Sequence record: OK331996.1
Origin: Escherichia phage vB_EcoM-G157lw
Direction: 5' to 3' (one strand)
Length of the DNA stretch: 64,000 nucleotides
Shown here: positions 1 through 64,000 of the stretch, in pieces
How the letters are laid out: the number at the start of each line of letters is the position of its first letter
Position numbering within the stretch: the stretch's first letter is position 1
Program-made: the position numbers and the translations under genes
Notes under the pieces: generated by a model
What the model was told of the DNA's origin: nothing
What the model saw: only the letters and a program-made list of their open reading frames with translations
The model's database searches: none

Positions 1-4
1 AATC

Positions 5-298
5 CTATTTAATGAATACTTTAGATGATGCCTGAGCCACAGTATCACCGCATGATATTGGATCAGCCATTTGAACAGCTTTCTTTCCAGTGACATATAC
101 CTTAGAAGTTCTGGGTTGTGTCACTCCGCCATGTGTTTCATATGGCTTTTTAATTTCTGTATGTTCTGTAATTGGATCGCCTGCTACTAGAACAGCAATT
201 CCTCCAGTGAATACTTTACTTTGTGTAGCATTCACAACTGTTGGAGGCCACGCTTCATGACCAGCAGTAACACATTTATCATAACTTAATCCTGACAT
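5..298 (-). CDS. 5.4: PAAR-repeat baseplate spike tip protein (T4 gp5.4-like), 97 aa
   Basis: Complete track ORF; size and position next to gene 5 match T4 gp5.4; recalled similarity. Confidence 0.8.
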
Positions 299-855
299 TA
301 TTGCCTCTCATACACGTAGCTTCTCAGTTTATTAGCCCAACGACTCCAATTTCCAACTATAGTTTTAGTATAATTTTTAACGAGAGTTTTTCTTATTGGA
401 GCAGGAGGATCCGTTGGTTCAGTAGTATCAGAAGATGACCTAGAATTACTGCCAGAACCCCCAGATTCACTTTGTTCTTGGTAGTCATATATTAATGTTA
501 CTTCGTAAGTGAATGTCTTCTGGAGGTTTTGAGGAGCTTTCCATAGATATAACTGAGTATTAGAATCAGTTGGGAGGTCTTCCCATGAAGCAGCAGTTTT
601 AAATTCATCGCCTAAACGATATTTCAACGCGTCATCTCCAAATCCAAACACAGATTCATATGTTCCATATAAGCGATTTTCTTCTACTAAAACCCCAGGA
701 GTTTCTTCGTAACTAGTTATATTTATAGATACTAACGTTTCACCTGTTTCTAATTGAGCGGTAAAGGTGACGTCGATAGAAGAACCTTCCATGGATTCTC
801 CTAAATCAGCGCTCATTGGAAGTATATTAGCCAATGTCAATCCTCGATCCATCAA
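298..855 (-). CDS. hypothetical protein between 5.4 and 5 (5.1 position), 185 aa, Ser/Gly-rich low-complexity stretch
   Basis: Track ORF; overlaps gene 5 stop by about 29 nt so true start may be internal. Confidence 0.6.
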
Positions 856-2554
856 TTGTGTATTGACCGGATGAAATAGAACTCATAGATGCCATTTTTT
901 CTGTCCAATCACCACCAACGTCCCAATCAACTGTCCCAGCAACTTTCCAAGAAAGATTTCCATTTACTGTATTAGTCTGATTTCCTTCAACTAAAGTGGT
1001 AGCATCTCCTTTAACTGTAATGTCAGCATTACCTTCAACTACAATAGTAACATTACCTTTAACTAGGATAGTTCCATTACCTTCAACCGTCTTAGTTTCA
1101 TCGCCACGTACAAATATTGTATTGCTTCCATCTATTTGGTGAAGACGATTATCCATGTTGTAATAAATTTCTGATCCACCGACGTTAGTCTTTTTATCGC
1201 CGGCTACCAAAAAATTACCATCAGCGTTGGTTATATCATACAAATTATCAACAGTTTTTCTTGTTCTTCTCCCTGACGGTGATACTTCTTCATAAGTTCC
1301 AGTTGGATGAACTAATCTATATCGTTCTTGCCCAGGGGTATCATCAAATTCCTGAATATGTCCACTTTCAGTTTCCATTGTATGCACATACGGATATTCG
1401 CCTTTATATGAAGAAACTGGTTCTTTGAATAAAATTCTTGAGTCATTTGGAATAGGAGGGTCAGCTGGATCAGAAGACTTCGCCACAGTAGCAGCCATTG
1501 CCGACAAAGACCTAGCTGGTGTTTTAACTTCAATACCATATGATTCCAAATTTCCGGTAAGAATAATCATGGTAACACGGGATGCACGGCCTTTTGTTTG
1601 TTGATACCACAACGAATCACGACCAGCTTTATATGCTTTTTCCCAATCTCCTGCTAACATAGCAGTTAACATTGTGTTAAATTTAGCTACACCGCCAACA
1701 CCCATCTGAAATGCCATATTTTCTAATGCCATTTGACGAGAACGGTTGACAGCTTGCCAGACTGGTCCTACTTTAGAATGTGATTTAATGTCACGTTGCA
1801 TATCAGCTAAATCACGTTCAAATAAAGTTACCGCTTCTTCCATTGTAATAGAACCTGGATTTCCAGTAATTTCACGACCAACTTGTTTTGATAAAACTTT
1901 ATTAATTTGAGCCATATCACGAACTGGCTGTTTCATGATAAGATGACCAATACCAATTGTCGGATATCCTTCAGTATCCCAATAAACTTTTAGTCTTAAT
2001 CCTTCATCACGGCGAAGCATTTCAGCCATTGACATATTTGGATTATCATCAGTTGGAATCTCTGATAGTGGTCTATCATCGGGATTTATTGCGGTGTCTA
2101 AGTTACTATCTTGGATAACGTTAGAAGACGAATCATATCCTACTTCTCCGCCTTGGTTTAGTACGTTAGTATCATTTCCTAAACGTCTAGGATATTGTCC
2201 AGTTGGATCAGAAAATCCTTCAAGTCTATTCGGTTTTTCGCGAACTATTCCACCATACGTGCCAAGAACAATTCCGTTGGTTTTCCATTTGTCTAAAAAA
2301 TGACCATAAACTCTAGTTCCTTCTACCGGTCCAGTAACGGAGCCTCCAATTCCAGACATTGCTGCAGAAGTTATAGGTTGAATAACTGACATCCATGGTA
2401 ATTTTTCAGTTGGAATACCCATTACATCACCTTGTGCTCTTTGAGGTGGATGCAGACCAACAACACGAACACGAACACGACCTAATTTTAATGGGTCCAT
2501 TCTATCTTCAACAACACCAACAAACCAATTAAGGTTATTACTTATCATTTCCAT
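827..2554 (-). CDS. 5: baseplate central spike / tail-associated lysozyme gp5, 575 aa
   Basis: N-terminus MEMISNNLNWFVGVVED and lysozyme-like core (EMLRRDEGLRLKVYWDTEGYPTIGIGH) match T4 gp5; C-terminal beta-helix VxGxxT repeats. Confidence 0.95.
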   Translation of the reverse strand: MEMISNNLNWFVGVVEDRMDPLKLGRVRVRVVGLHPPQRAQGDVMGIPTEKLPWMSVIQPITSAAMSGIGGSVTGPVEGTRVYGHFLDKWKTNGIVLGTYGGIVREKPNRLEGFSDPTGQYPRRLGNDTNVLNQGGEVGYDSSSNVIQDSNLDTAINPDDRPLSEIPTDDNPNMSMAEMLRRDEGLRLKVYWDTEGYPTIGIGHLIMKQPVRDMAQINKVLSKQVGREITGNPGSITMEEAVTLFERDLADMQRDIKSHSKVGPVWQAVNRSRQMALENMAFQMGVGGVAKFNTMLTAMLAGDWEKAYKAGRDSLWYQQTKGRASRVTMIILTGNLESYGIEVKTPARSLSAMAATVAKSSDPADPPIPNDSRILFKEPVSSYKGEYPYVHTMETESGHIQEFDDTPGQERYRLVHPTGTYEEVSPSGRRTRKTVDNLYDITNADGNFLVAGDKKTNVGGSEIYYNMDNRLHQIDGSNTIFVRGDETKTVEGNGTILVKGNVTIVVEGNADITVKGDATTLVEGNQTNTVNGNLSWKVAGTVDWDVGGDWTEKMASMSSISSGQYTIDGSRIDIG

Positions 2555-3128
2555 AAGATTTCTCCATTATACGTATAAGGTCGTTCATAAATGAATTAAT
2601 GTCTGATTTTGCTATTATTTTTATTTGACGAAGTTTTTCATTTTCAAGAACAGCAGCTTCATACGTATTAACAGCAGCAAGCGCTCCTTCATATTGAGGA
2701 TATTTTTTAGCTTTATCGCCTTTATCATACCAAACATATGGATTATCATCGTATGATATTAAATTGTAAAATTTTTCACCGTTCTCATTCACATGATATA
2801 CTATTTGGTCTCCACCTACGTTTTTGTATTTTTGTATAGATGCTTGATAAGCAGCTTCTTGCGAAGTAATCCATCCATAATATGGATCATAATTATCATT
2901 ACACATCAATAAAACCCAATACAACTGTGGATTTCCATATATAGTATTTGCTAATTCTTCCGGGCGTGGTGAACCTTTGATATAATAAGTACGTAAGCGG
3001 TATCCCGCAAGAGCGCGTTTAAAATAGTCTTTATAGTTTCTAAAAATATCTGTCATAGGAATAGTCGGCGCGTTTTTATTCACCGTTTTGGCCGCATATT
3101 CAATCGGATCAAAAAATGTAAAGAGCAT
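2538..3128 (-). CDS. 53: baseplate wedge protein gp53, 196 aa
   Basis: Size and position (divergent from gene 4, overlapping gene 5 start); recalled T4 gp53. Confidence 0.85.
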   Translation of the reverse strand: MLFTFFDPIEYAAKTVNKNAPTIPMTDIFRNYKDYFKRALAGYRLRTYYIKGSPRPEELANTIYGNPQLYWVLLMCNDNYDPYYGWITSQEAAYQASIQKYKNVGGDQIVYHVNENGEKFYNLISYDDNPYVWYDKGDKAKKYPQYEGALAAVNTYEAAVLENEKLRQIKIIAKSDINSFMNDLIRIMEKSYGNDK

Positions 3129-3142
3129 GGGCCCTCCTGTTT

Positions 3143-3150
3143 ATAAATAT
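3143..3150 (+). promoter_or_regulatory. T4-type late promoter TATAAATA for gene 4
   Basis: Exact TATAAATA about 25 nt upstream of ATG 3176. Confidence 0.6.
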
Positions 3151-3156
3151 ATTATC

Positions 3157-3164
3157 TATTTATA
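3157..3164 (-). promoter_or_regulatory. T4-type late promoter (TATAAATA on minus strand) for gene 53
   Basis: Reverse complement of tatttata lies just upstream of the minus-strand gene 53 start at 3128. Confidence 0.5.
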
Positions 3165-3175
3165 AGGAGAATCCA

Positions 3176-3628
3176 ATGGCATATTCTGGAAAATGGGTTC
3201 CTAAAAATATATCAAAATATAGAGGTGACCCTAAAAAAATTACGTATAGATCAAATTGGGAAAAATTCTTTTTTGAATGGTTAGATAAAAATCCAGAAAT
3301 TATTGCATGGGGTAGTGAAACAGCAGTAATTCCTTATTTTTGTAATGCAGAAGGGAAAAAACGTAGATACTTCATGGATATTTGGATGAAAGATTCTTCT
3401 GGACAAGAATTTTTTATTGAAATAAAACCTAAAAAAGAAACACAACCACCAGTTAAACCAGCACATCTAACAACTGCAGCGAAGAAAAGATTTATGAATG
3501 AAATTTATACCTGGTCTGTGAACACTGACAAATGGAAAGCAGCACAATCTTTAGCTGAAAAGCGTGGAATAAAATTTAGAATTCTAACAGAAGATGGATT
3601 ACGAGCTCTTGGCTTTAAGGGGGCATAA
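3176..3628 (+). CDS. 4: head completion protein gp4, 150 aa
   Basis: Track ORF, RBS AGGAG upstream, T4 gene order 53/4/2/3/1. Confidence 0.85.
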
Positions 3629-4452
3629 TGGCTATTTTTCAAATAATTAATGAAAGCACTCCCCAAGTTCCAAAGGTTAAGCAATCATTAAACGAAAAGA
3701 AATGGATTCAGATAGGTCTTGAATATAAAAAGGCCAAAGCAAAAGGAATGACAGGAAAGCAATTTGCTGAAGAAAGAGGAATCAAATACTCTACGTTTAC
3801 TTCGGCAATGTCAAAATATGCTTCAGGAATTAAAACAGCTGAAAAGATTCAAAAGCTTGAATCAAAACCAATGAATAAGCTCAATAAGCAAGAAAGACAA
3901 CTGCTTATGATAAATTCATTCAGACAAACATTGCGTGATAAAATTCGTAATGAAGGCGCAGCAATTAATAATAAAACCAGAAAATGGTTTGCTGAAACTA
4001 TTAAGCAAGTAAAAGGACATAAAGTTGTTCGCCCGCAGCCGGGACGAATATATGCTTTTGCTTATGATGCTAAACACAAGGAAACTCTTCCTTACTGGGA
4101 TAAATTTCCTTTGATAATTTACCTTGGTTTAGGTAAGCATAATTTAATGTACGGATTAAACTTGCACTATATTCCACCTAAAGCTCGTCAGCAATTTCTA
4201 GAAGAGCTTTTAAAGCAATATGCAAATACACCTACTATTACTAATAAAACGAAATTAAAAATTGATTGGAGTCAAGTGAAAGGATTTAGGGGTGCAGACC
4301 AAATGATTAAGGCATATATACCCGGTAATATTATGGGTAGCCTTGTTGAAATCGCCCCGAAAGACTGGGCGAACGTTGTGTTGATGCCACTTCAGCAGTT
4401 CGTTTCAAAAGGAAAACGTTTCTCTGCAAACAAAGTCTGGTCAAATATCTAA
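3628..4452 (+). CDS. 2: DNA end protector protein gp2, 274 aa
   Basis: TAATG overlap with gene 4; size matches T4 gp2. Confidence 0.85.
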
Positions 4453-4558
4453 TTCTATTATCTTCCATTCTTTTCTGTTGTTTGTTCTAAATGGAATTGA
4501 ATGGAAGGGACTTAGACCCATTATACCACCAACAGTTATAAAGCATTATGAGGAATAT

Positions 4559-5089
4559 ATGTCGCAAGCTCTGCAACAAATTTTTAACCAAGCAAATACA
4601 ACTAACTTTGTAGTATCAATACCACATAGTAATACTACATCTGCTTTTACTTTAAATGCTCAGTCAGTTCCTATTCCAGGAATTAGAATACCTGTTACTG
4701 ATACCGTGACTGGGCCGTTTGGACTGGGCCGAGCACAACGTCCAGGTGTTACATTTGAGTATGATCCACTCATTGTGAGATTTATAGTTGATGAAGAACT
4801 TAAGTCATGGATAGGAATGTATGAATGGATGCTAGGAACTAGCAACTATCTTACAGGTGAAAATACTGCCCAAAAAACAGGTCCTGAGTACATTACGCTT
4901 TACATCTTAGATAATAGCAAAACTGAAATCGTGATGTCAATAAATTTTTATAAGCCTTGGGTTTCTGACCTATCTGAAGTAGAATTTAGCTATACGGAAG
5001 ATTCAGACCCGGCTTTAGTATGTACTGCAACGATTCCTTACACCTATTTTCAAGTAGAAAAAGATGGAAAAATTATAGCAGAAGTTTAA
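4559..5089 (+). CDS. 3: tail completion and sheath stabiliser gp3, 176 aa
   Basis: ATG at 4559 preceded by GAGG; track ORF begins 27 codons upstream. Confidence 0.8.
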   Translation: MSQALQQIFNQANTTNFVVSIPHSNTTSAFTLNAQSVPIPGIRIPVTDTVTGPFGLGRAQRPGVTFEYDPLIVRFIVDEELKSWIGMYEWMLGTSNYLTGENTAQKTGPEYITLYILDNSKTEIVMSINFYKPWVSDLSEVEFSYTEDSDPALVCTATIPYTYFQVEKDGKIIAEV

Positions 5090-5138
5090 TGCTTCAGTTT
5101 TGTGTGTTATAATCTTAATTAAATTTGAGGAGAAACAC

Positions 5139-5863
5139 ATGAAACTAATCTTTTTAAGCGGTGTAAAGCGTAGTGGAAAAGATACTACTGCTGATTTTAT
5201 CATGAGCAATTATTCTGCAGTTAAATACCAACTTGCTGGTCCTATTAAGGATGCATTGGCTTATGCATGGGGAGTATTTGCAGCAAACACTGGCTATCCT
5301 TGCTTAACTCGTAAAGAGTTTGAAGGAATTGACTATGATCGTGAGACTAATTTAAATCTGACTAAATTAGAAGTAATTACGATTATGGAACAAGCATTTT
5401 GCTATCTTAATGGTAAAAGCCCAATTAAGGGTGTGTTTGTTTTTGATGACGAAGGACAAGAATCAGTTAATTCCGTAGCATTTAACAAGATTATTGACGT
5501 TATAAATAATATTGAAGATCAATGGTCAGTCCGTCGTCTGATGCAAGCCCTAGGTACGGATTTGATTGTTAATAACTTCGACCGCATGTACTGGGTAAAA
5601 TTATTTGCTTTAGATTATCTTGATAAATTTAACTCAGGTTATGATTATTATATCGTTCCTGATACTCGTCAAGATCATGAAATGGATGCGGCTAGGGCGA
5701 TGGGTGCTACGGTAATTCATGTAGTTCGTCCTGGTCAAAAATCCAATGATACACATATTACAGAAGCTGGATTGCCAATTCGTGATGGCGATTTAGTAAT
5801 TACAAACGATGGTTCTCTTGAAGAACTTTTTTCTAAAATTAAAAATACACTAAAGGTACTATA

Positions 5864-5864
<1 letters not shown>
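5139..5864 (+). CDS. 1: deoxynucleoside monophosphate kinase gp1, 241 aa
   Basis: Start MKLIFLSGVKRSGKDTTADF (P-loop) after GAGGAG RBS; matches T4 gp1. Confidence 0.9.
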
Positions 5865-6560
<696 letters not shown>

Positions 6561-6561
<1 letters not shown>

Positions 6562-6605
6562 TTTCACAAAGTTGTTTACACGATGATGGAGAAGTGATAT
6601 TATCT
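6561..6605 (+). promoter_or_regulatory. T4-type early promoter (GTTTAC -35 plus AT-rich -10) upstream of ipI
   Basis: tttcacaaagttGTTTACa ... gatattat. Confidence 0.6.
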
Positions 6606-6638
6606 CCATCAACACATTTATTAATTTAGGAAAATAAA

Positions 6639-6923
6639 ATGAAAACTTATCAAGAATTCACTTCAACGACTAACGCTTCTACTTTGACTGAAGCGACCCT
6701 TACTTCTGAAGTTATTAAAGCAAACAAAGGACGTGAAGGTAAACCGATGATTAGCCTGGTTGATGGCGAAGAAGTCAAAGGTACTGTTTACCTGGGTGAT
6801 GGATGGTCCGCTAAGAAAGATGGTGCTACAATCGTTATCTCCCCTGCTGAAGAAACTGCTTTGTTTAAAGCCAAGCATATTTCAGTAGCTCAGCTTAAAA
6901 TTATTGCTAAAAATCTTTTGTAA
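6639..6923 (+). CDS. ipI: internal protein I-locus product with N-terminal capsid targeting sequence, 94 aa
   Basis: N-terminus MKTYQEFTSTTNASTLTE matches the T4 internal-protein CTS consensus MKTYQEF. Confidence 0.75.
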   Translation: MKTYQEFTSTTNASTLTEATLTSEVIKANKGREGKPMISLVDGEEVKGTVYLGDGWSAKKDGATIVISPAEETALFKAKHISVAQLKIIAKNLL

Positions 6924-6924
6924 T

Positions 6925-6975
6925 AAATTTTTCGCAAAGTTGTTTACACAGGGTTTTAGTAGTGATACTATTACC
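6925..6975 (+). promoter_or_regulatory. T4-type early promoter
   Basis: tttttcgcaaagttGTTTACa ... gtgatactat. Confidence 0.55.
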
Positions 6976-6999
6976 CTATCAACTACTGAGGAGAATAAA

Positions 7000-7185
7000 A
7001 TGAAACGTTGTGAATTAATTCGAAATGTTGCTATCGCAATTTCTGCTTCCGCTTTTAGTTTTTCAATGTTTGTTGGATTTATATGCGGATTATTAACTAC
7101 AGCAGAAAATGTATTTTCACTTGTAGTAGCATTTTTAATTGGTTTAATTGCTATCGTTATGGATAAAATTTCTAAAGGTGAGTAA
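7000..7185 (+). CDS. small hydrophobic protein, 61 aa, two predicted TM segments
   Basis: ATG after GAGGAG RBS; track ORF extended upstream through the promoter. Confidence 0.5.
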   Translation: MKRCELIRNVAIAISASAFSFSMFVGFICGLLTTAENVFSLVVAFLIGLIAIVMDKISKGE

Positions 7186-7186
7186 A

Positions 7187-7567
7187 ATGTATAAAGTATA
7201 TGCAGATTATCAGGCTAATCCATCTGAAAAGCCAGATTGCCAAATTGGATGGGCTCATGATACCTTGCTTGAAGCAGTAGATGCTGCTCAAAAATTAGGA
7301 TATAGTTATGTAGATATTGTTCAACCTGGTGGAACAGTTATTACTCTTGAAGAGTTCAATAACATTAAACCAAACTTTTTACTTTTTGCAGGTGATAATT
7401 ATTATCCTCGCGGTGGATATGCTGATTTAATCGCGAAAGCCGCTACCGAAGATGAACTCCGTGACATTATCAAAGAAAATGAGAACAAACCAATGTATGG
7501 TTCTAATCGCTTTGATTGGTGGCAAATTGTAAATGCCCACACTCATACTATTGTTGATGAAGGGTAA
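7187..7567 (+). CDS. hypothetical protein, 126 aa
   Basis: ATG 7187 after AGGTGAG; track ORF. Confidence 0.6.
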   Translation: MYKVYADYQANPSEKPDCQIGWAHDTLLEAVDAAQKLGYSYVDIVQPGGTVITLEEFNNIKPNFLLFAGDNYYPRGGYADLIAKAATEDELRDIIKENENKPMYGSNRFDWWQIVNAHTHTIVDEG

Positions 7568-7570
7568 ATA

Positions 7571-7858
7571 ATGATTCTTTATGCAAAAGTATCATCCATT
7601 GAAAATGGATATAAATATGATCAAGAAGCAGCTAAAGCCTTGATTGATGATTATGGTATTTTAACATGTTTTGAAGTTGAAAAAGTTTACATTGACCGTT
7701 CATCTTCTCAAGTTAAATTAGTGAAGGAAGACCATAAATTTAATACAGTAAATTTTGATTTCTTTATTGAAACAGAAAAAGGTCCTCTTGAATATGATAT
7801 TTTCAAGAATCCTTTGGGTCTTGAGTGCATCGTAAATATGTATTATCATAAATGGTAA
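7571..7858 (+). CDS. hypothetical protein, 95 aa
   Basis: Track ORF, tightly packed after the preceding gene. Confidence 0.55.
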   Translation: MILYAKVSSIENGYKYDQEAAKALIDDYGILTCFEVEKVYIDRSSSQVKLVKEDHKFNTVNFDFFIETEKGPLEYDIFKNPLGLECIVNMYYHKW

Positions 7859-7920
7859 ATATGCTTTAAGAATTATTTGTTATTATTAACTCATACCGCA
7901 CTGATTAATACCCTCTATCA

Positions 7921-7950
7921 TCAAGGGCTCTTGCTTGAGAGCCTTTGTTA
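7921..7950 (+). terminator. stem-loop (ggctct/agagcc) followed by T-run, before the tRNA cluster
   Basis: Inverted repeat read directly. Confidence 0.4.
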
Positions 7951-7955
7951 ATAAT

Positions 7956-8028
7956 TGGGAATTAGCCAAGTTGGTAAGGCACTGGATTTTGATTCCAGGA
8001 TGCAAAGGTTCGAGTCCTTTATTCCCAG
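7956..8028 (+). tRNA. tRNA-Gln (anticodon UUG)
   Basis: Hand-folded cloverleaf: acceptor tgggaat/attccca, anticodon loop ttTTGat, T-loop ttcgagt. Confidence 0.8.
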
Positions 8029-8029
8029 C

Positions 8030-8116
8030 GCGAGAATGGTCAAATTGGTAAAGGCACAGCACTTAAAATGCTGCGGAATGATTTCCTTGTGGGTTCGAGT
8101 CCCACTTCTCGCACCA
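8030..8116 (+). tRNA. tRNA-Leu (anticodon UAA), type II, CCA encoded
   Basis: Acceptor gcgagaa/ttctcgc, anticodon loop ctTAAaa, long variable arm. Confidence 0.8.
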
Positions 8117-8121
8117 AATTT

Positions 8122-8195
<74 letters not shown>

Positions 8196-8205
8196 ATTTA
8201 ATTTA

Positions 8206-8279
8206 CTCCGTGTAGCTCAGTTTGGTAGAGCGCCTGATTTGGGATCAGGAGGTCCAAGGTTCAAATCCTTGTATGGAGA
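8206..8279 (+). tRNA. tRNA-Pro (anticodon UGG)
   Basis: Anticodon stem cctga/tcagg, loop ttTGGga; acceptor with two G-U pairs. Confidence 0.75.
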
Positions 8280-8281
8280 CT

Positions 8282-8371
8282 GGAGGCGTGGCAGAGTGGT
8301 TTAATGCACCGGTCTTGAAAACCGGCAGTCGCTCCGGCGACTCATAGGTTCAAATCCTATCGCCTCCGCCA
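8282..8371 (+). tRNA. tRNA-Ser (anticodon UGA), type II
   Basis: Acceptor ggaggcg/cgcctcc, anticodon loop ctTGAaa, long variable arm. Confidence 0.8.
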
Positions 8372-8376
8372 GTTTT

Positions 8377-8452
8377 GCTGATTTAGCTCAGTAGGTAGAG
8401 CAACTCACTTGTAATGAGAAGGTCGGCGGTTCGATTCCGTCAATCAGCACCA
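8377..8452 (+). tRNA. tRNA-Thr (anticodon UGU)
   Basis: Acceptor gctgatt/aatcagc, anticodon loop ctTGTaa. Confidence 0.8.
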
Positions 8453-8453
8453 A

Positions 8454-8528
8454 GGCCCTGTAGCTGGAAGGTTCAAGCAAGCGACTCATAATCGCCAGAT
8501 GGTGGTTCAATTCCACCCAGGGCCACCA
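8454..8528 (+). tRNA. tRNA-Ile, anticodon CAU (lysidine type as in T4; formally Met by sequence)
   Basis: Acceptor ggccctg/cagggcc, anticodon loop ctCATaa. Confidence 0.7.
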
Positions 8529-8540
8529 AATTATGAATTA

Positions 8541-8627
8541 GGGGAGTTATCCCGTAGAGGTAGCGGTGTGGACTGTAAATCCATTGTCATTGCGACTCGG
8601 GTGGTTCGACTCCATCACTCCCCACCA
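8541..8627 (+). tRNA. tRNA-Tyr (anticodon GUA), type II
   Basis: Acceptor ggggagt/actcccc, anticodon loop ctGTAaa, long variable arm, T-loop ttcgact. Confidence 0.7.
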
Positions 8628-8631
8628 ATTT

Positions 8632-8706
8632 GGATGTGTAGCTCAATGGCAGAGCGATCGCCTGTTAAGCGATTGGTTATAGGTTCGAATCCTATCACGT
8701 CCGCCA
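8632..8706 (+). tRNA. tRNA-Asn (anticodon GUU)
   Basis: Acceptor ggatgtg/cacgtcc, anticodon stem atcgc/gcgat, loop ctGTTaa. Confidence 0.75.
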
Positions 8707-8820
8707 AATTTGTGACAGTTGTCACATTAATATCTACTTGACGCGATTATCGGGGTTGAACTGATCACTCTTCTCTTAATTTCGTGTGAAGACATCTTGA
8801 TTGTTGGAGTAGGTATTAAT

Positions 8821-8896
8821 GTGGCCGTAGTTCAGTTGGTAGAACTCGAGATTGTGATTCTCGTAGTCATGGGTTCGACTCCCATCGGTCACCCCA
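8821..8896 (+). tRNA. tRNA-His (anticodon GUG)
   Basis: Anticodon stem cgaga/tctcg, loop ttGTGat, T-arm atggg/cccat. Confidence 0.75.
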
Positions 8897-8900
8897 ATTA

Positions 8901-8976
8901 CGGGGCATAGCTCAGAAGGAAGAGCAAGGACCTTCTAAGTCCTAGGTCGTAGGTTCGATCCCTACTGCCTCGACCA
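8901..8976 (+). tRNA. tRNA-Arg (anticodon UCU)
   Basis: Anticodon stem aggac/gtcct, loop ctTCTaa, T-loop ttcgatc. Confidence 0.8.
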
Positions 8977-8992
8977 ATTAAGTGAGGAAAAT

Positions 8993-9343
8993 ATGAAAGG
9001 TAATGTTTATTTAGTAGTTCATGATTTAACATTTTACTTCAATGAATATGAAAAACATATCTCATTTCGTGAAATTAATTTACTTTATCAACACGCGGAT
9101 TATATTTATATTCAAAACGAATTTGGTCATTGGCAATTTCTCAAAAATCGTTCATTTGGCTTAGATGGTTACGAATACTTTGAACGTAAAGACCTTTTAG
9201 ATAAAATTCCGTTATCTACACAATATCAAAATCACAAGTCTTTATATAAATGCCGTCCAATTCGAAATGCTGAATCTGCGTATGAAGCAATTGATTTATG
9301 GCGTAAACGTCGTGAACAGATTGATGCTTTAAAAGAATATTAA
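8993..9343 (+). CDS. hypothetical protein, 116 aa
   Basis: ATG after GTGAGGAAA RBS immediately downstream of tRNA-Arg. Confidence 0.6.
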   Translation: MKGNVYLVVHDLTFYFNEYEKHISFREINLLYQHADYIYIQNEFGHWQFLKNRSFGLDGYEYFERKDLLDKIPLSTQYQNHKSLYKCRPIRNAESAYEAIDLWRKRREQIDALKEY

Positions 9344-9349
9344 GAAACC

Positions 9350-9650
9350 GGGTCGCTACCGGTAAGTCGTCGGACTGATGTTCCCTGAGTAAGGAATTGT
9401 GTTAATAAATCTTTATGATTTGTTGATGCCCTCTTACATCACAGCTGAAACGGCGCACCGAATTATCGATTCGAGGAAATATCTTTGCCGTAAGCCGAGT
9501 AGCGTTTTTGACGGAACGTTCGGATATGGTCGAGATATGGCCTTTTAAAAATATTGAGTAGCGTCAACTGCTTGATAACCGGGTTCGAATCCCGGCGTTT
9601 CGTACAAACACTTGCCTTAGCAGGTGGAACCCCGACAAGGTTGCCGCAAG
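9350..9650 (+). ncRNA. candidate stable small RNA(s) with a tRNA-like T-arm (position of T4 species 1/2 RNAs)
   Basis: Non-coding 300 nt with several hairpins including ccgggttcgaatcccgg; ends in a terminator. Confidence 0.35.
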
Positions 9651-9651
9651 G

Positions 9652-9682
9652 CTTAGCCCCAGCCGAAAGGTTGGGGCTTTTT
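9652..9682 (+). terminator. terminator hairpin; upstream copy of a 31-bp direct repeat
   Basis: cttagccccagccgaaaggttggggcttttt. Confidence 0.6.
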
Positions 9683-9684
9683 AG

Positions 9685-9692
9685 TATAAATA
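9685..9692 (+). promoter_or_regulatory. T4-type late promoter TATAAATA
   Basis: Exact TATAAATA about 35 nt upstream of ATG 9729. Confidence 0.5.
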
Positions 9693-9728
9693 AGTATATT
9701 AAATCTACAAATTAAAACAGGAAATAAG

Positions 9729-10202
9729 ATGAAATCATATACTCAATTTTTAAATGAAGCGGTGTTAAATGAAGCATCTAGCACCGAAATTCAAGCTGTC
9801 GCAAAAGCAGCCATTGCAGCGGGTAAATATTCTTACAAAGATGCTTCTGATGAATCACGATTCCAGTTCGCACGCGACATGAAAGCGGAAGGATTTACGG
9901 GAAATGCAGTTAGTATGGCCTGGAAAAGTTTAGTTGCTACTGGCGCTGCTTTTGCAAAGGCTTCGGGTAAACCTGCTCCTAAAGCAGATCCTAAAGTCGC
10001 ACAAGAGAAAAATATTGTTAAAGGAATTATCTCCAAATATGAAGCTATCCTTAAAGAGCTTTTAGTAATCAAAACTGAAGGCCAAAAACTAGCTCGTGCT
10101 TATAGTTTCAAAGATAACCCACATGCTCACTCTCTTGAGTATGTTGAAGACATCCAAAAAATTATTAAAGACCGCATTTGGTCTGCTAAACAAATCAAAT
10201 AA
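9729..10202 (+). CDS. internal-protein-like protein with CTS-like N-terminus, 157 aa
   Basis: N-terminus MKSYTQFLNEAVLNE resembles CTS; flanked by direct-repeat terminators. Confidence 0.7.
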   Translation: MKSYTQFLNEAVLNEASSTEIQAVAKAAIAAGKYSYKDASDESRFQFARDMKAEGFTGNAVSMAWKSLVATGAAFAKASGKPAPKADPKVAQEKNIVKGIISKYEAILKELLVIKTEGQKLARAYSFKDNPHAHSLEYVEDIQKIIKDRIWSAKQIK

Positions 10203-10206
10203 CATT

Positions 10207-10237
10207 CTTAGCCCTAGCCGAAAGGTTGGGGCTTTTT
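10207..10237 (+). terminator. terminator hairpin; downstream copy of the 31-bp direct repeat
   Basis: cttagccctagccgaaaggttggggcttttt, one mismatch to the copy at 9652. Confidence 0.6.
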
Positions 10238-10330
10238 GGTATCTAGGCCTTTCCAGGCCTCTCTAGACATCATTTAGTTTCTACCCTTTATAATATATTA
10301 TCCTATCCTTTGATTTCCCCTCCCTGCCCT

Positions 10331-10443
10331 AGAATTCCCCAAAACTTTTTAAAAATTTTTTCACAAAACTGTTTACATCCTTGTCCTTCCATGGTACTAT
10401 ACAACTATCAACTACTGATACAGAAAACAACTTGGAGAATGAA
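10331..10443 (+). repeat. promoter-leader module copy A (early promoter plus conserved leader GGTACTATACAACTATCAACTACTGATACAG)
   Basis: Near-identical copies at 25195, 27351 and 53045; the GTTTAC -35 hexamer within this copy is at 10371-10376. Confidence 0.75.
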
Positions 10444-10707
10444 ATGGATAATTACGGTGAACTGTTCAACTTCTTTATGAAATGTGTTTCAGAAGATTTC
10501 GGTCGTACGGTGAATGATATTAAAGTTATCGGTCCTGATCATCCGATGTTTGAAACCTATGCAGTAATGGGTAATGAAGATGGTCAGTGGTATACTGTAA
10601 AGGTTGTGATTAACATGTTCACTGCTGAAGGTTATGTTAAACTGTCTTCTAAAGTTTACCATGATAACGACGAAATCGCAGAAGAATATTTCAATAATAT
10701 GAAATAA
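10444..10707 (+). CDS. hypothetical acidic protein, 87 aa
   Basis: ATG 8 nt after GGAG; track ORF N-terminus is an artefact of translating the leader. Confidence 0.6.
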   Translation: MDNYGELFNFFMKCVSEDFGRTVNDIKVIGPDHPMFETYAVMGNEDGQWYTVKVVINMFTAEGYVKLSSKVYHDNDEIAEEYFNNMK

Positions 10708-10763
10708 GTTTACATAGGCTCATGATTGAGATATTATGAGCCTATAATTTGAGGAAAACTGTT

Positions 10764-11282
10764 ATGTCTCTTTATACCGAACTGAATGAAACTTCCGAAA
10801 AATCTTTTGATGGTATCTTATCAATAATGCAAAAGCAGGTATTAGAAGAGCTTAGTGAAGCCGCAAGCAATGGGTACAAAGCTTGTCGAGTTCAAAGCCC
10901 ACATCGCCGCATGTATGAACGCCCTCTTATTAATTGGCTAGAAAGCGAAGGTCTTACGGTTAAGATTTGCCCTGCTAAATTTGATGTTCCACGTATTCTT
11001 AATATTTACTGGGATAAACCGGTTGAGAAAAGTGACACTTGGGTTGTTAATGTAAAAACATGCGATAATGGATGCTCACTTGAGGTGTCTGCTGTAATTA
11101 AAGGCACCCATGGTGAAAAATCGTGGGGTTGGCCTGGTAAAGATAAAGAAATCGTGTTAAGTGTAAAAGCTACTAGTATTAGTACTCCTATAGCTAAAAG
11201 CATTATCACTGCCGCTGTTGAAGAAGCTGAACGAATTTGTAAAATTAAAAATAGTTTACATCTCTTAAGTAGCATGATATAA
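10764..11282 (+). CDS. hypothetical protein, 172 aa
   Basis: ATG after GAGGAAA; preceded by perfect inverted repeat aggctcat...atgagcct. Confidence 0.6.
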   Translation: MSLYTELNETSEKSFDGILSIMQKQVLEELSEAASNGYKACRVQSPHRRMYERPLINWLESEGLTVKICPAKFDVPRILNIYWDKPVEKSDTWVVNVKTCDNGCSLEVSAVIKGTHGEKSWGWPGKDKEIVLSVKATSISTPIAKSIITAAVEEAERICKIKNSLHLLSSMI

Positions 11283-11325
11283 TTCTTCTGCAGATTTTAA
11301 TTTCTAATCAACCTAAGGAAATACT

Positions 11326-11919
11326 ATGAACACACTGAAGAAAATTGTTGAGTTTATTCGCACTAAACTTGGTTCTGCTATGGCTAAAAATCTATCTGTT
11401 GAAGAGCAGTATACTGCCGCAGCAGCAAAATTGCTTGATAAAATTAAAGATCTAAAAACTGCTTCTGTTAAATCTATTAATGAAGAAAAGCGTATTCGTG
11501 AACTTATTGTCGAAAAGAATAAGCAGGCCGAATCAAAAGAGCGTGAAATTCGCAAGCTCCTTTCTGAAGGTCAAGATGTAACAATGCATGCTAAACTCGG
11601 TTTACTATATCGTCGAACAGCTGAGCAGTTGACTACTAAAGCTGATGGTTATGCTGAAATGCGAATTGAAATCGCCAAGAAAGTAGTTGAGTTAGATGAT
11701 GCTCGCCAAGAACTTGCAGTTAAATTGGAATATATCCGTGAAACTCGCGCCGCGAATGCCCTTGGAATTAGTACTGCTGATGATGTAGTTGAAATTGCAG
11801 CACTGACTAAGGTTGATATTGAAGATACTCTTGCTCGAGTTGAAACCTTTAATGGTAATATTTCTGGGGTTGAAACTACCTCTGCCGATGTTCAGGAATA
11901 TATTAATTCTCTGAAATAA
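11326..11919 (+). CDS. hypothetical coiled-coil protein, 197 aa
   Basis: Track ORF; heptad-rich, charged. Confidence 0.6.
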
Positions 11920-11924
11920 TGATA

Positions 11925-11940
11925 AGGGGCTTCGGCCCCT
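11925..11940 (+). terminator. UUCG-tetraloop hairpin
   Basis: aggggcttcggcccct. Confidence 0.5.
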
Positions 11941-11960
11941 ATTACTTGGAGTAAGTAGGA

Positions 11961-12569
11961 ATGAAAATGCAAAGTGATTTCAATTCAATGTTTGAAGAGT
12001 TCCAAAGACAGGTTGATGTTCCAGACCAATTATTAAATGCTCTTAAACGTATGGCAGAAGGACGTAATTATTATTGGGGTTCTTCATATGAAACTGTTGA
12101 AAATCTTTCTGGAAGATTTTCTAGAGGTAAAAAGTCTTTAATACGTCCTGGAATACTTATTAACAGTATTGAATCAATTCATTTATTAACATGCGATTTT
12201 GACGTTGAATTTACTGATTTTGTTTCTCCTGAATGGACGGTCTGTTATTTAAACGACGATTATGATTATCTTGGCGTTTATAGTTTAAGTGATGCATGGT
12301 TTAAACGTAATTTACAAAAGTCAAATTTATTCTATATTGATACTACTGTAAAATTTCAGGGCAAGAAATATTTCTTTACTCTTATAGTTGACTCTGAAAC
12401 AAAATATGAAAATAAACGTATTCTTAGTAAAAAGAATATCTTAACTATTGTCGATGATCTTTTTGATAAATTCGTAGAAAATCCCAATTTTGAAAGCGAT
12501 TTATTATTAGAAAAATTTGTTAAGGAATGTAGAGAATATGTCAAAACCATCACTATACCTTCCAAGTAA
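11961..12569 (+). CDS. hypothetical protein, 202 aa, C-terminal FVKECR motif; first member of paralog array
   Basis: Track ORF; 3-prime end carries the conserved junction. Confidence 0.6.
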   Translation: MKMQSDFNSMFEEFQRQVDVPDQLLNALKRMAEGRNYYWGSSYETVENLSGRFSRGKKSLIRPGILINSIESIHLLTCDFDVEFTDFVSPEWTVCYLNDDYDYLGVYSLSDAWFKRNLQKSNLFYIDTTVKFQGKKYFFTLIVDSETKYENKRILSKKNILTIVDDLFDKFVENPNFESDLLLEKFVKECREYVKTITIPSK

Positions 12570-12930
12570 ACCGTTGAAGTATGAATTAAAGCGTCAGATA
12601 ATTTCTACTGATGTGTTAATAGGTCCTGTGGTAGTTGTATCATTTGTGATTCTGGTGATTGCTGGAATGGTTATAGACGTTATGACTGATATTGAATCTG
12701 GTGCAATATTTGGAGCAACACTAATTCTTCCGTTGGTAGTTCCGCTTTTATTAGTACCTATAAATTGGATAGGATATTGGTATCAAGGAAGACACTATCG
12801 TAAACGTGTACGTGATTGGAAAGCTCAGTGTAAAAAGATTAAAAAGGAACATCAGCTTAAACTTGCTGCGCATGAATTTGATGAAATTATGAAATTTGTT
12901 AAGGAATCACGATGCAAAAGCCAAAACTAA
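12538..12930 (+). CDS. small membrane protein (two TM), 130 aa, C-terminal FVKESRCK
   Basis: ATG 12538 placed after the AAGGAA embedded in the upstream gene end. Confidence 0.55.
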   Translation: MSKPSLYLPSKPLKYELKRQIISTDVLIGPVVVVSFVILVIAGMVIDVMTDIESGAIFGATLILPLVVPLLLVPINWIGYWYQGRHYRKRVRDWKAQCKKIKKEHQLKLAAHEFDEIMKFVKESRCKSQN

Positions 12931-13286
12931 ATAAAGTCAAATATTCTCTTCCTGAGTCATTTTTAATTTTTACTGTAGCGTTGGCTGCATCTCTTGCGGG
13001 TAGTCTTTTTGGATTGTTAATTGACTGTCTTATTTTAAACATCCGTAGTAACGTCAGCGGTATAATAGATATAATAGAAGTTTGGAGTGAACTTCATTAT
13101 ACTATAGCGATTTCATTATTTTCATTCTTTGGTACAATGTTATATTTTCATTATGATAATTTTAAAATAAATTGGCAAAGAAAAAAAGATTACAAAATAC
13201 AATTAAAGGAATATAATAGCTACATGTCTTATATTGAAAAAGAATCAATGGAAGAGTTTGTGAGTGATTGTAGGAAAATTAAATGA
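12912..13286 (+). CDS. small membrane protein (two TM), 124 aa, C-terminal FVSDCRKIK
   Basis: Track ORF; start embedded in the RC codons of the upstream gene. Confidence 0.6.
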   Translation: MQKPKLNKVKYSLPESFLIFTVALAASLAGSLFGLLIDCLILNIRSNVSGIIDIIEVWSELHYTIAISLFSFFGTMLYFHYDNFKINWQRKKDYKIQLKEYNSYMSYIEKESMEEFVSDCRKIK

Positions 13287-13767
13287 TTTTAAAAACTCGC
13301 TGGTATGATTTAGATGATGGGGATGATGGCATTTCAGTTGATAGAGTTGACTGGAATGGTTGTTCCGAAGATATGAAAAATTTGTTGATTAGGGAGTTTA
13401 GAATGGGATATCAAGCAGCTAAGCCATCTATTATAACAGATGATAAATTCGTGTGTATTCATAATGGTCGCGCTAAGTTAACGAACGCTGATTGGTTCAC
13501 AGATAAAATTATGATTCTGTGGTATATTATTAGTCTTCCTGTGACATCATTCGTATTTTACTTTTTTATAAAAAATCCAATGGACAGAATAGGAGATTGG
13601 ATTCTTTTAACCATACTTGTTAATATTTTTACTGCAGCAATATTATCTGGGATATGGTGCGTGTTCATTGAAATGCCATGGCGGCTACGCAGACAGCAAA
13701 AGATTTTTGATGAAAAGAAATACACTCAAAATTTAAATAACTTTATCACTGAATGCAGGAAATTAAA

Positions 13768-13771
<4 letters not shown>
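13283..13771 (+). CDS. small membrane protein (two TM), 162 aa, C-terminal FITECRKLK
   Basis: ATGA overlap with the upstream gene; track ORF. Confidence 0.6.
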
Positions 13772-14780
<1,009 letters not shown>

Positions 14781-14828
14781 AGTTGCTTGAAGAGACAAAT
14801 TACTAATTAAAATATTTAAAGGAAACCC

Positions 14829-15302
14829 ATGAAAACATATCAAGAATTTATCACTGAAGCAGCTATTAATTCTCAAATTATTGCTGAATCTTTTACTGAT
14901 CTTTTGAAATTTAAAAAAGGTCAAAAAATTACTGCTGTATTGGATGATGGTACAGAAGTTGAGATGGATGTACAGGGATATAATTATGCAGTAGATGGAA
15001 AATTGTATAATAAATCTCATGCTAAATTTGATTCATTTGACGACTTTGTTAATGCAGTTGAAGATGAAAAAACTCGTCGATCCATTGCAACTGGTGATGC
15101 TAAGGTTCTTATGGCACATGGTCATGAACGCATTCGCGCTAAACAGAATAAAATGGGTGAAGATAATTTTGCATTAGTTGGTTATCAATCTGGTAAACAA
15201 ACCTATGGTTATCAGCGTACTGCTACCATGTATAATAAAAATGGTAAAATTGCCTTTGTGAATAGTAAAGGTTCTATTCAGTACGTTAAATCGTTCAAAT
15301 AA
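14829..15302 (+). CDS. internal protein (ipII/ipIII locus) with canonical CTS, 157 aa
   Basis: N-terminus MKTYQEFITEAAINSQIIAE; follows gene e as the ip genes do in T4. Confidence 0.75.
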   Translation: MKTYQEFITEAAINSQIIAESFTDLLKFKKGQKITAVLDDGTEVEMDVQGYNYAVDGKLYNKSHAKFDSFDDFVNAVEDEKTRRSIATGDAKVLMAHGHERIRAKQNKMGEDNFALVGYQSGKQTYGYQRTATMYNKNGKIAFVNSKGSIQYVKSFK

Positions 15303-15442
15303 TATGGGAACAACCTGGACCTCATGATTCTATGAGGGATTCCCGCCAACCTGTAATAAGGTCGAGTCCAGGTGCGGTAATGGGTAAATACAGAAATGGA
15401 CAATTCATGCGCCATGGAATGGCCCAAACTTAGAGAGAAGAA

Positions 15443-15982
15443 ATGAGAACATTTTTAACTGGTCCTTATCTATCCCTGATGAATGCTTTTACACACCATT
15501 CTGATGCTAGAGTAGAAGAAATTTGTAAAAACGAATATATCCCGCCATTTGAAGAATTACTTAAACAGTACTGCACACTTCGACTAGACGGTGGACGTCA
15601 ATCTGGTAAATCAATTGCTGTGACTAACTTTGCTGCTAATTGGCTGTATGATGGCGGAACAGTTATTGTTCTTTCTAATACTTCAGCTTACGCTAAAATT
15701 TCTGCAAATAACATTAAAAAGGAATTTTCGCGTTATTCTAATGATGATATACGTTTTCGTTTATTTACTGATTCTGTGCGCAGTTTTATTGGTAATAAAG
15801 GAAGCAAGTTCAGAGGTTTATCGCTTTCGCGAATTTTGTATATAATTGATGAGCCTGTCAAATCTCCTGATATGGATAAGATTTATAGTGTCCATATTGA
15901 CACTGTACACTACTGCTGTAATAGTAAATGTTGCATTGGTGGTATTACTCGTCCTCAATTTTTTGTGATTGGAATGCAATGA
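15443..15982 (+). CDS. small P-loop NTPase-like protein, 179 aa
   Basis: Walker A-like GGRQSGKS and Walker B-like ILYIIDEP. Confidence 0.6.
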   Translation: MRTFLTGPYLSLMNAFTHHSDARVEEICKNEYIPPFEELLKQYCTLRLDGGRQSGKSIAVTNFAANWLYDGGTVIVLSNTSAYAKISANNIKKEFSRYSNDDIRFRLFTDSVRSFIGNKGSKFRGLSLSRILYIIDEPVKSPDMDKIYSVHIDTVHYCCNSKCCIGGITRPQFFVIGMQ

Positions 15983-16308
15983 TGACAGACACTCAGCTTT
16001 TCGAATATCTTTATTTTTCGCCAAAAACTATTAAAAATAAATTGGTGAATCATTTTGAAATTTTGGCAAAAAATAACATTTTAAGCGAATTTTATCCTAA
16101 GCAATACAAATTACAAAAAGGCGTATTCAAAGGATGCAGAGTTTTATGTACTGCTCCTAATGCACGGCTAATGAATAAAATTCCATATTTTACCATGGAA
16201 TTTATTGATGGGCCTTTTAAAGGACTAATCACACAGAGTTTAATGGCATATGATTCTGAGCCATTTTTAATTAAAGAACAATCTTGGATAAATTTATTTT
16301 CTAATTGA
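15979..16308 (+). CDS. hypothetical protein, 109 aa
   Basis: ATGATGA stop/start overlap with upstream gene. Confidence 0.5.
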
Positions 16309-16315
16309 GGTTTAT

Positions 16316-16678
16316 ATGAAAGCATATCAAATTCTTGAAGGCACACATAAAGGTACTATTTATTTTGAAGATGGTATTCAAGCACGAATTATTGTCTCCA
16401 AAACCTTTAAAGAGGACTCTTTTGTAGACCCAGAAATTTTCTACGGTTTGCATGCCCGTGAAATTGAAATTGAGCAACAGCCTACAGTTAAAATTGAAGG
16501 TGGTCAACACCTGAACGTTAACGTTCTGCGTCGCGAAACTCTGGAAGATGCAGTTAAGCATCCGGAAAAATATCCGCAGCTGACCATCCGTGTATCCGGT
16601 TATGCAGTTCGCTTTAACTCTCTGACTCCGGAACAGCAGCGCGACGTTATCGCTCGTACCTTTACCGAGAGTTTGTAA
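16316..16678 (+). CDS. autonomous glycyl radical cofactor (GrcA/YfiD-like; T4 Y06I homolog), 120 aa
   Basis: Glycyl radical motif [25 protein letters not shown]. Confidence 0.85.
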
Positions 16679-16899
16679 TGGCAAAGATAATTATTGAAGG
16701 TTCTAAAGATGTGCTAAATGCTTTCGCAGAATGGTTTAGTAATTCAGGCGAACAGCAATTTAATGAAGCGTGGAACATGGGTGATATTAATGGAATTTAT
16801 CCTACGACAGAAATTTCTGTTCAAGGATATGGCATTCATGAACCTATTCGTTTAGTTGAATATGATTTATGTACTGGTGAGGAAGTCAAATATGATTGA
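16678..16899 (+). CDS. hypothetical protein, 73 aa
   Basis: Track ORF, TAATG-coupled to the preceding gene. Confidence 0.5.
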   Translation: MAKIIIEGSKDVLNAFAEWFSNSGEQQFNEAWNMGDINGIYPTTEISVQGYGIHEPIRLVEYDLCTGEEVKYD

Positions 16900-17158
16900 A
16901 GACATTAAAGGTTATAAGCCGCATACTGAAGAGAAAATCGGTAAAGTGAATGCTATTAAAGACGCTGAAGTTCGTTTAGGACTTATCTTTGACGCTTTAT
17001 ACGATGAATTCTGGGAAGCACTAGATAATTGTGAAGATGATGAACTCGCGAAGAATTATGCTGAAAGCCTCGATCAGTTAACTATTGCTAAAACGAAACT
17101 CAAAGAAGCCAGTATGTGGGCTTGTCGTGCAGTGTTCAAACCAGAGGAAAAATACTAA
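16892..17158 (+). CDS. hypothetical protein, 88 aa
   Basis: ATG after GGTGAGGAAG, overlapping upstream stop. Confidence 0.5.
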
Positions 17159-17436
17159 TGGCGCAATTAAGTGCAGGGTTTGGTTATGAGTATTATACTG
17201 CACCTCGTCGTGTATCTGCCGCTTCTAAGAAAATTCAAAGTCTTGATGACTTCCAGGAAGTAGTCCGTAAAGCTTTTCAGGACTATGCACGTTATCTTAA
17301 AGAAGATTCACAGGACTGTCTCGAAGAAGATGAAATTGCTTACTATGAGCAGCGTCTTGAACAGCTTAAAAACTTACATGAGGTTCGTGCAGAAGTTTCA
17401 AAGTCTATGAATAAATTGATTAGATTTAAAGAATAA
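17158..17436 (+). CDS. hypothetical protein, 92 aa
   Basis: TAATG overlap. Confidence 0.5.
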
Positions 17437-17475
17437 CTGTTTACTTTTCCTCTTGACTGTGGTATAATTTTTCTA
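17430..17475 (+). promoter_or_regulatory. T4-type early promoter for regB
   Basis: actGTTTACttttcctcttgactgtggTATAAT. Confidence 0.6.
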
Positions 17476-17495
17476 TCAGTTAAGAGGAGAATAAC

Positions 17496-17957
17496 ATGAC
17501 TATCAATACAGAAGTTTTTATCCGTCGAAATAAGCTTCGTCGTCACTTTGAGTCGGAGTTTCGTCAAATTAACAATGAGATTCGTGAGGCATCAAAAGCA
17601 GCAGGGGTCTCATCGTTTCATCTAAAATATTCTCAGCATCTTCTTGATCGTGCAATTCAACGGGAGATTGATGAGACATATGTTTTTGAATTATTCCATA
17701 AAATAAAAGATCATGTTTTAGAAGTTAATGAATTCCTGAGTATGCCTCCGCGTCCTGACATTGACGAGGATTTTATTGATGGGGTTGAATATCGTCCTGG
17801 ACGTTTAGAAATCACAGATGGAAATCTTTGGCTTGGATTTACAGTTTGTAAGCCTAATGAGAAGTTCAAAAACCCGTCACTTCAATGCAGGATGGCAATT
17901 ATCAACAGTCGTCGTTTACCAGGAAAGGCTTCTAAAGCAGTAATTAAAACTCAATGA
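17496..17957 (+). CDS. regB: RegB site-specific endoribonuclease, 153 aa
   Basis: MTINTEVFIRRNKLRRHFESEFRQINNEIREASK recalled as T4 RegB; same size. Confidence 0.85.
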   Translation: MTINTEVFIRRNKLRRHFESEFRQINNEIREASKAAGVSSFHLKYSQHLLDRAIQREIDETYVFELFHKIKDHVLEVNEFLSMPPRPDIDEDFIDGVEYRPGRLEITDGNLWLGFTVCKPNEKFKNPSLQCRMAIINSRRLPGKASKAVIKTQ

Positions 17958-17964
17958 GGTAAAC

Positions 17965-18510
17965 ATGAGAAAAGCACTACTCGCTGGTCTATTGGCCATT
18001 TCAATGATGGCACATAGCTCCGAGCATACTTTCAGTAATGTCCAACTCGATAACATGCGTTACGCGTATCAATTCGGGGAACAATTTTCTAAGGATGGAA
18101 AATATAAAACACACAAAAATATCCACAAGAGCGGATTAGGTCATATAATGGCTGCTATTTTATGGCAAGAAAGCTCTGGCGGAGTTAATTTAAAATCTAA
18201 ACCAAAGCATCACGCCTATGGAATGTTCCAAAATTATTTGCCTACTATGCGAGCAAGAGTTAAGGAACTTGGTTATAATATGACCGATGCTGAAATAAAA
18301 AGAATGTTGAATAAACGGTCCAATTCAGCTTCCTGGGCGTACATTGAACTTTCTTATTGGTTAAATATACATAAGGGCGATATAAGAAAAGCAATATCCT
18401 CTTATAATTCGGGATGGAATGTTAAAGCAGGTTCTAAATATGCTTCTGAAGTCCTAGAAAAGGCTAATTACCTTAAAAATAATAAACTTTTGGAAATAGT
18501 AAATGACTAA
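17965..18510 (+). CDS. secreted lytic-transglycosylase-like protein (vs.1 position), 181 aa
   Basis: Signal peptide; SLT-like ILWQESSGG ... YGMFQ. Confidence 0.65.
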   Translation: MRKALLAGLLAISMMAHSSEHTFSNVQLDNMRYAYQFGEQFSKDGKYKTHKNIHKSGLGHIMAAILWQESSGGVNLKSKPKHHAYGMFQNYLPTMRARVKELGYNMTDAEIKRMLNKRSNSASWAYIELSYWLNIHKGDIRKAISSYNSGWNVKAGSKYASEVLEKANYLKNNKLLEIVND

Positions 18511-18844
18511 AATTTTGGTTTTATGTATAGGATTAATTTCATTTTCTGCGTTAGCAGATACATCATATACTGAAATTAGAGAGTATGTAAACCGTACTGC
18601 AGCGGATTATTGCGGGAAAAATAAAGCATGCCAAGCTGAATTTGCGCAGAAATTAATATATGCATATAAAGACGGAGAAAGAGATAAATCAAGCAGATAC
18701 AAAAATGATACATTGTTAAAACGATATGCTAAAAAGTGGAATACCTTAGAATGTTCAGTTGCGGAGGAGAAAGATAAAGCCGCTTGTCATTCAATGGTTG
18801 ACCGTTTGGTAGATTCTTATAATCGAGGATTGAGTACTAGATGA
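18503..18844 (+). CDS. secreted protein (T4 vs position), 113 aa
   Basis: Signal peptide; position between vs.1-like gene and macro-domain gene. Confidence 0.55.
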   Translation: MTKILVLCIGLISFSALADTSYTEIREYVNRTAADYCGKNKACQAEFAQKLIYAYKDGERDKSSRYKNDTLLKRYAKKWNTLECSVAEEKDKAACHSMVDRLVDSYNRGLSTR

Positions 18845-19320
18845 TTGTAAAATATATCAAGGGCGATATTGTCGCCCTATTTCTTCAAGGTAATATTATT
18901 GCGCACGGGTGCAATTGTTTTCATACTATGGGTTCAGGTGTAGCGGGTCAATTAGCAAGAGCCTATCCCAAAATTTTAGAAATAGATAAAACCACTACTG
19001 AGTACGGTTCTCGTGATAAATTAGGCGATATGTCTATTATTTTTAAACATAAACCTAATGGTTTTGGCATATGTTATAACTTGTATACGCAATACGAACC
19101 AGGTCCTAATCTTGATTATGGTGCTTTAGTAAACTGCATGATAGAATTAAATCTACAGGCAGAAACCCTTTTGTTTAAACCAGTAATTTACATTCCACGC
19201 ATAGGTTGTGGTATTGCTGGCGGCGATTGGGATAAGGTTTCTAAATTAATCGACATGTTTACTCCTGATATTGATTTAATAGTGGTGGATTATGAAAGTA
19301 CATTACCCACATCCGTTTGA
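18841..19320 (+). CDS. macro-domain (ADP-ribose binding/processing) protein, 159 aa
   Basis: HGCNCFHTMGSGVAGQLA and IGCGIAGGDW resemble macro-domain glycine-rich motifs. Confidence 0.65.
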   Translation: MIVKYIKGDIVALFLQGNIIAHGCNCFHTMGSGVAGQLARAYPKILEIDKTTTEYGSRDKLGDMSIIFKHKPNGFGICYNLYTQYEPGPNLDYGALVNCMIELNLQAETLLFKPVIYIPRIGCGIAGGDWDKVSKLIDMFTPDIDLIVVDYESTLPTSV

Positions 19321-19504
19321 TCCTAAAAACAAAGTGGAAATTATTCGTCAATGGGAACGCATTTGCCGTACTAAATGTCCAATTAATAGTCCACATGATG
19401 TAGATAAAGACTACATTGGAACATTCGTTGAATATACCTTTATTGATAAGAAAGGTCGTAAACAACATGTAGAAGAATATTGCTTAAAGGTTACATGGTT
19501 ATGA
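19292..19504 (+). CDS. hypothetical protein, 70 aa
   Basis: Track ORF. Confidence 0.45.
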   Translation: MKVHYPHPFDPKNKVEIIRQWERICRTKCPINSPHDVDKDYIGTFVEYTFIDKKGRKQHVEEYCLKVTWL

Positions 19505-19707
19505 GCCAAACTAGTATTCTTAAAAATGCCCACTGTGAAAAGTGTAAGTGGCCTGTTGTTTTTGCTTTATGTAATGATGAAATGGCTTGTGATTTCGATT
19601 ATTGGTGCTATTGTTCTAATAAAGGATGCATCAATCATAAAGGTGAAGGATTTTATTCGGGATTTTATCCTTATCCTGATTTCGTTAAAGAAGGTAAACC
19701 AAAATGA
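19501..19707 (+). CDS. Cys-rich small protein (putative zinc binding), 68 aa
   Basis: ATGA overlap; 10 Cys in CxxC-like spacing. Confidence 0.5.
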   Translation: MSQTSILKNAHCEKCKWPVVFALCNDEMACDFDYWCYCSNKGCINHKGEGFYSGFYPYPDFVKEGKPK

Positions 19708-19880
19708 ATGATGATTTAAAATATCAATTATTACGTGAACTTGATGTTTTGATTGAACTTTCTGCACAAAAAGGATTTATAATTGGATCGGGTCAAAAAG
19801 ACCCCAACGGTCATTCAATCGTAGCGGTTATGAATCAGAAACGAGTCATTTTAAAACTTTTGGGGATTGACATACTGTGA
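19704..19880 (+). CDS. hypothetical protein, 58 aa
   Basis: ATG overlapping upstream stop; below track length cutoff. Confidence 0.4.
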   Translation: MNDDLKYQLLRELDVLIELSAQKGFIIGSGQKDPNGHSIVAVMNQKRVILKLLGIDIL

Positions 19881-20062
19881 GCCTAAGCAAAGAACAAAAA
19901 GATAAATTGTTTGAGCTTATCCATGAACTTCTAGATGAGCATGCAGAAGCAAACACCTTTTATGATGAATACGGCCCGCTATCTCCCGAACAGCAGGAAG
20001 AATTTGCTGATCGGTTTGATAAGAAAGAAAATGAATTAATAGCTTATGTGAATACGCTTTAA
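19877..20062 (+). CDS. hypothetical acidic protein, 61 aa (GTG start)
   Basis: Track ORF; GTGA overlap with upstream ORF. Confidence 0.4.
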   Translation: MSLSKEQKDKLFELIHELLDEHAEANTFYDEYGPLSPEQQEEFADRFDKKENELIAYVNTL

Positions 20063-20071
20063 GAAGGTGAT

Positions 20072-20653
20072 ATGGCGAGTTTAATTTTTACTTATGCAGC
20101 AATGAATGCTGGAAAATCTGCTTCTCTTTTGACTGCTGCACATAATTATAAAGAACGTGGAATGAGTGTATTAGTTCTTAAGCCTGCTATTGATACTCGC
20201 GATTCTGTCTGTGAAGTTGTTTCTCGCATTGGAATTAAACAGGAAGCGAATATTATTACAGATGATATGGATATTTTCGAGTTCTATAAATGGGCTGAAG
20301 CACAAAAAGATATTCATTGCGTATTTGTAGATGAAGCTCAGTTTTTAAAAACTGAACAGGTGCACCAATTAAGCCGAATTGTTGATACATATAATGTTCC
20401 TGTTATGGCTTATGGATTAAGGACTGATTTCGCTGGAAAATTGTTTGAAGGTTCTAAAGAACTTTTAGCGATTGCAGATAAACTTATTGAACTAAAGGCA
20501 GTTTGTCATTGCGGCAAAAAAGCGATTATGACAGCTCGATTAATGGAAGATGGAACACCAGTTAAAGAAGGTAATCAAATCTGTATTGGTGATGAAATTT
20601 ATGTTTCTTTGTGCAGAAAACATTGGAATGAATTAACTAAAAAGCTTGGTTAG
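20072..20653 (+). CDS. tk: thymidine kinase, 193 aa
   Basis: P-loop AMNAGKSASLL and C-terminal CxxC pairs typical of TK; matches T4 tk size and position. Confidence 0.9.
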   Translation: MASLIFTYAAMNAGKSASLLTAAHNYKERGMSVLVLKPAIDTRDSVCEVVSRIGIKQEANIITDDMDIFEFYKWAEAQKDIHCVFVDEAQFLKTEQVHQLSRIVDTYNVPVMAYGLRTDFAGKLFEGSKELLAIADKLIELKAVCHCGKKAIMTARLMEDGTPVKEGNQICIGDEIYVSLCRKHWNELTKKLG

Positions 20654-20662
20654 TGCAAAAGT

Positions 20663-20670
20663 TATAAATA
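20663..20670 (+). promoter_or_regulatory. T4-type late promoter TATAAATA
   Basis: Exact TATAAATA upstream of rI.-1/rI. Confidence 0.5.
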
Positions 20671-20695
20671 GGTTTATCTAACTAAAGGGGTATAT

Positions 20696-20908
20696 ATGCT
20701 ACAATTAACTGAAAAGCAACTTCGCAATCTTACTGTGCTTCAATTAGATGAAATTCGTAGGGAAGTTGGAAATATCATTTCAGCTTTGCGTCGAGAAGTA
20801 TCACTCAACCAATCTCCGGCAGACTATACTAGATTGCGAAATTTTGAAAAATACCTTGATAAAGTTAAGGCCGTGCATCGGCATAAAGTAAATACAGGAC
20901 AAAAATGA
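20696..20908 (+). CDS. hypothetical protein (rI.-1 position), 70 aa
   Basis: Track ORF with AGGGG RBS. Confidence 0.55.
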
Positions 20909-20920
20909 TAGGAGGCCTTT

Positions 20921-21214
20921 ATGGCCTTAAAAGCAACGGCACTATTTGCCATGCTAGGATTGTCATTTGTTTTATCTCCATCGATTGAAGCGAATGTCGA
21001 TCCTCATTTTGATAAATTTATGGAATCTGGTATTAGGCACGTTTATATGCTTTTTGAAAATAAAAGCGTAGAATCGTCTGAACAATTCTATAGTTTTATG
21101 AGAACGACCTATAAAAATGACCCGTGCTCTTCTGATTTTGAATGTATAGAACGAGGCGCGGAGATGGCACAATCATACGCTAGAATTATGAACATTAAAT
21201 TGGAGACTGAATGA
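20921..21214 (+). CDS. rI: lysis inhibition regulator RI (periplasmic), 97 aa
   Basis: Signal-anchor N-terminus MALKATALFAMLGLSFVLSP; 97 aa as in T4 RI; downstream of tk. Confidence 0.75.
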   Translation: MALKATALFAMLGLSFVLSPSIEANVDPHFDKFMESGIRHVYMLFENKSVESSEQFYSFMRTTYKNDPCSSDFECIERGAEMAQSYARIMNIKLETE

Positions 21215-21597
21215 AATTCAGCGACTTTTCACAAAGTGGAAAACCTTCAAAGGCAGATGAATACTTAGGTTTATTAATGGCTGCACAAGCTTATTTTCAT
21301 TCTGCACATTTTGAAACTAAAAGTTATGCTAGACACAAAGCATACGATTTTATTTTCTCCGAGTTGCCAGATTTGATTGATAAATTTGGTGAGCAATATT
21401 TGGGGTATTCTGGTAGAAAATACACACCTTCAATTCCAGATGCCAGTAAACTTCCTACCGACACAATTAAAATGATTGATCACATACTAGACCAATCTAA
21501 CAGCATTTATAAAGAAATGCCTCCAGCCATTCAAAGCACGATAGATGATATTACTGGAATGTTTTACCAGAGCAAATATCTTCTTTCCCTCGAATAA
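21211..21597 (+). CDS. hypothetical protein (rI.1 position), 128 aa
   Basis: ATGA overlap with rI. Confidence 0.55.
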
Positions 21598-21601
21598 CAT
21601 T

Positions 21602-21624
21602 AGTCTCCTTCGGGAGACTTTTTC
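21602..21624 (+). terminator. UUCG-tetraloop intrinsic terminator
   Basis: agtctccttcgggagact followed by ttttt. Confidence 0.7.
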
Positions 21625-21670
21625 ATTTTACCAGTTTACTTTCAATTTGAGCTGTGATACTATACAACCA
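21625..21670 (+). promoter_or_regulatory. T4-type early promoter
   Basis: ccaGTTTACtttcaatttgagctgtgatactat. Confidence 0.55.
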
Positions 21671-21691
21671 TCGGATAAAGAGGAGAACATC

Positions 21692-21880
21692 ATGAAAATT
21701 GAAGCACTCAATCAAGAAGGAAATATCTACGTCATCATTAATGGTGATTTTTTCGTCGACATGGATGAAGTTACTAGTGAAGAACTTGTAGAACTTCTTA
21801 AGAAACGTTATGATATGTGTGATGAAGCTGCAACTCATATGGCGTGTGCAATATTCTCTCTTTCATATGTGGTGGAATAA
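21692..21880 (+). CDS. hypothetical protein, 62 aa
   Basis: ATG after AAGAGGAG; track ORF extended upstream. Confidence 0.5.
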
Positions 21881-22083
21881 TGACTAGAATTGAACAAGCA
21901 GATAAAATTAAAGAATTGGTAGCTTTAATTCGCAAAGCAGATGAGGAACTTAGTGACTTTGCTTGGTTTTCGGCAGGCATTGCAAATAAAGGTATTGAAA
22001 AATTTGAAGCTAAAGTTGATAATGCTGTAGAAGCTTTAGATATGTTTCTTGATGAAATTATCGATCATAATACGAGAGTTTAA
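21880..22083 (+). CDS. hypothetical small helical protein, 67 aa
   Basis: TAATG overlap; junction ggtggaataatga. Confidence 0.5.
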   Translation: MTRIEQADKIKELVALIRKADEELSDFAWFSAGIANKGIEKFEAKVDNAVEALDMFLDEIIDHNTRV

Positions 22084-22085
22084 GT

Positions 22086-22280
22086 ATGCTAACACGTGAA
22101 CAGTTTGAAAAAATTATTAAATTAGCACGTGATGTTGAAATAGATTCATATCAATTAGCAGTTGAGCACTGTGAAGGATACTCATACGATGGTATAGAAG
22201 CAGCTAAAAAGGATTTGGATAAATCCAAAGCTAAGTTAGTTCAATATCTTGAAATGATTAGGTGGAATAATGAAAACTGA
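22086..22280 (+). CDS. hypothetical small helical protein, 64 aa
   Basis: Track ORF. Confidence 0.5.
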   Translation: MLTREQFEKIIKLARDVEIDSYQLAVEHCEGYSYDGIEAAKKDLDKSKAKLVQYLEMIRWNNEN

Positions 22281-22443
22281 AAAGCAGATGTTTTTAATGA
22301 AGCTAATTGAAGAATATGCTAATGCAGTTTCTGACTATGAGTATTCTGCTAGGGAAAGAGGTACAGCTTTCGCAAAGGAAGAAATGAAAATCATGGTTGA
22401 TGCTCACACAAAGCTTCAGAATTTTATTGAAAACGTCATTTAA
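22270..22443 (+). CDS. hypothetical small helical protein, 57 aa
   Basis: ATG in repeated junction ggtggaataatga; below track cutoff. Confidence 0.4.
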   Translation: MKTEKQMFLMKLIEEYANAVSDYEYSARERGTAFAKEEMKIMVDAHTKLQNFIENVI

Positions 22444-22482
22444 TGGTTTACAAGTTGGCAAGGTTATGATATAGTAATCTTG
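22440..22482 (+). promoter_or_regulatory. T4-type early promoter
   Basis: tggtttacaagttggcaaggttatgatatagtaat. Confidence 0.5.
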
Positions 22483-22610
22483 TCAACTGCCAAGGAGAAG
22501 AGAATGAAAGTTTTGTTTGTTGTGTATGTGATGATTCAATATAATTATCCAATGTTTACTTATAATCTGGTGAACAACATTATTGATATTATTCAAAGGA
22601 GTATGTAATT

Positions 22611-23168
22611 GTGGGTGAGTCGAAGAGAATCAATATGAAACGATTAGTATTAGAAGTTAGTCCGCTTTTTGGTGAATTAGCTATAGAAAAAGTAAATAAT
22701 ATGTATCGTTTGACACAAGAAGACGATATGCTATATTTTACGCCTAGTGAAATCATTCATTTAACCCAAATTGAATATCCTTATACTGATAAAATAGTAA
22801 GCATCAATGATGAGCACAAAATTCATTTTTATTCTTCATGCCCAGGATTTAATATTAAAAGTGAGTCAATGTGTTTATCAGTTATCCATTGGGATAGTTT
22901 TATAGATAAGATTAAATATTTTTATTATTCTAATGAAAGAAAACATAGTTTAAAATGGCTCAAAAATTGCAATGCTATTATTACTAACGCTTGCAATCAG
23001 AATGATGAAACTGTTTTAAACGTATCAAAATGCTATGAAGATGGTGATGTCTTAACTATTCGTCAAATTGATGATTTTCGATCGTATATTGTCACATTTA
23101 CCAAAGACGAAGCTATTGCGCTAAAGACTTATCTCGATTCTGTCATTCCAACTATGATTTCAAAGTGA
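22611..23168 (+). CDS. hypothetical protein, about 177-185 aa (start ambiguous: GTG 22611 or ATG 22635)
   Basis: Track ORF; C-terminus similar to the next gene. Confidence 0.55.
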   Translation: MGESKRINMKRLVLEVSPLFGELAIEKVNNMYRLTQEDDMLYFTPSEIIHLTQIEYPYTDKIVSINDEHKIHFYSSCPGFNIKSESMCLSVIHWDSFIDKIKYFYYSNERKHSLKWLKNCNAIITNACNQNDETVLNVSKCYEDGDVLTIRQIDDFRSYIVTFTKDEAIALKTYLDSVIPTMISK

Positions 23169-23174
23169 GGAAAT

Positions 23175-23696
23175 ATGTTTATTTCAAGTGGAAGTGGTTT
23201 AATTCGTGTTGAATTTAAAAATGACATCTTCCTTATTCAAGGAGATGATATTATTAAAATGAGTTATGATGAAATTAAGAAAATTTGTAATGCTCTTGAA
23301 AGTCATGGAAAAGTGAACGCTGTTATTGATATTGGTGATTTATGGGTGACACTTTATGAAGTATCCGAAGGATTTAATATTGAAGATGAAAACAACATCT
23401 TAGCTATTGATAAAAGAAGCGATTTGTTTGATGTGTTAAAAGTTTATGAACAGTCAAACGGTGGAAGAAAAGCTGTATTGATTTATCAAAAACCACATTC
23501 ATGTGGAACTGCTTCAATCATTTCAGATATTGAAGATGAAACTGATACTTATATGTGTGTTTTAAAAGCTGGTGGTGACCGTCATCCGGATTTTATTTCT
23601 ATTCGTCAAAACAATGGAGAAATTTCATTATCAAAATCAGAAGCTGAAGCTATGATTAAGTATTTAACAACTGTTACACCTTCAATGAAAGGATAA
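23175..23696 (+). CDS. hypothetical protein, 173 aa, likely paralog of preceding gene
   Basis: C-terminus EAMIKYLTTVTPSM versus EAIALKTYLDSVIPTM. Confidence 0.55.
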   Translation: MFISSGSGLIRVEFKNDIFLIQGDDIIKMSYDEIKKICNALESHGKVNAVIDIGDLWVTLYEVSEGFNIEDENNILAIDKRSDLFDVLKVYEQSNGGRKAVLIYQKPHSCGTASIISDIEDETDTYMCVLKAGGDRHPDFISIRQNNGEISLSKSEAEAMIKYLTTVTPSMKG

Positions 23697-23698
23697 TT

Positions 23699-24160
23699 AT
23701 GATTATTAATGAAAACTCTTGGCACTATAAATTATTCAAACTGTTTAACGACGAATGGAAACGACCTAAGACACTGTGTGCATACTTTTGGTCTATTGTT
23801 ATCCCTACATTTTTCGTTTCTTTTTTCGGATGTACTATACTCGCAGGTCTAACTATTATCTGTGCAGAAATCATACAGAAATGGCTTATTTTTGGTAGTT
23901 TATGGACTCTTATTCCATCAGCATTTATACTTGCCATTTTGCTTATTTTACTTATTATTGGTTCATTTGTTATTCCTGCACAACTGCATGAAAAATATAA
24001 AGATTATAAATGGAAAAAGGATTATGCTTTACATGTAGAAAATATTGATAGGGCGTATAAAGGTTTACCTCCTATTCAACCCAAGAAATCTATTATCGTT
24101 GAATTTTTAAAAGCTCGTAAAGCTAAAGTATGTCCTGTTATTGAATATAAGGCTGAATGA
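23699..24160 (+). CDS. membrane protein (3-4 TM), 153 aa
   Basis: Hydrophobic segments; ATGA overlap. Confidence 0.55.
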   Translation: MIINENSWHYKLFKLFNDEWKRPKTLCAYFWSIVIPTFFVSFFGCTILAGLTIICAEIIQKWLIFGSLWTLIPSAFILAILLILLIIGSFVIPAQLHEKYKDYKWKKDYALHVENIDRAYKGLPPIQPKKSIIVEFLKARKAKVCPVIEYKAE

Positions 24161-25170
24161 TGAAAACAGTAATGAAAAGCTATTTTGGTAGTCATCTTTA
24201 TGGAACTTCTACCCCAGAATCTGATGTAGATTTTAAAGAAATCTTTGTTCCTCCTGCTCGCGATATTCTTATCGGAAATGTCAAAGAGCACATGAGTAAA
24301 AACACTAACAACACATCATCTAAAAACACTAAAGATGATATTGACCATGAACTATACAGTCTTAAATATTTCTTTAAATTAGCAGCAGATGGTGAAACTG
24401 TAGCGTTGGATATGCTTCACACTCCACCTGAACTAGTGGTTAAATCTGATTTGCCTGATGTGTGGAAGTTTATTCAAGACAACCGTTCTCGTTTTTATAC
24501 GACTAACATGAAATCATATTTAGGATATGTCCGCAAGCAAGCTTCTAAATACGGTGTCAAGGGTTCTCGTTTGGCTGCATTACGTGATGTATTGAAAGTA
24601 GTTAATCAAATCCCTGAGCAATGGGTTGATTACCAAGAAGATGGTTCTATTAAGCAGCGTCGTACTAAAGTTGAAGATATTAAGCATCGTCTTCCAGAAA
24701 ACGAATTCTGTGAATGGGTGTTCCATAATCATGAGAAAACAGGCCCACAAACGTTCTACACTGTGTTGGGTCGTAAATATCAGACAACTCTTTCTCTTAT
24801 TGAGCTTAAGCAGTCACTGAACAAATTAGATGCTGAATACGGTGAACGTGCTCGTAAGGCCGAAGCCAACGAAGGCATTGACTGGAAAGCTCTGAGCCAT
24901 GCTTGTCGTGGTGGACTTCAACTATTGGAAATTTACAAAACTGGTGACTTGGTTTATCCACTCCAAGATGCTCCATTTATTCTCGACGTGAAGTTGGGTA
25001 AGCATCCATTTAAAACAGTTCAAGAGTTTTTGGAAGATGTGGTCGATCAAGTAGAAGCAGCATCTATTGAAGCTTCTAAGAACGGTATGCAGCAAAAAGT
25101 AGACATGGGTTTCTGGGATGACTTCCTTGAGAAGGTCTATCTTGAAAACCATCGAAGTTATTATAAATGA
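24157..25170 (+). CDS. nucleotidyltransferase-fold protein, 337 aa
   Basis: FGSHLYGTSTPESDVDF = G-S-x(n)-D-x-D signature, with a downstream acidic DIDHE. Confidence 0.65.
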   Translation: MMKTVMKSYFGSHLYGTSTPESDVDFKEIFVPPARDILIGNVKEHMSKNTNNTSSKNTKDDIDHELYSLKYFFKLAADGETVALDMLHTPPELVVKSDLPDVWKFIQDNRSRFYTTNMKSYLGYVRKQASKYGVKGSRLAALRDVLKVVNQIPEQWVDYQEDGSIKQRRTKVEDIKHRLPENEFCEWVFHNHEKTGPQTFYTVLGRKYQTTLSLIELKQSLNKLDAEYGERARKAEANEGIDWKALSHACRGGLQLLEIYKTGDLVYPLQDAPFILDVKLGKHPFKTVQEFLEDVVDQVEAASIEASKNGMQQKVDMGFWDDFLEKVYLENHRSYYK

Positions 25171-25172
25171 TA

Positions 25173-25196
25173 GGGAGCCTTCGGGCTCCCTTTTTT
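25173..25196 (+). terminator. intrinsic terminator
   Basis: gggagccttcgggctccc followed by tttttt. Confidence 0.7.
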
Positions 25197-25284
25197 ATTT
25201 CAAAAATTTTTCACAAAACGGTTTACAAGCATAAAGCTTTATGGTACTATACAACTATCAACTGATACGGATTTGGAGAATAAA
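25195..25284 (+). repeat. promoter-leader module copy B
   Basis: tttcacaaaacgGTTTACaagc ... atggtactatacaactatcaactgatac. Confidence 0.75.
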
Positions 25285-26253
25285 ATGAAAACTGTAACTA
25301 TCAATAAGGGTATCTACTTCGGTAAAGAAATCTCTGGAACTTTTGAGCTCTTAGGCGAATGGTTCCCGGATAATGCTCCGGTAGATGCACAAGGAGATGG
25401 TAAAGTTTTTGTTGAAATTGACGGTAAACGTCGCGGTGTTTGGGTTTACAAATCAGACATTTCATATGATGGTGTAAAAGTTGAAGAAGTTAAAGAATCG
25501 TATGAAGATATGAAAACCCGCATTAATAAAAGATTTAATGTTATGGGAATGATGACGAATGGTATTATTAACGGAAACATTCGTTCATTAATTATTTCTG
25601 GTGCGGCGGGTATTGGTAAAACGTATTCTTTAGATAAAGCTTTAAATAAAGCAAATGATATTGGATACATTGAATATAAAAGCATTAATGGTAAAATCTC
25701 TGGTATTGGTCTTTATGAACAGCTTTGGAATAATCGTGAAGAGAATTCTGTCCTTTTGATTGATGATGTGGATGTTTTCTCTGATATGGACATTCTTAAT
25801 CTTCTGAAAGCTGCTCTGGACACTGGAGAGACCCGTAAAGTCTGCTGGAGCACTGCATCTTCTTACTTAGAAGAAAAAGGAATTGAGCGTGAGTTTGAAT
25901 TTAAAGGAACGATTGTTTTTATCACAAACGTTGACATTGACCGCGAATTAGACCGTGGTACTAAACTTGCTCCACATTTACAAGCATTAGTGTCCCGCTC
26001 AGTTTATTTGGATTTGGGTGTTCACACTAATGAAGAAATTATGGTCAGGGTTGAAGATGTTATTCTTTCAACTGACATGATGCAAAAGCGCGGTCTTTCT
26101 GATGAAGAAACTTATAAAGCATTATCATGGATGAAAGTCAATGTTAATCGTTTACGCAATGTTTCACTGCGTACTGCTCTTTATCTTGCTGACTTTATTA
26201 TGACCGACAAAAACGGTTGGGAAGAAATCGCTGAAACGGTATTATTAAAATGA
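25285..26253 (+). CDS. AAA-type ATPase, 322 aa
   Basis: Walker A GAAGIGKT, Walker B LLIDDVD; ATG after the GGAG of the conserved leader. Confidence 0.7.
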   Translation: MKTVTINKGIYFGKEISGTFELLGEWFPDNAPVDAQGDGKVFVEIDGKRRGVWVYKSDISYDGVKVEEVKESYEDMKTRINKRFNVMGMMTNGIINGNIRSLIISGAAGIGKTYSLDKALNKANDIGYIEYKSINGKISGIGLYEQLWNNREENSVLLIDDVDVFSDMDILNLLKAALDTGETRKVCWSTASSYLEEKGIEREFEFKGTIVFITNVDIDRELDRGTKLAPHLQALVSRSVYLDLGVHTNEEIMVRVEDVILSTDMMQKRGLSDEETYKALSWMKVNVNRLRNVSLRTALYLADFIMTDKNGWEEIAETVLLK

Positions 26254-26968
26254 AAAAATATTTTACTATCTATAAAACTGAAATATTAAATTTAAAGACA
26301 GGTATTAAGAAATACTATTATGGTCGACATATAACTAATAACATCAATGATTCGTATGTTGGTAGTGGAAATTATATAGAACGTGTAAAAGTGTCAAATG
26401 ACCACATATTATCAAAAACGGTTTTAGAAGTTTTTGATAATTATGATAAAATGGTACAAGCTGAAATATTATATATCATGGCAGGTAAATTGAAATATGG
26501 AAAAACTGTGTTAACCTGTCATACGGGGGTGAAGGAGGAAAGGTTGCAGATGAAACTAGGATAAAATGCAAAAAGCATTCTATAAATTTATGGAAAAATC
26601 CTAATCATATACAGCATATGAAGAAAAAGATGAAAGAGGTCACATCCACGCCGGAAGCTAAATTAAACACTTCAATAAAAACTTCGCAACGATATAAGGA
26701 CCCAGTTTTTGTTAGAAAAGTTAGTAATATTATTAAAAAGAAACTAAACAATCCTGCAGTAAAAGAAAAGCATATTAATGGAATTAAAGCTGCAAAGCGT
26801 TCTCATTTAACTATATGGCAGTATGAAGATGAATTATTCGAGCTTTGGAAAGAAACTAAATATGGATGGAGAAAATTTACAAAGGAAGCTATAAAACACG
26901 GATATCCAAATGAACCGTATCGTAGTATGGTATCAACTTTTCAGAAAAGACATTTAGAAGAATCCTAA
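26250..26968 (+). pseudogene. GIY-YIG homing endonuclease-like gene split by a frameshift near 26500-26560
   Basis: N-terminal ORF has GIY-YIG-like FTIYKTEILNLKTGIKKYYYG ... YVGSG; reading continues in another frame into ORF 26618-26968. Confidence 0.45.
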
Positions 26969-27038
26969 GACAAAAAGGCAGTTCAGAAATAGATTATATG
27001 GACTGCCATCAAAAAGATGACTAGAATTAAACTGGTAA

Positions 27039-27353
27039 ATGGAGGTAATGATGTTATACTCAAAGGCTCGTGAAATTTACGAAACTAAAATTAAAGAAGC
27101 AGTATTTCAGTTCGCAACAACAATGCGATGGACAAATGATTGGGAGTATTCAAAAAATCATAAGAAGCCTTTGGTGACAAGAAAGGCTCATATGTTAGTG
27201 TTAATAGACCGTGAGCAGATTAAAGCCCGAGAAGCCCTCCAGAATCATAAAAAGGCTGCCTTTGAATGGTTTATGGATAACACTGCTCCTGAGACTAAGA
27301 AAGCAGTGAGCGCTTGGTTCAGTGGAAAAAATTGTGAAAGAAGTTTCTTTTAG
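27039..27353 (+). CDS. hypothetical protein, 104 aa
   Basis: Track ORF. Confidence 0.55.
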   Translation: MEVMMLYSKAREIYETKIKEAVFQFATTMRWTNDWEYSKNHKKPLVTRKAHMLVLIDREQIKAREALQNHKKAAFEWFMDNTAPETKKAVSAWFSGKNCERSFF

Positions 27354-27413
27354 TTGTTTACAAGACCGTTCCTCTGTGGTACTATACAACTATCAACTAC
27401 GGAGGAACAGAAA
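27351..27413 (+). repeat. promoter-leader module copy C
   Basis: GTTTACaagaccgttcctctgtggtactatacaactatcaactac; two mismatches to copy D. Confidence 0.75.
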
Positions 27414-27941
27414 ATGAACGCTAAAGATATTTTCAACCTGGTAAATTATAACGATGGTAAATTTAAATCTGAAGCTCAAAGCAAGTTCTTTAATGATGTC
27501 TCAATCGGTGGTGAAATCACTGTTGATGGAGGACAAATTTACAAATCCCGTTGGAATTGGATCGTTATTATCGATGAGATTGGTATTGTAGAAATTTACA
27601 AGAATACGAATAAAAATCGTACATTACACTGGTCTCGTGATACTAACGAACAGTACAAAAAGGATAAAGCATCTAAATTATCTCGTGTAACTCAAGAAGA
27701 TATTGAGTTCATCAAGAAAGATATTTTGATGTATGATAACTTAATTGCTGAAGAGCAAGCTGTTATTGATAAATTTGACGAGATTAAAGCTTCTCGTGAA
27801 ATTCCTGATTTTATGAAAGAATCAGTAAATGAACGATACACTCTCATTTCAGAGCGTATTGAAACTTACAAAAAGCAAAGAGCTGAACGCCAGAATACTC
27901 TTCGGAAGTTTGAAGAACGGTTAAAGACGGTACTCGCATAA
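27414..27941 (+). CDS. hypothetical protein, C-terminal coiled coil, 175 aa
   Basis: ATG after GGAGGAA of the leader. Confidence 0.6.
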   Translation: MNAKDIFNLVNYNDGKFKSEAQSKFFNDVSIGGEITVDGGQIYKSRWNWIVIIDEIGIVEIYKNTNKNRTLHWSRDTNEQYKKDKASKLSRVTQEDIEFIKKDILMYDNLIAEEQAVIDKFDEIKASREIPDFMKESVNERYTLISERIETYKKQRAERQNTLRKFEERLKTVLA

Positions 27942-27996
27942 CCGCTTTATACCAAGGATGGTATAATGGTTCTAAGCCCTTTTAATTGAGATTATT

Positions 27997-28401
27997 ATGA
28001 AACAGTTGATAATTAAAAGATTGAATTTATTGATATGTTGTTTATGTATAGTAATTGCATATGGTTATTATGCTATTAATGATTATATGCATTATAAAGA
28101 TTATGATGTTACTGTAGTTAATACCATTACAGGAACTCAAGGAAAGGGGTCTAATTTATCGTTTATTGCCGTATATGAACTCAAAGACGGTTATAGATTT
28201 AGTGAATATATTTCCCCAGAGATGTATTCTTCAATAGAAAAAGGTGATAATATTACTGTAAGTTTACGTCCTTTCGACGTAAAACAGACATTGTTTGATA
28301 ATATCGTTTGGTTCTTTGGAATGGTATTAGTTCAATCTGTATGCGGTGCTTATATAGTCTTTTCCATCATATTCTGCGTATTTAGTAAAATTGAAAATTG
28401 A
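27997..28401 (+). CDS. membrane protein (N- and C-terminal TM), 134 aa
   Basis: Track ORF; hydrophobic termini. Confidence 0.55.
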   Translation: MKQLIIKRLNLLICCLCIVIAYGYYAINDYMHYKDYDVTVVNTITGTQGKGSNLSFIAVYELKDGYRFSEYISPEMYSSIEKGDNITVSLRPFDVKQTLFDNIVWFFGMVLVQSVCGAYIVFSIIFCVFSKIEN

Positions 28402-28412
28402 GTGAGGAAAAT

Positions 28413-29300
28413 ATGTCAGTAGTAATTAATAATGTCAATGCAGTAATTAAATCTTTAGTTAATAAAAAATTGAATGAATGGACTGTACTTCGTCGTGGAG
28501 AGCCAGATAAATTTTTTCATAGATTTAACCCAACTTTGGATTTGAATGTTATTGACAGAGATGTTCATGCTGAAATTTTAGATAAATTTAAAGTTGATAT
28601 TGGATTTGGATTAGAAAAACATTTACAGCGAACAAACGGGTCTGGAATGGGTTTATCTAATCGCATTATGAAAGCCCTTAATAAAATTGGAGCATTGTCT
28701 CGTATTAATGCAAGTGAAATTCTTCGCAATTATAATAAAGGATATGACCTTTATGGTCGACTAATGCCAAAATTATCATTCGATCAAATGATTGAGGATT
28801 TGTGGGAAAATCAACGACGATTATTAGCATTAGGCGCTCGATTAGCTAAAGGTCTAGATAAACAAATGATTTTTAAGACCAATAATACAGAAGACCTTAA
28901 ATGCTTTAAATTTAGCACTCGTGGAGATGATTATTACGTCAGAGCTCGCTCTACTGATTATGTCAATATGGGTCATCATCTCTGTTTAGCTTTTGAAGTT
29001 TTAAAAGAATCTGGAACATTAGAATATTCATCTGGTGCAAAATGTCCAATTGGTTCAAGTTGTATTTTAATTTATCGCCCGGATGAATCCAGTTCAACTA
29101 AATTGCCTACAAAACCTGTACCAGTTCGTAGTAACGAAAAACATTCTGAGCAAATTGATTATTTTAATAAGCAAATTGAAGAGCTGAATATTTCTATTCA
29201 ACAATATGACGATGAAATCTTTAGACTATCTGGATTGAGTAGTAAAGCTAAATCTGAGCGTGAAAAGTTAATTAAAATTGTTGATTTACTTAAATCTTAA
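28413..29300 (+). CDS. coiled-coil-tailed protein, paralog 1 of 4, 295 aa
   Basis: ATG after GTGAGGAAAAT; KPVPV linker plus C-terminal heptad helix. Confidence 0.65.
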   Translation: MSVVINNVNAVIKSLVNKKLNEWTVLRRGEPDKFFHRFNPTLDLNVIDRDVHAEILDKFKVDIGFGLEKHLQRTNGSGMGLSNRIMKALNKIGALSRINASEILRNYNKGYDLYGRLMPKLSFDQMIEDLWENQRRLLALGARLAKGLDKQMIFKTNNTEDLKCFKFSTRGDDYYVRARSTDYVNMGHHLCLAFEVLKESGTLEYSSGAKCPIGSSCILIYRPDESSSTKLPTKPVPVRSNEKHSEQIDYFNKQIEELNISIQQYDDEIFRLSGLSSKAKSEREKLIKIVDLLKS

Positions 29301-29308
29301 GGAACACT

Positions 29309-30328
29309 ATGAAAACTCGTTCTCAAATTGAAGATATGGTTCGTAATGCCAGCTATACTCGTGATGTTATGACATTTTTGTGCCAAAATAATTTAGACCC
29401 TGATAGAGTTAATAGTTCCATTCACTTTAAGTATATGAATAGCAGTGAATGGTTACGTCATTTTAGTAAAGCGGGATATATTACACAAATGACTGCTCGT
29501 GAGCAGCTCACCGATTTCTGTAAAACTATTGATTATAAAAATCCTCTATTTGTTCAAGGTGTTGGTCAGAGTAAGGTTGATTTATCATCTGGATTTTTCA
29601 ATCCCAATCATTATCGTATTGAATGGAGATTTATTGCTCTATTCCGTAAACAGTTAAAGCAAATTTTGTCGACAGCTAGTCGATTAAAAGGTTCTGACAT
29701 TAACTTAAAGAACCTGAAATTTGATGGTTATACTCTTCAGATGGAAGTAAGACCATTAAAAGAAAATAATAGAACTGCACGAATTAGCTTTAAACCTAAT
29801 ACAAAAAATTCTCTTTCAATTTGTGAATGCCTTAAATCACAGTTGACAGAAGCATTTAAGTATATGGATGTTGTTGCCGCTGTTCAGTCTAAGATTTTAC
29901 CTCGTTTTGAACGATTTAAGTTAGATACAACATCATATGAACTTGATATGATCGTTTCATTTAAATACGATTTTTTGAGAAAGGACGAAGTCCCGCAAGA
30001 GAAAAAGCAGGAAGTACAAGATAACTTAAATTTATCCAATTACTTATCAAACGATCCTAAATTTTGGATGTATAGTTCAGGTAATAATGATGCATGGAAA
30101 TTCAATAAAGTGAATTTTCTTCCTGTTGAAAATCCGAGTCTTAAACCTGTTGAAAAATGGCACGCGGATGCGATTGAGAAGTCTATCAAGGCAGTAGATG
30201 ATGAACTCGTTAAAGCGACCAATGAAGTGCTAGAAGCTGAAAAGGCGTTAGAACAAGCTCAGTCAAGGGTTCAAAATCTGACAAAGCAACGTTCTAAACT
30301 GAACAATGCATTAAATGCACTGAACTAG
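29309..30328 (+). CDS. coiled-coil-tailed protein, paralog 2 of 4, 339 aa
   Basis: MKTR N-terminus; LKPVEK linker plus C-terminal coiled coil. Confidence 0.65.
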   Translation: MKTRSQIEDMVRNASYTRDVMTFLCQNNLDPDRVNSSIHFKYMNSSEWLRHFSKAGYITQMTAREQLTDFCKTIDYKNPLFVQGVGQSKVDLSSGFFNPNHYRIEWRFIALFRKQLKQILSTASRLKGSDINLKNLKFDGYTLQMEVRPLKENNRTARISFKPNTKNSLSICECLKSQLTEAFKYMDVVAAVQSKILPRFERFKLDTTSYELDMIVSFKYDFLRKDEVPQEKKQEVQDNLNLSNYLSNDPKFWMYSSGNNDAWKFNKVNFLPVENPSLKPVEKWHADAIEKSIKAVDDELVKATNEVLEAEKALEQAQSRVQNLTKQRSKLNNALNALN

Positions 30329-30362
30329 TTTACTTTGCCACAAGGATGTGGTATAATGTTCT
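30325..30362 (+). promoter_or_regulatory. T4-type early promoter
   Basis: taGTTTACtttgccacaaggatgtggTATAAT. Confidence 0.55.
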
Positions 30363-30385
30363 TACTTTCTACTGAGGAGATTAAT

Positions 30386-31390
30386 ATGACTCGTAACGAA
30401 TATATCAAATCATTCAATAGGGTTATTGATGATAAAGTTAAACCCATGTCTAGTCAGAATGCTGTTCTTTCTATTATCAATCAATGGCTCAGCAGTATTG
30501 ATGCAAGTATTGTTTCTTCCAGTAAATTTATTCATGAAGTTCGTGAAATTTCTAGCCGTGTAGATAAAGATGATATTAAGATAATCTTTAAAGGGTCTCG
30601 TCTTCTTTCATATTTAGTTAATCGGGATATTCTTGGTAATTTTGGGAAAGAAATTAAACGAACTAAAGGTGTAATAGGATACAATTGGTTCGGTGATGTT
30701 AATTCTTCTTATCATCTTAATATCAAAGAAGACCCTAAGAATATTTTTACTCGTCGTTGGATTAGTAATTTCAGACTTTTTAAAGGACAAATTCTAAAAT
30801 CAGCTTCTAAATTATGTTATGGCGATTATCGTCAAATTCATCCTTTGGCTTCTGATATGATTATCGTAAAAGAATATGAGCTTGATAAAAATAAAGTAGC
30901 TATTTTTGTGAATTATGAATTTTTTACACCAGAAGCTAACCAAAAGAATATTAATAAATTTTTCTCAATTGCTAGCACTATAACTCATCAATTAGAGACG
31001 GCTTTGGATTGTATGGAAACTGTAAAAAGTATTCATACATATCCTTTCAAAAATATTGGTGGTTGGGAAGGATATAAAATTGTAATTAGTCTTCGTGAAG
31101 TGAAATGTGCTTATTCACTAACTGATAAAGAAATTTACCAACAAAAATGCGAAGAAATTGTGAATACTCCTAAAGAAGAAACTACCCTTGAGGAACTAAT
31201 GGATAATCTTGACGATTCACTTGAACCGGTAGAAATTCGTCCAGAAGTTGTTGCACTAGAAAAAGCTTATAAAGAAGTTCTAGAAATTTCTAATAAAGCG
31301 CAGAAAGAATATGAGAAGGCTAAAAAGATTTGGGAAGAATCTGTTAATCGCTTGGATCGTCTTGAACAAGCTTTACAGTTAATTAAGTAA
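30386..31390 (+). CDS. coiled-coil-tailed protein, paralog 3 of 4, 334 aa
   Basis: ATG after GAGGAG; MTRNEY N-terminus; LEPVEI linker plus coiled coil. Confidence 0.65.
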   Translation: MTRNEYIKSFNRVIDDKVKPMSSQNAVLSIINQWLSSIDASIVSSSKFIHEVREISSRVDKDDIKIIFKGSRLLSYLVNRDILGNFGKEIKRTKGVIGYNWFGDVNSSYHLNIKEDPKNIFTRRWISNFRLFKGQILKSASKLCYGDYRQIHPLASDMIIVKEYELDKNKVAIFVNYEFFTPEANQKNINKFFSIASTITHQLETALDCMETVKSIHTYPFKNIGGWEGYKIVISLREVKCAYSLTDKEIYQQKCEEIVNTPKEETTLEELMDNLDDSLEPVEIRPEVVALEKAYKEVLEISNKAQKEYEKAKKIWEESVNRLDRLEQALQLIK

Positions 31391-31441
31391 TTTAAAGCCA
31401 AGGATGGCTCGGAGTATAAATCATTAACAAGTGAGAAGAAC

Positions 31442-32371
31442 ATGAAAACTCGTAAACATTATATTGATTATTTTGACAGTCTTATTACTAAACATCGTAA
31501 TTATCAGATCGGACACAGAGCAGTAATCAATAATATTCTTCGTGATTTCCTTCAATATGTTGGCCAGGAAAATCATATCTGTAAAGATACTCAAAACGCT
31601 TATTCTCATTCGTTAGGCAATTTGCTTGAATGGTTTAAACGTTCTCGTATGTTATCTTCTACTATAGCTCGTGATAACATTAAAAACTTTATGAAGCCGA
31701 GCTTCATTAAATCTGAGACATCTATAACCGATTTGGTTCAATTTACTATTGTTAACGATGTTAAAAAGACCCATTTGGCTGATTGGTTATCTACCATTCC
31801 TGAAACTAAATTTGCTGATAAATTTGCTTGTCAATTCAATACCCAAGTGAATATGCTTTTTAAGCATGCTCGCAAACTGTTTACCGCGGGCGATGATCGT
31901 ACAAATACAGTTCATGTTAAGGACTGGGTTATTGCTGATGAAGTAACACACAAGCCAGGTGGTTCATCAGTATTAATTAATATCCAGGTTCCTTATTATT
32001 ACTCACGTAATCTCGGCACCATGACAGCTAAAGAAATTAATAAGCACAACAAAACTATTCGTTCGTTGTCTTATAAACTCCGCATGATGTTAAAAATTAT
32101 GGACGTAGTGGAAATGTATGACGAAACCGAAGATAATGGTTCAATGTTATACAGTTCACGCATTCTAATTAAACTGAAGAACCCTAATACATATAAGACA
32201 GTTGTAAAAGAGCCTAAAGTAGAAAAGGTTGATAATCTGGGTGAAGAACGTGAATATCTCAATGCCCGTTTGACTGAAGTTGAAAAACAAATTGAAGAGC
32301 ATACTAAAGTTCTTAAGGCTTTAACCGCCAAAGCAAATGGTTTACGTAATGCTATTGAGGTATTGAAATGA
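31442..32371 (+). CDS. coiled-coil-tailed protein, paralog 4 of 4, 309 aa
   Basis: MKTRKHY N-terminus; KEPKVEK linker plus coiled coil. Confidence 0.65.
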   Translation: MKTRKHYIDYFDSLITKHRNYQIGHRAVINNILRDFLQYVGQENHICKDTQNAYSHSLGNLLEWFKRSRMLSSTIARDNIKNFMKPSFIKSETSITDLVQFTIVNDVKKTHLADWLSTIPETKFADKFACQFNTQVNMLFKHARKLFTAGDDRTNTVHVKDWVIADEVTHKPGGSSVLINIQVPYYYSRNLGTMTAKEINKHNKTIRSLSYKLRMMLKIMDVVEMYDETEDNGSMLYSSRILIKLKNPNTYKTVVKEPKVEKVDNLGEEREYLNARLTEVEKQIEEHTKVLKALTAKANGLRNAIEVLK

Positions 32372-32757
32372 AAAAGCGTTTATTAGAAGACATTGCAGCT
32401 TCAAGTAATTCTAGTCTAATTAAAATTATTATGGCTGGTGAGGAAGATGATATGGAAATGCGTGGAAAGATTCACGGCTGCGATGATTTAGATTTTAAAC
32501 CTCCAGCATGGGATGCTATTATGGCTATGGTTGAACGTCGCGAAAGGGCTTCTAAAAACGTTCCTAATTGCCCTGAATGCGGTACTGAACAAGTTCAATT
32601 GATTAACTGGCGTAAACCAGAGCTTGAATATAAATGCCGTCAATGTAAACATAAATTCAGTAAGCATGCTCCGGAAATGGTTAAATTGCCTGACTCTACT
32701 GAGTTCTTTAAAGAACTTGTGAGTGTTCAACCAATGCCTAATAATATTTTGGATTAA
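32368..32757 (+). CDS. zinc-ribbon protein, 129 aa
   Basis: CPECG...CRQCKH four-Cys motif; ATGA overlap. Confidence 0.6.
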
Positions 32758-32759
32758 AA

Positions 32760-33002
32760 ATGACCAAGCGTAAAGAATATATGGAGGCTGCTGAAAAGGC
32801 AGTCCGTGAATTAGCAATAGCTTATTATAATGAACATGGTAAATTTCCTGATAGATACAGCGTGCTTAAATCTGCTGTAACTCGTTCATACAAAAATATG
32901 CTATCAGAAGTAAGTGATATTATATACAAACATAAAGAACAAACGGGCCAAAGTCTTGATTACGACGAGACTTTTAAACAAGTACTAGGAATTAAGGAAT
33001 AA
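32760..33002 (+). CDS. hypothetical protein, 80 aa
   Basis: Track ORF. Confidence 0.5.
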
Positions 33003-33003
33003 T

Positions 33004-33267
33004 ATGTTTAAAGTATATGGTTATGATAGCAACATTCATAAATGTGTGTATTGCGATAATGCAAAACGTCTTTTGACCGTGAAGAAACAGCCGTTTGAAT
33101 TTATTAACATTATGCCGGAAAAAGGTGTTTTTGATGATGAGAAAATCGCTGAGCTTCTGACTAAACTAGGTCGTGATACTCAAATTGGATTGACAATGCC
33201 GCAGGTATTCGCTCCAGATGGAAGTCATATTGGTGGATTTGACCAATTGCGGGAATACTTTAAATGA
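33004..33267 (+). CDS. nrdC: phage thioredoxin/glutaredoxin NrdC, 87 aa
   Basis: MFKVYGYDSNIHKCVYCDNAKRLL with CVYC active site. Confidence 0.9.
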   Translation: MFKVYGYDSNIHKCVYCDNAKRLLTVKKQPFEFINIMPEKGVFDDEKIAELLTKLGRDTQIGLTMPQVFAPDGSHIGGFDQLREYFK

Positions 33268-33479
33268 TGCTCGAAGGAACCGATTATATCCATGACTACC
33301 GCGGAAGCGCGGTATATGTAGGTGATGAGGTTGCAGTTTATTATGGGTATGGAACTTTGATGACAGCCAAGGTTATTCAAATTAAAAATAATCGTGCTAA
33401 ACTCGAAGTTTATTATTCTAATGGTGAAAAGTCTATTTCTAAGTGGAAATACGGCGATTGCATGGTCAAACTGGGGTAA
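33264..33479 (+). CDS. hypothetical protein, 71 aa
   Basis: ATGA overlap with nrdC. Confidence 0.5.
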   Translation: MMLEGTDYIHDYRGSAVYVGDEVAVYYGYGTLMTAKVIQIKNNRAKLEVYYSNGEKSISKWKYGDCMVKLG

Positions 33480-33662
33480 ATATGATTTACGATATTAATG
33501 TATCACGAGCTCCGTCAATGGTTACTATTCCAGCCGAAGAACTAGATCGTCTTCAGAAAATTGAAGAACTTCTTTGGGAAATTGAATGTGACCTGCCATC
33601 AGGACTAGAATCCTGGATTGATGATGAAGAACTTAATAAATTGCGAAATTAATTGGTGAAAA

Positions 33663-33983
33663 ATGACTATTGAAAATAAATTAGATGTTGATGCAGTTCT
33701 GAGCGAAATCATTGAAGACCATGATGCATTTTCGGAAAACTATGATTTCGATTTTTCCGATTATCTTAAACCTGTCGAAATAGAAGACTGGGTGCAAGAT
33801 GGTAAATGTCAATATCGTCAGTGTGTTTACTTTAGTCCAAAACATAATGTACATGTAGCGGTAAATGAATCTCGGTCAGGTTCTTATCATTCTGACTGGT
33901 ATTATGCAGTTCCGACTGTTGAACTAGTCGAGCCCCGTGAACGTGTAGTAACTCAGATAGTACGAGAATGGATTACGCTATAA
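33663..33983 (+). CDS. hypothetical protein, 106 aa
   Basis: Track ORF. Confidence 0.5.
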   Translation: MTIENKLDVDAVLSEIIEDHDAFSENYDFDFSDYLKPVEIEDWVQDGKCQYRQCVYFSPKHNVHVAVNESRSGSYHSDWYYAVPTVELVEPRERVVTQIVREWITL

Positions 33984-34106
33984 AACCTTGGTGGGCGGCT
34001 AGATGGGAAACTGTAGAGCCAGAGCCGGAAGAACCGGTTTACACTGATGAAGAAACAGTATATAATGAACCAACGATAAATGACTTAATTGATATGGAGA
34101 TGGGAC

Positions 34107-34592
34107 ATGATTACAGTAGATAAGTGGTTTAGAATTAATCGTGCTGATGCAGGGCTGTGTAATTACTGGCCGGAACTTAGTGCAGGTACTGTCTTTAAAG
34201 TTCGTGAACTTGCAAAAGAATGTGAAGATGATATAGAGCCTGATACTGGAATTATTGAAATTGAACTTTCTGATGGAAAGATTATTAACATCTACGATAA
34301 GCCAATTACGTATTGGTGCTTGTGGAATACTGAATCAGTCGAAAATGGCGAAATTGAAGAAGTTGTAGAGCGAACTAATCAAGTTGTTCAGAAGCCTAAA
34401 GCTGATTTTCAAGGTGAACGTATTTCATACGCATTAGCTAAATTAGCTGCACAAGAAAATAACGATGGCTATGAAGGAAATTTGATGCAAGCTGCCGCAG
34501 AATATATTGAATGGCTTGAAACCCAAATTTCTTTTTCTGACCAAAAGATTCGGCAATATAAGCGATTGAATCAAATGTTTTACAATACTTGA
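34107..34592 (+). CDS. pin: Pin (inhibitor of host Lon protease)-like protein, 161 aa
   Basis: 161 aa from ATG 34107, adjacent to gene 49 as in T4; sequence identity not verified. Confidence 0.6.
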   Translation: MITVDKWFRINRADAGLCNYWPELSAGTVFKVRELAKECEDDIEPDTGIIEIELSDGKIINIYDKPITYWCLWNTESVENGEIEEVVERTNQVVQKPKADFQGERISYALAKLAAQENNDGYEGNLMQAAAEYIEWLETQISFSDQKIRQYKRLNQMFYNT

Positions 34593-34634
34593 AAATAATA
34601 AATACCCTTATCTATTTAAGGTAAGGGTTTTATT

Positions 34635-35108
34635 ATGTTATTGACTGGCAAATTATATAAAGAAGAAAAACAGAAATTTTATGATGCACAAAATGGTAAA
34701 TGTTTAATTTGCCAACGAGAACTAAATCCTGATGTTCAAGCTAATCATCTTGATCATGACCATGAATTAAATGGACCGAAAGCAGGAAAGGTGCGTGGAT
34801 TGCTTTGTAATCTCTGCAATGCCGCAGAAGGTCAAATGAAACATAAATTTAATCGTTCTGGCTTAAAGGGGCAAGGTGTTGATTATCTTGAATGGTTAGA
34901 AAATTTACTTACTTATTTAAAATCCGATTACACCCAAAATAATATTCACCCTAACTTTGTTGGAGATAAATCAAAGGAATTTTCTCGTTTAGGAAAAGAG
35001 GAAATGATGGCTGAGATGCTTCAAAGAGGATTTGAATATAATGAATCTGACACTAAAACACAATTAATAGCTTCATTTAAGAAGCAGCTTAGAAAGAGTT
35101 TAAAATGA
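34635..35108 (+). CDS. 49: endonuclease VII (Holliday junction resolvase) gp49, 157 aa
   Basis: Zn-binding Cys/His cluster (CLICQ...HLDHDH...CNLCN) and size match T4 gp49. Confidence 0.85.
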   Translation: MLLTGKLYKEEKQKFYDAQNGKCLICQRELNPDVQANHLDHDHELNGPKAGKVRGLLCNLCNAAEGQMKHKFNRSGLKGQGVDYLEWLENLLTYLKSDYTQNNIHPNFVGDKSKEFSRLGKEEMMAEMLQRGFEYNESDTKTQLIASFKKQLRKSLK

Positions 35109-36922
35109 CAATTGAAAAAGAAATTGAAGGATTGATTCATAAAACTAATAAAGACCTTTTAAACGAGAATGCTAATAAAGATTCTCGTGTTTTTCCAACT
35201 CAACGGGACCTTATGGCTGGTATTGTGTCTAAACACATTGCCAAAAATATGGTCCCGTCTTTTATTATGAAAGCGCATGAAAGCGGAATTATCCATTTCC
35301 ACGATATTGATTATTCCCCTGCTCTTCCATTTACTAATTGTTGTTTAGTAGATTTAAAAGGAATGCTTGAGAACGGATTTAAGCTTGGTAATGCACAGAT
35401 TGAAACTCCTAAATCAATTGGAGTTGCTACTGCAATTATGGCACAAATTACTGCACAGGTTGCTTCCCATCAATACGGCGGAACGACTTTTGCTAATGTA
35501 GATAAAGTACTTTCTCCTTATGTTAAACGCACCTATGCAAAACATATTGAGGATGCAGAAAAATGGCAAATCGCTGATGCGTTGAATTATGCTCAATCTA
35601 AAACAGAAAAAGATGTATACGATGCATTCCAAGCTTATGAATATGAAGTAAATACTCTCTTTAGTTCAAACGGACAAACGCCTTTTGTAACAATTACATT
35701 TGGTACAGGAACTGACTGGACTGAACGAATGATTCAGAAAGCAATTCTGAAAAATCGTATTAAAGGTCTTGGTCGTGATGGGATAACTCCTATTTTCCCT
35801 AAACTTGTTATGTTCGTTGAAGAAGGTGTTAATCTTTATAAAGACGATCCGAACTATGATATTAAACAGCTTGCTCTAGAGTGCGCAAGCAAAAGGATGT
35901 ATCCTGATATTATTTCAGCTAAGAACAATAAAGCTATCACTGGTTCATCTATTCCTGTTTCTCCAATGGGTTGCCGCAGTTTCTTGAGTGTATGGAAAGA
36001 TTCGACTGGCAATGAAATTCTTGATGGACGTAATAATCTCGGTGTTGTAACACTGAATCTTCCTCGTATCGCATTAGATTCTTATATTGGAACACAGTTC
36101 AATGAACAGAAATTTGTTGAATTATTCAATGAACGAATGGATTTATGTTTTGAAGCATTGATGTGTAGAATTAGTTCCTTAAAAGGAGTTAAAGCGACTG
36201 TTGCTCCTATTCTTTACCAAGAAGGTGCATTCGGGGTTCGTCTTAAACCTGATGACGATATAATTGAGTTATTTAAAAACGGCAGAAGTTCAGTGTCTTT
36301 AGGATACATTGGTATTCATGAATTGAATATTCTTGTCGGTCGTGATATTGGACAAGAAATTTTAACTAAAATGAATGCTCGTCTTAAGCAGTGGACTGAA
36401 AGAACCGGATTTGCTTTTAGTTTATATTCGACTCCTGCTGAAAACCTTTGTTATCGCTTCTGTAAACTCGATACCGAAAAATATGGAAGTGTAAAGGATG
36501 TTACCGATAAAGGCTGGTACACTAACAGTTTCCATGTTTCAGTAGAAGAAAATATTACTCCGTTTGAAAAGATTTCTCGCGAAGCGCCGTATCATTTCAT
36601 TGCGACAGGCGGTCACATTTCTTATGTTGAACTTCCAGATATGAAAAACAATTTAAAGGGTCTTGAGGCTGTCTGGGATTATGCTGCACAACATTTAGAT
36701 TATTTTGGTGTTAATATGCCGGTAGATAAATGTTTTACATGCGGAAGTACCCATGAAATGACTCCTACTGAAAACGGATTTGTTTGTTCTATCTGTGGAG
36801 AAACTGATCCTAAAAAGATGAACACAATAAGAAGAACATGTGGTTATTTGGGAAATCCGAACGAACGTGGATTTAATCTCGGTAAAAATAAAGAAATCAT
36901 GCATAGGGTTAAACACCAATGA
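35105..36922 (+). CDS. nrdD: anaerobic ribonucleoside-triphosphate reductase NrdD, 605 aa, uninterrupted
   Basis: Full-length contiguous ORF with C-terminal Zn-ribbon and glycyl radical region RTCGYLGNP. Confidence 0.95.
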   Translation: MTIEKEIEGLIHKTNKDLLNENANKDSRVFPTQRDLMAGIVSKHIAKNMVPSFIMKAHESGIIHFHDIDYSPALPFTNCCLVDLKGMLENGFKLGNAQIETPKSIGVATAIMAQITAQVASHQYGGTTFANVDKVLSPYVKRTYAKHIEDAEKWQIADALNYAQSKTEKDVYDAFQAYEYEVNTLFSSNGQTPFVTITFGTGTDWTERMIQKAILKNRIKGLGRDGITPIFPKLVMFVEEGVNLYKDDPNYDIKQLALECASKRMYPDIISAKNNKAITGSSIPVSPMGCRSFLSVWKDSTGNEILDGRNNLGVVTLNLPRIALDSYIGTQFNEQKFVELFNERMDLCFEALMCRISSLKGVKATVAPILYQEGAFGVRLKPDDDIIELFKNGRSSVSLGYIGIHELNILVGRDIGQEILTKMNARLKQWTERTGFAFSLYSTPAENLCYRFCKLDTEKYGSVKDVTDKGWYTNSFHVSVEENITPFEKISREAPYHFIATGGHISYVELPDMKNNLKGLEAVWDYAAQHLDYFGVNMPVDKCFTCGSTHEMTPTENGFVCSICGETDPKKMNTIRRTCGYLGNPNERGFNLGKNKEIMHRVKHQ

Positions 36923-37389
36923 ATTATGATAGATTTTATCCTTGCGATTTTGTGAATGGCCCTGGTTGCAGGGTCGTTCTTTTCGTTACAGGTTGTTTGC
37001 ATAAATGTGAAGGGTGTTATAATAAATCAACATGGAATGCTAGAAATGGTATTCCATTCACTGGTGAAACACTAGAACAATTAATTGAATGTTTGAATAA
37101 TGATTATATAGAAGGATTAACTATAACTGGGGGTGACCCTCTTTATCCTGATAACAGAGACGTGATTCACTCTGTGGTTCAAACTATTAAAAATCTTTAT
37201 CCCAATAAAAGCATTTGGTTGTGGACAGGATATAAGTTTGAAGATATTAAACAACTAGAAATGCTTAAATATGTTGATGTTATTATTGATGGGAAGTATG
37301 AGAAAAATCTTCCGACTAAAAAGCTGTGGCGAGGATCAGATAATCAGCGACTTTGGTCAAATACCGATGGGGTGTGGACACATGATTAA
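36919..37389 (+). CDS. nrdG: anaerobic RNR activating enzyme NrdG (radical SAM), 156 aa
   Basis: CxxxCxxC cluster (CLHKCEGC); ATGA overlap with nrdD. Confidence 0.9.
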   Translation: MNYDRFYPCDFVNGPGCRVVLFVTGCLHKCEGCYNKSTWNARNGIPFTGETLEQLIECLNNDYIEGLTITGGDPLYPDNRDVIHSVVQTIKNLYPNKSIWLWTGYKFEDIKQLEMLKYVDVIIDGKYEKNLPTKKLWRGSDNQRLWSNTDGVWTHD

Positions 37390-37504
37390 ATTGAATTACA
37401 TTATGGATACTATAAATGATATGATTTTTCATTTTGGTCCAGAATTTTATTCGCAATATAGTTTAGTGCTTATCAATGCTTGGTTAATCAATTAAGGGTA
37501 AAAT

Positions 37505-37720
37505 ATGTATAAATTTCGTAAAGGTTTAGCTGATTTTCTTACAACTGTAACGTTCTTTCTGTTTATGGCAGTTGGAGCTATTTTCCTTATTCCTTTTATT
37601 GTTGTATTTTTCGTGATTAGTTTAATTTCTCCAGAAAAGGGCTTATCTTCTAGTGAGTTCAATGAGCGTCTGGATAAAATTACTAACAAGCTGAATGCTG
37701 TTCTTGATAAAAAGGCTTAA
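37505..37720 (+). CDS. small membrane protein, 71 aa
   Basis: Track ORF; one long hydrophobic segment. Confidence 0.5.
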   Translation: MYKFRKGLADFLTTVTFFLFMAVGAIFLIPFIVVFFVISLISPEKGLSSSEFNERLDKITNKLNAVLDKKA

Positions 37721-37722
37721 TT

Positions 37723-38034
37723 ATGATTAGTTTTGAGCGGTATGTAGTAGAGAGTTGGAAGGGGTTTGATATGTTTGGTAATGACTATTATTTTTACGAA
37801 TGTAGTCTAAATCCTAGTTTTTGGGCTGGACGTGAACGAGATCTCGAAGAAATTAATGCTCGTGCCGAATTGTTAGGTGAACTGCCTACGGTTTATTTTA
37901 CCTTTGATGCATCTGGATTTGTTATCCAGGTTTATTTTCCTGAAGAAAACTCTGGTGAGGATTCTGTTAATCCTCCTTATTGGGCTTACCAAGGAATTAT
38001 TTCTCGTGGAACAAAACTCGAACTTAAAGAATAA
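37723..38034 (+). CDS. hypothetical protein, 103 aa
   Basis: Track ORF. Confidence 0.5.
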   Translation: MISFERYVVESWKGFDMFGNDYYFYECSLNPSFWAGRERDLEEINARAELLGELPTVYFTFDASGFVIQVYFPEENSGEDSVNPPYWAYQGIISRGTKLELKE

Positions 38035-38035
38035 G

Positions 38036-38329
38036 ATTGAAGTCTATGGAATTCCAGATGAAGTAGGTCGTTGTCCTGGATGTCAATCAGTTACAAAACT
38101 TCTAAAGGAGCTCAATGCTCCTTTTACTTTCTATAAAGTTCTTACTAATAATGGTAAGATTGAGTACGATCGCCCATTGATTGTATCTCTTGCTAAACGC
38201 GCTGGATTCACATCTCTTAATATTCGGTATCCTGTCATTTTCATTAATGATTCTAGACAAAAGAACATTAAACACTTCAAAGAAACTCTCATTTCACTTG
38301 GATATGATAGAGATATCATAGAAGACTAA
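38036..38329 (+). CDS. glutaredoxin-like protein (nrdH position) with no canonical start codon at its 5-prime end
   Basis: CPGC redox motif; frame opens at ATT 38036 directly after upstream stop; track start 37877 would overlap upstream gene by about 158 nt. Confidence 0.5.
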   Translation: MEVYGIPDEVGRCPGCQSVTKLLKELNAPFTFYKVLTNNGKIEYDRPLIVSLAKRAGFTSLNIRYPVIFINDSRQKNIKHFKETLISLGYDRDIIED

Positions 38330-38332
38330 GAC

Positions 38333-38355
38333 GGGCCCTCTGGGCCTTTCTTTCT
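38333..38355 (+). terminator. short GC hairpin plus T-rich tract
   Basis: gggccctctgggcc tttctttctt. Confidence 0.4.
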
Positions 38356-38409
38356 TACATTCTGTATATTACCATTCTAAGCTATCGTTCCCTTCTTATC
38401 ATTCCCTAA

Positions 38410-38462
38410 AATAATTTTCACAAAGTTGTTTACAACAAGTTCAAACCGTGGTATTATTAACA
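38410..38462 (+). promoter_or_regulatory. T4-type early promoter; upstream half resembles the promoter-leader modules
   Basis: ttccctaaaataattttcacaaagttGTTTACa ... gtattatt. Confidence 0.55.
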
Positions 38463-38656
38463 TATGAATTACCTTTGAGGAATTGATATGATTGATAAAG
38501 AGATTAAAATTGACCAGTACTATCGTGTTAACGGACATATCGTTATTGTTACAGCAGTCGATGATTTAGATGTTCATTATACTTTGCTTAAATGGAACAA
38601 ACGTTTGATTTGTGATCGTGCTGTATTTAGTTCAGTTGCTAAGGAAATTAAACTCC

Positions 38657-38950
38657 ATGGGTAAAACGTATCGTCGTAAAGACTTAAAAGTGCGTGATTA
38701 TGACTATTTCGGAAAGCGTAAAGCTCCTGATGGTGTAAGTCATAAAGATATGGTTGAAAACATTTTTCGCTCAGATAAATGGCGTAGAATGAAAGGTATT
38801 GATTCAGAAGTTAAAGATGAGCTAAATCGCCAATTACGTGGTGAAGTAAGAAAGTTGAAAAAATCAGTTTACATTGACGATGATTTTGATTATAATACTT
38901 CTCAACGAGTTGCTAAACGTAAATCAAACGAGTGTTATCGTTATAGCTGA
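38657..38950 (+). CDS. hypothetical basic protein, 97 aa
   Basis: ATG 38657; overlaps a 58-aa upstream ORF (38487-38663). Confidence 0.5.
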   Translation: MGKTYRRKDLKVRDYDYFGKRKAPDGVSHKDMVENIFRSDKWRRMKGIDSEVKDELNRQLRGEVRKLKKSVYIDDDFDYNTSQRVAKRKSNECYRYS

Positions 38951-39089
38951 GGAAAATATGAATATCAAACGAATGCTTTTTAAGCAGGGGTTATACACTT
39001 TAAATGTTACTCCAAAAGGCGATACAACTAGGTGGTCAGTAAATGACTGGATTAAATTTATTGATGAAAATGGTAATTGGGAAATTTAA

Positions 39090-39290
39090 ATGAATCCTGA
39101 ATCTAAATTATCGCAGCGAATTGCCGAAGCTCGTCGTCAGTTCTTTGAAAATATGATAGCACAAGGTATTGATGACGAAGTTTTTCTAAACTGGTTTTGG
39201 AATCACAAATATTCAAGTTGCTCAGGAGCAATATTAATATCAGCCGCAATGATGTACGAAGGCTGGAAGGGTGCCAAAAAGTTTAGCTAA
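39090..39290 (+). CDS. hypothetical protein, 66 aa
   Basis: Track ORF, followed by terminator. Confidence 0.5.
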   Translation: MNPESKLSQRIAEARRQFFENMIAQGIDDEVFLNWFWNHKYSSCSGAILISAAMMYEGWKGAKKFS

Positions 39291-39308
39291 GGGCTTCGGC
39301 CCTTTTTG
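39290..39308 (+). terminator. UUCG-tetraloop intrinsic terminator
   Basis: agggcttcggccct followed by ttttt. Confidence 0.65.
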
Positions 39309-39342
39309 GATAATAAAATTTTAATGCAATTGAGGATAATGT

Positions 39343-39669
39343 ATGACTATTCAAATTAAAAACGCCATCAATTCTTACGCATATGATAAAGTAGTTTCTT
39401 TGCTAGAAAAAGGCGATATTGTAACTCCTCAAATTTTGGATAAATGGGAAAAAGAGCTTCATCAAACGATGAAACAGAATGATCAGAAGATTGGACGCAA
39501 TACTGTCCGTGAATTATTGGTTCAATATATCTTGTCAGAATTTGATGTTAAAGCTTTTGGTGTAGAATCTAAAGCTTATCAAAAGCATGAAATTTCCGAT
39601 AAAACTATTCGTCGCATGAAAAATCAACGCAAGAAAAAATTTGCAGACCTGAAAATTACTAAGGTATAA
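39343..39669 (+). CDS. hypothetical protein, 108 aa
   Basis: Track ORF with GAGGA RBS. Confidence 0.55.
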   Translation: MTIQIKNAINSYAYDKVVSLLEKGDIVTPQILDKWEKELHQTMKQNDQKIGRNTVRELLVQYILSEFDVKAFGVESKAYQKHEISDKTIRRMKNQRKKKFADLKITKV

Positions 39670-39671
39670 TT

Positions 39672-39887
39672 ATGAACGAAGCTCTTATTAACGATTTACG
39701 TCTTGCTGGATATGAAGTAAATACAAATGGCATTGGTTTAACTCAAATTGAAGGAAACGGATTCATCCTTGAGTATGAATTTAGCCAATGGTGGTTATAT
39801 GCCAATTATGGCGAATTGATTGAATATGTTGACCAATTTGATTCACTAGATGCAGCTCTTGGAGCGGCTAAGCTGATGAATGTATGA
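39672..39887 (+). CDS. hypothetical protein, 71 aa
   Basis: Track ORF. Confidence 0.5.
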   Translation: MNEALINDLRLAGYEVNTNGIGLTQIEGNGFILEYEFSQWWLYANYGELIEYVDQFDSLDAALGAAKLMNV

Positions 39888-40153
39888 AATTTATTAATAT
39901 TTCTATTACTATTGAAAATTATGGCATTTTCTATGTTGATCAATACATGAAAATTTCATTTTTCCCAAATAAGACTGGTGTTGGATATTGGGAAAGCCAT
40001 GTTTCTGAATTAAATGAAAGCGAATATGCTAGTACACATGAAAAGTTTTTAGACTTTTTATATCATGCTGATCTAACTAGTCATTATATAGATATTCATG
40101 AATTTAAAAAGATGATGGAGAAAGTGTTCCAAGCATACTGTTTACTTAGATAA
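39884..40153 (+). CDS. hypothetical protein, 89 aa
   Basis: ATGA overlap. Confidence 0.5.
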   Translation: MKFINISITIENYGIFYVDQYMKISFFPNKTGVGYWESHVSELNESEYASTHEKFLDFLYHADLTSHYIDIHEFKKMMEKVFQAYCLLR

Positions 40154-40231
40154 CTGATATCCTCTATGCTTTAAGATAGATCTTCAAATATTATGATATA
40201 ATAGATCTATGAATTGAGCTAAGAGGTGAAA

Positions 40232-40789
40232 ATGTCAGAAACTAAGCCTAAATATAATTACGTAAACAATAAAGAGCTTTTACAAGCTATTATTGATTGG
40301 AAAACAGAATTAGCAAATAATAAAGACCCAAATAAAGTAGTTCGTCAGAATGATACTATCGGATTAGCCATTATGCTTATTGCAGAAGGCTTATCTAAAC
40401 GTTTCAACTTTTCAGGATACACCCAGTCTTGGAAACAAGAAATGATTGCAGATGGTATAGAAGCTTCTATTAAGGGGCTTCACAATTTTGATGAAACGAA
40501 ATATAAAAACCCACATGCATATATAACTCAAGCTTGTTTTAATGCATTCGTCCAGCGTATTAAAAAAGAACGTAAGGAAGTTGCAAAGAAATATAGTTAC
40601 TTCGTTCACAATGTCTATGACAGCCGTGACGACGATATGGTTGCGTTAGTAGATGAAACTTTTATTCAAGACATCTACGATAAAATGACGCATTACGAAG
40701 AATCAACCTATAGAACACCGGGGGCTGAAAAGAAAAGTGTTGTAGACGATTCTCCTAGTTTGGATTTTTTATATGAGGCTAACGATTAA
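40232..40789 (+). CDS. 55: late-transcription sigma factor gp55, 185 aa
   Basis: [26 protein letters not shown] matches T4 gp55; ATG after AGAGGTG. Confidence 0.93.
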
Positions 40790-40991
40790 CCTCTCCGGAT
40801 TCTTGGAAGAAATACCTGAAGTTGAAGCTATTCCCTATTTACTTAAAATGTATCTCAGGGAAGTTTTAGCTCTTGACATTGATATTGATCCAGAAAATCC
40901 GTATGATACCGCTTTTAAATCTAATGGTGTAGAATTAAACTATCGGTATCATTTAACAGATGATGATTTTTATTTTATATTAGAGAAATAA
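40773..40991 (+). CDS. hypothetical protein, 72 aa
   Basis: Track ORF overlapping the gene 55 stop. Confidence 0.45.
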
Positions 40992-40992
40992 T

Positions 40993-41310
40993 ATGACTGA
41001 TAAACCCGAAATTAATGATGAAGTGGAAAAGCTTATTTCTTCTATTGAAGAAAAGAACCGTCTTGAAGCAGAAAGAAAAGCAAATAAGTTATTGTCTAAA
41101 AACAAACGCGAACTGAATCGTCTTTATAAGCATGCTCAGATCGCAGCTGAAAACAATAATTTTGCTCAATACGAATATGCTATCAAGAAAAGTCGGGATA
41201 TTCTAAAACAGCCATATAACGATGAACTCATCAGTATTCTTTGGAAGACTACTAGATCGCAGATTGAGGATATGATTGATGCTTACACACGTAAAATTCA
41301 AGCGTCTTAA
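40993..41310 (+). CDS. hypothetical coiled-coil protein, 105 aa
   Basis: Track ORF. Confidence 0.5.
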   Translation: MTDKPEINDEVEKLISSIEEKNRLEAERKANKLLSKNKRELNRLYKHAQIAAENNNFAQYEYAIKKSRDILKQPYNDELISILWKTTRSQIEDMIDAYTRKIQAS

Positions 41311-41658
41311 AATTAATGCAGGATTTACTGAATCTTTGAATGGTCATCTTTGCGTGAAAATTTCTGAAAAAGAATACCACGATAGTTCAATTAAAGAAGT
41401 TAATCCTCCTATTGTAAGAGCAGACCCTAATATGAAAGTGTGGGTTGATTCCTATCAAGTCAAAAAATGGTGGCAGCTGTGAAAGATGAACGCCCAGACT
41501 TGTGAAATAGATTATAATAAAATTCGTTCCTCTAAAGTAGAAATGATGAGACGCTTTAAAGAATCTCATGATAAAGCTAAAGCAGAAGGAACTATAACAT
41601 ATAAGCGTATAAAATTTAGAAGCTCTAATGAGCCTCTGTATGGTGTATTATGCGGATA

Positions 41659-41677
41659 GGAGCTTCGGCTCCTATAT
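41659..41677 (+). terminator. UUCG-tetraloop hairpin
   Basis: ggagcttcggctcc. Confidence 0.5.
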
Positions 41678-41725
41678 TGCTTTATAAATTTTTGGTAAAA
41701 TAAACCAAAACAATGAGGATATTAA

Positions 41726-42928
41726 ATGAAAGTATGCATTTTTATGGCTCGAGGTCTTGAAGGTTGTGGCGTAACTAAATTTTCTCTTGAGCAACGTGAT
41801 TGGTTTATTAAAAATGGTCATGAAGTAACTTTGGTTTATGCTAAAGATAAATCATTTACTCGTAATTGCGCGCATGATTATAAGTCATTTTCAATTCCGG
41901 TTTTATTGGCAAAAGAATACGATAAAACACTTAAGCTGGTAAATGATTGTGATATTCTAATTATCAATTCAGTTCCTGCTACTTCAGTCGAAGAAGACAC
42001 TATTAATAACTATAAAAAAATTATTGATAACATTAAACCTTCTGTTCGTGTTGTAGTTTATCAACATGACCATTCTTCTCTTTCTTTGCGCCGAAATTTG
42101 GGATTAGAAGAAACTGTTCGTCGAGCTGATGTTATTTTTAGCCATTCTGATAATGGTGATTTTAATAAAGTTTTGATGAAAGAATGGTATCCAGAAACCG
42201 TTTCTCTGTTTGATGATATTGAAGAAGCACCGACCGTATACAACTTTCAGCCTCCTATGGATATTGCGAAGGTTCGATCAACCTACTGGAAAGATGTTTC
42301 TGAAATTAACATGAATATCAACCGTTGGATTGGTCGCACGACTACATGGAAAGGTTTTTATCAGATGTTTGATTTTCATGAAAAACATCTTAAACCTGCA
42401 GGACTAAGTACTATTATGGAAGGTCTGGAACGTTCTCCAGCGTTCATTCCTATTAAAGAAAAAGGAATTCCATACGAGTATTATCGTCTTCATCAAGTAG
42501 ACCAAATTAAAATTGCTCCTAATTTGCCAACGCAAATTCTTGACCGTTATGTAAATAGCGAAATGCTTGAACGTATGAGTAAATCCGGTTTTGGTTATCA
42601 GTTGAGTAAGTTGGATAAAAAATATCTACAACGTTCTTTAGAATATACTCATCTCGAGCTTGGTGCATGTGGAACAATTCCGGTATTTTGGAAATCTACT
42701 GGCGAAAATTTAAAATTCCGTGTTGATAATACTCCGTTAATTTCTCATGATAGCGGTATCGTTTGGTTTGATGAAAATGACATGGAATCAACATTTGAAC
42801 GTATTAAAGAACTGTCATCTGACCGAGCTCTTTATGACCGCGAACGCGAAAAAGCTTATGAATTTTTGTATCAGCATCAAGATTCAAACTTCTGCTTTAA
42901 AGAACAGTTTGACATTATTACAAAATAA
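41726..42928 (+). CDS. a-gt: DNA alpha-glucosyltransferase, 400 aa
   Basis: Near-identical to recalled T4 alpha-gt (ICIFMARGLEGCGVTKFSLEQRDWFIKNGHEVTLVYAKDKSF...). Confidence 0.9.
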   Translation: MKVCIFMARGLEGCGVTKFSLEQRDWFIKNGHEVTLVYAKDKSFTRNCAHDYKSFSIPVLLAKEYDKTLKLVNDCDILIINSVPATSVEEDTINNYKKIIDNIKPSVRVVVYQHDHSSLSLRRNLGLEETVRRADVIFSHSDNGDFNKVLMKEWYPETVSLFDDIEEAPTVYNFQPPMDIAKVRSTYWKDVSEINMNINRWIGRTTTWKGFYQMFDFHEKHLKPAGLSTIMEGLERSPAFIPIKEKGIPYEYYRLHQVDQIKIAPNLPTQILDRYVNSEMLERMSKSGFGYQLSKLDKKYLQRSLEYTHLELGACGTIPVFWKSTGENLKFRVDNTPLISHDSGIVWFDENDMESTFERIKELSSDRALYDREREKAYEFLYQHQDSNFCFKEQFDIITK

Positions 42929-42948
42929 AGGGCTTCGGCCCTTTAGCT
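42929..42948 (+). terminator. UUCG-tetraloop hairpin
   Basis: agggcttcggccct. Confidence 0.55.
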
Positions 42949-43104
42949 TTATACGGAGTTTGATATAATGATATTTCTTGGATATGTGATACTTTTTCTT
43001 GCATTTTATCTATTCACTAGAGCATGTTGTGTTGGGTTCTTTAGCACACCAGATGGGTTTATTTCAATAATTTTATTTTGCATTTCAATGACGGTTCTTG
43101 ATAT

Positions 43105-43728
43105 ATGAAAAAATATATAACTTATTTAACAATATATAGTGGAGATAAACTTCCTCCTTTTTATATTGGATCTACGTCTTTAGATAGGCATTTAGCTGGA
43201 TATCATGGTTCAGTTTTATCTAAAAAGTATAAGAAAATTTATAATAAAGAGCTTTCAGATAATCCTCACTTATTTGATTCATGCATTTTAGCTGAATTTG
43301 ATACGCGTGAAGAAGCTATTAAATGCGAGTTATATTATCAACGATTGCATGATGCAGTTAAAAATCCATTATTCTTTAATATGTCATATGCTGCTCCAAA
43401 AGGTTCATTTGGAAGAGATAATAAAGGACAAAATCATCCATTATATGGTTCTCATAATTGTAAAGGAAATATACATTCACATGATCCATTAACAGGAAAA
43501 TCTGCCTTTTTGCCTTATATTCCAGAAGGTTATGTAAAAGGAAGGTCAAATAAATTTAAAGCTTCATCACATAATAAAGGTAAAAAATGGTATAATAACG
43601 GAGTTAAGCAAATGTTATGTCATGAACCTCCTGGTCCTGAATGGACAAAAGGAAAAATTAAAGAACTGGTTTCAAAAGCAGCTAAATTAGGATGGAAAAG
43701 ACACCATGAAAATACTAAACTTGGGTGA
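43105..43728 (+). mobile_element. free-standing GIY-YIG homing endonuclease gene (seg-like), 207 aa
   Basis: GIY-YIG-like YITYLTIYSGDKLPPFYIGSTS; basic C-terminal half; 3-prime end overlaps the start of gene 47. Confidence 0.6.
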
Positions 43729-44725
43729 TTGGCATTTAGGCGTTAAAGCTGATGATGAGTGGATTCGCGGTATTCAAATTGATGGAATTAAGCAAGCGAT
43801 AGAATATTCTAAGAAAAATGGAATTACTGTATGGATTCAATACGGTGATATTTTTGATGTGCGAAAAGCGATCACGCATAAAACTATGGAGTTTGCCCGT
43901 GAAATAGTTCAAATGCTTGATGGTGCTGGAATCACATTACATACTATTGTAGGAAATCACGATCTTCACTACAAAAATGTAATGCATCCAAATGCCTCTA
44001 CTGAGCTTTTGGCTAAATATCCTAATGTTAAAGTATATGATAAGCCTACTACAGTAGATTTTGACGGATGTTTGATTGATTTAATTCCTTGGATGTGTGA
44101 AGAAAATACTGGTGAAATTCTTGAACACATCAAAACTTCATCTGCTTCTTTTTGTGTTGGTCACTGGGAGCTGAATGGATTTTATTTTTATAAAGGAATG
44201 AAATCTCATGGTCTTGAACCTGATTTCCTTAAGACTTATAAAGAGGTGTGGTCTGGTCACTTCCATACTATCTCTGAGGCTGCTAACGTCAGATATATTG
44301 GGACACCATGGACACTAACTGCAGGTGACGAGAATGACCCTCGTGGGTTCTGGATGTTTGATACAGAAACAGAACGAATGGAATTTATTCCAAACAACAC
44401 TACCTGGCATCGTAGAATTCATTATCCATTTAAAGGAAAAATTGACTATAAAGATTTTACAAATCTATCAGTACGTGTTATAGTAACTGAGGTAGACAAA
44501 AATCTGACGAAGTTCGAATCTGAACTAGAAAAAGTTGTGCATTCATTACGAGTTGTGTCAAAAATTGATAACTCTGTCGAGTCAGATGACAGTGAAGAAG
44601 TTGAAGTTCAATCTCTTCAGACGTTAATGGAAGAATACATTAATGCAATTCCAGACATCACTGATTCTGACCGTGAAGCACTTATTCAATATGCGAATCA
44701 GCTATATGTAGAGGCAACACAATGA
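43706..44725 (+). CDS. 47: recombination endonuclease subunit gp47 (Mre11-like), 339 aa
   Basis: Phosphoesterase motifs LNLGDWHLG, GNHD; size matches T4 gp47. Confidence 0.9.
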   Translation: MKILNLGDWHLGVKADDEWIRGIQIDGIKQAIEYSKKNGITVWIQYGDIFDVRKAITHKTMEFAREIVQMLDGAGITLHTIVGNHDLHYKNVMHPNASTELLAKYPNVKVYDKPTTVDFDGCLIDLIPWMCEENTGEILEHIKTSSASFCVGHWELNGFYFYKGMKSHGLEPDFLKTYKEVWSGHFHTISEAANVRYIGTPWTLTAGDENDPRGFWMFDTETERMEFIPNNTTWHRRIHYPFKGKIDYKDFTNLSVRVIVTEVDKNLTKFESELEKVVHSLRVVSKIDNSVESDDSEEVEVQSLQTLMEEYINAIPDITDSDREALIQYANQLYVEATQ

Positions 44726-44985
44726 CTTTTGATGAATTTAAAAATGTTATGATGAGTCAGCATTTTGAATGCGAAGTAAAAGATGATATTGGGCATAAAG
44801 AAATTATTGAATATTGGTTTGAACCGTTAGAGGTTGAAGATAATTGTATTAAAAAGGTTACGGTATGCACTGATTGGGCCGTATCTTTTAACTTCAACAT
44901 TTTAGATAATGATACACCTAAATCATTACAAGATATGGCTGTATCTTGTATTAAGGATGCATACTGTGAAGTTTTCGACATTTGA
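44722..44985 (+). CDS. hypothetical protein, 87 aa
   Basis: ATGA overlap with gene 47. Confidence 0.5.
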   Translation: MTFDEFKNVMMSQHFECEVKDDIGHKEIIEYWFEPLEVEDNCIKKVTVCTDWAVSFNFNILDNDTPKSLQDMAVSCIKDAYCEVFDI

Positions 44986-45168
44986 CATTAATGATGAATT
45001 CATAGCAAATATTGATTATACCGAAGAAGATTCTAGATATGTTGGAATAATTTATATCACATCAAAAGTAGCACAAGGTGTTGTTTGCATGGCTGAATTT
45101 GATGAATACTTTTTAGATTATGATGATATGATAGAATGGTCTAAAAGATACATTAAAAGGAATCTTTT

Positions 45169-46851
45169 GTGAAGAATTTTAAACTAAACCGAGTTAGGTA
45201 TCAAAATATAATGTCAGTAGGTGGAAATCCTATTGACATTCAATTAGATAGGGTTCAAAAAACTCTTATTACTGGCCGAAATGGCGGTGGTAAGTCTACT
45301 ATGTTAGAAGCCATCACATTTGGGCTTTTTGGCAAGCCATTTCGTGATGTAAAGAAAGGTCAATTAATAAACAGCACAAATAAGAAAGAACTTTTAGTTG
45401 AACTGTGGATGGAATATGATGAGAAAAAGTATTATATCAAAAGAGGACAAAAACCAAACGTTTTCGAAATCACCGTTAACGGTACACGTCTTAATGAATC
45501 TGCCAGCAGTAAAGATTTCCAAGCAGAATTTGAACAGCTTATCGGAATGTCATATGCCAGTTTCAAGCAGATTGTTGTCCTTGGTACAGCAGGGTATACC
45601 CCTTTCATGGGTTTGTCGACCCCTGCGCGAAGAAAGCTTGTGGAAGACCTGCTTGAGGTAGGAACATTAGCTGAAATGGATAAGCTTAATAAAGCACTAA
45701 TACGTGAATTAAATTCACAAAACCAAGTGCTTGATGTTAAAAAAGATAGTATTATCCAACAAATTAAAATATATAATGATAACGTTGAACGCCAGAAAAA
45801 ATTAACGGGTGACAACCTTACTCGTCTTCAAAATATGTATGATGATTTGGCAAAAGAAGCTAGAACGCTAAAATCGGAAATAGAAGAAGCTAATGAAAGA
45901 TTAGTTAATATTGTTTTAGATGAAGACCCGACTGATGCATTTAATAAAATCGGTCAAGAAGCAGTTTTAATTAAATCAAAAATTGACTCGTATAATAAAG
46001 TCATTAATATGTATCACGAAGGTGGATTATGCCCAACCTGCTTGTCACAATTAAGTTCAGGTGATAAAGTTGTTTCTAAAATTAAAGATAAAGTTTCTGA
46101 ATGTACGCATTCGTTTGAACAGCTTTCAACACATCGTGATAATTTAAAAGTTCTTGTTGATGAATACCGAGATAATATTAAAACCCAGCAGTCGTTGGCA
46201 AATGATATTCGCAATAAAAAGCAATCTCTGATCGCAGCAGTAGATAAAGCTAAAAAGGTTAAAGCGGCTATAGAAAAAGCATCTTCTGAGTTTATTGACC
46301 ATGCTGATGAAATAGCACTGCTTCAAGAAGAACTTGATAAAATTGTTAAGACAAAAACTAATTTAGTAATGGAAAAATACCACCGAGGAATTTTGACTGA
46401 TATGCTCAAAGATTCTGGTATTAAAGGTGCTATTATTAAAAAGTACATTCCATTATTTAATAAGCAGATTAACCATTATCTTAAAATAATGGAAGCGGAT
46501 TATGTGTTTACATTAGATGAAGAATTTAATGAGACAATTAAATCACGTGGTCGTGAAGATTTTAGTTATGCTTCATTCAGTCAAGGTGAAAAAGCGCGAA
46601 TTGATATTGCTCTTTTATTTACTTGGCGTGATATTGCTGAAAAAGTTTCAGGCGTTAAAATAAACACACTAATTCTTGATGAAGTTTTTGATTCAGCGAC
46701 CGACGTTGAAGGTGTAAAAGCTATTTCAACTATTTTAGATAGTTTAAAAAATACTAATGTTTTTGTTATTTCGCATAGAGACCATGACCCGCAAGCATAC
46801 GGTCAGCATCTTCAAATGAAGAAAGTTGGTCGATTTACTGTAATGGTTTAA
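45169..46851 (+). CDS. 46: recombination endonuclease subunit gp46 (Rad50/SbcC-like), 560 aa
   Basis: Walker A GRNGGGKST, zinc hook CPTC, Walker B LILDEV; GTG start. Confidence 0.92.
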   Translation: MKNFKLNRVRYQNIMSVGGNPIDIQLDRVQKTLITGRNGGGKSTMLEAITFGLFGKPFRDVKKGQLINSTNKKELLVELWMEYDEKKYYIKRGQKPNVFEITVNGTRLNESASSKDFQAEFEQLIGMSYASFKQIVVLGTAGYTPFMGLSTPARRKLVEDLLEVGTLAEMDKLNKALIRELNSQNQVLDVKKDSIIQQIKIYNDNVERQKKLTGDNLTRLQNMYDDLAKEARTLKSEIEEANERLVNIVLDEDPTDAFNKIGQEAVLIKSKIDSYNKVINMYHEGGLCPTCLSQLSSGDKVVSKIKDKVSECTHSFEQLSTHRDNLKVLVDEYRDNIKTQQSLANDIRNKKQSLIAAVDKAKKVKAAIEKASSEFIDHADEIALLQEELDKIVKTKTNLVMEKYHRGILTDMLKDSGIKGAIIKKYIPLFNKQINHYLKIMEADYVFTLDEEFNETIKSRGREDFSYASFSQGEKARIDIALLFTWRDIAEKVSGVKINTLILDEVFDSATDVEGVKAISTILDSLKNTNVFVISHRDHDPQAYGQHLQMKKVGRFTVMV

Positions 46852-46906
46852 TTTATAAGAGATTATGCTTTAATTTATTAGAGTATAATCTCTATGGAGG
46901 AAAAAC

Positions 46907-47095
46907 ATGGAATATTCAACTGGACAGCATCTATTAACTATTCCTGAAATAAAACGATATATTCTGAGAAATAATTTTTCTAATGAAGAGCATATAGTTA
47001 CTGAATCTATGCTTAGGAATGCATTTAAAGCAGAATATACAAAAATAATGTCCAATAGAAATGAAGCTTGGACTGTTACTGATTATTATGACTAA
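46907..47095 (+). CDS. hypothetical protein (45.2 position), 62 aa
   Basis: Track ORF with GGAGG RBS. Confidence 0.5.
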   Translation: MEYSTGQHLLTIPEIKRYILRNNFSNEEHIVTESMLRNAFKAEYTKIMSNRNEAWTVTDYYD

Positions 47096-47104
47096 AGGTG
47101 TATT

Positions 47105-47494
47105 ATGACTAAAATTACTGTGAATTATACTGTTGATGTAAAAGATATTCAGCCAAAACACGTGCGTTCTGACTCAAATCCGCAAAACCAAAATAAAATT
47201 CGTCGCGCATGGGTTTTGTCTCTTTCTGATAACGCAATGGAAGTTATTCAGAACAAAATTAAATCTGCACCTGCTCGTCATGCATATTATGAAGCTATCG
47301 ATCGTGAAGTAAGTAATAAATGGATTGAACTAATGCGCAAACATACGACAGAATCTCTAAATGCTGGTGCTAAATTTATTATGACTTCATGCGGTGAACG
47401 CCTTGAAGATGATTATTGCGGTAATGCAGATGAACGTCTAATTGTTGCTGCTCAAATTGTTGCGGAAACAATTGCTGCTGATTTTAATCGTTAA
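47105..47494 (+). CDS. rpbA: RNA polymerase binding protein RpbA-like, 129 aa
   Basis: Size and position between 46 and 45 as in T4. Confidence 0.7.
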
Positions 47495-47525
47495 TTGCTT
47501 TATTAAATTAGTTATAAAATTAAAT
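47490..47525 (+). promoter_or_regulatory. candidate T4 middle promoter (MotA box TGCTTtA) for gene 45
   Basis: ttaatTGCTTTAttaaattagttataaaat about 30 nt upstream of gene 45. Confidence 0.45.
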
Positions 47526-47549
47526 CTCATTTGAATTGAAGGAAATTAC

Positions 47550-48236
47550 ATGAAACTGTCTAAAGATACTACTGCTCTGCTTAAAAATTTCGCTACTATT
47601 AACTCTGGTATTATGCTTAAATCCGGTCAATTTATTATGACTCGTGCAGTTAATGGTACAACTTATGCGGAAGCAAATATTTCTGACACTATTGATTTTG
47701 ATGTAGCAATTTACGATTTGAATGGTTTTCTCGGTATTCTGTCTTTAGTTAATGATGATGCAGAAATTTCCCAGTCAGAAGATGGAAATATTAAAATTGC
47801 TGATGCCCGTTCAACAATTTTTTGGCCAGCAGCCGATCCGAGTACAGTAGTTGCTCCTAATAAACCAATTCCATTCCCAGTAGCATCTGTTGTTACTGAA
47901 ATTAAAGCTGAAGACCTTCAACAGCTGTTGCGTGTATCTCGTGGTCTGCAGATTGATACAATTGCTATCACGGTAAAAGAAGGTAAAATCGTAATTAACG
48001 GTTTTAATAAAGTAGAAGATTCTGCTCTGACCCGTGTTAAATATTCTTTGACTCTTGGTGATTATGATGGTGAAAATACATTTAATTTCATTATCAATAT
48101 GGCAAATATGAAAATGCAACCAGGAAATTATAAACTTCTGCTCTGGGCAAAAGGTAAACAAGGTGCTGCTAAATTTGAAGGTGAACACGCGAATTATGTA
48201 GTAGCTCTTGAAGCTGATTCTACCCACGATTTTTAA
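47550..48236 (+). CDS. 45: sliding clamp gp45, 228 aa
   Basis: MKLSKDTTALLKNFATINSGIMLKSGQFIMTRAV matches T4 gp45. Confidence 0.95.
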   Translation: MKLSKDTTALLKNFATINSGIMLKSGQFIMTRAVNGTTYAEANISDTIDFDVAIYDLNGFLGILSLVNDDAEISQSEDGNIKIADARSTIFWPAADPSTVVAPNKPIPFPVASVVTEIKAEDLQQLLRVSRGLQIDTIAITVKEGKIVINGFNKVEDSALTRVKYSLTLGDYDGENTFNFIINMANMKMQPGNYKLLLWAKGKQGAAKFEGEHANYVVALEADSTHDF

Positions 48237-48238
48237 TA

Positions 48239-48260
48239 GAGGGCTTCGGCCCTTTATAAT
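48239..48260 (+). terminator. UUCG-tetraloop intrinsic terminator
   Basis: agagggcttcggccctt. Confidence 0.6.
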
Positions 48261-48287
48261 TTACACTAAAACTTGAATGAGGAAATT

Positions 48288-49247
48288 ATGATTACCGTAA
48301 ATGAAAAAGAACACATTCTTGAACAGAAATATCGTCCATCTACTATCGATGAATGTATTCTTCCCGCCTTTGATAAAGAAACCTTTAAATCTATTACAAG
48401 TAAAGGTAAGATTCCACATATTATTCTTCATTCTCCTTCTCCAGGAACAGGTAAAACAACTGTAGCAAAAGCATTGTGTCATGATGTAAATGCTGATATG
48501 ATGTTTGTGAATGGATCAGATTGTAAAATTGATTTCGTTCGCGGTCCTTTGACTAATTTTGCCAGCGCCGCTTCATTTGACGGTCGTCAAAAAGTAATCG
48601 TTATTGATGAATTTGACCGTTCAGGATTAGCAGAGTCTCAGCGACATCTTCGTTCCTTTATGGAAGCTTATAGTTCGAACTGTAGTATTATTATTACTGC
48701 TAACAATATTGATGGTATTATTAAACCGCTTCAGTCACGCTGCCGAGTTATCACATTCGGTCAACCGACCGATGAAGATAAAATTGAAATGATGAAGCAG
48801 ATGATTCGTCGATTGACTGAAATCTGTAAGCATGAAGGAATTGCTATAGCTGATATGAAAGTTGTAGCAGCTTTGGTTAAAAAGAATTTTCCTGATTTTC
48901 GTAAAACTATTGGCGAGCTCGATAGTTATTCATCTAAAGGTGTTTTGGATGCTGGTATTTTATCACTGGTTACTAACGATCGTGGTGCTATTGATGATGT
49001 TCTTGAGTCTCTCAAAAATAAAGATGTTAAACAACTCAGAGCTTTAGCACCAAAATATGCAGCCGATTATTCGTGGTTCGTGGGTAAACTTGCCGAAGAA
49101 ATCTATTCACGTGTAACTCCACAGAGTATTATTCGTATGTACGAAATTGTCGGCGAAAATAATCAGTATCATGGTATTGCAGCTAATACTGAATTGCATC
49201 TAGTTTATCTTTTCATTCAGTTAGCATGTGAAATGCAGTGGAAGTGA
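48288..49247 (+). CDS. 44: clamp loader large subunit gp44, 319 aa
   Basis: [22 protein letters not shown]..., Walker [11 protein letters not shown]. Confidence 0.95.
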
Positions 49248-49248
49248 T

Positions 49249-49812
49249 ATGAGCTTATTTGAAGATGATATTCAATTAAACGAGCATCAAGTTGCTTGGT
49301 ATTCAAAAGATTGGACAGCTGTCCAATCCGCTGCTGATTCTTTTAAAGAAAAAGCTGAAAATGAATTTTTTGAAATAATTGGAGCTATTAATAATAAAAC
49401 TAAATGCTCTATTGCTCAAAAAGATTATTCAAAATTCATGGTTGAAAATGCATTATCACAATTTCCAGAGTGCATGCCAGCTGTATATGCTATGAATTTA
49501 ATTGGATCAGGCTTAAGCGATGAAGCTCATTTTAATTATCTAATGGCTGCAGTTCCTCGTGGTAAAAGATATGGTAAATGGGCAAAACTAGTTGAAGATT
49601 CCACCGAAGTATTGATTATTAAGTTACTTGCTAAGCGGTATCAAGTTAACACAAATGATGCAATTAACTATAAATCAATTCTTACTAAAAATGGAAAACT
49701 TCCTTTAGTATTAAAAGAACTAAAAGGTTTAGTCACGGATGATTTTTTGAAAGAAGTGACTAAGAACGTAAAAGAACAGAAACAACTCAAAAAACTAGCA
49801 TTGGAATGGTAA
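49249..49812 (+). CDS. 62: clamp loader small subunit gp62, 187 aa
   Basis: ATG one nt after the gene 44 stop; size matches T4 gp62. Confidence 0.88.
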
Positions 49813-49813
49813 A

Positions 49814-50182
49814 ATGATTGAAATTACTCTTAAAAAACCTGAAGATTTTCTGAAAGTAAAAGAAACTTTGACTCGTATGGGAATTGCTAATAATAAAGAT
49901 AAAGTTCTGTATCAGTCCTGTCATATTCTTCAGAAAAAAGGACTATACTATATCGTTCATTTTAAAGAAATGCTTCGTATGGATGGTCGCCAAGTTGAAA
50001 TGACAGAAGAAGATGAAGTTCGTCGTGATTCGATTGCATGGCTGTTAGAAGATTGGGGACTAATTGAAATCGTTCCTGGACAAAGAACTTTTATGAAAGA
50101 TTTAACTAATAACTTCCGAGTTATTTCTTTTAAACAAAAGCACGAATGGAAACTCGTTCCTAAATATACGATTGGTAATTAA
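49814..50182 (+). CDS. regA: translational repressor RegA, 122 aa
   Basis: Size and position between 62 and 43. Confidence 0.85.
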   Translation: MIEITLKKPEDFLKVKETLTRMGIANNKDKVLYQSCHILQKKGLYYIVHFKEMLRMDGRQVEMTEEDEVRRDSIAWLLEDWGLIEIVPGQRTFMKDLTNNFRVISFKQKHEWKLVPKYTIGN

Positions 50183-50186
50183 GCAA

Positions 50187-50206
50187 GGGGCTTCGGCCCC
50201 TTATTT
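50187..50206 (+). terminator. UUCG-tetraloop hairpin
   Basis: ggggcttcggcccc followed by ttattt. Confidence 0.55.
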
Positions 50207-50260
50207 GGAGTATAATATATCAAGAGCCTAATAACTCGGGCTATAAACTAAGGAATATCT

Positions 50261-52957
50261 ATGAAAGAATTTTATATCTCTATCGAAACAGTCGGAAATA
50301 ACATTGTTGAACGTTATATTGATGAAAACGGAAAGGAACGTACTCGTGAAGTAGAATATCTTCCAACTATGTTTAGGCATTGTAAGGAAGAGTCAAAGTA
50401 CAAAGACATCTATGGTAAAAACTGCGCTCCTCAAAAATTTCCATCAATGAAAGATGCTCGAGATTGGATGAAACGAATGGAAGACATCGGTCTCGAAGCT
50501 CTCGGTATGAACGATTTTAAACTCGCTTATATCAGTGATACATACGGTTCAGAAATTGTTTATGACCGAAAATTTGTTCGTGTAGCTAACTGTGACATTG
50601 AGGTTACTGGTGATAAATTTCCTGACCCAATGAAAGCAGAATATGAAATTGATGCTATCACTCATTACGATTCAATTGATGATCGTTTTTATGTTTTCGA
50701 CCTTTTGAATTCAATGTATGGTTCAGTATCAAAATGGGATGCAAAGTTAGCTGCTAAGCTTGACTGTGAAGGTGGTGATGAAGTTCCTCAAGAAATTCTT
50801 GACCGAGTAATTTATATGCCATTCGATAATGAGCGTGATATGCTCATGGAATATATCAATCTCTGGGAACAGAAACGACCTGCCATTTTTACTGGTTGGA
50901 ATATTGAGGGATTTGACGTTCCGTATATCATGAATCGCGTTAAAATGGTTCTCGGTGAACGTAGTATGAAACGCTTCTCTCCAATCGGTCGAGTAAAATC
51001 TAAACTTATCCAAAATATGTACGGTAGCAAAGAAATTTATTCTATTGATGGCGTATCTATTCTTGATTATTTAGATTTGTATAAGAAATTCGCATTTACT
51101 AATTTGCCGTCATTCTCTTTGGAATCAGTTGCTCAGCATGAAACCAAAAAAGGTAAATTACCATACGACGGTCCTATTAATAAACTTCGTGAGACTAATC
51201 ATCAACGATACATTAGTTATAACATCATTGACGTAGAATCAGTTCAAGCAATTGATAAAATTCGCGGGTTTATCGATCTAGTTTTAAGTATGTCTTATTA
51301 CGCTAAAATGCCTTTTTCTGGTGTAATGAGTCCTATTAAAACTTGGGATGCTATTATTTTTAACTCATTGAAAGGTGAACATAAGGTTATTCCTCAACAA
51401 GGTTCGCACGTTAAACAAAGTTTTCCGGGTGCATTTGTATTTGAACCTAAACCAATTGCTCGTCGATATATTATGAGTTTTGACTTGACGTCTCTATATC
51501 CTAGCATTATTCGTCAGGTTAACATTAGTCCTGAGACTATTCGTGGACAATTTAAAGTTCATCCAATTCATGAATATATCGCAGGAACAGCTCCTAAACC
51601 GAGTGATGAATATTCTTGTTCTCCGAATGGATGGATGTATGATAAGCATCAAGAAGGTATCATTCCAAAGGAAATCGCTAAAGTATTTTTCCAGCGTAAA
51701 GACTGGAAAAAGAAAATGTTCGCTGAAGAAATGAATGCCGAAGCTATTAAAAAGATTATTATGAAAGGCGCAGGGTCTTGTTCAACTAAACCGGAAGTTG
51801 AACGATATGTTAAGTTCAGTGATGATTTCTTAAATGAACTATCGAATTATACTGAATCTGTTCTCAATAGTTTGATTGAAGAATGTGAAAAAGCGGCTAC
51901 ACTTGCTAATACAAATCAGCTGAACCGTAAAATTCTTATTAACAGCCTTTACGGTGCTCTTGGTAATATTCATTTCCGTTACTATGATTTGCGAAATGCT
52001 ACTGCTATCACAATTTTTGGTCAAGTTGGTATTCAGTGGATTGCTCGTAAAATTAATGAGTATCTGAATAAAGTGTGCGGAACTAATGGTGAAGATTTCA
52101 TCGCAGCAGGTGATACTGATTCGGTATATGTTTGTGTAGATAAAGTTATTGAAAAAGTTGGTCTTGACCGATTCAAAGAGCAGAACGATTTAGTTGAATT
52201 CATGAATCAGTTCGGTAAGAAAAAGATGGAACCTATGATTGATGTTGCATATCGTGAGTTATGTGATTATATGAATAACCGCGAGCATCTGATGCATATG
52301 GACCGTGAAGCTATTTCTTGCCCTCCACTTGGTTCAAAGGGCGTTGGTGGATTTTGGAAAGCGAAAAAGCGTTATGCTCTGAACGTTTATGATATGGAAG
52401 ATAAGCGATTTGCTGAACCGCATCTAAAAATCATGGGTATGGAAACTCAGCAAAGTTCAACGCCTAAAGCGGTTCAAGAAGCTCTTGAAGAAAGTATTCG
52501 TCGTATTCTTCAAGAAGGCGAAGAGTCTGTTCAAGAATATTATAAGAACTTTGAGAAAGAATATCGTCAACTTGACTATAAAGTTATTGCTGAAGTAAAA
52601 ACTGCGAACGATATAGCGAAATATGATGATAAAGGTTGGCCAGGATTTAAATGTCCATTCCATATTCGTGGTGTGTTAACTTATCGTCGAGCTGTTAGTG
52701 GTCTGGGTGTAGCTCCAATTTTGGATGGAAATAAAGTAATGGTTCTTCCATTGCGTGAAGGAAACCCATTTGGTGACAAATGCATTGCTTGGCCGTCGGG
52801 CACAGAACTTCCAAAAGAAATTCGTTCTGACGTACTGTCTTGGATTGACTACTCAACTTTGTTCCAAAAATCGTTTGTTAAACCGCTTGCGGGTATGTGT
52901 GAATCGGCTGGTATGGACTATGAGGAAAAAGCTTCGTTAGACTTCCTGTTTGGCTGA
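50261..52957 (+). CDS. 43: DNA polymerase gp43 (family B, with 3-5 exonuclease), 898 aa
   Basis: Exo motifs (ANCDIEV), pol motifs (DLTSLYPSII, YGDTDS); matches T4 gp43. Confidence 0.97.
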   Translation: MKEFYISIETVGNNIVERYIDENGKERTREVEYLPTMFRHCKEESKYKDIYGKNCAPQKFPSMKDARDWMKRMEDIGLEALGMNDFKLAYISDTYGSEIVYDRKFVRVANCDIEVTGDKFPDPMKAEYEIDAITHYDSIDDRFYVFDLLNSMYGSVSKWDAKLAAKLDCEGGDEVPQEILDRVIYMPFDNERDMLMEYINLWEQKRPAIFTGWNIEGFDVPYIMNRVKMVLGERSMKRFSPIGRVKSKLIQNMYGSKEIYSIDGVSILDYLDLYKKFAFTNLPSFSLESVAQHETKKGKLPYDGPINKLRETNHQRYISYNIIDVESVQAIDKIRGFIDLVLSMSYYAKMPFSGVMSPIKTWDAIIFNSLKGEHKVIPQQGSHVKQSFPGAFVFEPKPIARRYIMSFDLTSLYPSIIRQVNISPETIRGQFKVHPIHEYIAGTAPKPSDEYSCSPNGWMYDKHQEGIIPKEIAKVFFQRKDWKKKMFAEEMNAEAIKKIIMKGAGSCSTKPEVERYVKFSDDFLNELSNYTESVLNSLIEECEKAATLANTNQLNRKILINSLYGALGNIHFRYYDLRNATAITIFGQVGIQWIARKINEYLNKVCGTNGEDFIAAGDTDSVYVCVDKVIEKVGLDRFKEQNDLVEFMNQFGKKKMEPMIDVAYRELCDYMNNREHLMHMDREAISCPPLGSKGVGGFWKAKKRYALNVYDMEDKRFAEPHLKIMGMETQQSSTPKAVQEALEESIRRILQEGEESVQEYYKNFEKEYRQLDYKVIAEVKTANDIAKYDDKGWPGFKCPFHIRGVLTYRRAVSGLGVAPILDGNKVMVLPLREGNPFGDKCIAWPSGTELPKEIRSDVLSWIDYSTLFQKSFVKPLAGMCESAGMDYEEKASLDFLFG

Positions 52958-52970
52958 TAGAATAAATCTA

Positions 52971-52991
52971 GGGACCTCCGGGTCCCTTTTT
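52971..52991 (+). terminator. intrinsic terminator
   Basis: gggacctccgggtccc followed by ttttt. Confidence 0.7.
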
Positions 52992-53044
52992 CATACAAGT
53001 AATATAAATCTATACTTATGAAAAACAGATGATTCTGGACATTT

Positions 53045-53140
53045 AGAATTCCCTAAAAAATTTTCACAAAACTGTTTACAAGACTGTTCCTCTGCGGTAC
53101 TATACAACTATCAACTACTGATACAGATTTGGAGAATAAA
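53045..53140 (+). repeat. promoter-leader module copy D
   Basis: gaattccctaaaaaattttcacaaaactGTTTACaagactgttcctctgcggtactatacaactatcaactactgatacag. Confidence 0.75.
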
Positions 53141-53377
53141 ATGAAAATTGTTATGGGATGCTTAGCAGTTTGTTTAGTTGCATTAGCAGCAGTTCCATTT
53201 GTTAGTGTTGAAAATGATACTCAACCTATGATTGAATCTAGCACCGTTATTCACACTAATGGTAAAATATCAGTTAAAATTGATGATAATCTTCATGTGA
53301 ATACAAATGGATCTTTAGGTGTACAAATAGGTAATACCTGCATAAGCACTACTGGAGTAATTACTACTTGCATTTGA
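53141..53377 (+). CDS. small secreted protein with signal peptide, 78 aa
   Basis: ATG after the leader GGAG; N-terminal hydrophobic signal. Confidence 0.55.
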   Translation: MKIVMGCLAVCLVALAAVPFVSVENDTQPMIESSTVIHTNGKISVKIDDNLHVNTNGSLGVQIGNTCISTTGVITTCI

Positions 53378-53387
53378 GGAAATTATT

Positions 53388-53768
53388 ATGAAAATCGCTA
53401 TTTTGGTTATTGCATTAGGTCTTACTGGTTGTGTAGCTCAAGGACCGGTAGTAAATCAGTCTGATGTAGGAAAAATTGTAAATTGTTCAAGTAAATTTTA
53501 TAATCCTAATGTCAAGTGTTATAAAGAAGCTCCAAAGCAAACAGTAGAACAAATGCAGGCGAATTTTGACGAAGCTATTCGTCCAGATGAATCTGCTCAA
53601 GCATATCGTAATTCGGATGTAATTACACGCGAAGAAAAAATTGAAAACTACTGCGCCGAGCTTTGGGCTAATTGGGCTAATAATTACCAATGGCGTACCG
53701 GTAAAAATGCTCCGATGGAGTATGTAGTGAATTCTTATAATTCATGCGTAAAAAATTTAACTAAGTGA
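53388..53768 (+). CDS. predicted lipoprotein, 126 aa
   Basis: Signal peptide MKIAILVIALGLTGC with lipobox L-T-G-C. Confidence 0.6.
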   Translation: MKIAILVIALGLTGCVAQGPVVNQSDVGKIVNCSSKFYNPNVKCYKEAPKQTVEQMQANFDEAIRPDESAQAYRNSDVITREEKIENYCAELWANWANNYQWRTGKNAPMEYVVNSYNSCVKNLTK

Positions 53769-53775
53769 GGAAAAC

Positions 53776-54027
53776 ATGGAAACTTTAGTAGCAGGTTCAA
53801 TTTTTATGGTTTTAGTTTCAGGTGTGTTGGCTATTATTATATACATGCTTCCATGGTTCATCGCCTTGATGCGTGGGTCAAAATCGACAGTAGGAATCTT
53901 TTTCACGTCTTTACTGTTTAACTGGTCAATTATTGGTTGGTTTATTACATTTATTTGGTCAATTGCGGGTGAAACTAAAAAGTCTGCACAGCCAAATCAG
54001 GTAATTATCATCAGAGAGAAGGAATGA
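53776..54027 (+). CDS. imm: immunity to superinfection membrane protein Imm, 83 aa
   Basis: Two-TM 83-aa protein between 43 and 42; recalled similarity to T4 Imm. Confidence 0.75.
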   Translation: METLVAGSIFMVLVSGVLAIIIYMLPWFIALMRGSKSTVGIFFTSLLFNWSIIGWFITFIWSIAGETKKSAQPNQVIIIREKE

Positions 54028-54180
54028 AAAGCAAAATTATAGCAGTGTTGCTTTTAATCTTGATGATTATAATAAGTATATACTATAGTGTAACGGTTCC
54101 TCTTATGATTCCAACTATTATTTTAGGTTGGAGCTTATTACTGTTACAAGTTAAATATGAATGTATCAATTGAGGTTTAA

Positions 54181-54921
54181 ATGATTAGTGACTCTATGAC
54201 AGTTGAAGAAATCCGTCTTCATTTGGGGCTTGCATTAAAAGAAAAAGATTTCGTAGTTGATAAAACTGGTGTTAAAACTATTGAAATTATTGGCGCATCA
54301 TTTGTAGCAGATGAACCGTTTATTTTTGGCGCTCTTAATGATGAATACATTCAGCGTGAACTTGAATGGTATAAATCTAAGAGCTTGTTCGTTAAAGATA
54401 TTCCAGGTGAAACACCGAAGATTTGGCAACAAGTAGCATCTTCTAAAGGCGAAATTAACTCGAATTATGGTTGGGCTATTTGGTCAGAAGATAACTATGC
54501 CCAGTATGATATGTGTTTAGCTGAACTTGGTCAAAATCCTGATTCTCGACGTGGTATCATGATTTATACTCGTCCATCCATGCAATTTGACTATAATAAA
54601 GATGGTATGTCAGATTTCATGTGTACTAATACAGTACAGTACCTGATTCGTGATAAGAAAGTAAATGCAGTAGTAAGCATGCGCTCAAATGACGTGGTCT
54701 TCGGATTCCGTAATGATTATGCATGGCAAAAATACGTATTAGATAAATTAGTATCTGATTTGAATGCCGGCGATTCAACTCGTCAGTATAAAGCAGGTTC
54801 TATTATATGGAATGTCGGAAGTCTTCATGTATATTCTCGTCATTTTTACTTGGTTGATCATTGGTGGAATACTGGCGAAACTCATATTGTGAAAAAAGAC
54901 TATAAAGGTGTGTGGAAATGA
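54181..54921 (+). CDS. 42: dCMP hydroxymethylase gp42, 246 aa
   Basis: Thymidylate-synthase-like fold; size and position match T4 gp42. Confidence 0.9.
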   Translation: MISDSMTVEEIRLHLGLALKEKDFVVDKTGVKTIEIIGASFVADEPFIFGALNDEYIQRELEWYKSKSLFVKDIPGETPKIWQQVASSKGEINSNYGWAIWSEDNYAQYDMCLAELGQNPDSRRGIMIYTRPSMQFDYNKDGMSDFMCTNTVQYLIRDKKVNAVVSMRSNDVVFGFRNDYAWQKYVLDKLVSDLNAGDSTRQYKAGSIIWNVGSLHVYSRHFYLVDHWWNTGETHIVKKDYKGVWK

Positions 54922-55760
54922 TTCAATTCGTAATTCCAAGTTATCAGCGTGTCGGGGCAGTTTCTGCCCTTGATATGTTTCCGACTGATTATGAACCGCA
55001 TATTGTAGTGCGTGAACATGAAGAAAAAGCTTATTATGATGCCTATGGGTCTAGAGCTAAAATTATAACTATTCCTGATGATGTAAACGGAATTGCCGGT
55101 ACTCGTAAAGCAATTACTGATATGTATGCAGGTCAACGAATCTGGATGATTGACGATGATACTACTATTCGTATGAGTTCAATGCGAAAAAGAGATGACC
55201 GTCGTTGTGTAGATAAAGTCAATCAATTAACCCGTGAACAGTTCTATGAATTGATTCAATACGTCGAAGATGCCATGGATTGCGGGTATTATCACGGTCA
55301 TGCTCGTCTACCTATTTTTAAAATTACTTCATCTTGGGGTAATTATCGTGAAAATTCATATGGATTCACGAATACATGGTATGACCTTGGAAAACTTACG
55401 ACAGAACAAATTGGGTATGGAAAAATTGATTTGTGCGAAGATATGTATGCATTTCTCAATTTAATTAATCAAGGTTATCCGCATTTGGCCTTGTTCAAAT
55501 ATCTGGTTGTATCTGGAAAAGCACAAGCTCCTGGCGGGTGTAGTTCAATTCGTAGTAATTCTAAACATAATAGAGCGCTTGAGCAAATCAATAGAGAGTT
55601 TCCAGAGCAAGCTCGTTGGAAAACTTCTAATATTGAAAAACGAAAATCGTTGGGTGAAGAAGACGAGCCATTAAAGGTTCTTCGCATGTGTGTTTCGCGT
55701 AAAGAAAAATCAGAAGCATTTCATAAGTTTAATGCTATTCATCCAATAGCAGTTGATTAA
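54918..55760 (+). CDS. GT-A-type glycosyltransferase at the beta-gt locus (not T4 beta-gt), 280 aa
   Basis: DxD-like RIWMIDDDTTI; no similarity to recalled T4 beta-gt; ATG overlaps gene 42 stop. Confidence 0.65.
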   Translation: MIQFVIPSYQRVGAVSALDMFPTDYEPHIVVREHEEKAYYDAYGSRAKIITIPDDVNGIAGTRKAITDMYAGQRIWMIDDDTTIRMSSMRKRDDRRCVDKVNQLTREQFYELIQYVEDAMDCGYYHGHARLPIFKITSSWGNYRENSYGFTNTWYDLGKLTTEQIGYGKIDLCEDMYAFLNLINQGYPHLALFKYLVVSGKAQAPGGCSSIRSNSKHNRALEQINREFPEQARWKTSNIEKRKSLGEEDEPLKVLRMCVSRKEKSEAFHKFNAIHPIAVD

Positions 55761-55837
55761 TGCCTAAATTTATTGTGTTATAATTACTCTATCTTTAACC
55801 AGTGAGGAAAATATAATGATGCCTATGGAAAAAATGA

Positions 55838-57019
55838 ATGTCTATTGCAGATTTAAAATCCCGTTTGATTAAAGCTTCCACTTCTAAAATGACTGCTGAA
55901 CTGACTACATCTAAATTCTTTAATGAAAAGGATGTAATTCGTACAAAAATCCCAATGCTTAATATTGCTATTTCTGGTGCGATTGATGGCGGTATGCAGT
56001 CTGGTTTAACTATTTTTGCAGGTCCTTCTAAACACTTTAAATCAAATATGTCTTTGACTATGGTTGCGGCATATTTGAACAAATATCCTGACGCGGTTTG
56101 TCTATTCTATGATAGTGAATTTGGTATTACTCCAGCTTATTTGCGATCCATGGGAGTTGACCCGGAACGAGTAATTCATACGCCGATTCAGTCAGTTGAA
56201 CAGCTGAAAATTGATATGGTGAACCAGCTTGAAGCTATTGAGCGCGGTGAAAAGGTTATTGTATTCATCGACTCAATCGGTAATATGGCTTCTAAGAAAG
56301 AAACGGAAGATGCCTTAAATGAAAAATCTGTGGCAGATATGACTCGTGCTAAATCACTGAAGTCATTATTCCGTATCGTTACTCCTTACTTTAGCATTAA
56401 AAATATTCCATGTGTTGCGGTTAACCATACAATTGAAACAATTGAAATGTTTAGTAAAACCGTGATGACAGGTGGTACAGGCGTAATGTATTCGGCTGAT
56501 ACAGTATTCATTATCGGTAAGCGTCAGATTAAAGATGGTTCTGATCTTCAGGGGTATCAATTTGTTCTAAATGTAGAAAAATCTCGTACCGTTAAAGAAA
56601 AAAGTAAATTCTTTATTGATGTTAAATTTGACGGTGGTATTGATCCTTATTCTGGATTGCTAGATATGGCTCTTGAATTAGGATTTGTAGTAAAACCTAA
56701 GAATGGTTGGTATGCTCGTGAATTTCTTGATGAAGAAACCGGTGAGATGATTCGCGAAGAAAAATCTTGGCGTGCAAAAGATACCAACTGCACTACATTC
56801 TGGGGTCCTTTATTTAAGCATCAACCATTCCGAGATGCTATTAAGCGTGCTTATCAGTTAGGTGCTATTGATAGTAATGAAATTGTTGAAGCTGAAGTTG
56901 ATGAATTGATTAACTCAAAAGTTGAAAAATTTAAATCTCCAGAAAGTAAAAGTAAATCAGCTGCTGATTTAGAAACTGACCTCGAGCAGTTAAGTGATAT
57001 GGAAGAATTTAATGAATAA
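55838..57019 (+). CDS. uvsX: recombinase UvsX (RecA-like), 393 aa
   Basis: Closely matches recalled T4 UvsX over its whole length. Confidence 0.95.
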   Translation: MSIADLKSRLIKASTSKMTAELTTSKFFNEKDVIRTKIPMLNIAISGAIDGGMQSGLTIFAGPSKHFKSNMSLTMVAAYLNKYPDAVCLFYDSEFGITPAYLRSMGVDPERVIHTPIQSVEQLKIDMVNQLEAIERGEKVIVFIDSIGNMASKKETEDALNEKSVADMTRAKSLKSLFRIVTPYFSIKNIPCVAVNHTIETIEMFSKTVMTGGTGVMYSADTVFIIGKRQIKDGSDLQGYQFVLNVEKSRTVKEKSKFFIDVKFDGGIDPYSGLLDMALELGFVVKPKNGWYAREFLDEETGEMIREEKSWRAKDTNCTTFWGPLFKHQPFRDAIKRAYQLGAIDSNEIVEAEVDELINSKVEKFKSPESKSKSAADLETDLEQLSDMEEFNE

Positions 57020-57356
57020 AGATGATTTAGATTTAGATCTAGAAATTATCGATGAATCCCCCTCTTCGGAGGGGGAAGAAGAAAGAAAAGAACGTCTTTT
57101 TAATGAGTCTCTTAAGATAATTAAATCTGCTATGGAAAATGTTATCCAGGAGATTGTCATTAAACTAGAAGATGGTTCTACACACATTGTGTATGTGACA
57201 AAATTAGATTGGGTTGATGGAAAAGTCGTAATGGACTTTGCTGTTCTTGACCAAGAAAGAAAAGCTGAGTTAGCTCCTCATGTAGAAAAATGTATTACAA
57301 TGCAACTACAAGATGCATTTAATAAAAGGTCAAAGAAAAAATTTAAATTCTTTTAA
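57012..57356 (+). CDS. 40: head vertex assembly chaperone gp40, 114 aa
   Basis: Position between uvsX and 41; start ATG 57012 overlapping the uvsX end. Confidence 0.7.
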   Translation: MNKDDLDLDLEIIDESPSSEGEEERKERLFNESLKIIKSAMENVIQEIVIKLEDGSTHIVYVTKLDWVDGKVVMDFAVLDQERKAELAPHVEKCITMQLQDAFNKRSKKKFKFF

Positions 57357-57365
57357 GGAGTAAGT

Positions 57366-58793
57366 GTGGTAGAAATTATTCTTTCTCATCTCATATTTGA
57401 TCAAGCTTATTTTTCAAAAGTTTGGCCATATATGGATTCAGAATATTTTGAAAGTGGTCCAGCTAAAAATACATTCAAATTAATTAAATCTCATGTCAAT
57501 GAGTATCATAGCGTTCCATCTATTAATGCGTTAAATGTTGCATTAGAAAATAGTTCATTTACTGAAACAGAATATTCTGGTGTAAAAACACTTATTTCAA
57601 AACTAGCTGATTCTCCAGAAGACCACAGTTGGTTAATAAAAGAAACAGAAAAATATGTTCAGCAAAGGGCGATGTTTAATGCTACGTCTAAAATAATCGA
57701 AATTCAAACTAATGCTGAGCTTCCTCCGGAAAAACGAAATAAGAAAATGCCAGATGTAGGTGCTATTCCTGACATCATGCGCCGAGCATTATCAATTTCA
57801 TTTGATAGCTACGTTGGTCATGATTGGATGGATGACTACGAAGCACGTTGGCTATCTTATATGAATAAAGCTCGTAAGGTTCCATTTAAACTCAGAATTC
57901 TGAACAAAATTACTAAAGGCGGAGCTGAGACTGGAACACTGAACGTTTTAATGGCTGGCGTTAACGTTGGTAAGTCATTAGGATTGTGTTCATTGGCAGC
58001 AGATTATTTGCAGCTCGGACATAATGTTCTTTACATCTCCATGGAAATGGCAGAAGAAGTCTGTGCTAAGCGTATTGATGCTAATATGCTTGATGTTTCT
58101 CTTGATGACATTGATGATGGGCATATTTCTTACGCTGAGTATAAAGGAAAAATGGAAAAATGGCGTGAGAAATCTACCCTTGGTCGTTTAATCGTTAAGC
58201 AATATCCTACTGGTGGAGCAGACGCTAACACATTCAGGTCTCTCTTGAATGAATTGAAGCTCAAAAAGAATTTTGTTCCAACAATCATTATTGTCGACTA
58301 TCTGGGTATTTGTAAATCTTGTCGCATCCGAGTTTATTCAGAAAATAGTTACACAACTGTTAAAGCTATCGCAGAGGAATTGCGTGCTCTGGCTGTTGAA
58401 ACCGAAACTGTTCTTTGGACTGCAGCACAGGTCGGTAAACAAGCTTGGGACTCTTCCGATGTTAACATGAGTGATATCGCAGAATCTGCTGGTCTTCCAG
58501 CAACAGCTGATTTTATGCTTGCGGTCATTGAAACCGAGGAGCTAGCAGCTGCTGAACAACAACTCATTAAGCAAATCAAATCACGATATGGCGATAAGAA
58601 TAAGTGGAATAAGTTTTTGATGGGTGTTCAAAAGGGAAATCAGAAATGGGTAGAAATTGAACAAGATTCTACTCCAACTGAAGTGAGTGAAGTAGCAGGT
58701 TCACAACAGATTCAGGCTGAACAGAATCGCTATCAAAGAAATGAATCCACTCGAGCTCAGTTAGATGCTTTGGCAAATGAATTAAAATTTTAG
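57366..58793 (+). CDS. 41: replicative DNA helicase gp41 (DnaB-like), 475 aa, GTG start
   Basis: Matches recalled T4 gp41 (VEIILSHLIFDQAYFSKVWPYMD...; Walker A GVNVGKS). Confidence 0.95.
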   Translation: MVEIILSHLIFDQAYFSKVWPYMDSEYFESGPAKNTFKLIKSHVNEYHSVPSINALNVALENSSFTETEYSGVKTLISKLADSPEDHSWLIKETEKYVQQRAMFNATSKIIEIQTNAELPPEKRNKKMPDVGAIPDIMRRALSISFDSYVGHDWMDDYEARWLSYMNKARKVPFKLRILNKITKGGAETGTLNVLMAGVNVGKSLGLCSLAADYLQLGHNVLYISMEMAEEVCAKRIDANMLDVSLDDIDDGHISYAEYKGKMEKWREKSTLGRLIVKQYPTGGADANTFRSLLNELKLKKNFVPTIIIVDYLGICKSCRIRVYSENSYTTVKAIAEELRALAVETETVLWTAAQVGKQAWDSSDVNMSDIAESAGLPATADFMLAVIETEELAAAEQQLIKQIKSRYGDKNKWNKFLMGVQKGNQKWVEIEQDSTPTEVSEVAGSQQIQAEQNRYQRNESTRAQLDALANELKF

Positions 58794-58830
58794 TTTACAA
58801 ACTGACAAGACTATGGTATAGTAGTCTTGT
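58785..58830 (+). promoter_or_regulatory. T4-type early promoter for dmd
   Basis: taGTTTACaaactgacaagactatggTATAGT. Confidence 0.55.
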
Positions 58831-58851
58831 TGGTTAAATGAGGAGATTGTT

Positions 58852-59034
58852 ATGGAATTGGTAAAGGTAGTTTTTATGGGGTGGTTTAAGAATGAAAGCA
58901 TGTTTACTAAAGAAATCACAATGATGAAAGATGACGTTCAATGGGCTACTACTCAATATGCTGAAGTTAATAAAGCATTAGTTAAAGCTTTCATTGATGA
59001 CAAGAAAGTGTGCGAAGTGGATTGCCGAGGATAA
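58852..59034 (+). CDS. dmd: Dmd (61.5) antitoxin against host RnlA/LsoA, 60 aa
   Basis: 60-aa ORF immediately downstream of gene 41; recalled sequence similarity. Confidence 0.7.
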   Translation: MELVKVVFMGWFKNESMFTKEITMMKDDVQWATTQYAEVNKALVKAFIDDKKVCEVDCRG

Positions 59035-59035
59035 T

Positions 59036-59293
59036 ATGCATATTGTTTTATTTAAACCTACTCCGTATAACGTCAGGAAAAATACTCAATTCAAAGCACT
59101 TATTGCGGATACGTGGGAATTGGTGTTAGATATTCCGGCAGAAGAAAGCCCTCCATTTGGTCGAGTGGAATTTATTAAGTTTGCTGTACGTCCTACGAAA
59201 CGGCAGATTCGTCAATGCAAAAGATACTTTCGTAAGATCGTTAAGCTAGAGAAACAGTTTGTAACATGTGATTATGCAGAAGTTTTAAAATAG
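59036..59293 (+). CDS. hypothetical protein (61.4 position), 85 aa
   Basis: ATG 2 nt after the dmd stop. Confidence 0.5.
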   Translation: MHIVLFKPTPYNVRKNTQFKALIADTWELVLDIPAEESPPFGRVEFIKFAVRPTKRQIRQCKRYFRKIVKLEKQFVTCDYAEVLK

Positions 59294-59332
59294 CTGTTTA
59301 CTTTTGTTGGAAATTGAGATACTATATAAACA
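59288..59332 (+). promoter_or_regulatory. T4-type early promoter for sp
   Basis: gctGTTTACttttgttggaaattgagatactat. Confidence 0.5.
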
Positions 59333-59353
59333 TAAACTACTGAGGAGATTATC

Positions 59354-59647
59354 ATGAAAAAATTTATTTTTGCTACAATTTTTACTTTGGCTTCTTGTGC
59401 TGCTCAGCCTGCTATGGCAGGATATGATAAAGACTTGTGTGAATGGTCTATGACTGCAGATCAGACTGAAGTTGAAACTCAAATTGAAGCGGATATTATG
59501 AATATTGTTGAGCGCGATCGTCCTAAAATGAAAGCTGAAGTGCAAAAACAACTTAAGTCTGGTGGTGTAATGCAGTATAATTATGTTCTGTATTGCGATA
59601 AAAACTTTAATAACAAAAATATCGTAACCGAAATCACAGGTGAATAA
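59354..59647 (+). CDS. sp: Spackle (61.3) periplasmic superinfection-exclusion protein, 97 aa
   Basis: Signal peptide MKKFIFATIFTLASCAAQPAMA; size and position match T4 sp. Confidence 0.7.
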   Translation: MKKFIFATIFTLASCAAQPAMAGYDKDLCEWSMTADQTEVETQIEADIMNIVERDRPKMKAEVQKQLKSGGVMQYNYVLYCDKNFNNKNIVTEITGE

Positions 59648-59648
59648 T

Positions 59649-60281
59649 ATGATTTATTATATGCACAAAAATCCACCGTTTAAATACGGTAAATTTCCTG
59701 ATGCACAATGTTATAATATAACGCCTGATGAAAATAACCGTGGATATCTTATTGACACAATTTTTGTAATTGTTAAAGATAACGAAATCGTTGCCTGGGC
59801 AGATTTTAAAGGTACAACACATGATGTTAATCCGGTGCCTTTCACATATTACAATATAATGGATTTGGCATATGATTATAATTGGTTTAATCATGACGCG
59901 TTGGCTCATATTGAAGGTGTAGGATTTGACATCTCTTATTCTAGCTACTCATTGTGTCCTATGAGTCGGGCTCATAAAGAACCTGAATATTTTTCATTTA
60001 GGAAACGTGTAAACTTTAAACGCAACACAGAGTATGTCGGTGGAATATTTGTTAAAGATAATCGAATTACTCGCATTATTTATCCTTTGGGCTGTGGTCA
60101 AAAAGATATTGATGTTGATTTAGACTTTACTGAAAACATCATTAATCATATTGCTTCTGTGTATTTTGATATTGATCACAAAATTGTAATATGTGGATAT
60201 GAATTACCATCAGAAAAACAGTCTAAAGTAAATGTTTCTATTGATGACCAAATTTTTAATGCTTTTATGAATAGAGGTTAA
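59649..60281 (+). CDS. hypothetical protein (61.2 position), 210 aa
   Basis: ATG 2 nt after the sp stop. Confidence 0.6.
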   Translation: MIYYMHKNPPFKYGKFPDAQCYNITPDENNRGYLIDTIFVIVKDNEIVAWADFKGTTHDVNPVPFTYYNIMDLAYDYNWFNHDALAHIEGVGFDISYSSYSLCPMSRAHKEPEYFSFRKRVNFKRNTEYVGGIFVKDNRITRIIYPLGCGQKDIDVDLDFTENIINHIASVYFDIDHKIVICGYELPSEKQSKVNVSIDDQIFNAFMNRG

Positions 60282-60282
60282 T

Positions 60283-60447
60283 ATGAAAACATATAAAGAA
60301 TTTATTAAAGAAGATATGGTAGCTGGAGATTCAGGTGGTAATCCTGAAAATATCTCTACTGGAACAACGTCAGGCGCTGTAGTAAATAAAGGTCCTGAAC
60401 AGATTCCTAAAAAGAAGAAAGAGGAATCTAAAGAAAAAGAAGAGTAA
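60283..60447 (+). CDS. small protein (61.1 position), 54 aa, CTS-like N-terminus
   Basis: MKTYKEFIKE...; TAATATG coupling upstream, ends 2 nt before gene 61. Confidence 0.45.
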   Translation: MKTYKEFIKEDMVAGDSGGNPENISTGTTSGAVVNKGPEQIPKKKKEESKEKEE

Positions 60448-60449
60448 AA

Positions 60450-61478
60450 ATGTCATCAATACCTTGGATTGATAATGAGTTTGCGTATCGTGCATTAGCT
60501 CATTTACCTAAATTCACACAAGTAAATAATAGTTCAACTTTTAAATTGCGGTTTAGATGCCCTGTTTGTGGAGATTCAAAAACCGATCAGAATAAAGCTC
60601 GTGGATGGTATTATGGTGATAATAATGAAGGAAATATTCATTGTTATAACTGTAACTATCATGCACCAATCGGAATATATTTAAAGGAGTTTGAACCCGA
60701 TTTATATCGTGAGTATATCTTTGAAATAAGAAAAGAAAAAGGTAAAAGTCGTCCAGTAGAAAAACCTAAAGAACTTCCTAAACAACCTGAGAAGAAAATA
60801 ATTAAATCTCTTCCGTCGTGTGTTAGATTAGATAAACTGGCGGAAGACCATCCAATTATAAAATATGTAAAAGCTCGTTGTATTCCAAAGGATAAATGGA
60901 AATATCTTTGGTTTACAACCGAATGGCCTAAATTAGTTAATAGCATAGCACCGGGAACATACAAAAAGGAAATTTCTGAGCCTCGTCTTGTTATTCCAAT
61001 TTATAATGCTAATGGAAAAGCTGAGTCTTTTCAAGGACGTGCATTAAAGAAAGATGCTCCTCAAAAATATATCACCATTAAAGCTTATCCTGAGGCAACA
61101 AAAATATATGGAGTCGAACGAGTTAAAGATGGCGATGTATATGTTCTAGAAGGACCTATAGATTCACTTTTTATTGAAAATGGTATAGCTATTACGGGTG
61201 GTCAATTAGACCTAGAAGTTGTTCCATTTAAAGATAGGCGTGTGTGGGTCTTAGATAATGAACCTCGTCATCCTGACACTATTAAGCGAATGACTAAATT
61301 AGTTGATGCAGGAGAAAGGGTTATGTTTTGGGATAAATCTCCCTGGAAATCAAAAGATGTTAATGATATGATTAGAAAGGAAGGTGCAACCCCTGAACAA
61401 ATTATGGAATATATGAAAAATAATATTGCCCAGGGGTTGATGGCTAAAATGCGGCTATCTAAATATGCTAAGATTTAA
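60450..61478 (+). CDS. 61: DNA primase gp61, 342 aa
   Basis: Zn-ribbon CPVCGDS...CYNC plus TOPRIM-like region; size matches T4 gp61. Confidence 0.9.
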   Translation: MSSIPWIDNEFAYRALAHLPKFTQVNNSSTFKLRFRCPVCGDSKTDQNKARGWYYGDNNEGNIHCYNCNYHAPIGIYLKEFEPDLYREYIFEIRKEKGKSRPVEKPKELPKQPEKKIIKSLPSCVRLDKLAEDHPIIKYVKARCIPKDKWKYLWFTTEWPKLVNSIAPGTYKKEISEPRLVIPIYNANGKAESFQGRALKKDAPQKYITIKAYPEATKIYGVERVKDGDVYVLEGPIDSLFIENGIAITGGQLDLEVVPFKDRRVWVLDNEPRHPDTIKRMTKLVDAGERVMFWDKSPWKSKDVNDMIRKEGATPEQIMEYMKNNIAQGLMAKMRLSKYAKI

Positions 61479-61675
61479 ATTAACCCAACTAAAGCAAATG
61501 CTAAATCTACAAATGTATCAAGAGTAACTACTGGAATATTAATACCATGCGCAATTGCAACAGGTGATAGAATAAAGTTCCAGAGTAAAATTCCTACCAT
61601 AGCAGAAATAGTAAAAGCTATACGTTTTTTATTACCTTTTATGGCATTAACAAGTGCCATTAATTTTTGTACCAT
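61475..61675 (-). CDS. small hydrophobic protein on the opposite strand, 66 aa
   Basis: Strong SD AAGGAGG 5 nt upstream of ATG on minus strand; two hydrophobic segments; convergent with gene 61. Confidence 0.5.
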   Translation of the reverse strand: MVQKLMALVNAIKGNKKRIAFTISAMVGILLWNFILSPVAIAHGINIPVVTLDTFVDLAFALVGLI

Positions 61676-61748
61676 ATGTCCTCCTTATTGCTTTATATAT
61701 TTATTGTATAATTAATCTACTAATCCATGAATTGAAAGGAAAAATAAC

Positions 61749-62267
61749 ATGCCACATTTCAACGAATGTAGTCAACTGATCGAAGGCGCTGATAAAGCTC
61801 AAAATGAATATTGGGATATTCTCGGTGATGAAAAAGACCCGCTGCAGGTAATGCTTGACATGCAGAAATCTCTGCAAATTCGTTTAGCTAAAGATAAACC
61901 TGAATATAATCGTCATCCTGATGACTTGGCTACTGCCGGTGAAGTTGTTGATTGGTTGCGTAATCAGAAAGATTATATTGACGATGAATTCCGTGAACTT
62001 CTGACTTCTCTTGGTGGTATGAGTAATGGTGAAAAAGACGCATCTGCTGTATGGAAACCTTGGAAGTCGCAGCATGGTGAACGTCGTGAAACTCTGATTA
62101 CTGATTTGTCTCCACAAGACCAACTGGAAATTAAATTTGAAATGATTGATATTCTCCATTTCGTTCTGAATATGTTCCAAGGTCTTGGTCTTACAGCAGA
62201 AGAAATCTTTAAACTTTATTATCTGAAAAATGCCGAGAACTTTGCTCGTCAGGACCGAGGTTATTAA
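61749..62267 (+). CDS. 56: dCTP pyrophosphatase gp56, 172 aa
   Basis: HFNEC..LIEG.DKAQNEYWDILGDEKDPLQVMLDMQ matches recalled T4 gp56. Confidence 0.85.
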   Translation: MPHFNECSQLIEGADKAQNEYWDILGDEKDPLQVMLDMQKSLQIRLAKDKPEYNRHPDDLATAGEVVDWLRNQKDYIDDEFRELLTSLGGMSNGEKDASAVWKPWKSQHGERRETLITDLSPQDQLEIKFEMIDILHFVLNMFQGLGLTAEEIFKLYYLKNAENFARQDRGY

Positions 62268-62409
62268 TGTCTCGTTTAAATAAACGTCAACTCAAAAAGT
62301 TGAATAAGAAAAGGGCGAAGGCCCTTACTGCTTTATTACGTAATGAAATAACTAAAGAAATAGACCAAGAGATTATTGAACAACTCTGGAAAGCCGCTAA
62401 ATTGTAAGT

Positions 62410-62417
62410 TATAAATA
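62410..62417 (+). promoter_or_regulatory. T4-type late promoter TATAAATA for soc
   Basis: Exact TATAAATA about 30 nt upstream of soc. Confidence 0.6.
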
Positions 62418-62448
62418 CACCTGTAATTAAACAATAAAGGAGTTTATT

Positions 62449-62685
62449 ATGGGTGGTTTCGTTAACATCAAGACCTTTACTCATCCAGCAGGTGAAGGCA
62501 AAGAAGTTAAAGGTATGGAAGTTTCTGTTCCGTTTGAAATCTATTCTAACGAGCATCGTATTGCAGATTCTCATTATCAGACCTTTCCTTCTGAAAAGGC
62601 GGCATATTCTACTGTAGTTTCTGATGCAGCTGACTGGAAAACTAAGAATGCTGCGATGTTTACGCCCACAGAAATAGGTGGTTAA
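62449..62685 (+). CDS. soc: small outer capsid protein Soc, 78 aa
   Basis: Central HYQTFPSEKAAYSTV block matches T4 Soc. Confidence 0.8.
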   Translation: MGGFVNIKTFTHPAGEGKEVKGMEVSVPFEIYSNEHRIADSHYQTFPSEKAAYSTVVSDAADWKTKNAAMFTPTEIGG

Positions 62686-62693
62686 TAATTCAA

Positions 62694-62717
62694 GGACTCC
62701 TTCGGGAGTCCTTTTTT
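62694..62717 (+). terminator. intrinsic terminator
   Basis: ggactccttcgggagtcc followed by tttttt. Confidence 0.7.
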
Positions 62718-62719
62718 CA

Positions 62720-62762
62720 TTTAAATAGTTTACTTTCCAAAATGAGTATGGTATAATAGAAT
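62720..62762 (+). promoter_or_regulatory. T4-type early promoter
   Basis: taGTTTACtttccaaaatgagtatggTATAAT. Confidence 0.6.
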
Positions 62763-62783
62763 TATCTTATAGAGGAGAGCACT

Positions 62784-62990
62784 ATGTTAAATCGTTGGAT
62801 TAAACCAAATGAAGATTTAGATATTATCATTTCACGGCATGTAATGAAGAAATATGAACTGTAGCCATGGTCCACAGAAGTTGTTGTGCATTCATTTATG
62901 ATGTACGCAGATGGTTCTGTCGAATTTAATGCAGAGATTCGATATGATTATGACGATAAGCAAGTCGAATTCAAAAGAGGCTTTTTGTAA
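62784..62990 (+). pseudogene. 68-codon ORF interrupted by an in-frame TAG at 62862-62864
   Basis: ATG after AGAGGAGAG; frame stays open through the TAG to TAA at 62988, which overlaps the next ATG. Confidence 0.4.
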
Positions 62991-63331
62991 TGTTTATCTT
63001 TAATTGGTTTAAAAATTTCTTTACGGATTTTTTCTCTACGACTCCTGGAGAAGGTGTAGTTCCTATTTCAAATGACTACCTTCCTTTAACTGTAGTTGAG
63101 TATGTTTATATGGGAGATGGAACAGTAGAAGCAGTTACTATGACTTATGAAGAAGCCCAAGAATATTATAAAAATCCTTGGCGCTGGTCAGTACCTACTA
63201 CATCATCTAACGTACAGAATACACAGTCTAGTTCTGATTCATATGATACTAATGTTCCTGTTCATGTATGGACGGGCGATTCATGTGGAAGTTCTTGTGA
63301 TTCTAGTTGTTCATCTACATCTTGTGATTGA
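62990..63331 (+). CDS. hypothetical protein with Ser/Cys-rich C-terminus, 113 aa
   Basis: Track ORF. Confidence 0.55.
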
Positions 63332-63339
63332 GGAAAATT

Positions 63340-63825
63340 ATGGAAGCGATTTTGTTTGAAATGTATATTAGCAGTAATAGCATGTCGTTTGCTAAAGATG
63401 TTCCAATTACTGTAGCAGTAATGATTGATAAGGGTTATTGTGACCCAATGTATCTCGTAAAAAAATTCGTTTCAATGCCAGTTCCAGAAGATGCTGAAAT
63501 AAAACTTAAAAAGATTGGTATTATTGAAACTGTACAAAATATTCCATTTAGAGCAATTGAAGCATTTACTAAATCAGAATACATTAATGTTAACACAGAA
63601 AAATATAATGATGAACCTTTATCTTTTTATTCATATGATTCAGCATATAGTTGGGAAATAGATAAAGGAAATAAGTTTATAATTGTGGACGAAGATGCTT
63701 TATCATATTTTATTACTTCTTTATGGAATAATTTAAATCCAAATTTGCTAAAAATTCATGAATTTGACGGTGTCCATACTATTGTTTTAGGTAAAATAAA
63801 TGAAAGCTCTCAAGAAGATTCTTGA
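63340..63825 (+). CDS. hypothetical protein, 161 aa
   Basis: ATG after TGAGGAAAAT; track ORF starts 4 codons upstream. Confidence 0.55.
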
Positions 63826-64000
63826 ATGGTTCAATAGACCAAACTCAATGTATATTGATGATGGTTGGGTTGAACAAGCAAATAAAGAAATGCAGAACGA
63901 GTCAGAAGAATGGATGAAATCAATGATTAGTGCTGAGAAAGAAAAGAAATTAGAACGCTCAAGCGCTTAAATTGATGAGAGACATCTATGGTGATAAATC

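Follow-up and report, generated by a model that had tools for sequence, protein, structure and literature searches.

A putative seg-type GIY-YIG homing endonuclease gene at the 47.1/47 junction of Escherichia phage vB_EcoM-G157lw

Introduction

When T-even phages infect the same cell, homing endonuclease genes drive local gene conversion between them and influence which alleles of essential genes spread. In Escherichia phage vB_EcoM-G157lw (OK331996.1; here G157lw), an ORF directly before gene 47 was read in a first-pass annotation, made from the DNA letters alone, as a GIY-YIG homing endonuclease gene and a candidate mobile insertion. The locus thus raises the question of whether this gene is a mobile element homing at the start of gene 47, and how it is fitted between its neighbors. 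The annotation "putative homing endonuclease" already exists in some GenBank records (PaulHMueller, KP185, LC53); in the published literature, no description of such an enzyme at the 47.1/47 locus was found. Positions refer to the 64,000-nt stretch of G157lw DNA that was analyzed (the window); those marked L004 to L025 refer to sequences of other phages.

Results

The ORF and its neighborhood

The 207-aa ORF is real: it has an ATG start on the + strand, and its N-terminus, MKKYITYLTIYSGDKLPPFYIGSTS, is exactly as had been quoted (Table 1). The 23-nt overlap with gene 47 was likewise confirmed, gene 47 starting at 43706. The ORF had been placed between a-gt and gene 47. Both are indeed its neighbors, but it is not directly adjacent to a-gt, because gene 47.1 intervenes. 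The gene order in G157lw is 55, a-gt.5 to a-gt.2, a-gt, 47.1, endonuclease ORF, 47, 46.2, 46.1, 46, and this 55/a-gt/47/46 segment has the opposite orientation to the T4 reference. The N-terminus of gp47 (MKILNLGDWHLG) carries phosphoesterase motif I.

The TGA stop codon of 47.1 overlaps the endonuclease ATG (ATGA), and the ORF is predicted to be translationally coupled to 47.1. A search for a dedicated sigma-70-type promoter near the ORF gave nothing above chance, and the T4 late promoter (TATAAATA) had no match anywhere between 20670 and 62410. No promoter of its own was seen for the endonuclease gene, which is apparently transcribed as part of the a-gt/47.1/47/46 unit. Two GC-rich UUCG-tetraloop hairpins flank a-gt, at 41656-41675 (ATAGGAGCTTCGGCTCCTAT) and 42926-42945 (AAAGGGCTTCGGCCCTTT), the second of them conserved in T4.

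Table 1. Coordinates of features at the gene 47 locus of G157lw and of gene 39 paralogs in other phages.
Feature	Coordinates	Strand	Evidence or remark
Gene 55	40226-40789		same T4-like segment
a-gt	41726-42928	+	Pfam AGT, 784 bits
UUCG-loop hairpin 3' of a-gt, AAAGGGCTTCGGCCCTTT	42926..42945	+	also in T4
Gene 47.1 homolog, 46 aa, predicted membrane protein	42968..43108	+	phrog_6693, 102 bits; T4 annotation
Putative seg-type endonuclease ORF, free-standing	43105..43728	+	ORF list, PHROG matches, missing in T4, 68 Tequatrovirus records
Left junction, ATGAAAA	43105..43111	+	T4 alignment; panel of 14 genomes
Predicted GIY-YIG catalytic domain, aa 1-100	43105..43404	+	Pfam, conservation, AF2, structural match
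Flexible linker, aa 101-120	43405..43464	+	pLDDT ~60
Basic C-terminal putative DNA-binding domain, aa 121-200	43465..43704	+	AF2 pLDDT 86-93, charge, motifs
Gene 47, Mre11/SbcD-like nuclease subunit	43706..44725	+	Pfam Metallophos
Right junction, second ATGAAAA (gene 47 start)	43706..43712	+	T4 alignment; panel of 14 genomes
Four fixed substitutions, 43714 A, 43715 C, 43720 C, 43723 G	43714..43723	+	T4 alignment, panel
gp47 codon 42	43829..43831	+	GTA (Val) in seg+ panel genomes, ACC/ACA (Thr) in T4-type; fixed at 43829-43830
Gene 39 paralog, TG1	L023 1798-2481		overlaps topoisomerase II large-subunit gene (39/60)
Gene 39 paralog, pKp20	L024 1798-2490		overlaps topoisomerase II large-subunit gene (39/60)
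Gene 39 paralog, Bp7	L025 1804-2484		overlaps topoisomerase II large-subunit gene (39/60)

A clean insertion at the start of gene 47

T4 is not known to have a homing endonuclease gene at this position, and the alignment with T4 indeed shows one clean 601-bp gap, outside which the two phages are near identical across the aligned locus. Each end of the insert reads ATGAAAA (43105 and 43706). In T4, the 47.1 stop codon overlaps the gene 47 start (ATGA), and the left ATGAAAA is the gene 47 start; in G157lw, the same sequence, still overlapping the 47.1 stop, is the endonuclease start. Gene 47 of G157lw has its new start within the final eight endonuclease codons (...H-H-E-N-T-K-L-G-stop). The junction was identical across a panel of seven carriers (G157lw, PaulHMueller, Lutter, fPS-90, GEP001, LYE-01, phiC600P9) and seven non-carriers (T4, T2, RB6, RB18, RB27, RB32, ECML-134).

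The protein has a divergent GIY-YIG domain

GIY-YIG (PF01541) was the sole Pfam family found in the protein. It matched residues 4-84 at E=3e-4, so that the expected profile match was there, but its 21.4 bits are below the gathering score of 22.6. We regard this as the near miss of a divergent subfamily and not as evidence against a GIY-YIG fold. NUMOD3 (PF07460) gave no Pfam match even at E≤1, an NCBIfam search yielded noise only, and PDB sequences searched with the single protein and with a 53-sequence profile returned nothing useful. In PHROG, the protein matched phrog_10820 (317 bits; labeled "HNH endonuclease") and phrog_314 ("homing endonuclease"; 66 bits). A large protein collection contained 170 homologs, many of which share only the N-terminal ~115 residues and have C-terminal NUMOD3 repeats. 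Among 53 aligned homologs, Pfam detected GIY-YIG in 15 (E≤0.01) and NUMOD3 in 26.

An AlphaFold2 (AF2) model built on the 53-sequence alignment had a mean pLDDT of 85, with 93-98 for residues 1-100. According to AF2 and Foldseek, its N-terminal domain shows the three-stranded alpha/beta GIY-YIG fold. The top three Foldseek matches in the PDB were all I-TevI (prob 0.97-1.0; TM 0.53-0.61 on target), the GIY-YIG enzyme encoded by the td intron of T4 (PDB 1LN0/1MK0). Matches among viral models were labeled GIY-YIG, Seg-like, NUMOD or intron endonuclease, and further structural neighbors were T4 EndoII and PD-T4-3, GIY-YIG enzymes with non-homing roles.

The GIY-like motif is ITY7LT and the YIG-type motif FY20-I21-G22-S23, with AF2 strands at residues 4-11 and 19-25; the other key residues of the domain are R28, Y33-x-G35-S36, E75 and N92. 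In the 53-sequence alignment, E75, N92, Y33 and S39 are invariant, while Y7, Y20, I21, G22, S23 and R68 are conserved in at least 90% of the homologs. The GIY-YIG superfamily has a conserved Arg in the helix after YIG (R27 in I-TevI), a metal-binding Glu (I-TevI E75) and a conserved Asn (I-TevI N90). The Arg would correspond here to R28, in a column that is K/R in most of the 53 homologs and N/S in a few. When the family was aligned to I-TevI with hhalign, E75 stood opposite I-TevI E75, in a match that was local and weak (probability 0.2, E 0.33); because of this weakness, the GIY-YIG assignment rests on the predicted structure and the conserved residues. Judging from its spacing, N92 is probably the equivalent of N90. 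We conclude from the model and the conserved residues that residues 1-100 form a divergent GIY-YIG nuclease domain, in which the key Tyr, Glu and Asn are intact.

Many RefSeq records and phrog_10820 label the protein as an HNH endonuclease, and this label is what speaks for an HNH enzyme. It was rejected: no Pfam HNH family matched at E≤1, no HNH structure was among the top structural matches, the fold fitting GIY-YIG enzymes only, and neither the T4 HNH genes mobB, mobC and mobD nor T2_056 showed meaningful similarity to the G157lw protein. We consider the probability of an HNH enzyme negligible and the RefSeq/PHROG label wrong.

For the C-terminal half, a basic composition and repeated N-x-x-x-Y/W-G-x-x-H/K motifs had been described. 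The half is indeed basic (20 K+R versus 7 D+E; pI 10.0), but the repeats did not hold up: no strict instance of N-x-x-x-[YW]-G-x-x-[HK] is present, and the one loose copy is NHPLYGSH at 110. This linker sequence is the first half of a NUMOD3-like motif and aligns with the NUMOD3 start of homologs (NNPxYGK). The true C-terminal repeat is a beta-hairpin followed by PE(G)[YW]xKG[RK], at residues 140 and 178; in the AF2 model, residues 121-200 consist of two such units plus a terminal helix. The C-terminal domain had no match to curated DNA-binding families in Pfam and is common only to the gene-47-associated orthologs described below.

The insert is sporadic and linked to the 5' part of gene 47

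A 1301-nt query across the locus retrieved 535 phage records, almost all of them Tequatrovirus, and 68 of these contain the insert (~13%, about one in eight). The gene is thus not conserved at this locus in all relatives, in keeping with the mobile insertion that had been suggested. With a synthetic "precise deletion" query, 506 records were retrieved, about 438 of which have empty sites, nearly all with the T4-type junction.

In the panel, all fixed differences between the seven carriers and the seven non-carriers are downstream of the insert; upstream, in 47.1 and a-gt, no position segregates with it. Four fixed substitutions (Table 1) are synonymous in gene 47 codons 3-6 and distinguish 7/7 carriers from 7/7 T4-type empty sites. 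They are candidates for changes that protect the carrier's own target from cutting. The fixed differences in gene 47 may also have hitch-hiked without determining immunity; a part of them sits within the endonuclease ORF, and they are also present in the rare empty sites that have carrier-type flanks.

Compared to G157lw, the endonuclease gene differs by 0 nt in PaulHMueller, 3 nt in Lutter and 2 nt in fPS-90, and a-gt plus 47.1 by 29, 33 and 153 nt, respectively. A near-identical endonuclease gene is thus present in genomes with a-gt differing by up to 11%. Diversity in the first 145 nt of gene 47 (43706-43850) was 0.017 among carriers, 0.061 among non-carriers and 0.103, its peak, between the groups; beyond 44100, the corresponding values were 0.023, 0.024 and 0.026. 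Linkage with the insert extends over the first 150-400 nt of gene 47 only. A near-identical gene in unrelated upstream backgrounds, with linkage on one side, is consistent with the footprint expected of homing with asymmetric co-conversion. Since the linkage is one-sided, the break side would be the 5' end of gene 47. This putative co-conversion is read from a population footprint, not from a cross.

Decayed and lost copies

Some copies of the gene are damaged. The GEP001 copy has a premature stop at codon 183, those of KNP1 and KNP5 share a 124-bp internal deletion, and those of ESh36, ZCEC15 and ERS-1 match only in two to three pieces or frames. Furthermore, at least four genomes (Ec_YwIITB1, SHFML-26, BCPEco_001, BCPSen_003) lack the gene and yet closely match the carrier-type junction. 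In SHFML-26 and BCPEco_001, both of whose sequences were read, an empty 47.1/47 junction (~457-460 of L019 and L020, respectively) is followed by carrier-type codons 3-6 and a Val codon 42. Such sites have either arisen by precise loss across the 7-nt repeat or represent a pre-existing resistant allele. Together, empty, occupied, decayed and carrier-flanked empty sites look like successive stages of the homing endonuclease life cycle.

That the decayed copies occur in viable phages would also fit a once-mobile gene which is now catalytically dead or has no cleavable target, and which persists mainly because the gene 47 start region lies inside it. The gene 47 ATG is 23 nt inside the ORF, so that a deletion would be costly, and this ATG is not preceded by any obvious strong Shine-Dalgarno sequence; the Arg after YIG, moreover, is not strictly conserved among homologs. 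Against this stand the E75, N92 and YIG residues, which are intact in G157lw and invariant or nearly so in the family, and selection at the protein level, as dN/dS is ~0.2 across genera and the two Tequatrovirus allele groups, which are 21-23 nt apart, differ by only 3-5 aa. Near-identical copies in divergent a-gt backgrounds imply recent transfer, and precise loss is evidently possible, as SHFML-26 illustrates. We therefore regard a dead element as unlikely.

Orthologs at gene 47 in other genera

Two-domain orthologs with 50-70% identity directly precede gene 47 in phages of five further genera of the Straboviridae: Klebsiella phage SmallBear, Serratia phage LC53 (Winklervirus), IME540 (Dhakavirus), AV116 (Mosigvirus) and Aeromonas phage L9-6 (Biquartavirus). 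Four of these orthologs share their 3' end with gene 47 ATGAAAAT or, in AV116, with its ATGA start. The overlap with gene 47 ATGAAAAT explains the conserved ...(H/N/Y)-E-N... C-terminus of three orthologs. In all five phages, gp47 starts with MKI(L/I)(N/H)xGD(W/L)H, the first phosphoesterase motif. The AV116-type arrangement was present in 5 of 218 matching Mosigvirus records (~2%), and the distribution of the gene is thus sporadic in two genera. The dN/dS values of the orthologs are 0.16-0.28, with dS saturated, and indicate that the endonuclease orthologs are under purifying selection.

Orthologs at the same position in six genera could mean that the gene is an ancestral 47.1/47 resident that was lost repeatedly, and not a spreading insertion; the rare empty sites with seg-type flanks do resemble precise deletions. 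However, about 435 empty Tequatrovirus sites have one identical junction and T4-type codons, and vertical descent plus loss cannot give 0-3 nt differences in the gene next to a-gt differences of up to 11%. An ancestral resident is therefore highly improbable.

The long association with gene 47 in six genera and the purifying selection may also be read as domestication, with the protein serving as a nuclease or DNA-binding protein in exclusion without gene conversion, in SegB-like anti-defence amplification or in I-TevI-style autoregulation or repression of gene 47. The non-homing GIY-YIG enzymes among the structural neighbors, T4 EndoII and PD-T4-3, speak for such a role, as does SegB, which is reported to promote the amplification of anti-defence loci (PMC13096335). 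On the other hand, the patchy minority distribution (13% of Tequatrovirus, ~2% of Mosigvirus-region matches) is unlike that of a beneficial gene, and the linkage footprint is that of co-conversion. We consider domestication improbable, somewhat more so than a dead element.

Other mobile and glucosylation loci

Elsewhere in the window, a ~700-bp insertion relative to T4 (26232-26968) lies between the nrdC.10 and nrdC.9 homologs and contains two adjacent ORFs. One (26250-26564; 104 aa) has a Seg-like N-terminus (YFTIYKT...YYYGRH...DSYVGSG), and together with the other (26618-26968; 116 aa) it matches consecutive parts of phrog_314 "homing endonuclease". By these matches, the insertion holds a second seg-like gene, which appears to be split or degenerate.

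T4 mobB is missing from G157lw between a-gt.2 and a-gt (41660-41735), as are mobC (about 36920) and the nrdD intron with I-TevII (35640-35643). T4 mobD is also missing, and its position (23193-24149) holds a y05I-like ORF and a membrane-protein ORF. At 54903-55850, T4 b-gt and segA are missing and replaced by a 282-aa ORF (54912-55760), which matches beta-glucosyl-HMC-alpha-glucosyltransferase (phrog_842, 301 bits; Pfam TAGT). The combination of a-gt and ba-gt would give G157lw a T6-type DNA glucosylation. By sequence comparison, the predicted homing endonuclease gene set of G157lw is largely different from that of T4.

Another endonuclease gene is located between 46.1 and 46 in T2 (L004 3916-4530), ECML-134 (L005 3916-4770), Lutter (L009 4517-5371) and LYE-01 (L012 4565-5419); the latter two also carry the gene 47 insert. 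This 46.1/46 "homing endonuclease" was rejected as a relative of the G157lw protein (BLASTP E 0.24; HNH-like HHVLPKS motif), and it is missing from G157lw. The 46/47 recombination-nuclease operon seems to be an insertion hot spot.

Discussion

The predicted fold, the conserved residues and the insertion pattern support the seg-type GIY-YIG reading of the first-pass annotation. We conclude, with a probability of roughly 80%, that the ORF is a free-standing gene for a seg-type GIY-YIG enzyme that homes at the 47.1/47 junction. In the mechanism that we propose, the basic C-terminal domain would bind DNA, with the GIY-YIG head tethered via the flexible linker. The target of the putative enzyme would be a co-infecting relative with an uninterrupted T4-type 47.1/47 junction, and the cut would fall near this junction or in the first ~130 nt of the T4-type gene 47 allele. 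Recombination-dependent repair would then use the carrier as template and copy its endonuclease gene along with the neighboring 150-400 nt of gene 47. The carrier itself may be protected by the split site, by the four synonymous substitutions in codons 3-6 of gene 47, or by both. Upon insertion, the endonuclease gene would take the original start codon of gene 47 and provide gene 47 with a new one in its own last eight codons.

More tentatively, we suggest that one lineage of this element has been attached to the gene 47 start across at least six Straboviridae genera, that it recognizes the DNA encoding motif I of gp47 and that, by enclosing the start codon and translation initiation region of gene 47 in its 3' end, it holds gene 47 expression "hostage", a sister lineage residing at gene 39. 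This extension is speculative and rather doubtful. If it were true, the expression of a recombination gene would depend on the element, whose loss would be slower, and the gene 47 product would help to process the breaks made by the same enzyme.

The gene would add a homing site at the 47.1/47 junction, and most stages of the homing cycle are visible here in public genomes. The orthologs and paralogs are suggestive of one catalytic domain that was retargeted by exchange of DNA-binding tails. In practice, the gain is modest: the label "HNH endonuclease" needs correction, natural carrier and empty alleles are a ready experimental system, and the protein could be a new sequence-specific GIY-YIG scaffold. 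No concept is changed.

T4 SegA to SegG are free-standing GIY-YIG homing endonucleases, with SegG encoded next to gene 32, SegF next to gene 56 and SegB in the tRNA cluster (PMC2330249, PMC2988022). The G157lw gene resembles them as a free-standing ORF between conserved T-even genes, with a product of ~200-220 aa, an N-terminal GIY-YIG domain and a basic C-terminal half. It also shares with them the presence/absence polymorphism among relatives and the linkage of flanking markers expected from co-conversion, and the product shares a Y-x-G-S after YIG (GYHGS in G157lw, GYMGSG in SegA, KYPGSG in SegF). By analogy with SegB, SegF, SegG and I-TevI, on which nuclease activity, target, immunity and homing are modeled, it is probably seg-type in function and architecture (PMC2330249, PMC2988022).

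The differences are equally clear. The 47.1/47 locus differs from that of every T4 seg gene, and while T4 seg genes occupy an intergenic gap, the G157lw ORF has start and stop sequences in common with its neighbor genes. Its C-terminal domain has no detectable NUMOD3. The family HMM gave no meaningful score with T4 SegA, SegF, I-TevII or MobB/C/D; SegA (8.6 bits) and SegF (6.5 bits) scored no better than the unrelated HNH Mob proteins, and T4 is not among the 173 tblastn matches of the G157lw protein. By this comparison, which among the Seg proteins covered SegA and SegF, the protein does not appear to be a sequence-level member of the T4 SegA/SegF family. I-TevI is intron encoded, unlike the G157lw gene; the C-terminal half of the G157lw protein is without a zinc finger or helix-turn-helix, and identity to I-TevI is just 17-19%.

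The gene 39 paralogs, found in three genera (Yersinia phage TG1 gp009, Klebsiella phage pKp20, Escherichia phage Bp7 gp108), belong to the same GIY-YIG subfamily, with 45-67% identity over ~115 aa. Like the G157lw gene, they directly precede an essential gene of DNA metabolism and overlap it. They differ in their locus, upstream of topoisomerase gene 39/60, and in their C-terminal NUMOD3 repeats, only the GIY-YIG domain being in common. As judged from these sequences, the subfamily comprises at least two lineages, each faithful to its locus and with a different DNA-binding half, which fits a modular architecture with a GIY-YIG catalytic head and a swappable DNA-binding tail.

What the first reader, a model, noticed from the sequence alone, without database searches (positions are those of the whole stretch)
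53141..53768. Secreted protein plus lipoprotein pair inserted between DNA polymerase and imm
Directly downstream of promoter-leader copy D, two genes encode a 78-aa protein with a signal peptide (MKIVMGCLAVCLVALAAVPF) and a 126-aa protein with a lipobox (LGLTGC). They sit next to imm, and sp lies further on, both known superinfection-exclusion genes. Phage-encoded lipoproteins often block receptors or periplasmic steps of infection, so these are candidates for an additional exclusion function. Delivery by a mobile promoter module fits accessory status.
Basis: partly seen in the sequence, partly recalled or inferred. Interest (0 to 1): 0.55.

Follow-up and report, generated by a model that had tools for sequence, protein, structure and literature searches.

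The report
T4 imm.1 lipoprotein plus inserted ORFan
The two small exported-protein genes are real, but the lipoprotein is the long-annotated, still uncharacterised T4 gene imm.1, and only the 78-codon gene upstream of it is a strain-variable insertion, so this is mostly ordinary T-even genome content carrying an untested link to superinfection immunity.

Summary
The window is a T2/T6-like Tequatrovirus. They lie behind a terminator hairpin and early promoter, and ahead of imm.

The 126-aa gene is not an insertion. It is the orthologue of T4 imm.1 (Pfam DUF5481, PHROG 1754), about 97% identical in DNA to T4 and in the same position. It is under very strong purifying selection (dN/dS 0.00-0.07). 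In T4 it is early-expressed and non-essential. Relatives sit directly upstream of imm in every imm-carrying lineage where I found one. The link is not obligatory: Dhakavirus and Gaprivervirus have imm alone, and a Karamvirus has an imm.1 relative with no detectable imm.

Only orf78 is inserted. It is a clean 247-bp insertion between the imm.1 leader and the imm.1 start codon. It occurs in about 325 Tequatrovirus records and is absent from T4 and T6; T2 carries an unrelated ORF in the same slot. It is coding (dN/dS 0.16-0.57, in-frame indels) and has no relatives outside the genus.

No fold or family match gives a function. An envelope-level role in phage-phage competition is plausible but untested. 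Receptor masking of the T5 Llp kind is unlikely. Both genes are already annotated as hypothetical proteins; interest is modest.

The parts
52970..52987 (+). Intrinsic-terminator hairpin after gene 43 (AGGGACC-TCCG-GGTCCCT, then a T run). It is the stem-loop half of the PeSL-type promoter-terminator module.
   Evidence: 7 pairs, 5 of them G-C. Conserved in T4, T2, T6 and in outgroup lineages upstream of imm.1.
53055..53140 (+). Early promoter plus leader: A/T-rich upstream element, TTTACA at 53075-53080, TACTAT at 53098-53103, and a leader with SD GGAG at 53131-53134. One of six copies of repeat family D1 in the window.
   Evidence: Matches the PeSL promoter consensus TTTACW-N17-TAYWAT published for the PST/T4 pair (PMC4122927). 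The same leader plus ATGAAAA also precedes an unrelated ORF at 25261-25295 (family D4).
53141..53377 (+). orf78: 78-aa ORFan (PHROG 4189). It has an N-terminal 21-residue hydrophobic export or anchor segment. The mature part is about 55 aa, rich in Thr, Asn, Gly and Val, predicted beta-rich, and ends in C70...C77.
   Evidence: dN/dS is 0.16-0.57, with in-frame 21-nt duplications in relatives. Found in 325 phage records; restricted to Tequatrovirus.
53141..53387 (+). The 247-bp insertion relative to T4 and T6: orf78 plus a new SD for imm.1 (GAGGAAATTATT). It is bounded by an 8-bp direct repeat, ATGAAAAT, at 53141 and 53388.
   Evidence: Alignment with T4. T6 is empty, and T2 has a different 83-aa ORF with the same 3' junction.
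53388..53768 (+). imm.1 orthologue: a 126-aa prolipoprotein. It has lipobox LTGC with Cys15 and Val at +2. The mature domain has four Cys and a confident C-terminal helical hairpin.
   Evidence: Pfam DUF5481 at 239 bits and PHROG 1754. T4 imm.1 occupies the same position. dN/dS is 0.00-0.07. AF2 gives pLDDT of about 90 for residues 81-125.
53776..54027 (+). imm, the superinfection immunity inner-membrane protein. It starts 7 nt after the imm.1 stop codon, and so looks like part of one transcription unit.
   Evidence: dN/dS is 0.
54024..54173 (+). 49-aa two-helix hydrophobic microprotein (PHROG 3610). Its ATG overlaps the imm stop codon (ATGA).
   Evidence: Conserved in T4 (not annotated in NC_000866), T2, T6, an uncultured lineage, Gaprivervirus and Dhakavirus.

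Best explanation
The interval is the 5' end of the immediate-early imm transcription unit of a T2/T6-like Tequatrovirus. The order is: terminator hairpin, early promoter and leader, orf78, imm.1, imm, a 49-aa membrane peptide, then gene 42.

Shown:
- The 126-aa ORF is the orthologue of T4 imm.1 (DUF5481 / PHROG 1754).
- It carries a canonical lipoprotein signal.
- It is very strongly conserved.
- In T4 it is expressed early and is dispensable in the laboratory.
- orf78 is a genus-restricted coding cassette inserted exactly between imm.1's own leader and imm.1's start codon. That slot is polymorphic: empty, orf78, or a T2-type ORF.

Inferred:
- Imm.1 is lipidated at Cys15. [quoted passage not shown]
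- Its disulfide-stabilised domain faces the periplasm.
- There it acts within the first minutes of infection as an autonomous envelope-level function that complements Imm (inner membrane) and Sp (periplasm) against secondary infection or attack from outside. Its target would be common to all T-even phages, not a specific receptor.
- orf78 is a faster-evolving, optional exported or membrane-anchored add-on to the same early envelope programme.

Rough confidence by layer: identity and architecture about 0.95; export and lipidation of Imm.1 about 0.85; a role in phage-phage competition at the envelope about 0.4.
For: Identity: T4 imm.1 is at the same position and about 97% identical in DNA. Pfam DUF5481 matches at E = 5e-72.

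Export:
- The lipobox rule is met.
- The lipobox or an SPase I-type signal is kept in all 10 aligned family members.
- C89 and C120 are invariant or nearly so. C33 and C44 are present together or absent together, as expected for periplasmic disulfides.
- Residue +2 is V, G, A, Q or S, never D.

Selection: 16-17 synonymous against 0-1 non-synonymous differences between diverged Tequatroviruses.

Expression and dispensability in T4:
- Early RNA and early protein, the same class as sp (PMC9697503 supplements).
- All 31 TA sites tolerate transposon insertion, as for imm with 20 of 20 (bioRxiv 10.1101/2025.11.20.689424 supplement).

Linkage with imm: a family member lies immediately upstream of imm in
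- T4, T2 and T6;
- Mosigvirus ST0, where imm.1-imm-sp sit at a different genomic site;
- four uncultured lineages, one of them in a third context;
- Gelderlandvirus, Jiaodavirus and Citrobacter phage Ursula. Membership of these three in PHROG 1754 is confirmed at E = 3e-15 to 7e-46.

Cassette nature of orf78. Coding evidence.
Against: - No experiment or homology assigns any activity. Foldseek against the PDB gives nothing below E = 1.5. BFVD returns only family members. A PDB sequence-profile search gives nothing. PADLOC and NCBIfam give nothing meaningful.
- Linkage with imm is not obligatory. JS98 and RZ have 43 followed directly by imm, with no imm.1. Karamvirus KMB20 has an imm.1 relative but no detectable imm in 149 of its 174 kb.
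- Adjacency could simply reflect inheritance of an old operon.
- From memory (Lu and Henning 1989, not readable here), imm alone on a plasmid confers immunity, so Imm.1 is not needed for that phenotype.
- A pattern match is not proof of lipidation. Sp also matches the lipobox rule, yet its mature form is reported as 75 residues (PMC7677548), which implies removal of about 22 residues and not cleavage at Cys15.
- The AF2 models are weak: Imm.1 mean pLDDT 66 and orf78 mean pLDDT 51.
Confidence: 0.45

Rival explanations
1. Imm.1 is an obligate structural partner of Imm. The outer-membrane lipoprotein and the inner-membrane Imm, perhaps with the 49-aa peptide, form one trans-envelope complex that blocks DNA transfer at the injection site.
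For: - imm.1 lies immediately upstream of imm across at least nine lineages and three genomic contexts.
- The intercistronic gap is 7-14 nt in most lineages.
- Both genes show matching extreme purifying selection.
- Both are non-essential in T4 Tn-seq.
Against: - Each gene occurs without the other. imm occurs alone in Dhakavirus and Gaprivervirus. An imm.1 relative occurs without detectable imm in Karamvirus KMB20.
- Two lineages, P0018 and P0022, replaced the lipobox with an SPase I-type signal, so a fixed outer-membrane tether is not required.
- From memory, cloned imm alone gives immunity.
Confidence: 0.15
2. Imm.1 has an envelope role unrelated to phage-phage exclusion. Examples would be stabilising or remodelling the outer membrane or peptidoglycan of the infected cell, neutralising a host periplasmic enzyme or envelope-stress or defence pathway, or modulating lysis timing. 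Its position next to imm would then be historical.
For: - The imm.1 relative persists in a phage with no detectable imm.
- No similarity to any known exclusion protein was found.
- It is non-essential on K-12 in rich medium, which fits any conditional function.
Against: - In Mosigvirus it is clustered with both known exclusion genes, imm and sp, at a relocated site.
- It has the same immediate-early timing as sp.
- T4 already has identified spanins and lysis-inhibition proteins (general knowledge).
Confidence: 0.27
3. The two genes are an accessory pair delivered together by a mobile promoter module. They block the phage's receptor or a receptor-proximal step, like T5 Llp or the Cor lipoproteins.
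For: - The lipoprotein is predicted to go to the outer membrane.
- orf78 really is a cassette at a PeSL-type module.
Against: - imm.1 is present in T4, T2 and T6, and in outgroups, with its own promoter. It was therefore not delivered together with orf78.
- Imm.1 differs by only 1-3 residues among T4, T2 and T6. By established knowledge these use different receptors (OmpC/LPS, FadL, Tsx), so a receptor-specific mask is unlikely.
- No sequence or fold similarity to any solved structure was found.
Confidence: 0.08
4. orf78 is not a functional gene. It would be a chance ORF in an inserted spacer.
For: - It is an ORFan with no relatives below 76% identity in 5.8 billion proteins.
- The structure model has low confidence.
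- It is missing from T4 and T6 with no known consequence.
- It is disrupted in CT01.
Against: - dN/dS is 0.16-0.57, with 8-18 synonymous differences per pair.
- All length variants are in frame.
- It has a strong SD at optimal spacing.
- It is intact over at least 80% of its length in 296 of the 325 records that carry it.
Confidence: 0.03

Closest known systems
Bacteriophage T4 Imm.1 (gene imm.1, NP_049661, UniProt P18057; Pfam DUF5481; PHROG 1754)
   Same: It has the same position between gene 43 and imm, about 97% DNA identity and 99% amino-acid identity. The promoter and leader, the lipobox and the length (126 against 125 aa) also match.
   Different: Nothing of substance. T4 has Ala where this phage has Thr in the lipobox, and it lacks the last Lys. 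In this phage, translation of imm.1 starts from a new SD created by the orf78 insertion and no longer from the leader SD.
PeSL promoter-early stem-loop modules of T4-type phages (Arbiol et al. 2010, PMC2839356; Comeau et al. 2014, PMC4122927)
   Same: A terminator hairpin followed by an early promoter matching TTTACW-N17-TAYWAT. There are several copies per genome. An ORFan indel polymorphism lies directly beside it among close relatives.
   Different: Here the insertion lies downstream of the promoter and leader, at the start codon of the resident gene, and is bounded by an 8-bp ATGAAAAT repeat. The recombination mechanism itself was not tested.
T5 Llp and the Cor proteins of T1/phi80-type phages (superinfection-exclusion lipoproteins)
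   Same: [quoted passage not shown]
   Different: There is no sequence or fold similarity. Imm.1 is nearly invariant among phages that use different receptors, so the receptor-plug mechanism is unlikely.
T4 Spackle (gp61.3)
   Same: A small, early, exported, Cys-containing, mostly helical periplasmic protein. In Mosigvirus it is clustered with imm.1 and imm.
   Different: Profile comparison matches only the signal peptide. There is no evidence that Imm.1 binds the gp5 lysozyme.

Membership tests
T4 Imm.1 / Pfam DUF5481 (PF17578) / PHROG 1754 | Profile match above the curated threshold over the whole domain | tested here: met
   PF17578 scores 239.2 bits against a cutoff of 27 and covers profile positions 1-103 of 103. 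phrog_1754 matches at E = 5e-44 over the full length.
T4 Imm.1 / Pfam DUF5481 (PF17578) / PHROG 1754 | Orthologous position: downstream of gene 43 and immediately upstream of imm | tested here: met
   The same arrangement is seen in T2 and T6.
Bacterial lipoprotein (PROSITE PS51257-type signal, SPase II substrate) | K/R in the first 7 residues, an uncharged h-region, [LVI][ASTVI][GAS]C with the Cys at position 15-35 | tested here: met
   (Cys15). The rule is also met in ST0, Mineola and STP4-a. It is lost in P0018 and P0022, which have AHA-type SPase I sites instead.
Bacterial lipoprotein (PROSITE PS51257-type signal, SPase II substrate) | Actual diacylglyceryl modification and Lol sorting to the outer membrane | not testable with these tools
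   Only inferred, from the absence of Asp at +2. Sp also matches the pattern although its reported 75-residue mature form implies cleavage further downstream, so the pattern alone is not proof.
Sec signal peptide, cleaved (for orf78) | n-region, an h-region of about 7-15 residues, and a c-region with small residues at -3 and -1 | tested here: inconclusive
   The n-region is MK and the hydrophobic run is 21 residues, which is long for a cleaved signal. A14-L15-A16 is the only AXA-like site, and it lies inside the hydrophobic run. Variants with 7-aa duplications lengthen the run, and in HY01 the duplication creates a lipobox. SignalP was not available.
PeSL (promoter-early stem-loop) mobile regulatory cassette | A stem-loop terminator followed by an early promoter of the lineage consensus, repeated in the genome and associated with indels between close relatives | tested here: met
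   Hairpin and TTTACA-N17-TACTAT. Consensus from PMC4122927. Six copies in the window. Three alleles of the adjacent slot.
Llp/Cor-type receptor-blocking exclusion lipoproteins | Homology to Llp or Cor, or binding to the phage's own outer-membrane receptor | tested here: not met
   No Pfam family other than DUF5481 passes its cutoff. There is no hit to PDB sequences or folds. Binding was not testable, but near-identity of Imm.1 in T2, T4 and T6 argues against receptor specificity.
Spanin outer-membrane subunit (o-spanin) | A small late-expressed outer-membrane lipoprotein paired with or embedded in an i-spanin gene in the lysis cassette | tested here: not met
   It is driven by an early promoter and shows early RNA and protein in T4. 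It is not in a lysis cassette. By general knowledge, the T4 spanins are PseT.3 and PseT.2.
Superinfection immunity protein Imm (PF14373), for the neighbour only | Pfam match above threshold | tested here: met
   The product of 53776-54027 scores 58.2 bits against a cutoff of 27.9. Neither orf78 nor Imm.1 matches this family.

The most novel reading that the evidence does not exclude
Imm.1, perhaps together with the translationally coupled 49-aa membrane peptide and, where present, orf78, is an unrecognised third component of T-even superinfection immunity. In this reading it is a periplasm-facing, usually outer-membrane-anchored protein that intercepts a conserved part of the incoming tail tip or the DNA conduit. 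That would explain why its gene has travelled with imm through several genomic relocations, and it would give a handle on the still-unknown mechanism of Imm.
Probability: 0.2. Interest if true: 0.6.

Novelty: already known. Interest (0 to 1): 0.3.

Why it matters
How T4 Imm stops DNA entry has been unresolved since the 1970s. Only Spackle has a structural mechanism.

If the conserved early lipoprotein next to imm takes part in exclusion, it would be a new and easily testable component of a classic system. It would also be relevant to the design of phage cocktails, because T-even phages exclude one another.

As it stands, the practical value is annotation. The gene should be called imm.1, an exported lipoprotein of the DUF5481 family. 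It should not be called 'iduronate sulfatase' or 'immunity protein'. orf78 should be recognised as a variable cassette at a PeSL slot.

Tried and rejected
- **Structure-based function assignment.** AF2 of Imm.1 with a 7-sequence alignment gave mean pLDDT 66, with only the C-terminal helical hairpin confident. Foldseek against the PDB gave no hit below E = 1.5. BFVD returned only family members and a weak Citrobacter phage CF1 lipoprotein. AF2 of orf78 gave pLDDT 51 and was not searched.
- **Deep homology.** HMMER against 1.84 billion representatives found only 6 Imm.1 representatives. The word-indexed searches found 3, 14 and 8 clusters. A PDB profile search gave nothing. NCBIfam and PADLOC gave nothing meaningful.
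- **hhalign of the small Imm.1 alignment.** Against the Mineola and STP4-a lipoproteins it matched only the N-terminus or nothing. Full-length matches to the PHROG 1754 profile later settled membership.
- **Similarity of Imm.1 to Spackle.** Only the signal peptides match.
- **Paralogues.** None were found in the window for orf78, Imm.1 or the T2 cassette ORF.
- **Loss of orf78 in T4 by deletion between the ATGAAAAT repeats.** I considered this and rejected it as the primary event, because outgroups have the GGAGAATAT-ATG leader directly before imm.1. Secondary losses remain possible.
- **Literature.** Full-text searches for 'imm.1' mostly returned citation noise. There are no papers on DUF5481. 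The Miller 2003 T4 review was not held.
- **Counting empty-slot phages with a junction query.** This failed because the tool joins split pieces into one place.

Full report
**What is there.**
The window is a Tequatrovirus. On the + strand the order is:
- gene 43 DNA polymerase (50261-52957);
- a terminator hairpin (52970-52987);
- an early promoter, TTTACA-N17-TACTAT (53075-53103), and its leader;
- a 78-aa ORF (53141-53377, here called orf78);
- a 126-aa ORF (53388-53768);
- imm (53776-54027);
- a 49-aa ORF overlapping the imm stop codon (54024-54173);
- gene 42 (54181-54921);
- a T2/T6-type glucosyltransferase;
- uvsX.

sp is at 59354-59647. Both ORFs in the finding have good Shine-Dalgarno sequences.

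**The lipoprotein is T4 imm.1, not an insertion.**
- T4 (NC_000866) annotates imm.1 (NP_049661, 125 aa) exactly between gene 43 and imm.
- The DNA alignment is collinear and about 97% identical across the gene.
- The protein matches Pfam DUF5481 at 239 bits and PHROG 1754.
- tblastn finds it in 656 phage records. Of these, 501 are at 95% identity or more (Tequatrovirus) and 155 are at about 33% (Mosigvirus).
- T2 and T6 carry it with one or two amino-acid differences from this window.
- A published pan-genome analysis names Imm.1 among the gene products that set the T4 group core genome apart from the RB69 group (PMC5885020).
- Between diverged Tequatroviruses it shows 16-17 synonymous but only 0-1 non-synonymous differences (dN/dS 0.00-0.07). 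That is as constrained as imm.
- In T4 the RNA and the protein are both classed as early, like sp (PMC9697503 supplements).
- In T4, transposon insertions are tolerated at all 31 TA sites, as in imm (bioRxiv 10.1101/2025.11.20.689424 supplement).

**Imm.1 is an exported protein, usually lipid-anchored.**
- MKIAILVIALGLTGC meets the PROSITE-type lipobox rule. Only 4 of 994 ORF starts in the window do so.
- The lipobox is kept in most relatives. Two uncultured lineages have replaced it with an AHA-type signal-peptidase I site. The periplasmic location is therefore the constant feature and the anchor is optional.
- Residue +2 is never Asp, which by the E. coli Lol rule predicts outer-membrane sorting. 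This is an inference.
- C89 and C120 are essentially invariant. C33 and C44 appear or disappear together. That fits two periplasmic disulfides.
- AF2 gives a confident C-terminal helical hairpin (residues 81-125, pLDDT about 90) and an unconfident N-terminal half.
- No solved or predicted structure outside the family resembles it.

**Linkage with imm.** A PHROG 1754 member lies immediately upstream of imm in each of these:
- T4, T2 and T6;
- Mosigvirus ST0, where imm.1-imm-sp sit together between dmd and gene 61, a different genomic site;
- four uncultured lineages, one of them behind an frd.3-like gene;
- Gelderlandvirus STP4-a, Jiaodavirus Mineola and Citrobacter phage Ursula. Their family membership is confirmed by full-length PHROG matches.

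The Jiaodavirus version alone accounts for 148 further records.

The link is not obligatory. Dhakavirus JS98 and Gaprivervirus RZ have gene 43 followed directly by imm. Karamvirus KMB20 has an imm.1 relative between genes 43 and 42, but no imm was detectable by tblastn or by an Imm HMM in 149 of its 174 kb. I therefore favour an autonomous function that is usually co-expressed with imm. An obligate Imm-Imm.1 complex seems less likely.

**orf78 is the real insertion.**
- Relative to T4, the window has a clean 247-bp insertion that runs from the orf78 ATG to the base before the imm.1 ATG. It is bounded by an 8-bp ATGAAAAT repeat.
- T6 is empty like T4.
- T2, RB27, RB51, RB68 and about 27 other Tequatroviruses carry an unrelated 83-aa ORF with no signal peptide in the same slot. 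It shares the 3' junction GAGGAAATTATT-ATG.
- orf78 is in 325 records, and only in Tequatrovirus.
- Outgroup lineages have GGAGAATAT-ATG directly before imm.1. The empty state is therefore ancestral, and orf78 captured imm.1's own leader.
- The hairpin and promoter match the published PeSL consensus for the T4/PST group (PMC4122927).
- The module is repeated six times in the window. One copy shares the leader and the first codons with an unrelated gene.
- This fits PeSL-associated modular shuffling. Shigella phage CT01 shows a further rearrangement that duplicates the promoter and the imm.1 5' end and disrupts orf78.

**Is orf78 a gene, and what is it?**
- dN/dS is 0.16-0.57, with 8-18 synonymous differences per pair. 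All length variants are in frame, being 7-aa duplications in the hydrophobic segment. So it is coding, but it evolves much faster than its neighbours.
- The product has a 21-residue uncharged N-terminal segment. The mature part is about 55 aa, rich in Thr, Asn, Gly and Val, with a loose threefold TNGxxxVxI repeat and a conserved C-terminal CxxxxxxC.
- AF2 suggests a beta meander, but at pLDDT 51.
- Whether the N-terminus is cleaved or acts as a signal anchor cannot be decided here.
- No family or fold match exists.

**Mechanism.**
- Shown: identity, gene order, early promoter, export signals, selection, and the polymorphism of the slot.
- Inferred: Imm.1 is delivered to the periplasmic face of the outer membrane within minutes of infection. 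There it contributes to envelope-level defence of the infected cell, alongside Imm and Sp.
- A receptor mask of the T5 Llp kind is unlikely. Imm.1 is nearly identical in T2, T4 and T6, and by established knowledge these use different receptors.
- A spanin role is excluded by timing and context.
- An envelope function unrelated to exclusion remains a serious rival.

**Verdict.** It is partly wrong: the pair is not an inserted module, and the lipoprotein is a conserved, already named T4 gene. Nothing here is a new kind of system. The remaining value is a well-defined, cheap experiment on a conserved gene of unknown function next to imm.

Noticed in passing
window 54024-54173 (+): A 49-aa two-helix hydrophobic ORF whose ATG overlaps the imm stop codon (ATGA). 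It is conserved, with the motif PxMIPT..GW...LQxKYxCxN, in T4 (where NC_000866 leaves a 153-nt unannotated gap), T2, T6, an uncultured lineage, Gaprivervirus RZ and Dhakavirus JS98. It therefore follows imm even where imm.1 is absent. It is probably a translationally coupled partner of Imm.
   Followed up: partly
window 59354-59647 (+): The signal peptide of Spackle (MKKFIFATIFTLASC|AAQPAMA) also satisfies the lipobox rule, with Cys15. However, the mature protein is reported as 75 residues, which implies that about 22 residues are removed. This is a caution against reading lipidation from the pattern alone.
   Followed up: no
L020 4668-4919 (T2, AP018813, - strand): T2 and about 30 other Tequatroviruses carry an unrelated 83-aa ORF (MKNIQTNF..., no signal peptide) in the same slot as orf78, behind a different leader variant (CAACTACGGAGGAACA). 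That leader matches another promoter copy in this window at 27337-27409. Dhakaviruses have a 54%-identical homologue elsewhere in their genomes.
   Followed up: partly
L019 409-1246 (Shigella phage CT01, OK018184): The locus is rearranged. The promoter, leader and first 32 codons of imm.1 are duplicated and replace the 5' part of orf78. This leaves a truncated orf78 fused in frame through the second promoter copy into a full imm.1 (annotated as a 180-aa CDS). It is either a natural PeSL-type recombinant or an assembly artefact.
   Followed up: partly
L018 626-883 (phage HY01) and proteins P0006, P0014, P0015: In-frame 21-nt tandem duplications lengthen the hydrophobic N-terminus of orf78 (the unit is CLVALAA). 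In HY01 the duplication creates a lipobox, LAAC with Cys18, and UniRef names that variant 'Lipoprotein'.
   Followed up: partly
window 54912-55760 (+): Between gene 42 and uvsX the window has a 282-aa TAGT-family glucosyltransferase, as in T2 and T6. It does not have T4's beta-gt plus segA. The phage therefore probably makes T2/T6-type glucosylated hmC DNA.
   Followed up: no
window 25261-25295 versus 53117-53151: The leader, SD and first codons (ACTGATAC.GATTTGGAGAATAAAATGAAAA) are shared at 94% with the start of an unrelated 322-aa AAA/STAND-like NTPase ORF (25285-26253). The repeated module thus extends into the start codon region.
   Followed up: no
L026 1201-1650 and L028-L030 (Enterobacter phage KMB20, Karamvirus): This phage has an imm.1-family lipoprotein between genes 43 and 42, preceded by a 74-aa ORF with no signal peptide. 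No imm is detectable in 149 of its 174 kb. It is an example of imm.1 without imm. Record positions 100001-124999, which by T4 gene order should hold structural genes, were not scanned.
   Followed up: partly
public annotation of imm.1 (for example NC_000866 T4p046): RefSeq names T4 Imm.1 'iduronate sulfatase', and several records copy this. Others call it 'immunity protein'. T2 record AP018813 calls the slot ORF 'tail tape measure protein'. None of these names has support in the family or fold searches run here.
   Followed up: no

Follow-up and report, generated by a model that had tools for sequence, protein, structure and literature searches.

Sequence comparison and a predicted structure identify the gene between gene 42 and uvsX of Escherichia phage vB_EcoM-G157lw as a beta-glucosyl-HMC-alpha-glucosyltransferase gene of the T2/T6 type

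The gene for the beta-glucosyl-HMC-alpha-glucosyltransferase (ba-gt, also referred to as ggt or TAGT) was named decades ago in the phages T2 and T6 and GenBank contains hundreds of records in which it is annotated. The hmC glucosylation pathway of the T-even phages has been summarised several times (PMC6024577, PMC11078745, PMC13216743, bioRxiv 10.64898/2026.02.25.707755). Deletion of ba-gt in T6 leads to the loss of the second glucose, leaving DNA with alpha-glucosyl-hmC only (PMC11078745), and such DNA shows a higher sensitivity to Brig1 and can be acted on by BapA. The synteny of ba-gt with beta-gt of T4 and its role in diglucosylation have been stated explicitly (PMC13390438). The T4 enzyme (GT63, GT-B, PDB 1JG7, Pfam PF09198) is likewise encoded downstream of gene 42, uses UDP-glucose as donor and forms a beta linkage on modified phage DNA; however, its acceptor is hmC itself, whereas the ba-gt enzyme acts on the glucose of alpha-glucosyl-hmC. 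The combination of alpha-GT and TAGT is the common arrangement, and the pair of alpha-GT and beta-GT known from T4 is limited to 6 of 753 genomes; in the same study, the TAGT of T6 was modelled as a GT-A enzyme, sister to GT2, with TarP as its nearest structure (PMC13216743). Gentiobiosyl-hmC accounts for approximately 5% in T2 and for about 70-72% in T6, although the two enzymes are 99% identical. In the phages NR1 and QOTSP of the Durham collection, HPLC/MS revealed around two thirds gentiobiosyl-hmC and one third bare hmC, with alpha-glucosyl-hmC in trace amounts and beta-glucosyl-hmC absent (PMC13390438), and the Durham phages EL, BGP and Geo show an intermediate phenotype with a 1:2:2 ratio.

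The DNA analysed here, called the window in the following, is a stretch of 64,000 nucleotides of Escherichia phage vB_EcoM-G157lw (OK331996.1), which contains these features:

41726-42928, + strand: alpha-gt (a-gt), DNA alpha-glucosyltransferase, predicted to make the alpha-glucosyl-hmC acceptor of the ba-gt enzyme (Pfam AGT PF11440, 784 bits)
54181-54921, + strand: gene 42, dCMP hydroxymethylase, the source of hm-dCMP (Pfam Thymidylat_synt; synteny with T2, T4 and T6)
54918-54921, + strand: ATGA, in which the start codon of ba-gt overlaps the stop codon TGA of gene 42 (read from the sequence)
54918-55760, + strand: ba-gt (ggt / TAGT), beta-glucosyl-HMC-alpha-glucosyltransferase CDS, 280 aa plus stop
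54933-54950, + strand: codons 6-11 of ba-gt, IPSYQR, putative N-terminal nucleotide-sugar-binding motif of GT2-like GT-A enzymes (alignment, model)
55152-55160, + strand: codons 79-81 of ba-gt (GAC GAT GAT), DDD, putative DxD metal- and UDP-sugar-binding motif (alignment, model)
55437-55442, + strand: codons 174-175 of ba-gt, E-D, candidate for the catalytic base in an inverting enzyme of the GT2-like type (by inference)
55838-57019, downstream of ba-gt: uvsX (Pfam T4_UVSX_C and RecA; synteny with T2, T4 and T6)
61749-62267, + strand: gene 56, dCTPase/dUTPase, which clears dCTP and thereby restricts incorporation to hm-dCTP (PHROG 173, E = 2e-46)

The order gene 42 – ba-gt – uvsX is that of T2 and T6, and with gene 42, gene 56, alpha-gt and ba-gt the set of pathway genes in the window is complete. 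PHROG 173 stands for nucleoside triphosphate pyrophosphohydrolases, and the 519 bp of gene 56 match the dCTP pyrophosphatase gene of phages ECML-363 and NR1 in length and order. The original prediction of a 280-aa protein between gene 42 and uvsX, made from the nucleotide sequence of the window, is borne out by the open reading frame at 54918-55760 and by the Pfam matches of both neighbours. This frame runs uninterrupted on the plus strand from either a GTG at 54912 or an ATG at 54918 to position 55760, and the ATG is the start codon annotated for the 843-bp CDS of T2, ECML-363, NR1 and RB32. The annotated coordinates of these four phages also imply the 4-base overlap with gene 42, and this ATGA arrangement probably couples the translation of ba-gt to that of gene 42. 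Promoter-like sites around ba-gt are not in excess (14 versus 13.4 in shuffled sequence), and neither are terminator-like sites (2 versus 1.5); a terminator-like hairpin at 54954-54970 was dismissed as a feature because it falls within the ba-gt CDS.

The surroundings of these genes contain further small reading frames. Between ba-gt and uvsX lie 77 bases (55761-55837) without segA, as in T2 and T6; in T4, this gene for a GIY-YIG homing endonuclease sits between b-gt and uvsX. A 207-aa HNH homing endonuclease is encoded at 43105-43728 (+) between alpha-gt and gene 47 (PHROG 10820, E = 1e-94) and shares 23 bases with the beginning of gene 47; at this position T4 carries the small gene 47.1, and such a gene is missing from T6 and NR1. 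Two small reading frames of unknown function are found between gene 43 and gene 42 (53129-53377 and 54024-54173, +). One product of this interval, of 82 aa, belongs to PHROG 4189 and is annotated in T2, not in T4; the other is a predicted membrane peptide of 49 aa (PHROG 3610), which is annotated as 42.1 in RB32.

A tblastn search with the ba-gt protein matched 688 of 50,697 phage records (best E = 3e-178), which shows that it is not a chance reading frame, and 249 of these matches are at least 99% identical to the protein of the window. Proteins with 100% identity are encoded by phages Maryam, UTI-E2, SholemSchwarzbard and ECML-363, and several such matches are annotated as 'beta-glucosyl-HMC-alpha-glucosyltransferase' or 'glucosyl transferase'. 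A second group of homologues, with around 65% identity, is found in T4-like phages of Klebsiella, Enterobacter and Citrobacter. Residues 1-275 match PHROG 842, the family of beta-glucosyl-HMC-alpha-glucosyltransferases (E = 6e-89), and residues 3-207 match positions 2-205 of the 205 positions of the Pfam profile PF20691 (TAGT, TET-associated glycosyltransferase) with 38.9 bits at a gathering cut-off of 27.5. This profile was the only Pfam match with E <= 10 and is present in nearly all collected homologues; NCBIfam holds no model for the protein. The 4.2 kb of DNA at the locus are 99.9% identical to their closest relative, phage ECML-363, and over the surrounding 24 kb the best identity to any single record is 97.6%, as expected of a mosaic Tequatrovirus. 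By sequence comparison, the reading frame is thus the gene of the Tequatrovirus beta-glucosyl-HMC-alpha-glucosyltransferase of the T2/T6 type.

The protein had been described as having no resemblance to T4 beta-gt, and no sequence similarity between the two was found: the best BLASTP alignment had an E-value of 2.2 over 8 residues, so that homology to T4 beta-gt was rejected, and a tblastn search with T4 beta-gt gave no match at E <= 10 in the whole 64-kb window. The same search with T4 alpha-gt matched positions 41726-42925 with 90.75% identity, in agreement with the prediction of a T4-like alpha-gt. The two second glucosyltransferases also differ in their fold, which is GT-B in T4 beta-gt and GT-A in the TAGT family (PMC13216743).

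For the analysis of the fold, ba-gt homologues were gathered in two rounds, 48 sequences were aligned and a structure was predicted with AF2. A search of the PDB with the single ba-gt sequence returned noise only (E > 1), and the 48-sequence profile gave one marginal match, the GT2 enzyme AvpGT (E = 0.1). Neither search of the PDB found a solved structure of any TAGT; the evidence for the fold therefore comes from the AF2 model. This model (mean pLDDT 93.3, pTM 0.91) has the beta-alpha-beta order of GT-A enzymes and forms a single Rossmann-like alpha/beta/alpha domain, which matches solved GT-A structures, and the two-domain GT-B fold of the T4 beta-gt type was not found in it. A Foldseek comparison with the PDB yielded TarP, WrtF, AvpGT, TarS and the K4 chondroitin polymerase as top matches (E around 2e-6, probability 1.0). 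These are all GT-A enzymes, the weaker matches are related nucleotidyltransferases, and no GT-B enzyme is among the matches listed. Judged by the model, the assignment of the ba-gt protein to the GT-A enzymes is correct. Bacterial inverting beta-glycosyltransferases of the GT2 family with a GT-A fold, such as TarP (6H1J), TarS (5TZE), AvpGT (9JMA) and SpsA (1H7L), are only 7-16% identical to it, and act on teichoic acid, lipid-linked glycans or small molecules rather than on DNA.

In the alignment of 48 sequences, only five columns show no variation, namely R11, R63, D79, D80 and D81. R11 is the last residue of the IPSYQR motif, whose P7 is kept in 45 of 48 sequences; the motif aligns with IPTYNR of AvpGT and is located in the first beta-strand of the model and the loop behind it. 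The three aspartates align with the DDD of AvpGT and directly follow the strand E74-78, the fourth beta-strand of the model, a placement known from GT-A enzymes. They belong to the sequence RIWMIDDDTTI (residues 74-84), which the original prediction had singled out as a DxD-like motif of the GT-A type, and the predicted model and the Foldseek matches agree with this reading. D175 is retained in 42 of 48 sequences within a region that aligns weakly with an 'eeD' segment of AvpGT. Since no TAGT structure has been solved, roles can be assigned to these residues by analogy: R11 and D79-81 would contribute to binding of the nucleotide sugar and the metal, and E174/D175 may provide the catalytic base, as in GT2 enzymes. 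The GT2-like fold, the beta-linked product and the alpha-linked donor UDP-glucose suggest an inverting, metal- and DxD-dependent mechanism.

The closest characterised enzymes are those of T2 and T6. T2 b-gt/ggt (LC348380 BBC14657, MH751506 AYD82639) has 280 aa, of which 278 are identical, and is encoded at the same locus with the same ATGA overlap, which bears out the expectation that a second glucosyltransferase of the T2/T6 type occupies this position; the two differences are H11 and S251 in T2, where the window encodes R11 and P251. The T6 enzyme (ba-gt / g-gt / TAGT), which is the one that has been tested genetically, is also encoded at the same locus and around 99% identical (258/261 residues in MH550421, 276/280 in AP018814), with Y40N, D55G and R106H as the only substitutions. 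The DDD motif is encoded by (GAT)3 in T6 and by GAC GAT GAT in the window, and the alpha-gt of T6 is of the T4 allele type and 91% identical to that of the window. The TAGT of NR1 differs in one residue (D24N) and the ECML-363 protein in none. The DNA of the locus is 98.5% identical in NR1 and 98.1% identical in QOTSP, both of which are isolates distinct from the mosaic phage studied here. Nothing contradicts the identification as ba-gt; its weak point is a quantitative one, namely that the T2 enzyme is 99% identical and yields only approximately 5% gentiobiosyl-hmC.

This gene is damaged in both public genome records of T6, by a different lesion in each. In MH550421, codon 10 of ggt is changed from CAG to the amber codon TAG (L001, about 7951-7953), a change private to that record, and the gene is annotated from M20 with 261 aa, a protein that would be without the first strand and the IPSYxR motif. 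In AP018814/NC_054907, Q10 is intact and one GAT of the (GAT)3 coding for the invariant DDD is lost (L012, about 1140-1145), leaving 279 aa. Both records thus probably represent a loss-of-function or otherwise altered ba-gt allele. Loss of the gene appears to be tolerated in laboratory stocks, and a decaying or unexpressed remnant was considered for the window as well; however, its reading frame is of full length and free of lesions, all invariant residues are kept, the protein is identical in several independent isolates and its start is coupled to the stop of the essential gene 42, which makes such a remnant highly improbable. We consider it equally implausible that the intact enzyme differs in specificity from that of T6 and glucosylates hmC directly, as T4 beta-gt does, or transfers another sugar. 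Specificities must vary within the family, as TAGT members occur together with an alpha-GT, with a beta-GT or alone (PMC13216743), but the protein of the window is around 99% identical to the characterised T2 and T6 enzymes and retains every invariant residue. Moreover, its close relatives occur in phages without detectable beta-glucosyl-hmC, in which around a third of hmC is bare, and an enzyme acting directly on hmC would have filled these positions.

The alternative with somewhat more weight, although still improbable, is that ba-gt is intact but T2-like, so that the second step would be inefficient and the DNA mostly alpha-monoglucosylated with a few per cent of gentiobiosyl-hmC. This reading draws on the 278 of 280 residues shared with the T2 enzyme and on the alpha-gt of the window, which is of the T2 allele type (98.75% identity). 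The alpha-gt proteins fall into two groups of alleles around 9% apart, one with T4 and T6 (5 differences), the other with T2, NR1, ECML-363 and the window (1-5 differences), and this grouping is independent of the presence of beta-gt or ba-gt; the protein of the window is 99% identical to that of NR1 (four differences). However, the alpha-gt of NR1 is also of the T2 type, with 3 differences from that of T2, its ba-gt protein is one residue off that of the window, and around two thirds of its hmC is gentiobiosylated, which rules out this alpha-gt allele as the cause of low diglucosylation. Furthermore, the window lacks both substitutions private to T2, R11H, which affects the family-invariant arginine, and P251S. 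The two substitutions are present in all T2 records examined, with R11H arising from CGT to CAT (codon 11 at 8105-8107 of L002, T2 LC348380; also in L009 and L010). Over an 81-nt segment, an exact match to T2 is found in only 8 of 444 records, seven of T2 itself and that of SV76, and H11 was seen only there; RB32 differs from T2 in this segment by the CGT-to-CAT base alone. Since R11 is invariant in the family, the T2 enzyme may be a natural hypomorph, and it is tempting to suggest, albeit tentatively and with more doubt than conviction, that the ba-gt allele sets the long-known difference in gentiobiosyl-hmC between T2 and T6 or NR1, with R11H as the cause in T2, and that the phage of the window, with R11 and P251, is a high-gentiobiosyl phage. 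A DNA composition like that of T6 and NR1 is in any case quite likely for the phage of the window, and the extent of its diglucosylation would, by analogy, be close to theirs.

The evidence gathered here concerns the identity of the gene, its fold, its conserved motifs, its genomic context and the upstream pathway genes; what is said about the chemistry of the T2/T6 enzyme, about the phenotype of the T6 deletion and about the nucleosides of near-identical phages comes from the literature. Considered as a whole, a T2/T6-type ba-gt that would make gentiobiosyl-hmC is the best explanation, and we regard it as very likely. Following the established pathway of the T-even phages, gp42 would make hm-dCMP and gp56 would clear dCTP, so that the polymerase builds hmC into the DNA, and alpha-gt would then attach alpha-glucose to approximately 75% of hmC. 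The ba-gt protein, presumably a soluble, GT2-like and DxD-dependent enzyme with a GT-A fold, would take UDP-glucose of the host as donor and transfer glucose with inversion to the 6-OH of the first glucose, thereby producing beta-1,6-glucosyl-alpha-glucosyl-hmC (gentiobiosyl-hmC). For T6, the beta-1,6 transfer from UDP-glucose to alpha-glucosyl-hmC is known through genetics, and for NR1-type phages through their DNA composition. The phage has no T4-type beta-gt and therefore no beta-glucosyl-hmC is expected; its DNA is predicted to contain gentiobiosyl-hmC, some alpha-glucosyl-hmC and around 25-33% bare hmC. The original prediction of gentiobiosylated rather than beta-glucosylated DNA is thus supported, as a prediction, by the identity of ba-gt and the absence of a T4-type beta-gt, and neither an alignment with T4 beta-gt nor the lack of a glycosyltransferase fold, which would have spoken against it, was found.

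The gene is an ordinary, already characterised one and the usual occupant of this locus, to which T4 beta-gt is the exception, and the window holds nothing novel. A correct annotation places the phage with T2, T6 and most Tequatroviruses, which combine alpha-GT and TAGT, and not with T4, which combines alpha-GT and beta-GT; for the former class, the prediction is gentiobiosyl-hmC along with bare hmC at a quarter to a third. This assignment bears on the interaction with host defence systems. According to published work, DNA of the gentiobiosyl class is still cut by GmrSD-type enzymes, the Brig1 glycosylase is active in vitro on alpha-glucosyl-hmC and inactive on gentiobiosyl-hmC, and BapA is unable to take glucose off gentiobiose. 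T2 and T6, whose DNA retains around 25% bare hmC, have been reported to be restricted by the 5hmC glycosylase Brig3.

Follow-up and report, generated by a model that had tools for sequence, protein, structure and literature searches.

The 66-aa open reading frame (ORF) lying on the minus strand between genes 61 and 56 is a real gene, which is conserved in the T-even phages of enterobacteria and is under purifying selection. We propose, at a probability of roughly 0.75 for the reading as a whole, that it encodes a small inner-membrane protein made late in infection and binding another protein of the envelope. The window, i.e. the whole stretch of 64,000 nucleotides (64 kb) that was analysed, comes from a Tequatrovirus and shares 99.8% identity with Shigella phage Sf23. 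Databases already contain the gene as a member of an uncharacterised family, PHROG 2024, on which residues 2-66 of the product align with profile positions 1-65 of 65 (hmmscan, E=1.4e-31). RB69ORF029w (NP_861719.1), RB32ORF030w, ar1_033 of AR1 and g032 of fPS-90 belong to the same family, occupy the same locus and are likewise convergent with the primase gene. The window protein does not differ in kind from these members of PHROG 2024, which are called 'hypothetical protein', and GenBank already contains 100% identical sequences, also named hypothetical proteins. The label 'putative head morphogenesis protein' in the T6 RefSeq record was rejected as a faulty transfer; the notes of the same record call the dCTPase 'ferredoxin'.

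Table 1. Features of the locus, with positions in the window and strand.
Feature	Position	Strand	Basis or remark
CDS of the 66-aa small membrane protein (predicted)	61475..61675, stop included	-	ORF list, sequence; PHROG 2024, RB69ORF029w ortholog
Gene 61, DNA primase	60450..61478	+	convergent with the ORF
Gene 56, dCTPase/dUTPase	61749..62267	+	divergent with the ORF
Early-sense intrinsic-terminator-like hairpin, ATGGCATTAACAAGTGCCAT plus T-run	61641..61670	+	terminator scan; within ORF codons 6-12
Middle-promoter-like site for gene 56	61689..61712	+	presumed MotA box TGCTTTA 61689-61695, 11-nt spacer, TATAAT 61707-61712
Late-promoter-like motif, AATAAATA	61698..61705	-	22 nt before the ATG; T4 consensus TATAAATA at -13..-6
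Shine-Dalgarno AAGGAGG	61680..61686	-	followed by ACAT, then ATG at 61675-61673; spacing 4 nt
Confident transmembrane helix (predicted), codons 19-42	61550..61621	-	hydropathy, AF2, TMHMM; W32-N33 and P38 invariant
Short acidic amphipathic C-terminal helix (predicted), codons 52-63	61487..61522	-	AF2; predicted periplasmic

A conserved gene convergent with the primase gene

The ORF starts with ATG and encodes MVQKLMALVNAIKGNKKRIAFTISAMVGILLWNFILSPVAIAHGINIPVVTLDTFVDLAFALVGLI. Its stop (61475-61477) overlaps that of gene 61 (61476-61478) inside a TTAA, and both the frame and the overlap, which the initial annotation had reported, are confirmed in the sequence. It is housed in the 270-nt gap between genes 61 and 56, inside no other gene, so that the earlier description of an ORF lying outside its neighbours, with translation signals of its own, holds for the position as well as for the Shine-Dalgarno (SD) sequence. 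In T4 and fPS-90, a dam or homing-endonuclease insert parts the ORF from gene 56; the copy in the window has no such insert. Spackle (Sp; 59354-59647) and homologs of T4 61.1 and 61.2 are found in the same neighbourhood. The length of the ORF is not significant by itself, since the AT-rich window contains many longer antisense ORFs; it is placed beyond chance by its SD, by its location between genes and by its conservation.

The ORF was recovered by tblastn in 696 phage records (686 at a coverage of at least 80%), always beside the primase gene and convergent with it, and in 945 records when the Kanagawavirus homolog served as the query. The look at other T-even genomes for the ORF and its SD, which the initial annotation had suggested as a check, has therefore a clearly positive outcome, the SD being present in all genera examined. 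The 120 protein clusters (41-74 aa) yielded by a profile search all belong to T4-like phages that infect enterobacteria, and five near-identical loci were returned by a search for related loci in IMG/VR; the length of the product is conserved at 56-74 aa. The synteny, between genes 56 and 61 and convergent with the latter, is the same in T4, fPS-90, PhAPEC2, F2 and RB69, and also in Q7622, IME540, pKp20 and OE5505, while the ORF and gene 61 do not overlap in Jiaodavirus. Within Tequatrovirus, the Nei-Gojobori dN/dS ranges from 0.09 to 0.4, most values being 0.1-0.2; in comparisons across genera, dS is saturated, with dN about 0.4 and a protein identity of 50-55%. The reading frame, the length, the start and the SD are kept across genera at protein identities of 24-55%, and an in-frame deletion of three codons is tolerated in the homolog of phage OE5505. 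Gaprivervirus possesses two diverged tandem paralogs, a case of duplication and decay. The identity to RB69 is 54% for the ORF product compared with 73-90% for gp61, gp56 and Soc, and truncated variants of the family exist; given this faster evolution and these variants, the gene is probably dispensable in the laboratory.

These data bear directly on the proposal that the ORF is no gene at all and arose by chance in a conserved 3' untranslated/terminator region of gene 61, an idea to which we attach a negligible probability. Chance antisense ORFs of 60-100 aa are indeed numerous in the window, and the T4 RefSeq record (NC_000866) lacks an annotation of the ORF, though T4 carries it at 17738-17938 of the + strand. 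However, a chance frame is at odds with the way in which frame, length, start and SD have been retained despite saturation at synonymous sites, with the invariance of W-N, P and G, with the tandem paralogs of Gaprivervirus and with an SD-ATG arrangement that is unique in the window; the dN/dS values and the invariant residues effectively refute a non-coding reading. The result is chiefly one of annotation clean-up, for a gene that some 700-950 of the sequenced T4-like phages carry, T4, T2 and T6 among them. The genome-wide CRISPRi-ART library of T4 targeted annotated CDSs only, and for that reason it probably skipped this ORF, as any other screen confined to annotated genes probably would.

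Putative signals for late expression and overlapping transcription

The combination AAGGAGG-N4-ATG occurs once on the two strands of the window, against 0.13 occurrences expected from shuffles, and an ATG with a GGAG-type SD is kept in every genus examined. The strong AAGGAGG noticed in the initial annotation is present and unique in the window, although its spacing to the ATG is shorter by one nucleotide than the 5 nt given there. A putative transcription start near 61692, deduced from the promoter motif discussed below, would leave a leader of about 17 nt. The sequence indicates that a very strong SD on a short leader would drive the translation of the ORF.

The motif NATAAATA is found 12-22 nt 5' of the start codon in six genera (the loci examined were those of Tequatro-, Mosig-, Gapriver-, Kanagawa-, Dhaka- and Jiaodavirus), in flanks that have otherwise diverged. 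By comparison, ATAAATA is counted 16 times in the 128 kb formed by the two strands of the window, i.e. about 1.25e-4 per position. An A at -13 is the commonest natural variant of the T4 late promoter, with 9 of the 50 listed (PMC2988020), and position -13 is poorly conserved among T4-like phages (PMC1524935); at this motif, it is G in T4 itself and C in Gaprivervirus, both of which depart from the consensus in a less common way. For the RB69 homolog, Nolan et al. 2006 appear to list no late promoter, the coordinates near 16.03 kb occurring in their supplement only in the early-promoter, middle-promoter and terminator lists, with supplementary file 4 taken by assumption as the late-promoter list. 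On the ORF strand, no sigma-70-type promoter was found within 61300-61900. The mark of a T4 late gene, a TATAAATA-type promoter shortly upstream, is present in the sequence, and we infer that the ORF would be transcribed late from its own gp55-type promoter.

T4 late transcripts may have either polarity (PMC2988020). Because of this and of the conserved late-type motif, the opposite strand would be the normal polarity of a late gene placed in an early cluster. The ORF had first been regarded as unusual for an early region, an impression that disappears once the late-promoter-like motif upstream is taken into account, and the late-gene reading accounts for the 'antisense' gene in the early cluster. 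A comparable arrangement is that of soc (62449-62685), a gene with a late promoter (TATAAATA at 62410) that is surrounded by early and middle genes and lies less than 1 kb from the ORF (~800 bp). However, soc is located on the early-gene strand and its product, a soluble protein, decorates the capsid, whereas the ORF is on the opposite strand and is predicted to encode a membrane protein.

Further signals are carried by the plus strand. The terminator-like hairpin is likely to be the 3' end of gene 61 transcripts and, owing to its position within codons 6-12, the 3' UTR of gene 61 (~190 nt) would cover the ORF in antisense over nearly its full length. The annotation of Yersinia phage fPS-90 also has a terminator at this place. 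As a cross-genus feature, the embedded early-sense terminator was not borne out, being clear in Tequatrovirus only and weak in Mosigvirus. In the sense of the ORF, a stricter scan detected no terminator downstream inside gene 61, and a relaxed scan gave a single weak candidate, located some 85 nt beyond the stop, with a 5-bp stem and two G-C pairs. In front of gene 56, we take TGCTTTA to be a MotA box on the basis of its consensus, and the late-promoter-like motif of the minus strand sits in the spacer of this middle-promoter-like site of the plus strand. A predicted middle promoter is annotated at the homologous place in fPS-90, and Pm:16038 lies there in RB69 (PMC1524935 supplement).

From such overlaps, it can be hypothesised that the main function is exerted at the RNA level, by a sense/antisense switch resembling a type I toxin-antitoxin system, in which the peptide would be secondary and which would shut off the primase mRNA late and/or keep the small protein off early. 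Late transcripts of the ORF would in this case continue antisense into gene 61. This would be in line with gene 61 transcripts running antisense to about 190 nt of the ORF, with the outcome of the two scans for an ORF-sense terminator and with the overlap of late and middle promoter motifs at 61689-61712; moreover, several sites of T4 are known to be transcribed on both strands, though not at the same time (PMC2988020). We nevertheless hold such a main function to be very improbable: the amino-acid sequence is under purifying selection in frame despite saturated synonymous sites, which argues that the peptide itself is functional, and neither the embedded terminator, clear in Tequatrovirus only, nor the overlap of the two genes, lacking in Jiaodavirus, is general. 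In hok/sok and tisB/istR, the gene of a small hydrophobic peptide is fully overlapped by an antisense transcript, and the ORF would resemble them in being overlapped by the presumed 3' UTR of gene 61, with ends deduced from the terminator. Unlike these systems, the antisense partner of the ORF would be the tail of an mRNA and not a dedicated sRNA, and the arrangement is not conserved beyond Tequatrovirus. An RNA-level layer could be additional to the protein, without being the whole explanation.

Predicted architecture of the product

The product (about 7 kDa) is predicted to be a small protein of the inner membrane with an N-in/C-out topology, because it combines a basic N-terminus, one confident transmembrane (TM) helix and an acidic C-terminal helix. 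The AF2 model (mean pLDDT 75.8) contains helices at residues 2-11, 16-42 (pLDDT 84-87) and 52-63, and a single TM segment at 21-41 was noted in 2006 by TMHMM in RB69ORF029w (PMC1524935 supplement). The initial proposal of a small membrane protein is supported by hydropathy, by AF2 and by TMHMM on the RB69 homolog. The two hydrophobic segments that it mentioned are valid as a description, but a length sufficient for crossing the membrane is reached only by the first (residues ~19-42); the second consists of the 18 C-terminal residues, includes two Asp and is modelled as a 12-residue helix. In the family alignment W32, N33, P38 and G44 are invariant, the conserved G44 and P48 precede the C-terminal helix, and position 53 is acidic in nearly all members. 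The distribution of K/R is the same in all 27 diverse members, with 3-6 of them on the N-terminal side of the helix and 0-2 on the C-terminal side, and one subfamily (subtype B) has an additional Asp inside the TM helix.

Comparisons with databases lead back to the family itself. No Pfam match was obtained for the window protein (E<=10) or for the 27 members (E<=1), nor any NCBIfam match for the window protein, and a PDB profile search together with Foldseek against PDB and BFVD gave nothing outside the family. Against 1.84 billion representatives, phmmer returned family members only, apart from spurious repeats; the long repetitive proteins P0032, P0036 and P0037 that it scored were dismissed, their scores being sums of weak repeats.

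A holin-like factor was among the roles first suggested, and a holin- or pinholin-like permeabiliser, or a membrane toxin in general, would share with the product its small size, its hydrophobicity, the W-N (D in subtype B) within the TM helix and the predicted late expression. In addition, UniProt entry A0A482MZV5, the OE5505 homolog, is named 'Holin'. This is, however, one automatic name, NCBI giving 'hypothetical protein' for that and every other named member listed; the holin families of Pfam and NCBIfam match none of the 27 members, and structural matches are confined to the family. Charged residues are clustered at the N-terminus, and the C-terminal end is hydrophobic (...FALVGLI, no K/R), the reverse of typical holins, which have a charged C-terminal tail. 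Class II holins or pinholins, such as S68 of phage 21, have two spanning helices, a charged C-terminal tail and a place in a lysis cassette. The ORF product is like them in its length of ~65-70 aa, its hydrophobic character, its phage origin and its presumably late synthesis, but differs by its single spanning helix, its charged N-terminus and the lack of a sequence or fold match, and its gene lies among replication genes, primase and dCTPase, with neither endolysin nor spanin beside it. T-even phages, moreover, already possess the holin T, and we judge a permeabilising function to be very unlikely.

The architecture resembles that of MgrB, AcrZ, SafA and the T4 antiholin RI, which are single-pass small proteins binding a larger membrane protein; the likeness is one of architecture alone, without homology. 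A polar Asn in a TM helix is a classic determinant of helix-helix association.

Proposed role at the envelope

We propose the following course for the late-made membrane protein. The gp55-type late promoter AATAAATA would produce a late transcript running against the direction of the early and middle genes around it, and the strong SD on its short leader would ensure translation of the ORF. The protein may then be inserted into the membrane with its basic N-terminus in the cytoplasm and one TM helix bearing the invariant Trp-Asn, while a short Gly/Pro turn and the acidic amphipathic helix would lie on the periplasmic side. The polar face of the TM helix would serve for the binding of another membrane protein or of the protein itself, as is usual for small proteins of this kind, an enzymatic role not being expected. 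With a product apparently synthesised late, the process affected is most likely to concern the envelope in the last stage of infection: the timing of lysis, lysis inhibition or membrane integrity. This link to lysis and the envelope is suggested by timing and location, and no lysis gene adjoins the ORF. In the literature, no study of the ORF and no transcript, protein or phenotype data for it were found.

Another conceivable role is superinfection exclusion or immunity, or an anti-defence action against a membrane-bound abortive-infection effector of the host. The presence of spackle and of the 61.1 and 61.2 homologs nearby could be read in this way, and the restriction to phages of enterobacteria, the fast evolution and the duplication and decay in Gaprivervirus form a pattern typical of host-interaction genes. 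Imm and Sp, the exclusion proteins known from T4, are expressed early. For the ORF, the sequence does not point to such early expression in early-gene orientation: its polarity is opposite to the early cluster and its promoter motif is of the late type. The absence of any Pfam match speaks against homology to Imm or Sp, and Sp is a separate gene in the window. Nothing ties the ORF to these two proteins, so the exclusion function advanced in the initial annotation loses ground, and we consider this group of roles quite unlikely.

Should the late-made membrane protein indeed have lysis control or host membrane defences as its target, a textbook system would gain a component; otherwise, the protein would be one more accessory small protein. 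A stronger version of the former, in which the ORF is an overlooked late gene of T4, whose product takes a so far missing part in one of the classic membrane processes of T-even phages and whose expression is coupled to the shut-off of primase mRNA, seems unlikely, with a small though appreciable chance of being right. The processes that come into question under this version are lysis timing or inhibition, membrane-bound prohead initiation and late protection against host membrane defences, and the coupling would operate through the overlap of the middle promoter with the late one and through convergent transcription.

Conservation of the opposite-strand gene between primase and dCTPase

The window is a segment of a Tequatrovirus genome in the orientation of early transcription; over the 601 bases surrounding the small ORF it shares 99.8% identity with Shigella phage Sf23 and 96-99% with several hundred T4-like phages. 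The initial annotation had placed this 66-codon frame exactly where we find it, and its stop indeed overlaps that of gene 61, the two sharing TTAA. The strong Shine-Dalgarno (SD) sequence AAGGAGG is likewise present, at 4 nt from the ATG and not at the 5 nt first given. The length of the ORF is by itself uninformative, because longer antisense ORFs within genes are numerous in this AT-rich window. The combination AAGGAGG-N4-ATG occurs once in 128 kb (the window, both strands), against 0.13 expected. A tblastn search with the window protein returned 696 phage records, 686 of them with at least 80% coverage and the primase gene adjoining in all, and a search from the most distant match (Kanagawavirus) extended this to 945 records, from T4-like phages of Klebsiella, Enterobacter, Salmonella, Citrobacter, Raoultella and Yersinia. 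From 5.8 billion proteins, profile searching retrieved 120 clusters of 41-74 aa, exclusively from T4-like phages of enterobacteria. The comparison with other T-even genomes that had been proposed bears the gene out: loci from six genera (Tequatro-, Mosig-, Gapriver-, Kanagawa-, Dhaka- and Jiaodavirus) each keep the frame, the length, an ATG start and an SD of the GGAG type. According to Nei-Gojobori estimates, dN/dS is mostly ~0.1-0.2 within Tequatrovirus; between genera dN is ~0.4, synonymous sites are saturated and protein identity is 50-55%. Across 27 diverse members W32, N33, P38 and G44 never vary and P48 and A40 hardly do; position 53 carries an acidic residue in almost all. The small ORF is thus almost certainly a real gene; the non-coding reading, whose chance is negligible, is rejected because of this conservation, the dN/dS values and the invariant residues.

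The protein has changed faster than the products of neighbouring genes: identity to RB69 is 54%, against 73-90% for gp61, gp56 and Soc, and to Kanagawa- and Jiaodavirus 24-30%, against 61-78%. Two subtypes can be distinguished, A (T4, Mosigvirus, first Gaprivervirus copy) and B (Kanagawa- and Dhakavirus, many Klebsiella phages, second Gaprivervirus copy). The Gapriverviruses TH15 and TH41 carry A then B as diverged tandem paralogs, the B start lying 8 nt past the A stop with its own SD, and TH57 lacks the 5' half of copy B, of which only a startless remnant persists. Shortened versions also occur in some contigs, and only enterobacterial phages carry the family. Such behaviour is consistent with an accessory protein interacting with the host or the envelope, rather than a core replication or morphogenesis protein.

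Features of the locus in the window and in related phages (L numbers denote locus extracts with their own coordinates)
Feature	Position	Strand	Detail
spackle	59354-59647	+	
61.2	59640-60281	+	
61.1	60283-60447	+	
primase gene 61	60450-61478	+	
small ORF	61475-61675	-	ATG start, 66 aa
terminator-like hairpin and T-run	61641-61670	+	intrinsic type; codons 6-12 of small ORF; annotated terminator in fPS-90
predicted middle-type promoter of gene 56	61689-61712	+	MotA box TGCTTTA 61689-61695, 11 nt, TATAAT 61707-61712; read from sequence
upstream motif, window	61705-61698	-	AATAAATA, 22 nt to ATG
upstream motif, T4			GATAAATA, 21 nt to ATG
upstream motif, Mosigvirus			AATAAATA, 22 nt to ATG
upstream motif, Gaprivervirus			CATAAATA, 16 nt to ATG
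upstream motif, Kanagawavirus			TATAAATA, 20 nt to ATG
upstream motif, Dhakavirus			AATAAATA, 21 nt to ATG
upstream motif, Jiaodavirus			CATAAATA, 12 nt to ATG; GATAAATA farther upstream
slot, window	61676-61748		empty
slot, T4	L003 1787-2738		dam
slot, OE5505	L015 1-1500		dam and 186-aa ORF
slot, fPS-90 and G50-like phages	L001 (fPS-90) 1877-2598		homing endonuclease
dCTPase gene 56	61749-62267	+	
46-aa ORF	62267-62407	+	between gene 56 and soc
late-promoter motif of soc	62410		TATAAATA
soc	62449-62685	+	
small ORF, T4	NC_000866 17738-17938 (L003 2739-2939)	+ (NC_000866)	97% identity
small ORF, OE5505	L015 1501-1692		
small ORF, T6 (NC_054907)	L016 1177-1362		
tandem copies, TH15 and TH41	L014 and L013 1501-1898		
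copy B remnant, TH57	L006 ~1700-1800		
helix 1	residues 2-11		AlphaFold2
helix 2	residues 16-42		AlphaFold2, pLDDT 84-87
helix 3	residues 52-63		AlphaFold2, 12 residues

Late-promoter-like motif and overlapping predicted transcription signals

The initial annotation regarded the opposite strand as an oddity of an early region, a view that finds no support. All lineages examined have a NATAAATA motif ahead of the ATG, within intergenic flanks that have otherwise diverged or, in places, been swapped for insertions. ATAAATA occurs only 16 times on both strands of the window (128 kb), so that a chance match in a 30-nt stretch would amount to ~0.4% per lineage. The T4 late promoter is TATAAATA at -13 to -6, 50 listed examples comprising 32 perfect and nine with A at -13, and either polarity is possible for T4 late transcripts (Geiduschek and Kassavetis 2010, PMC2988020). 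The -13 position is poorly conserved among T4 relatives (PMC1524935); the G of T4 and the C of Gaprivervirus are rarer deviations from the consensus. We propose, with a probability of about 0.7, that the small ORF is a late gene with its own putative gp55-type promoter, in which case its "wrong" orientation would be ordinary T4 late-gene polarity. The T4 late gene soc, 800 bp off, is also late within the same early cluster. The RB69 homolog apparently has no listed late promoter, in so far as a search for coordinates near 16.03 kb gave no match in a supplementary file assumed to be the late-promoter list of Nolan et al. As a side observation, base-composition arithmetic alone (35% GC) predicts ~24 ATAAATA per strand, against the 16 on both strands; if real, such a shortfall would point to stray late promoters being selected against.

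The minus-strand AATAAATA falls in the spacer of the predicted plus-strand middle-type promoter of gene 56, whose equivalent is annotated in fPS-90 and predicted in RB69 as Pm:16038. As read from the sequence, the predicted divergent middle and late promoters overlap physically within 24 bp, and simultaneous binding would be impossible. The hairpin inside the small ORF would leave gene 61 transcripts with a ~190-nt 3' UTR antisense to nearly the whole ORF. Downstream within gene 61, a stricter scan found no ORF-sense terminator and a relaxed scan one weak candidate, ~85 nt beyond the ORF stop; in the absence of a strong one, late transcripts should continue antisense into the primase gene. Such a layout permits late primase shut-off and early silencing of the small ORF, but the embedded terminator is clear in Tequatrovirus only and the two genes do not overlap in Jiaodavirus. 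A mainly RNA-level antisense role, at best an additional function, is very unlikely, and RNA-level coupling is possible as an extra layer, not as the core function.

Predicted membrane topology and possible role

AlphaFold2, with a 27-sequence alignment, predicts three helices (mean pLDDT 75.8), of which the third does not have the length to cross a bilayer. The C-terminal part of the subtype B and Jiaodavirus proteins is clearly amphipathic, not hydrophobic. In all 27 members 3-6 Lys/Arg precede the long helix and 0-2 follow it, and nearly all have at least one acidic residue after it. It is very probable that the gene encodes a small inner-membrane protein. By the positive-inside rule, the predicted topology is single-pass, with a cytoplasmic N-terminus and a ~25-residue C-terminal tail that is periplasmic or lies at the outer leaflet; for subtype A a helical hairpin is conceivable. 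Phage OE5505 has a natural in-frame deletion of 9 nt that costs the transmembrane helix three residues (AMV); the hydrophobic segment then measures 21 residues instead of 24, and the gene is intact in other respects.

A polar face is formed by the invariant Trp-Asn in the helix's outer half, to which subtype B adds an Asp four residues earlier. Polar faces of this kind drive helix-helix association in other systems. We hypothesise, at even odds, that this face may let the protein bind a membrane partner or another copy of itself, and that it acts in this way; that the process affected, as infection ends, would be the timing or inhibition of lysis or the integrity of the envelope is a tentative and less probable suggestion. 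The holin or toxin initially envisaged is very unlikely, as every testable defining holin feature is absent: family match, charged C-terminus and lysis-cassette context. Searches of Pfam, NCBIfam and PDB and with Foldseek returned no resembling family, solved structure or predicted viral structure beyond its own family. The evolutionary pattern favours a role in exclusion or anti-defence, but the late promoter weighs against an Imm/Sp-like early role, which leaves this option quite unlikely. It is also unlikely that the gene encodes a so far overlooked late membrane factor of T-even phages that serves lysis control or defence evasion and is coupled to primase shut-off.

Annotation record and variable neighbours

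The small ORF belongs to a family already on record but uncharacterised, PHROG 2024 (unknown function, E=1.4e-31). Sequences identical to the window protein stand in GenBank under many accessions, and it is a "hypothetical protein" in Sf23, AR1 (ar1_033), fPS-90 (g032), RB32/RB51 (ORF030w) and RB69 (ORF029w). RB69ORF029w was listed among novel ORFs, with one transmembrane segment predicted at residues 21-41 (Nolan et al. 2006, PMC1524935). Our literature search found no study of it. Neither T4 record, NC_000866 (RefSeq) or KJ477684 (T4 "wild"), annotates the T4 copy, which sits in a 309-nt gap between dam and gene 61 (NC_000866 17626-17934) shown as empty; only annotated CDSs were targets of a genome-wide T4 CRISPRi-ART library (PMC11879866). 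The present work contributes the late-promoter account of the orientation, the single-pass topology with its invariant W-N motif, the two subtypes with the Gaprivervirus tandem pair, the overlapping middle and late promoters, and the T4 reference omission.

The T6 RefSeq record names both the small ORF and 61.1 "putative head morphogenesis protein", an unreliable transfer, since its notes also compare dCTPase with "ferredoxin" and small ORFs with terminase subunits. The apparent 61-aa database homolog P0034 looks like the product of a C-to-T-converted gene for the T4-type protein (Ala to Val, Pro to Leu and Ser to Phe throughout) and probably derives from bisulfite-treated or otherwise deaminated reads with T4-like spike-in DNA.

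Cargo in the slot between the small ORF and gene 56 varies across the phages compared. On the other side of gene 56, a very basic 46-aa ORF (MSRLNKRQLKKLNKKRAK...) begins on the final base of the stop codon of gene 56 and occupies the gap up to soc, where T4 has segF; it matches PHROG 14392 (unknown function, E=5e-25).
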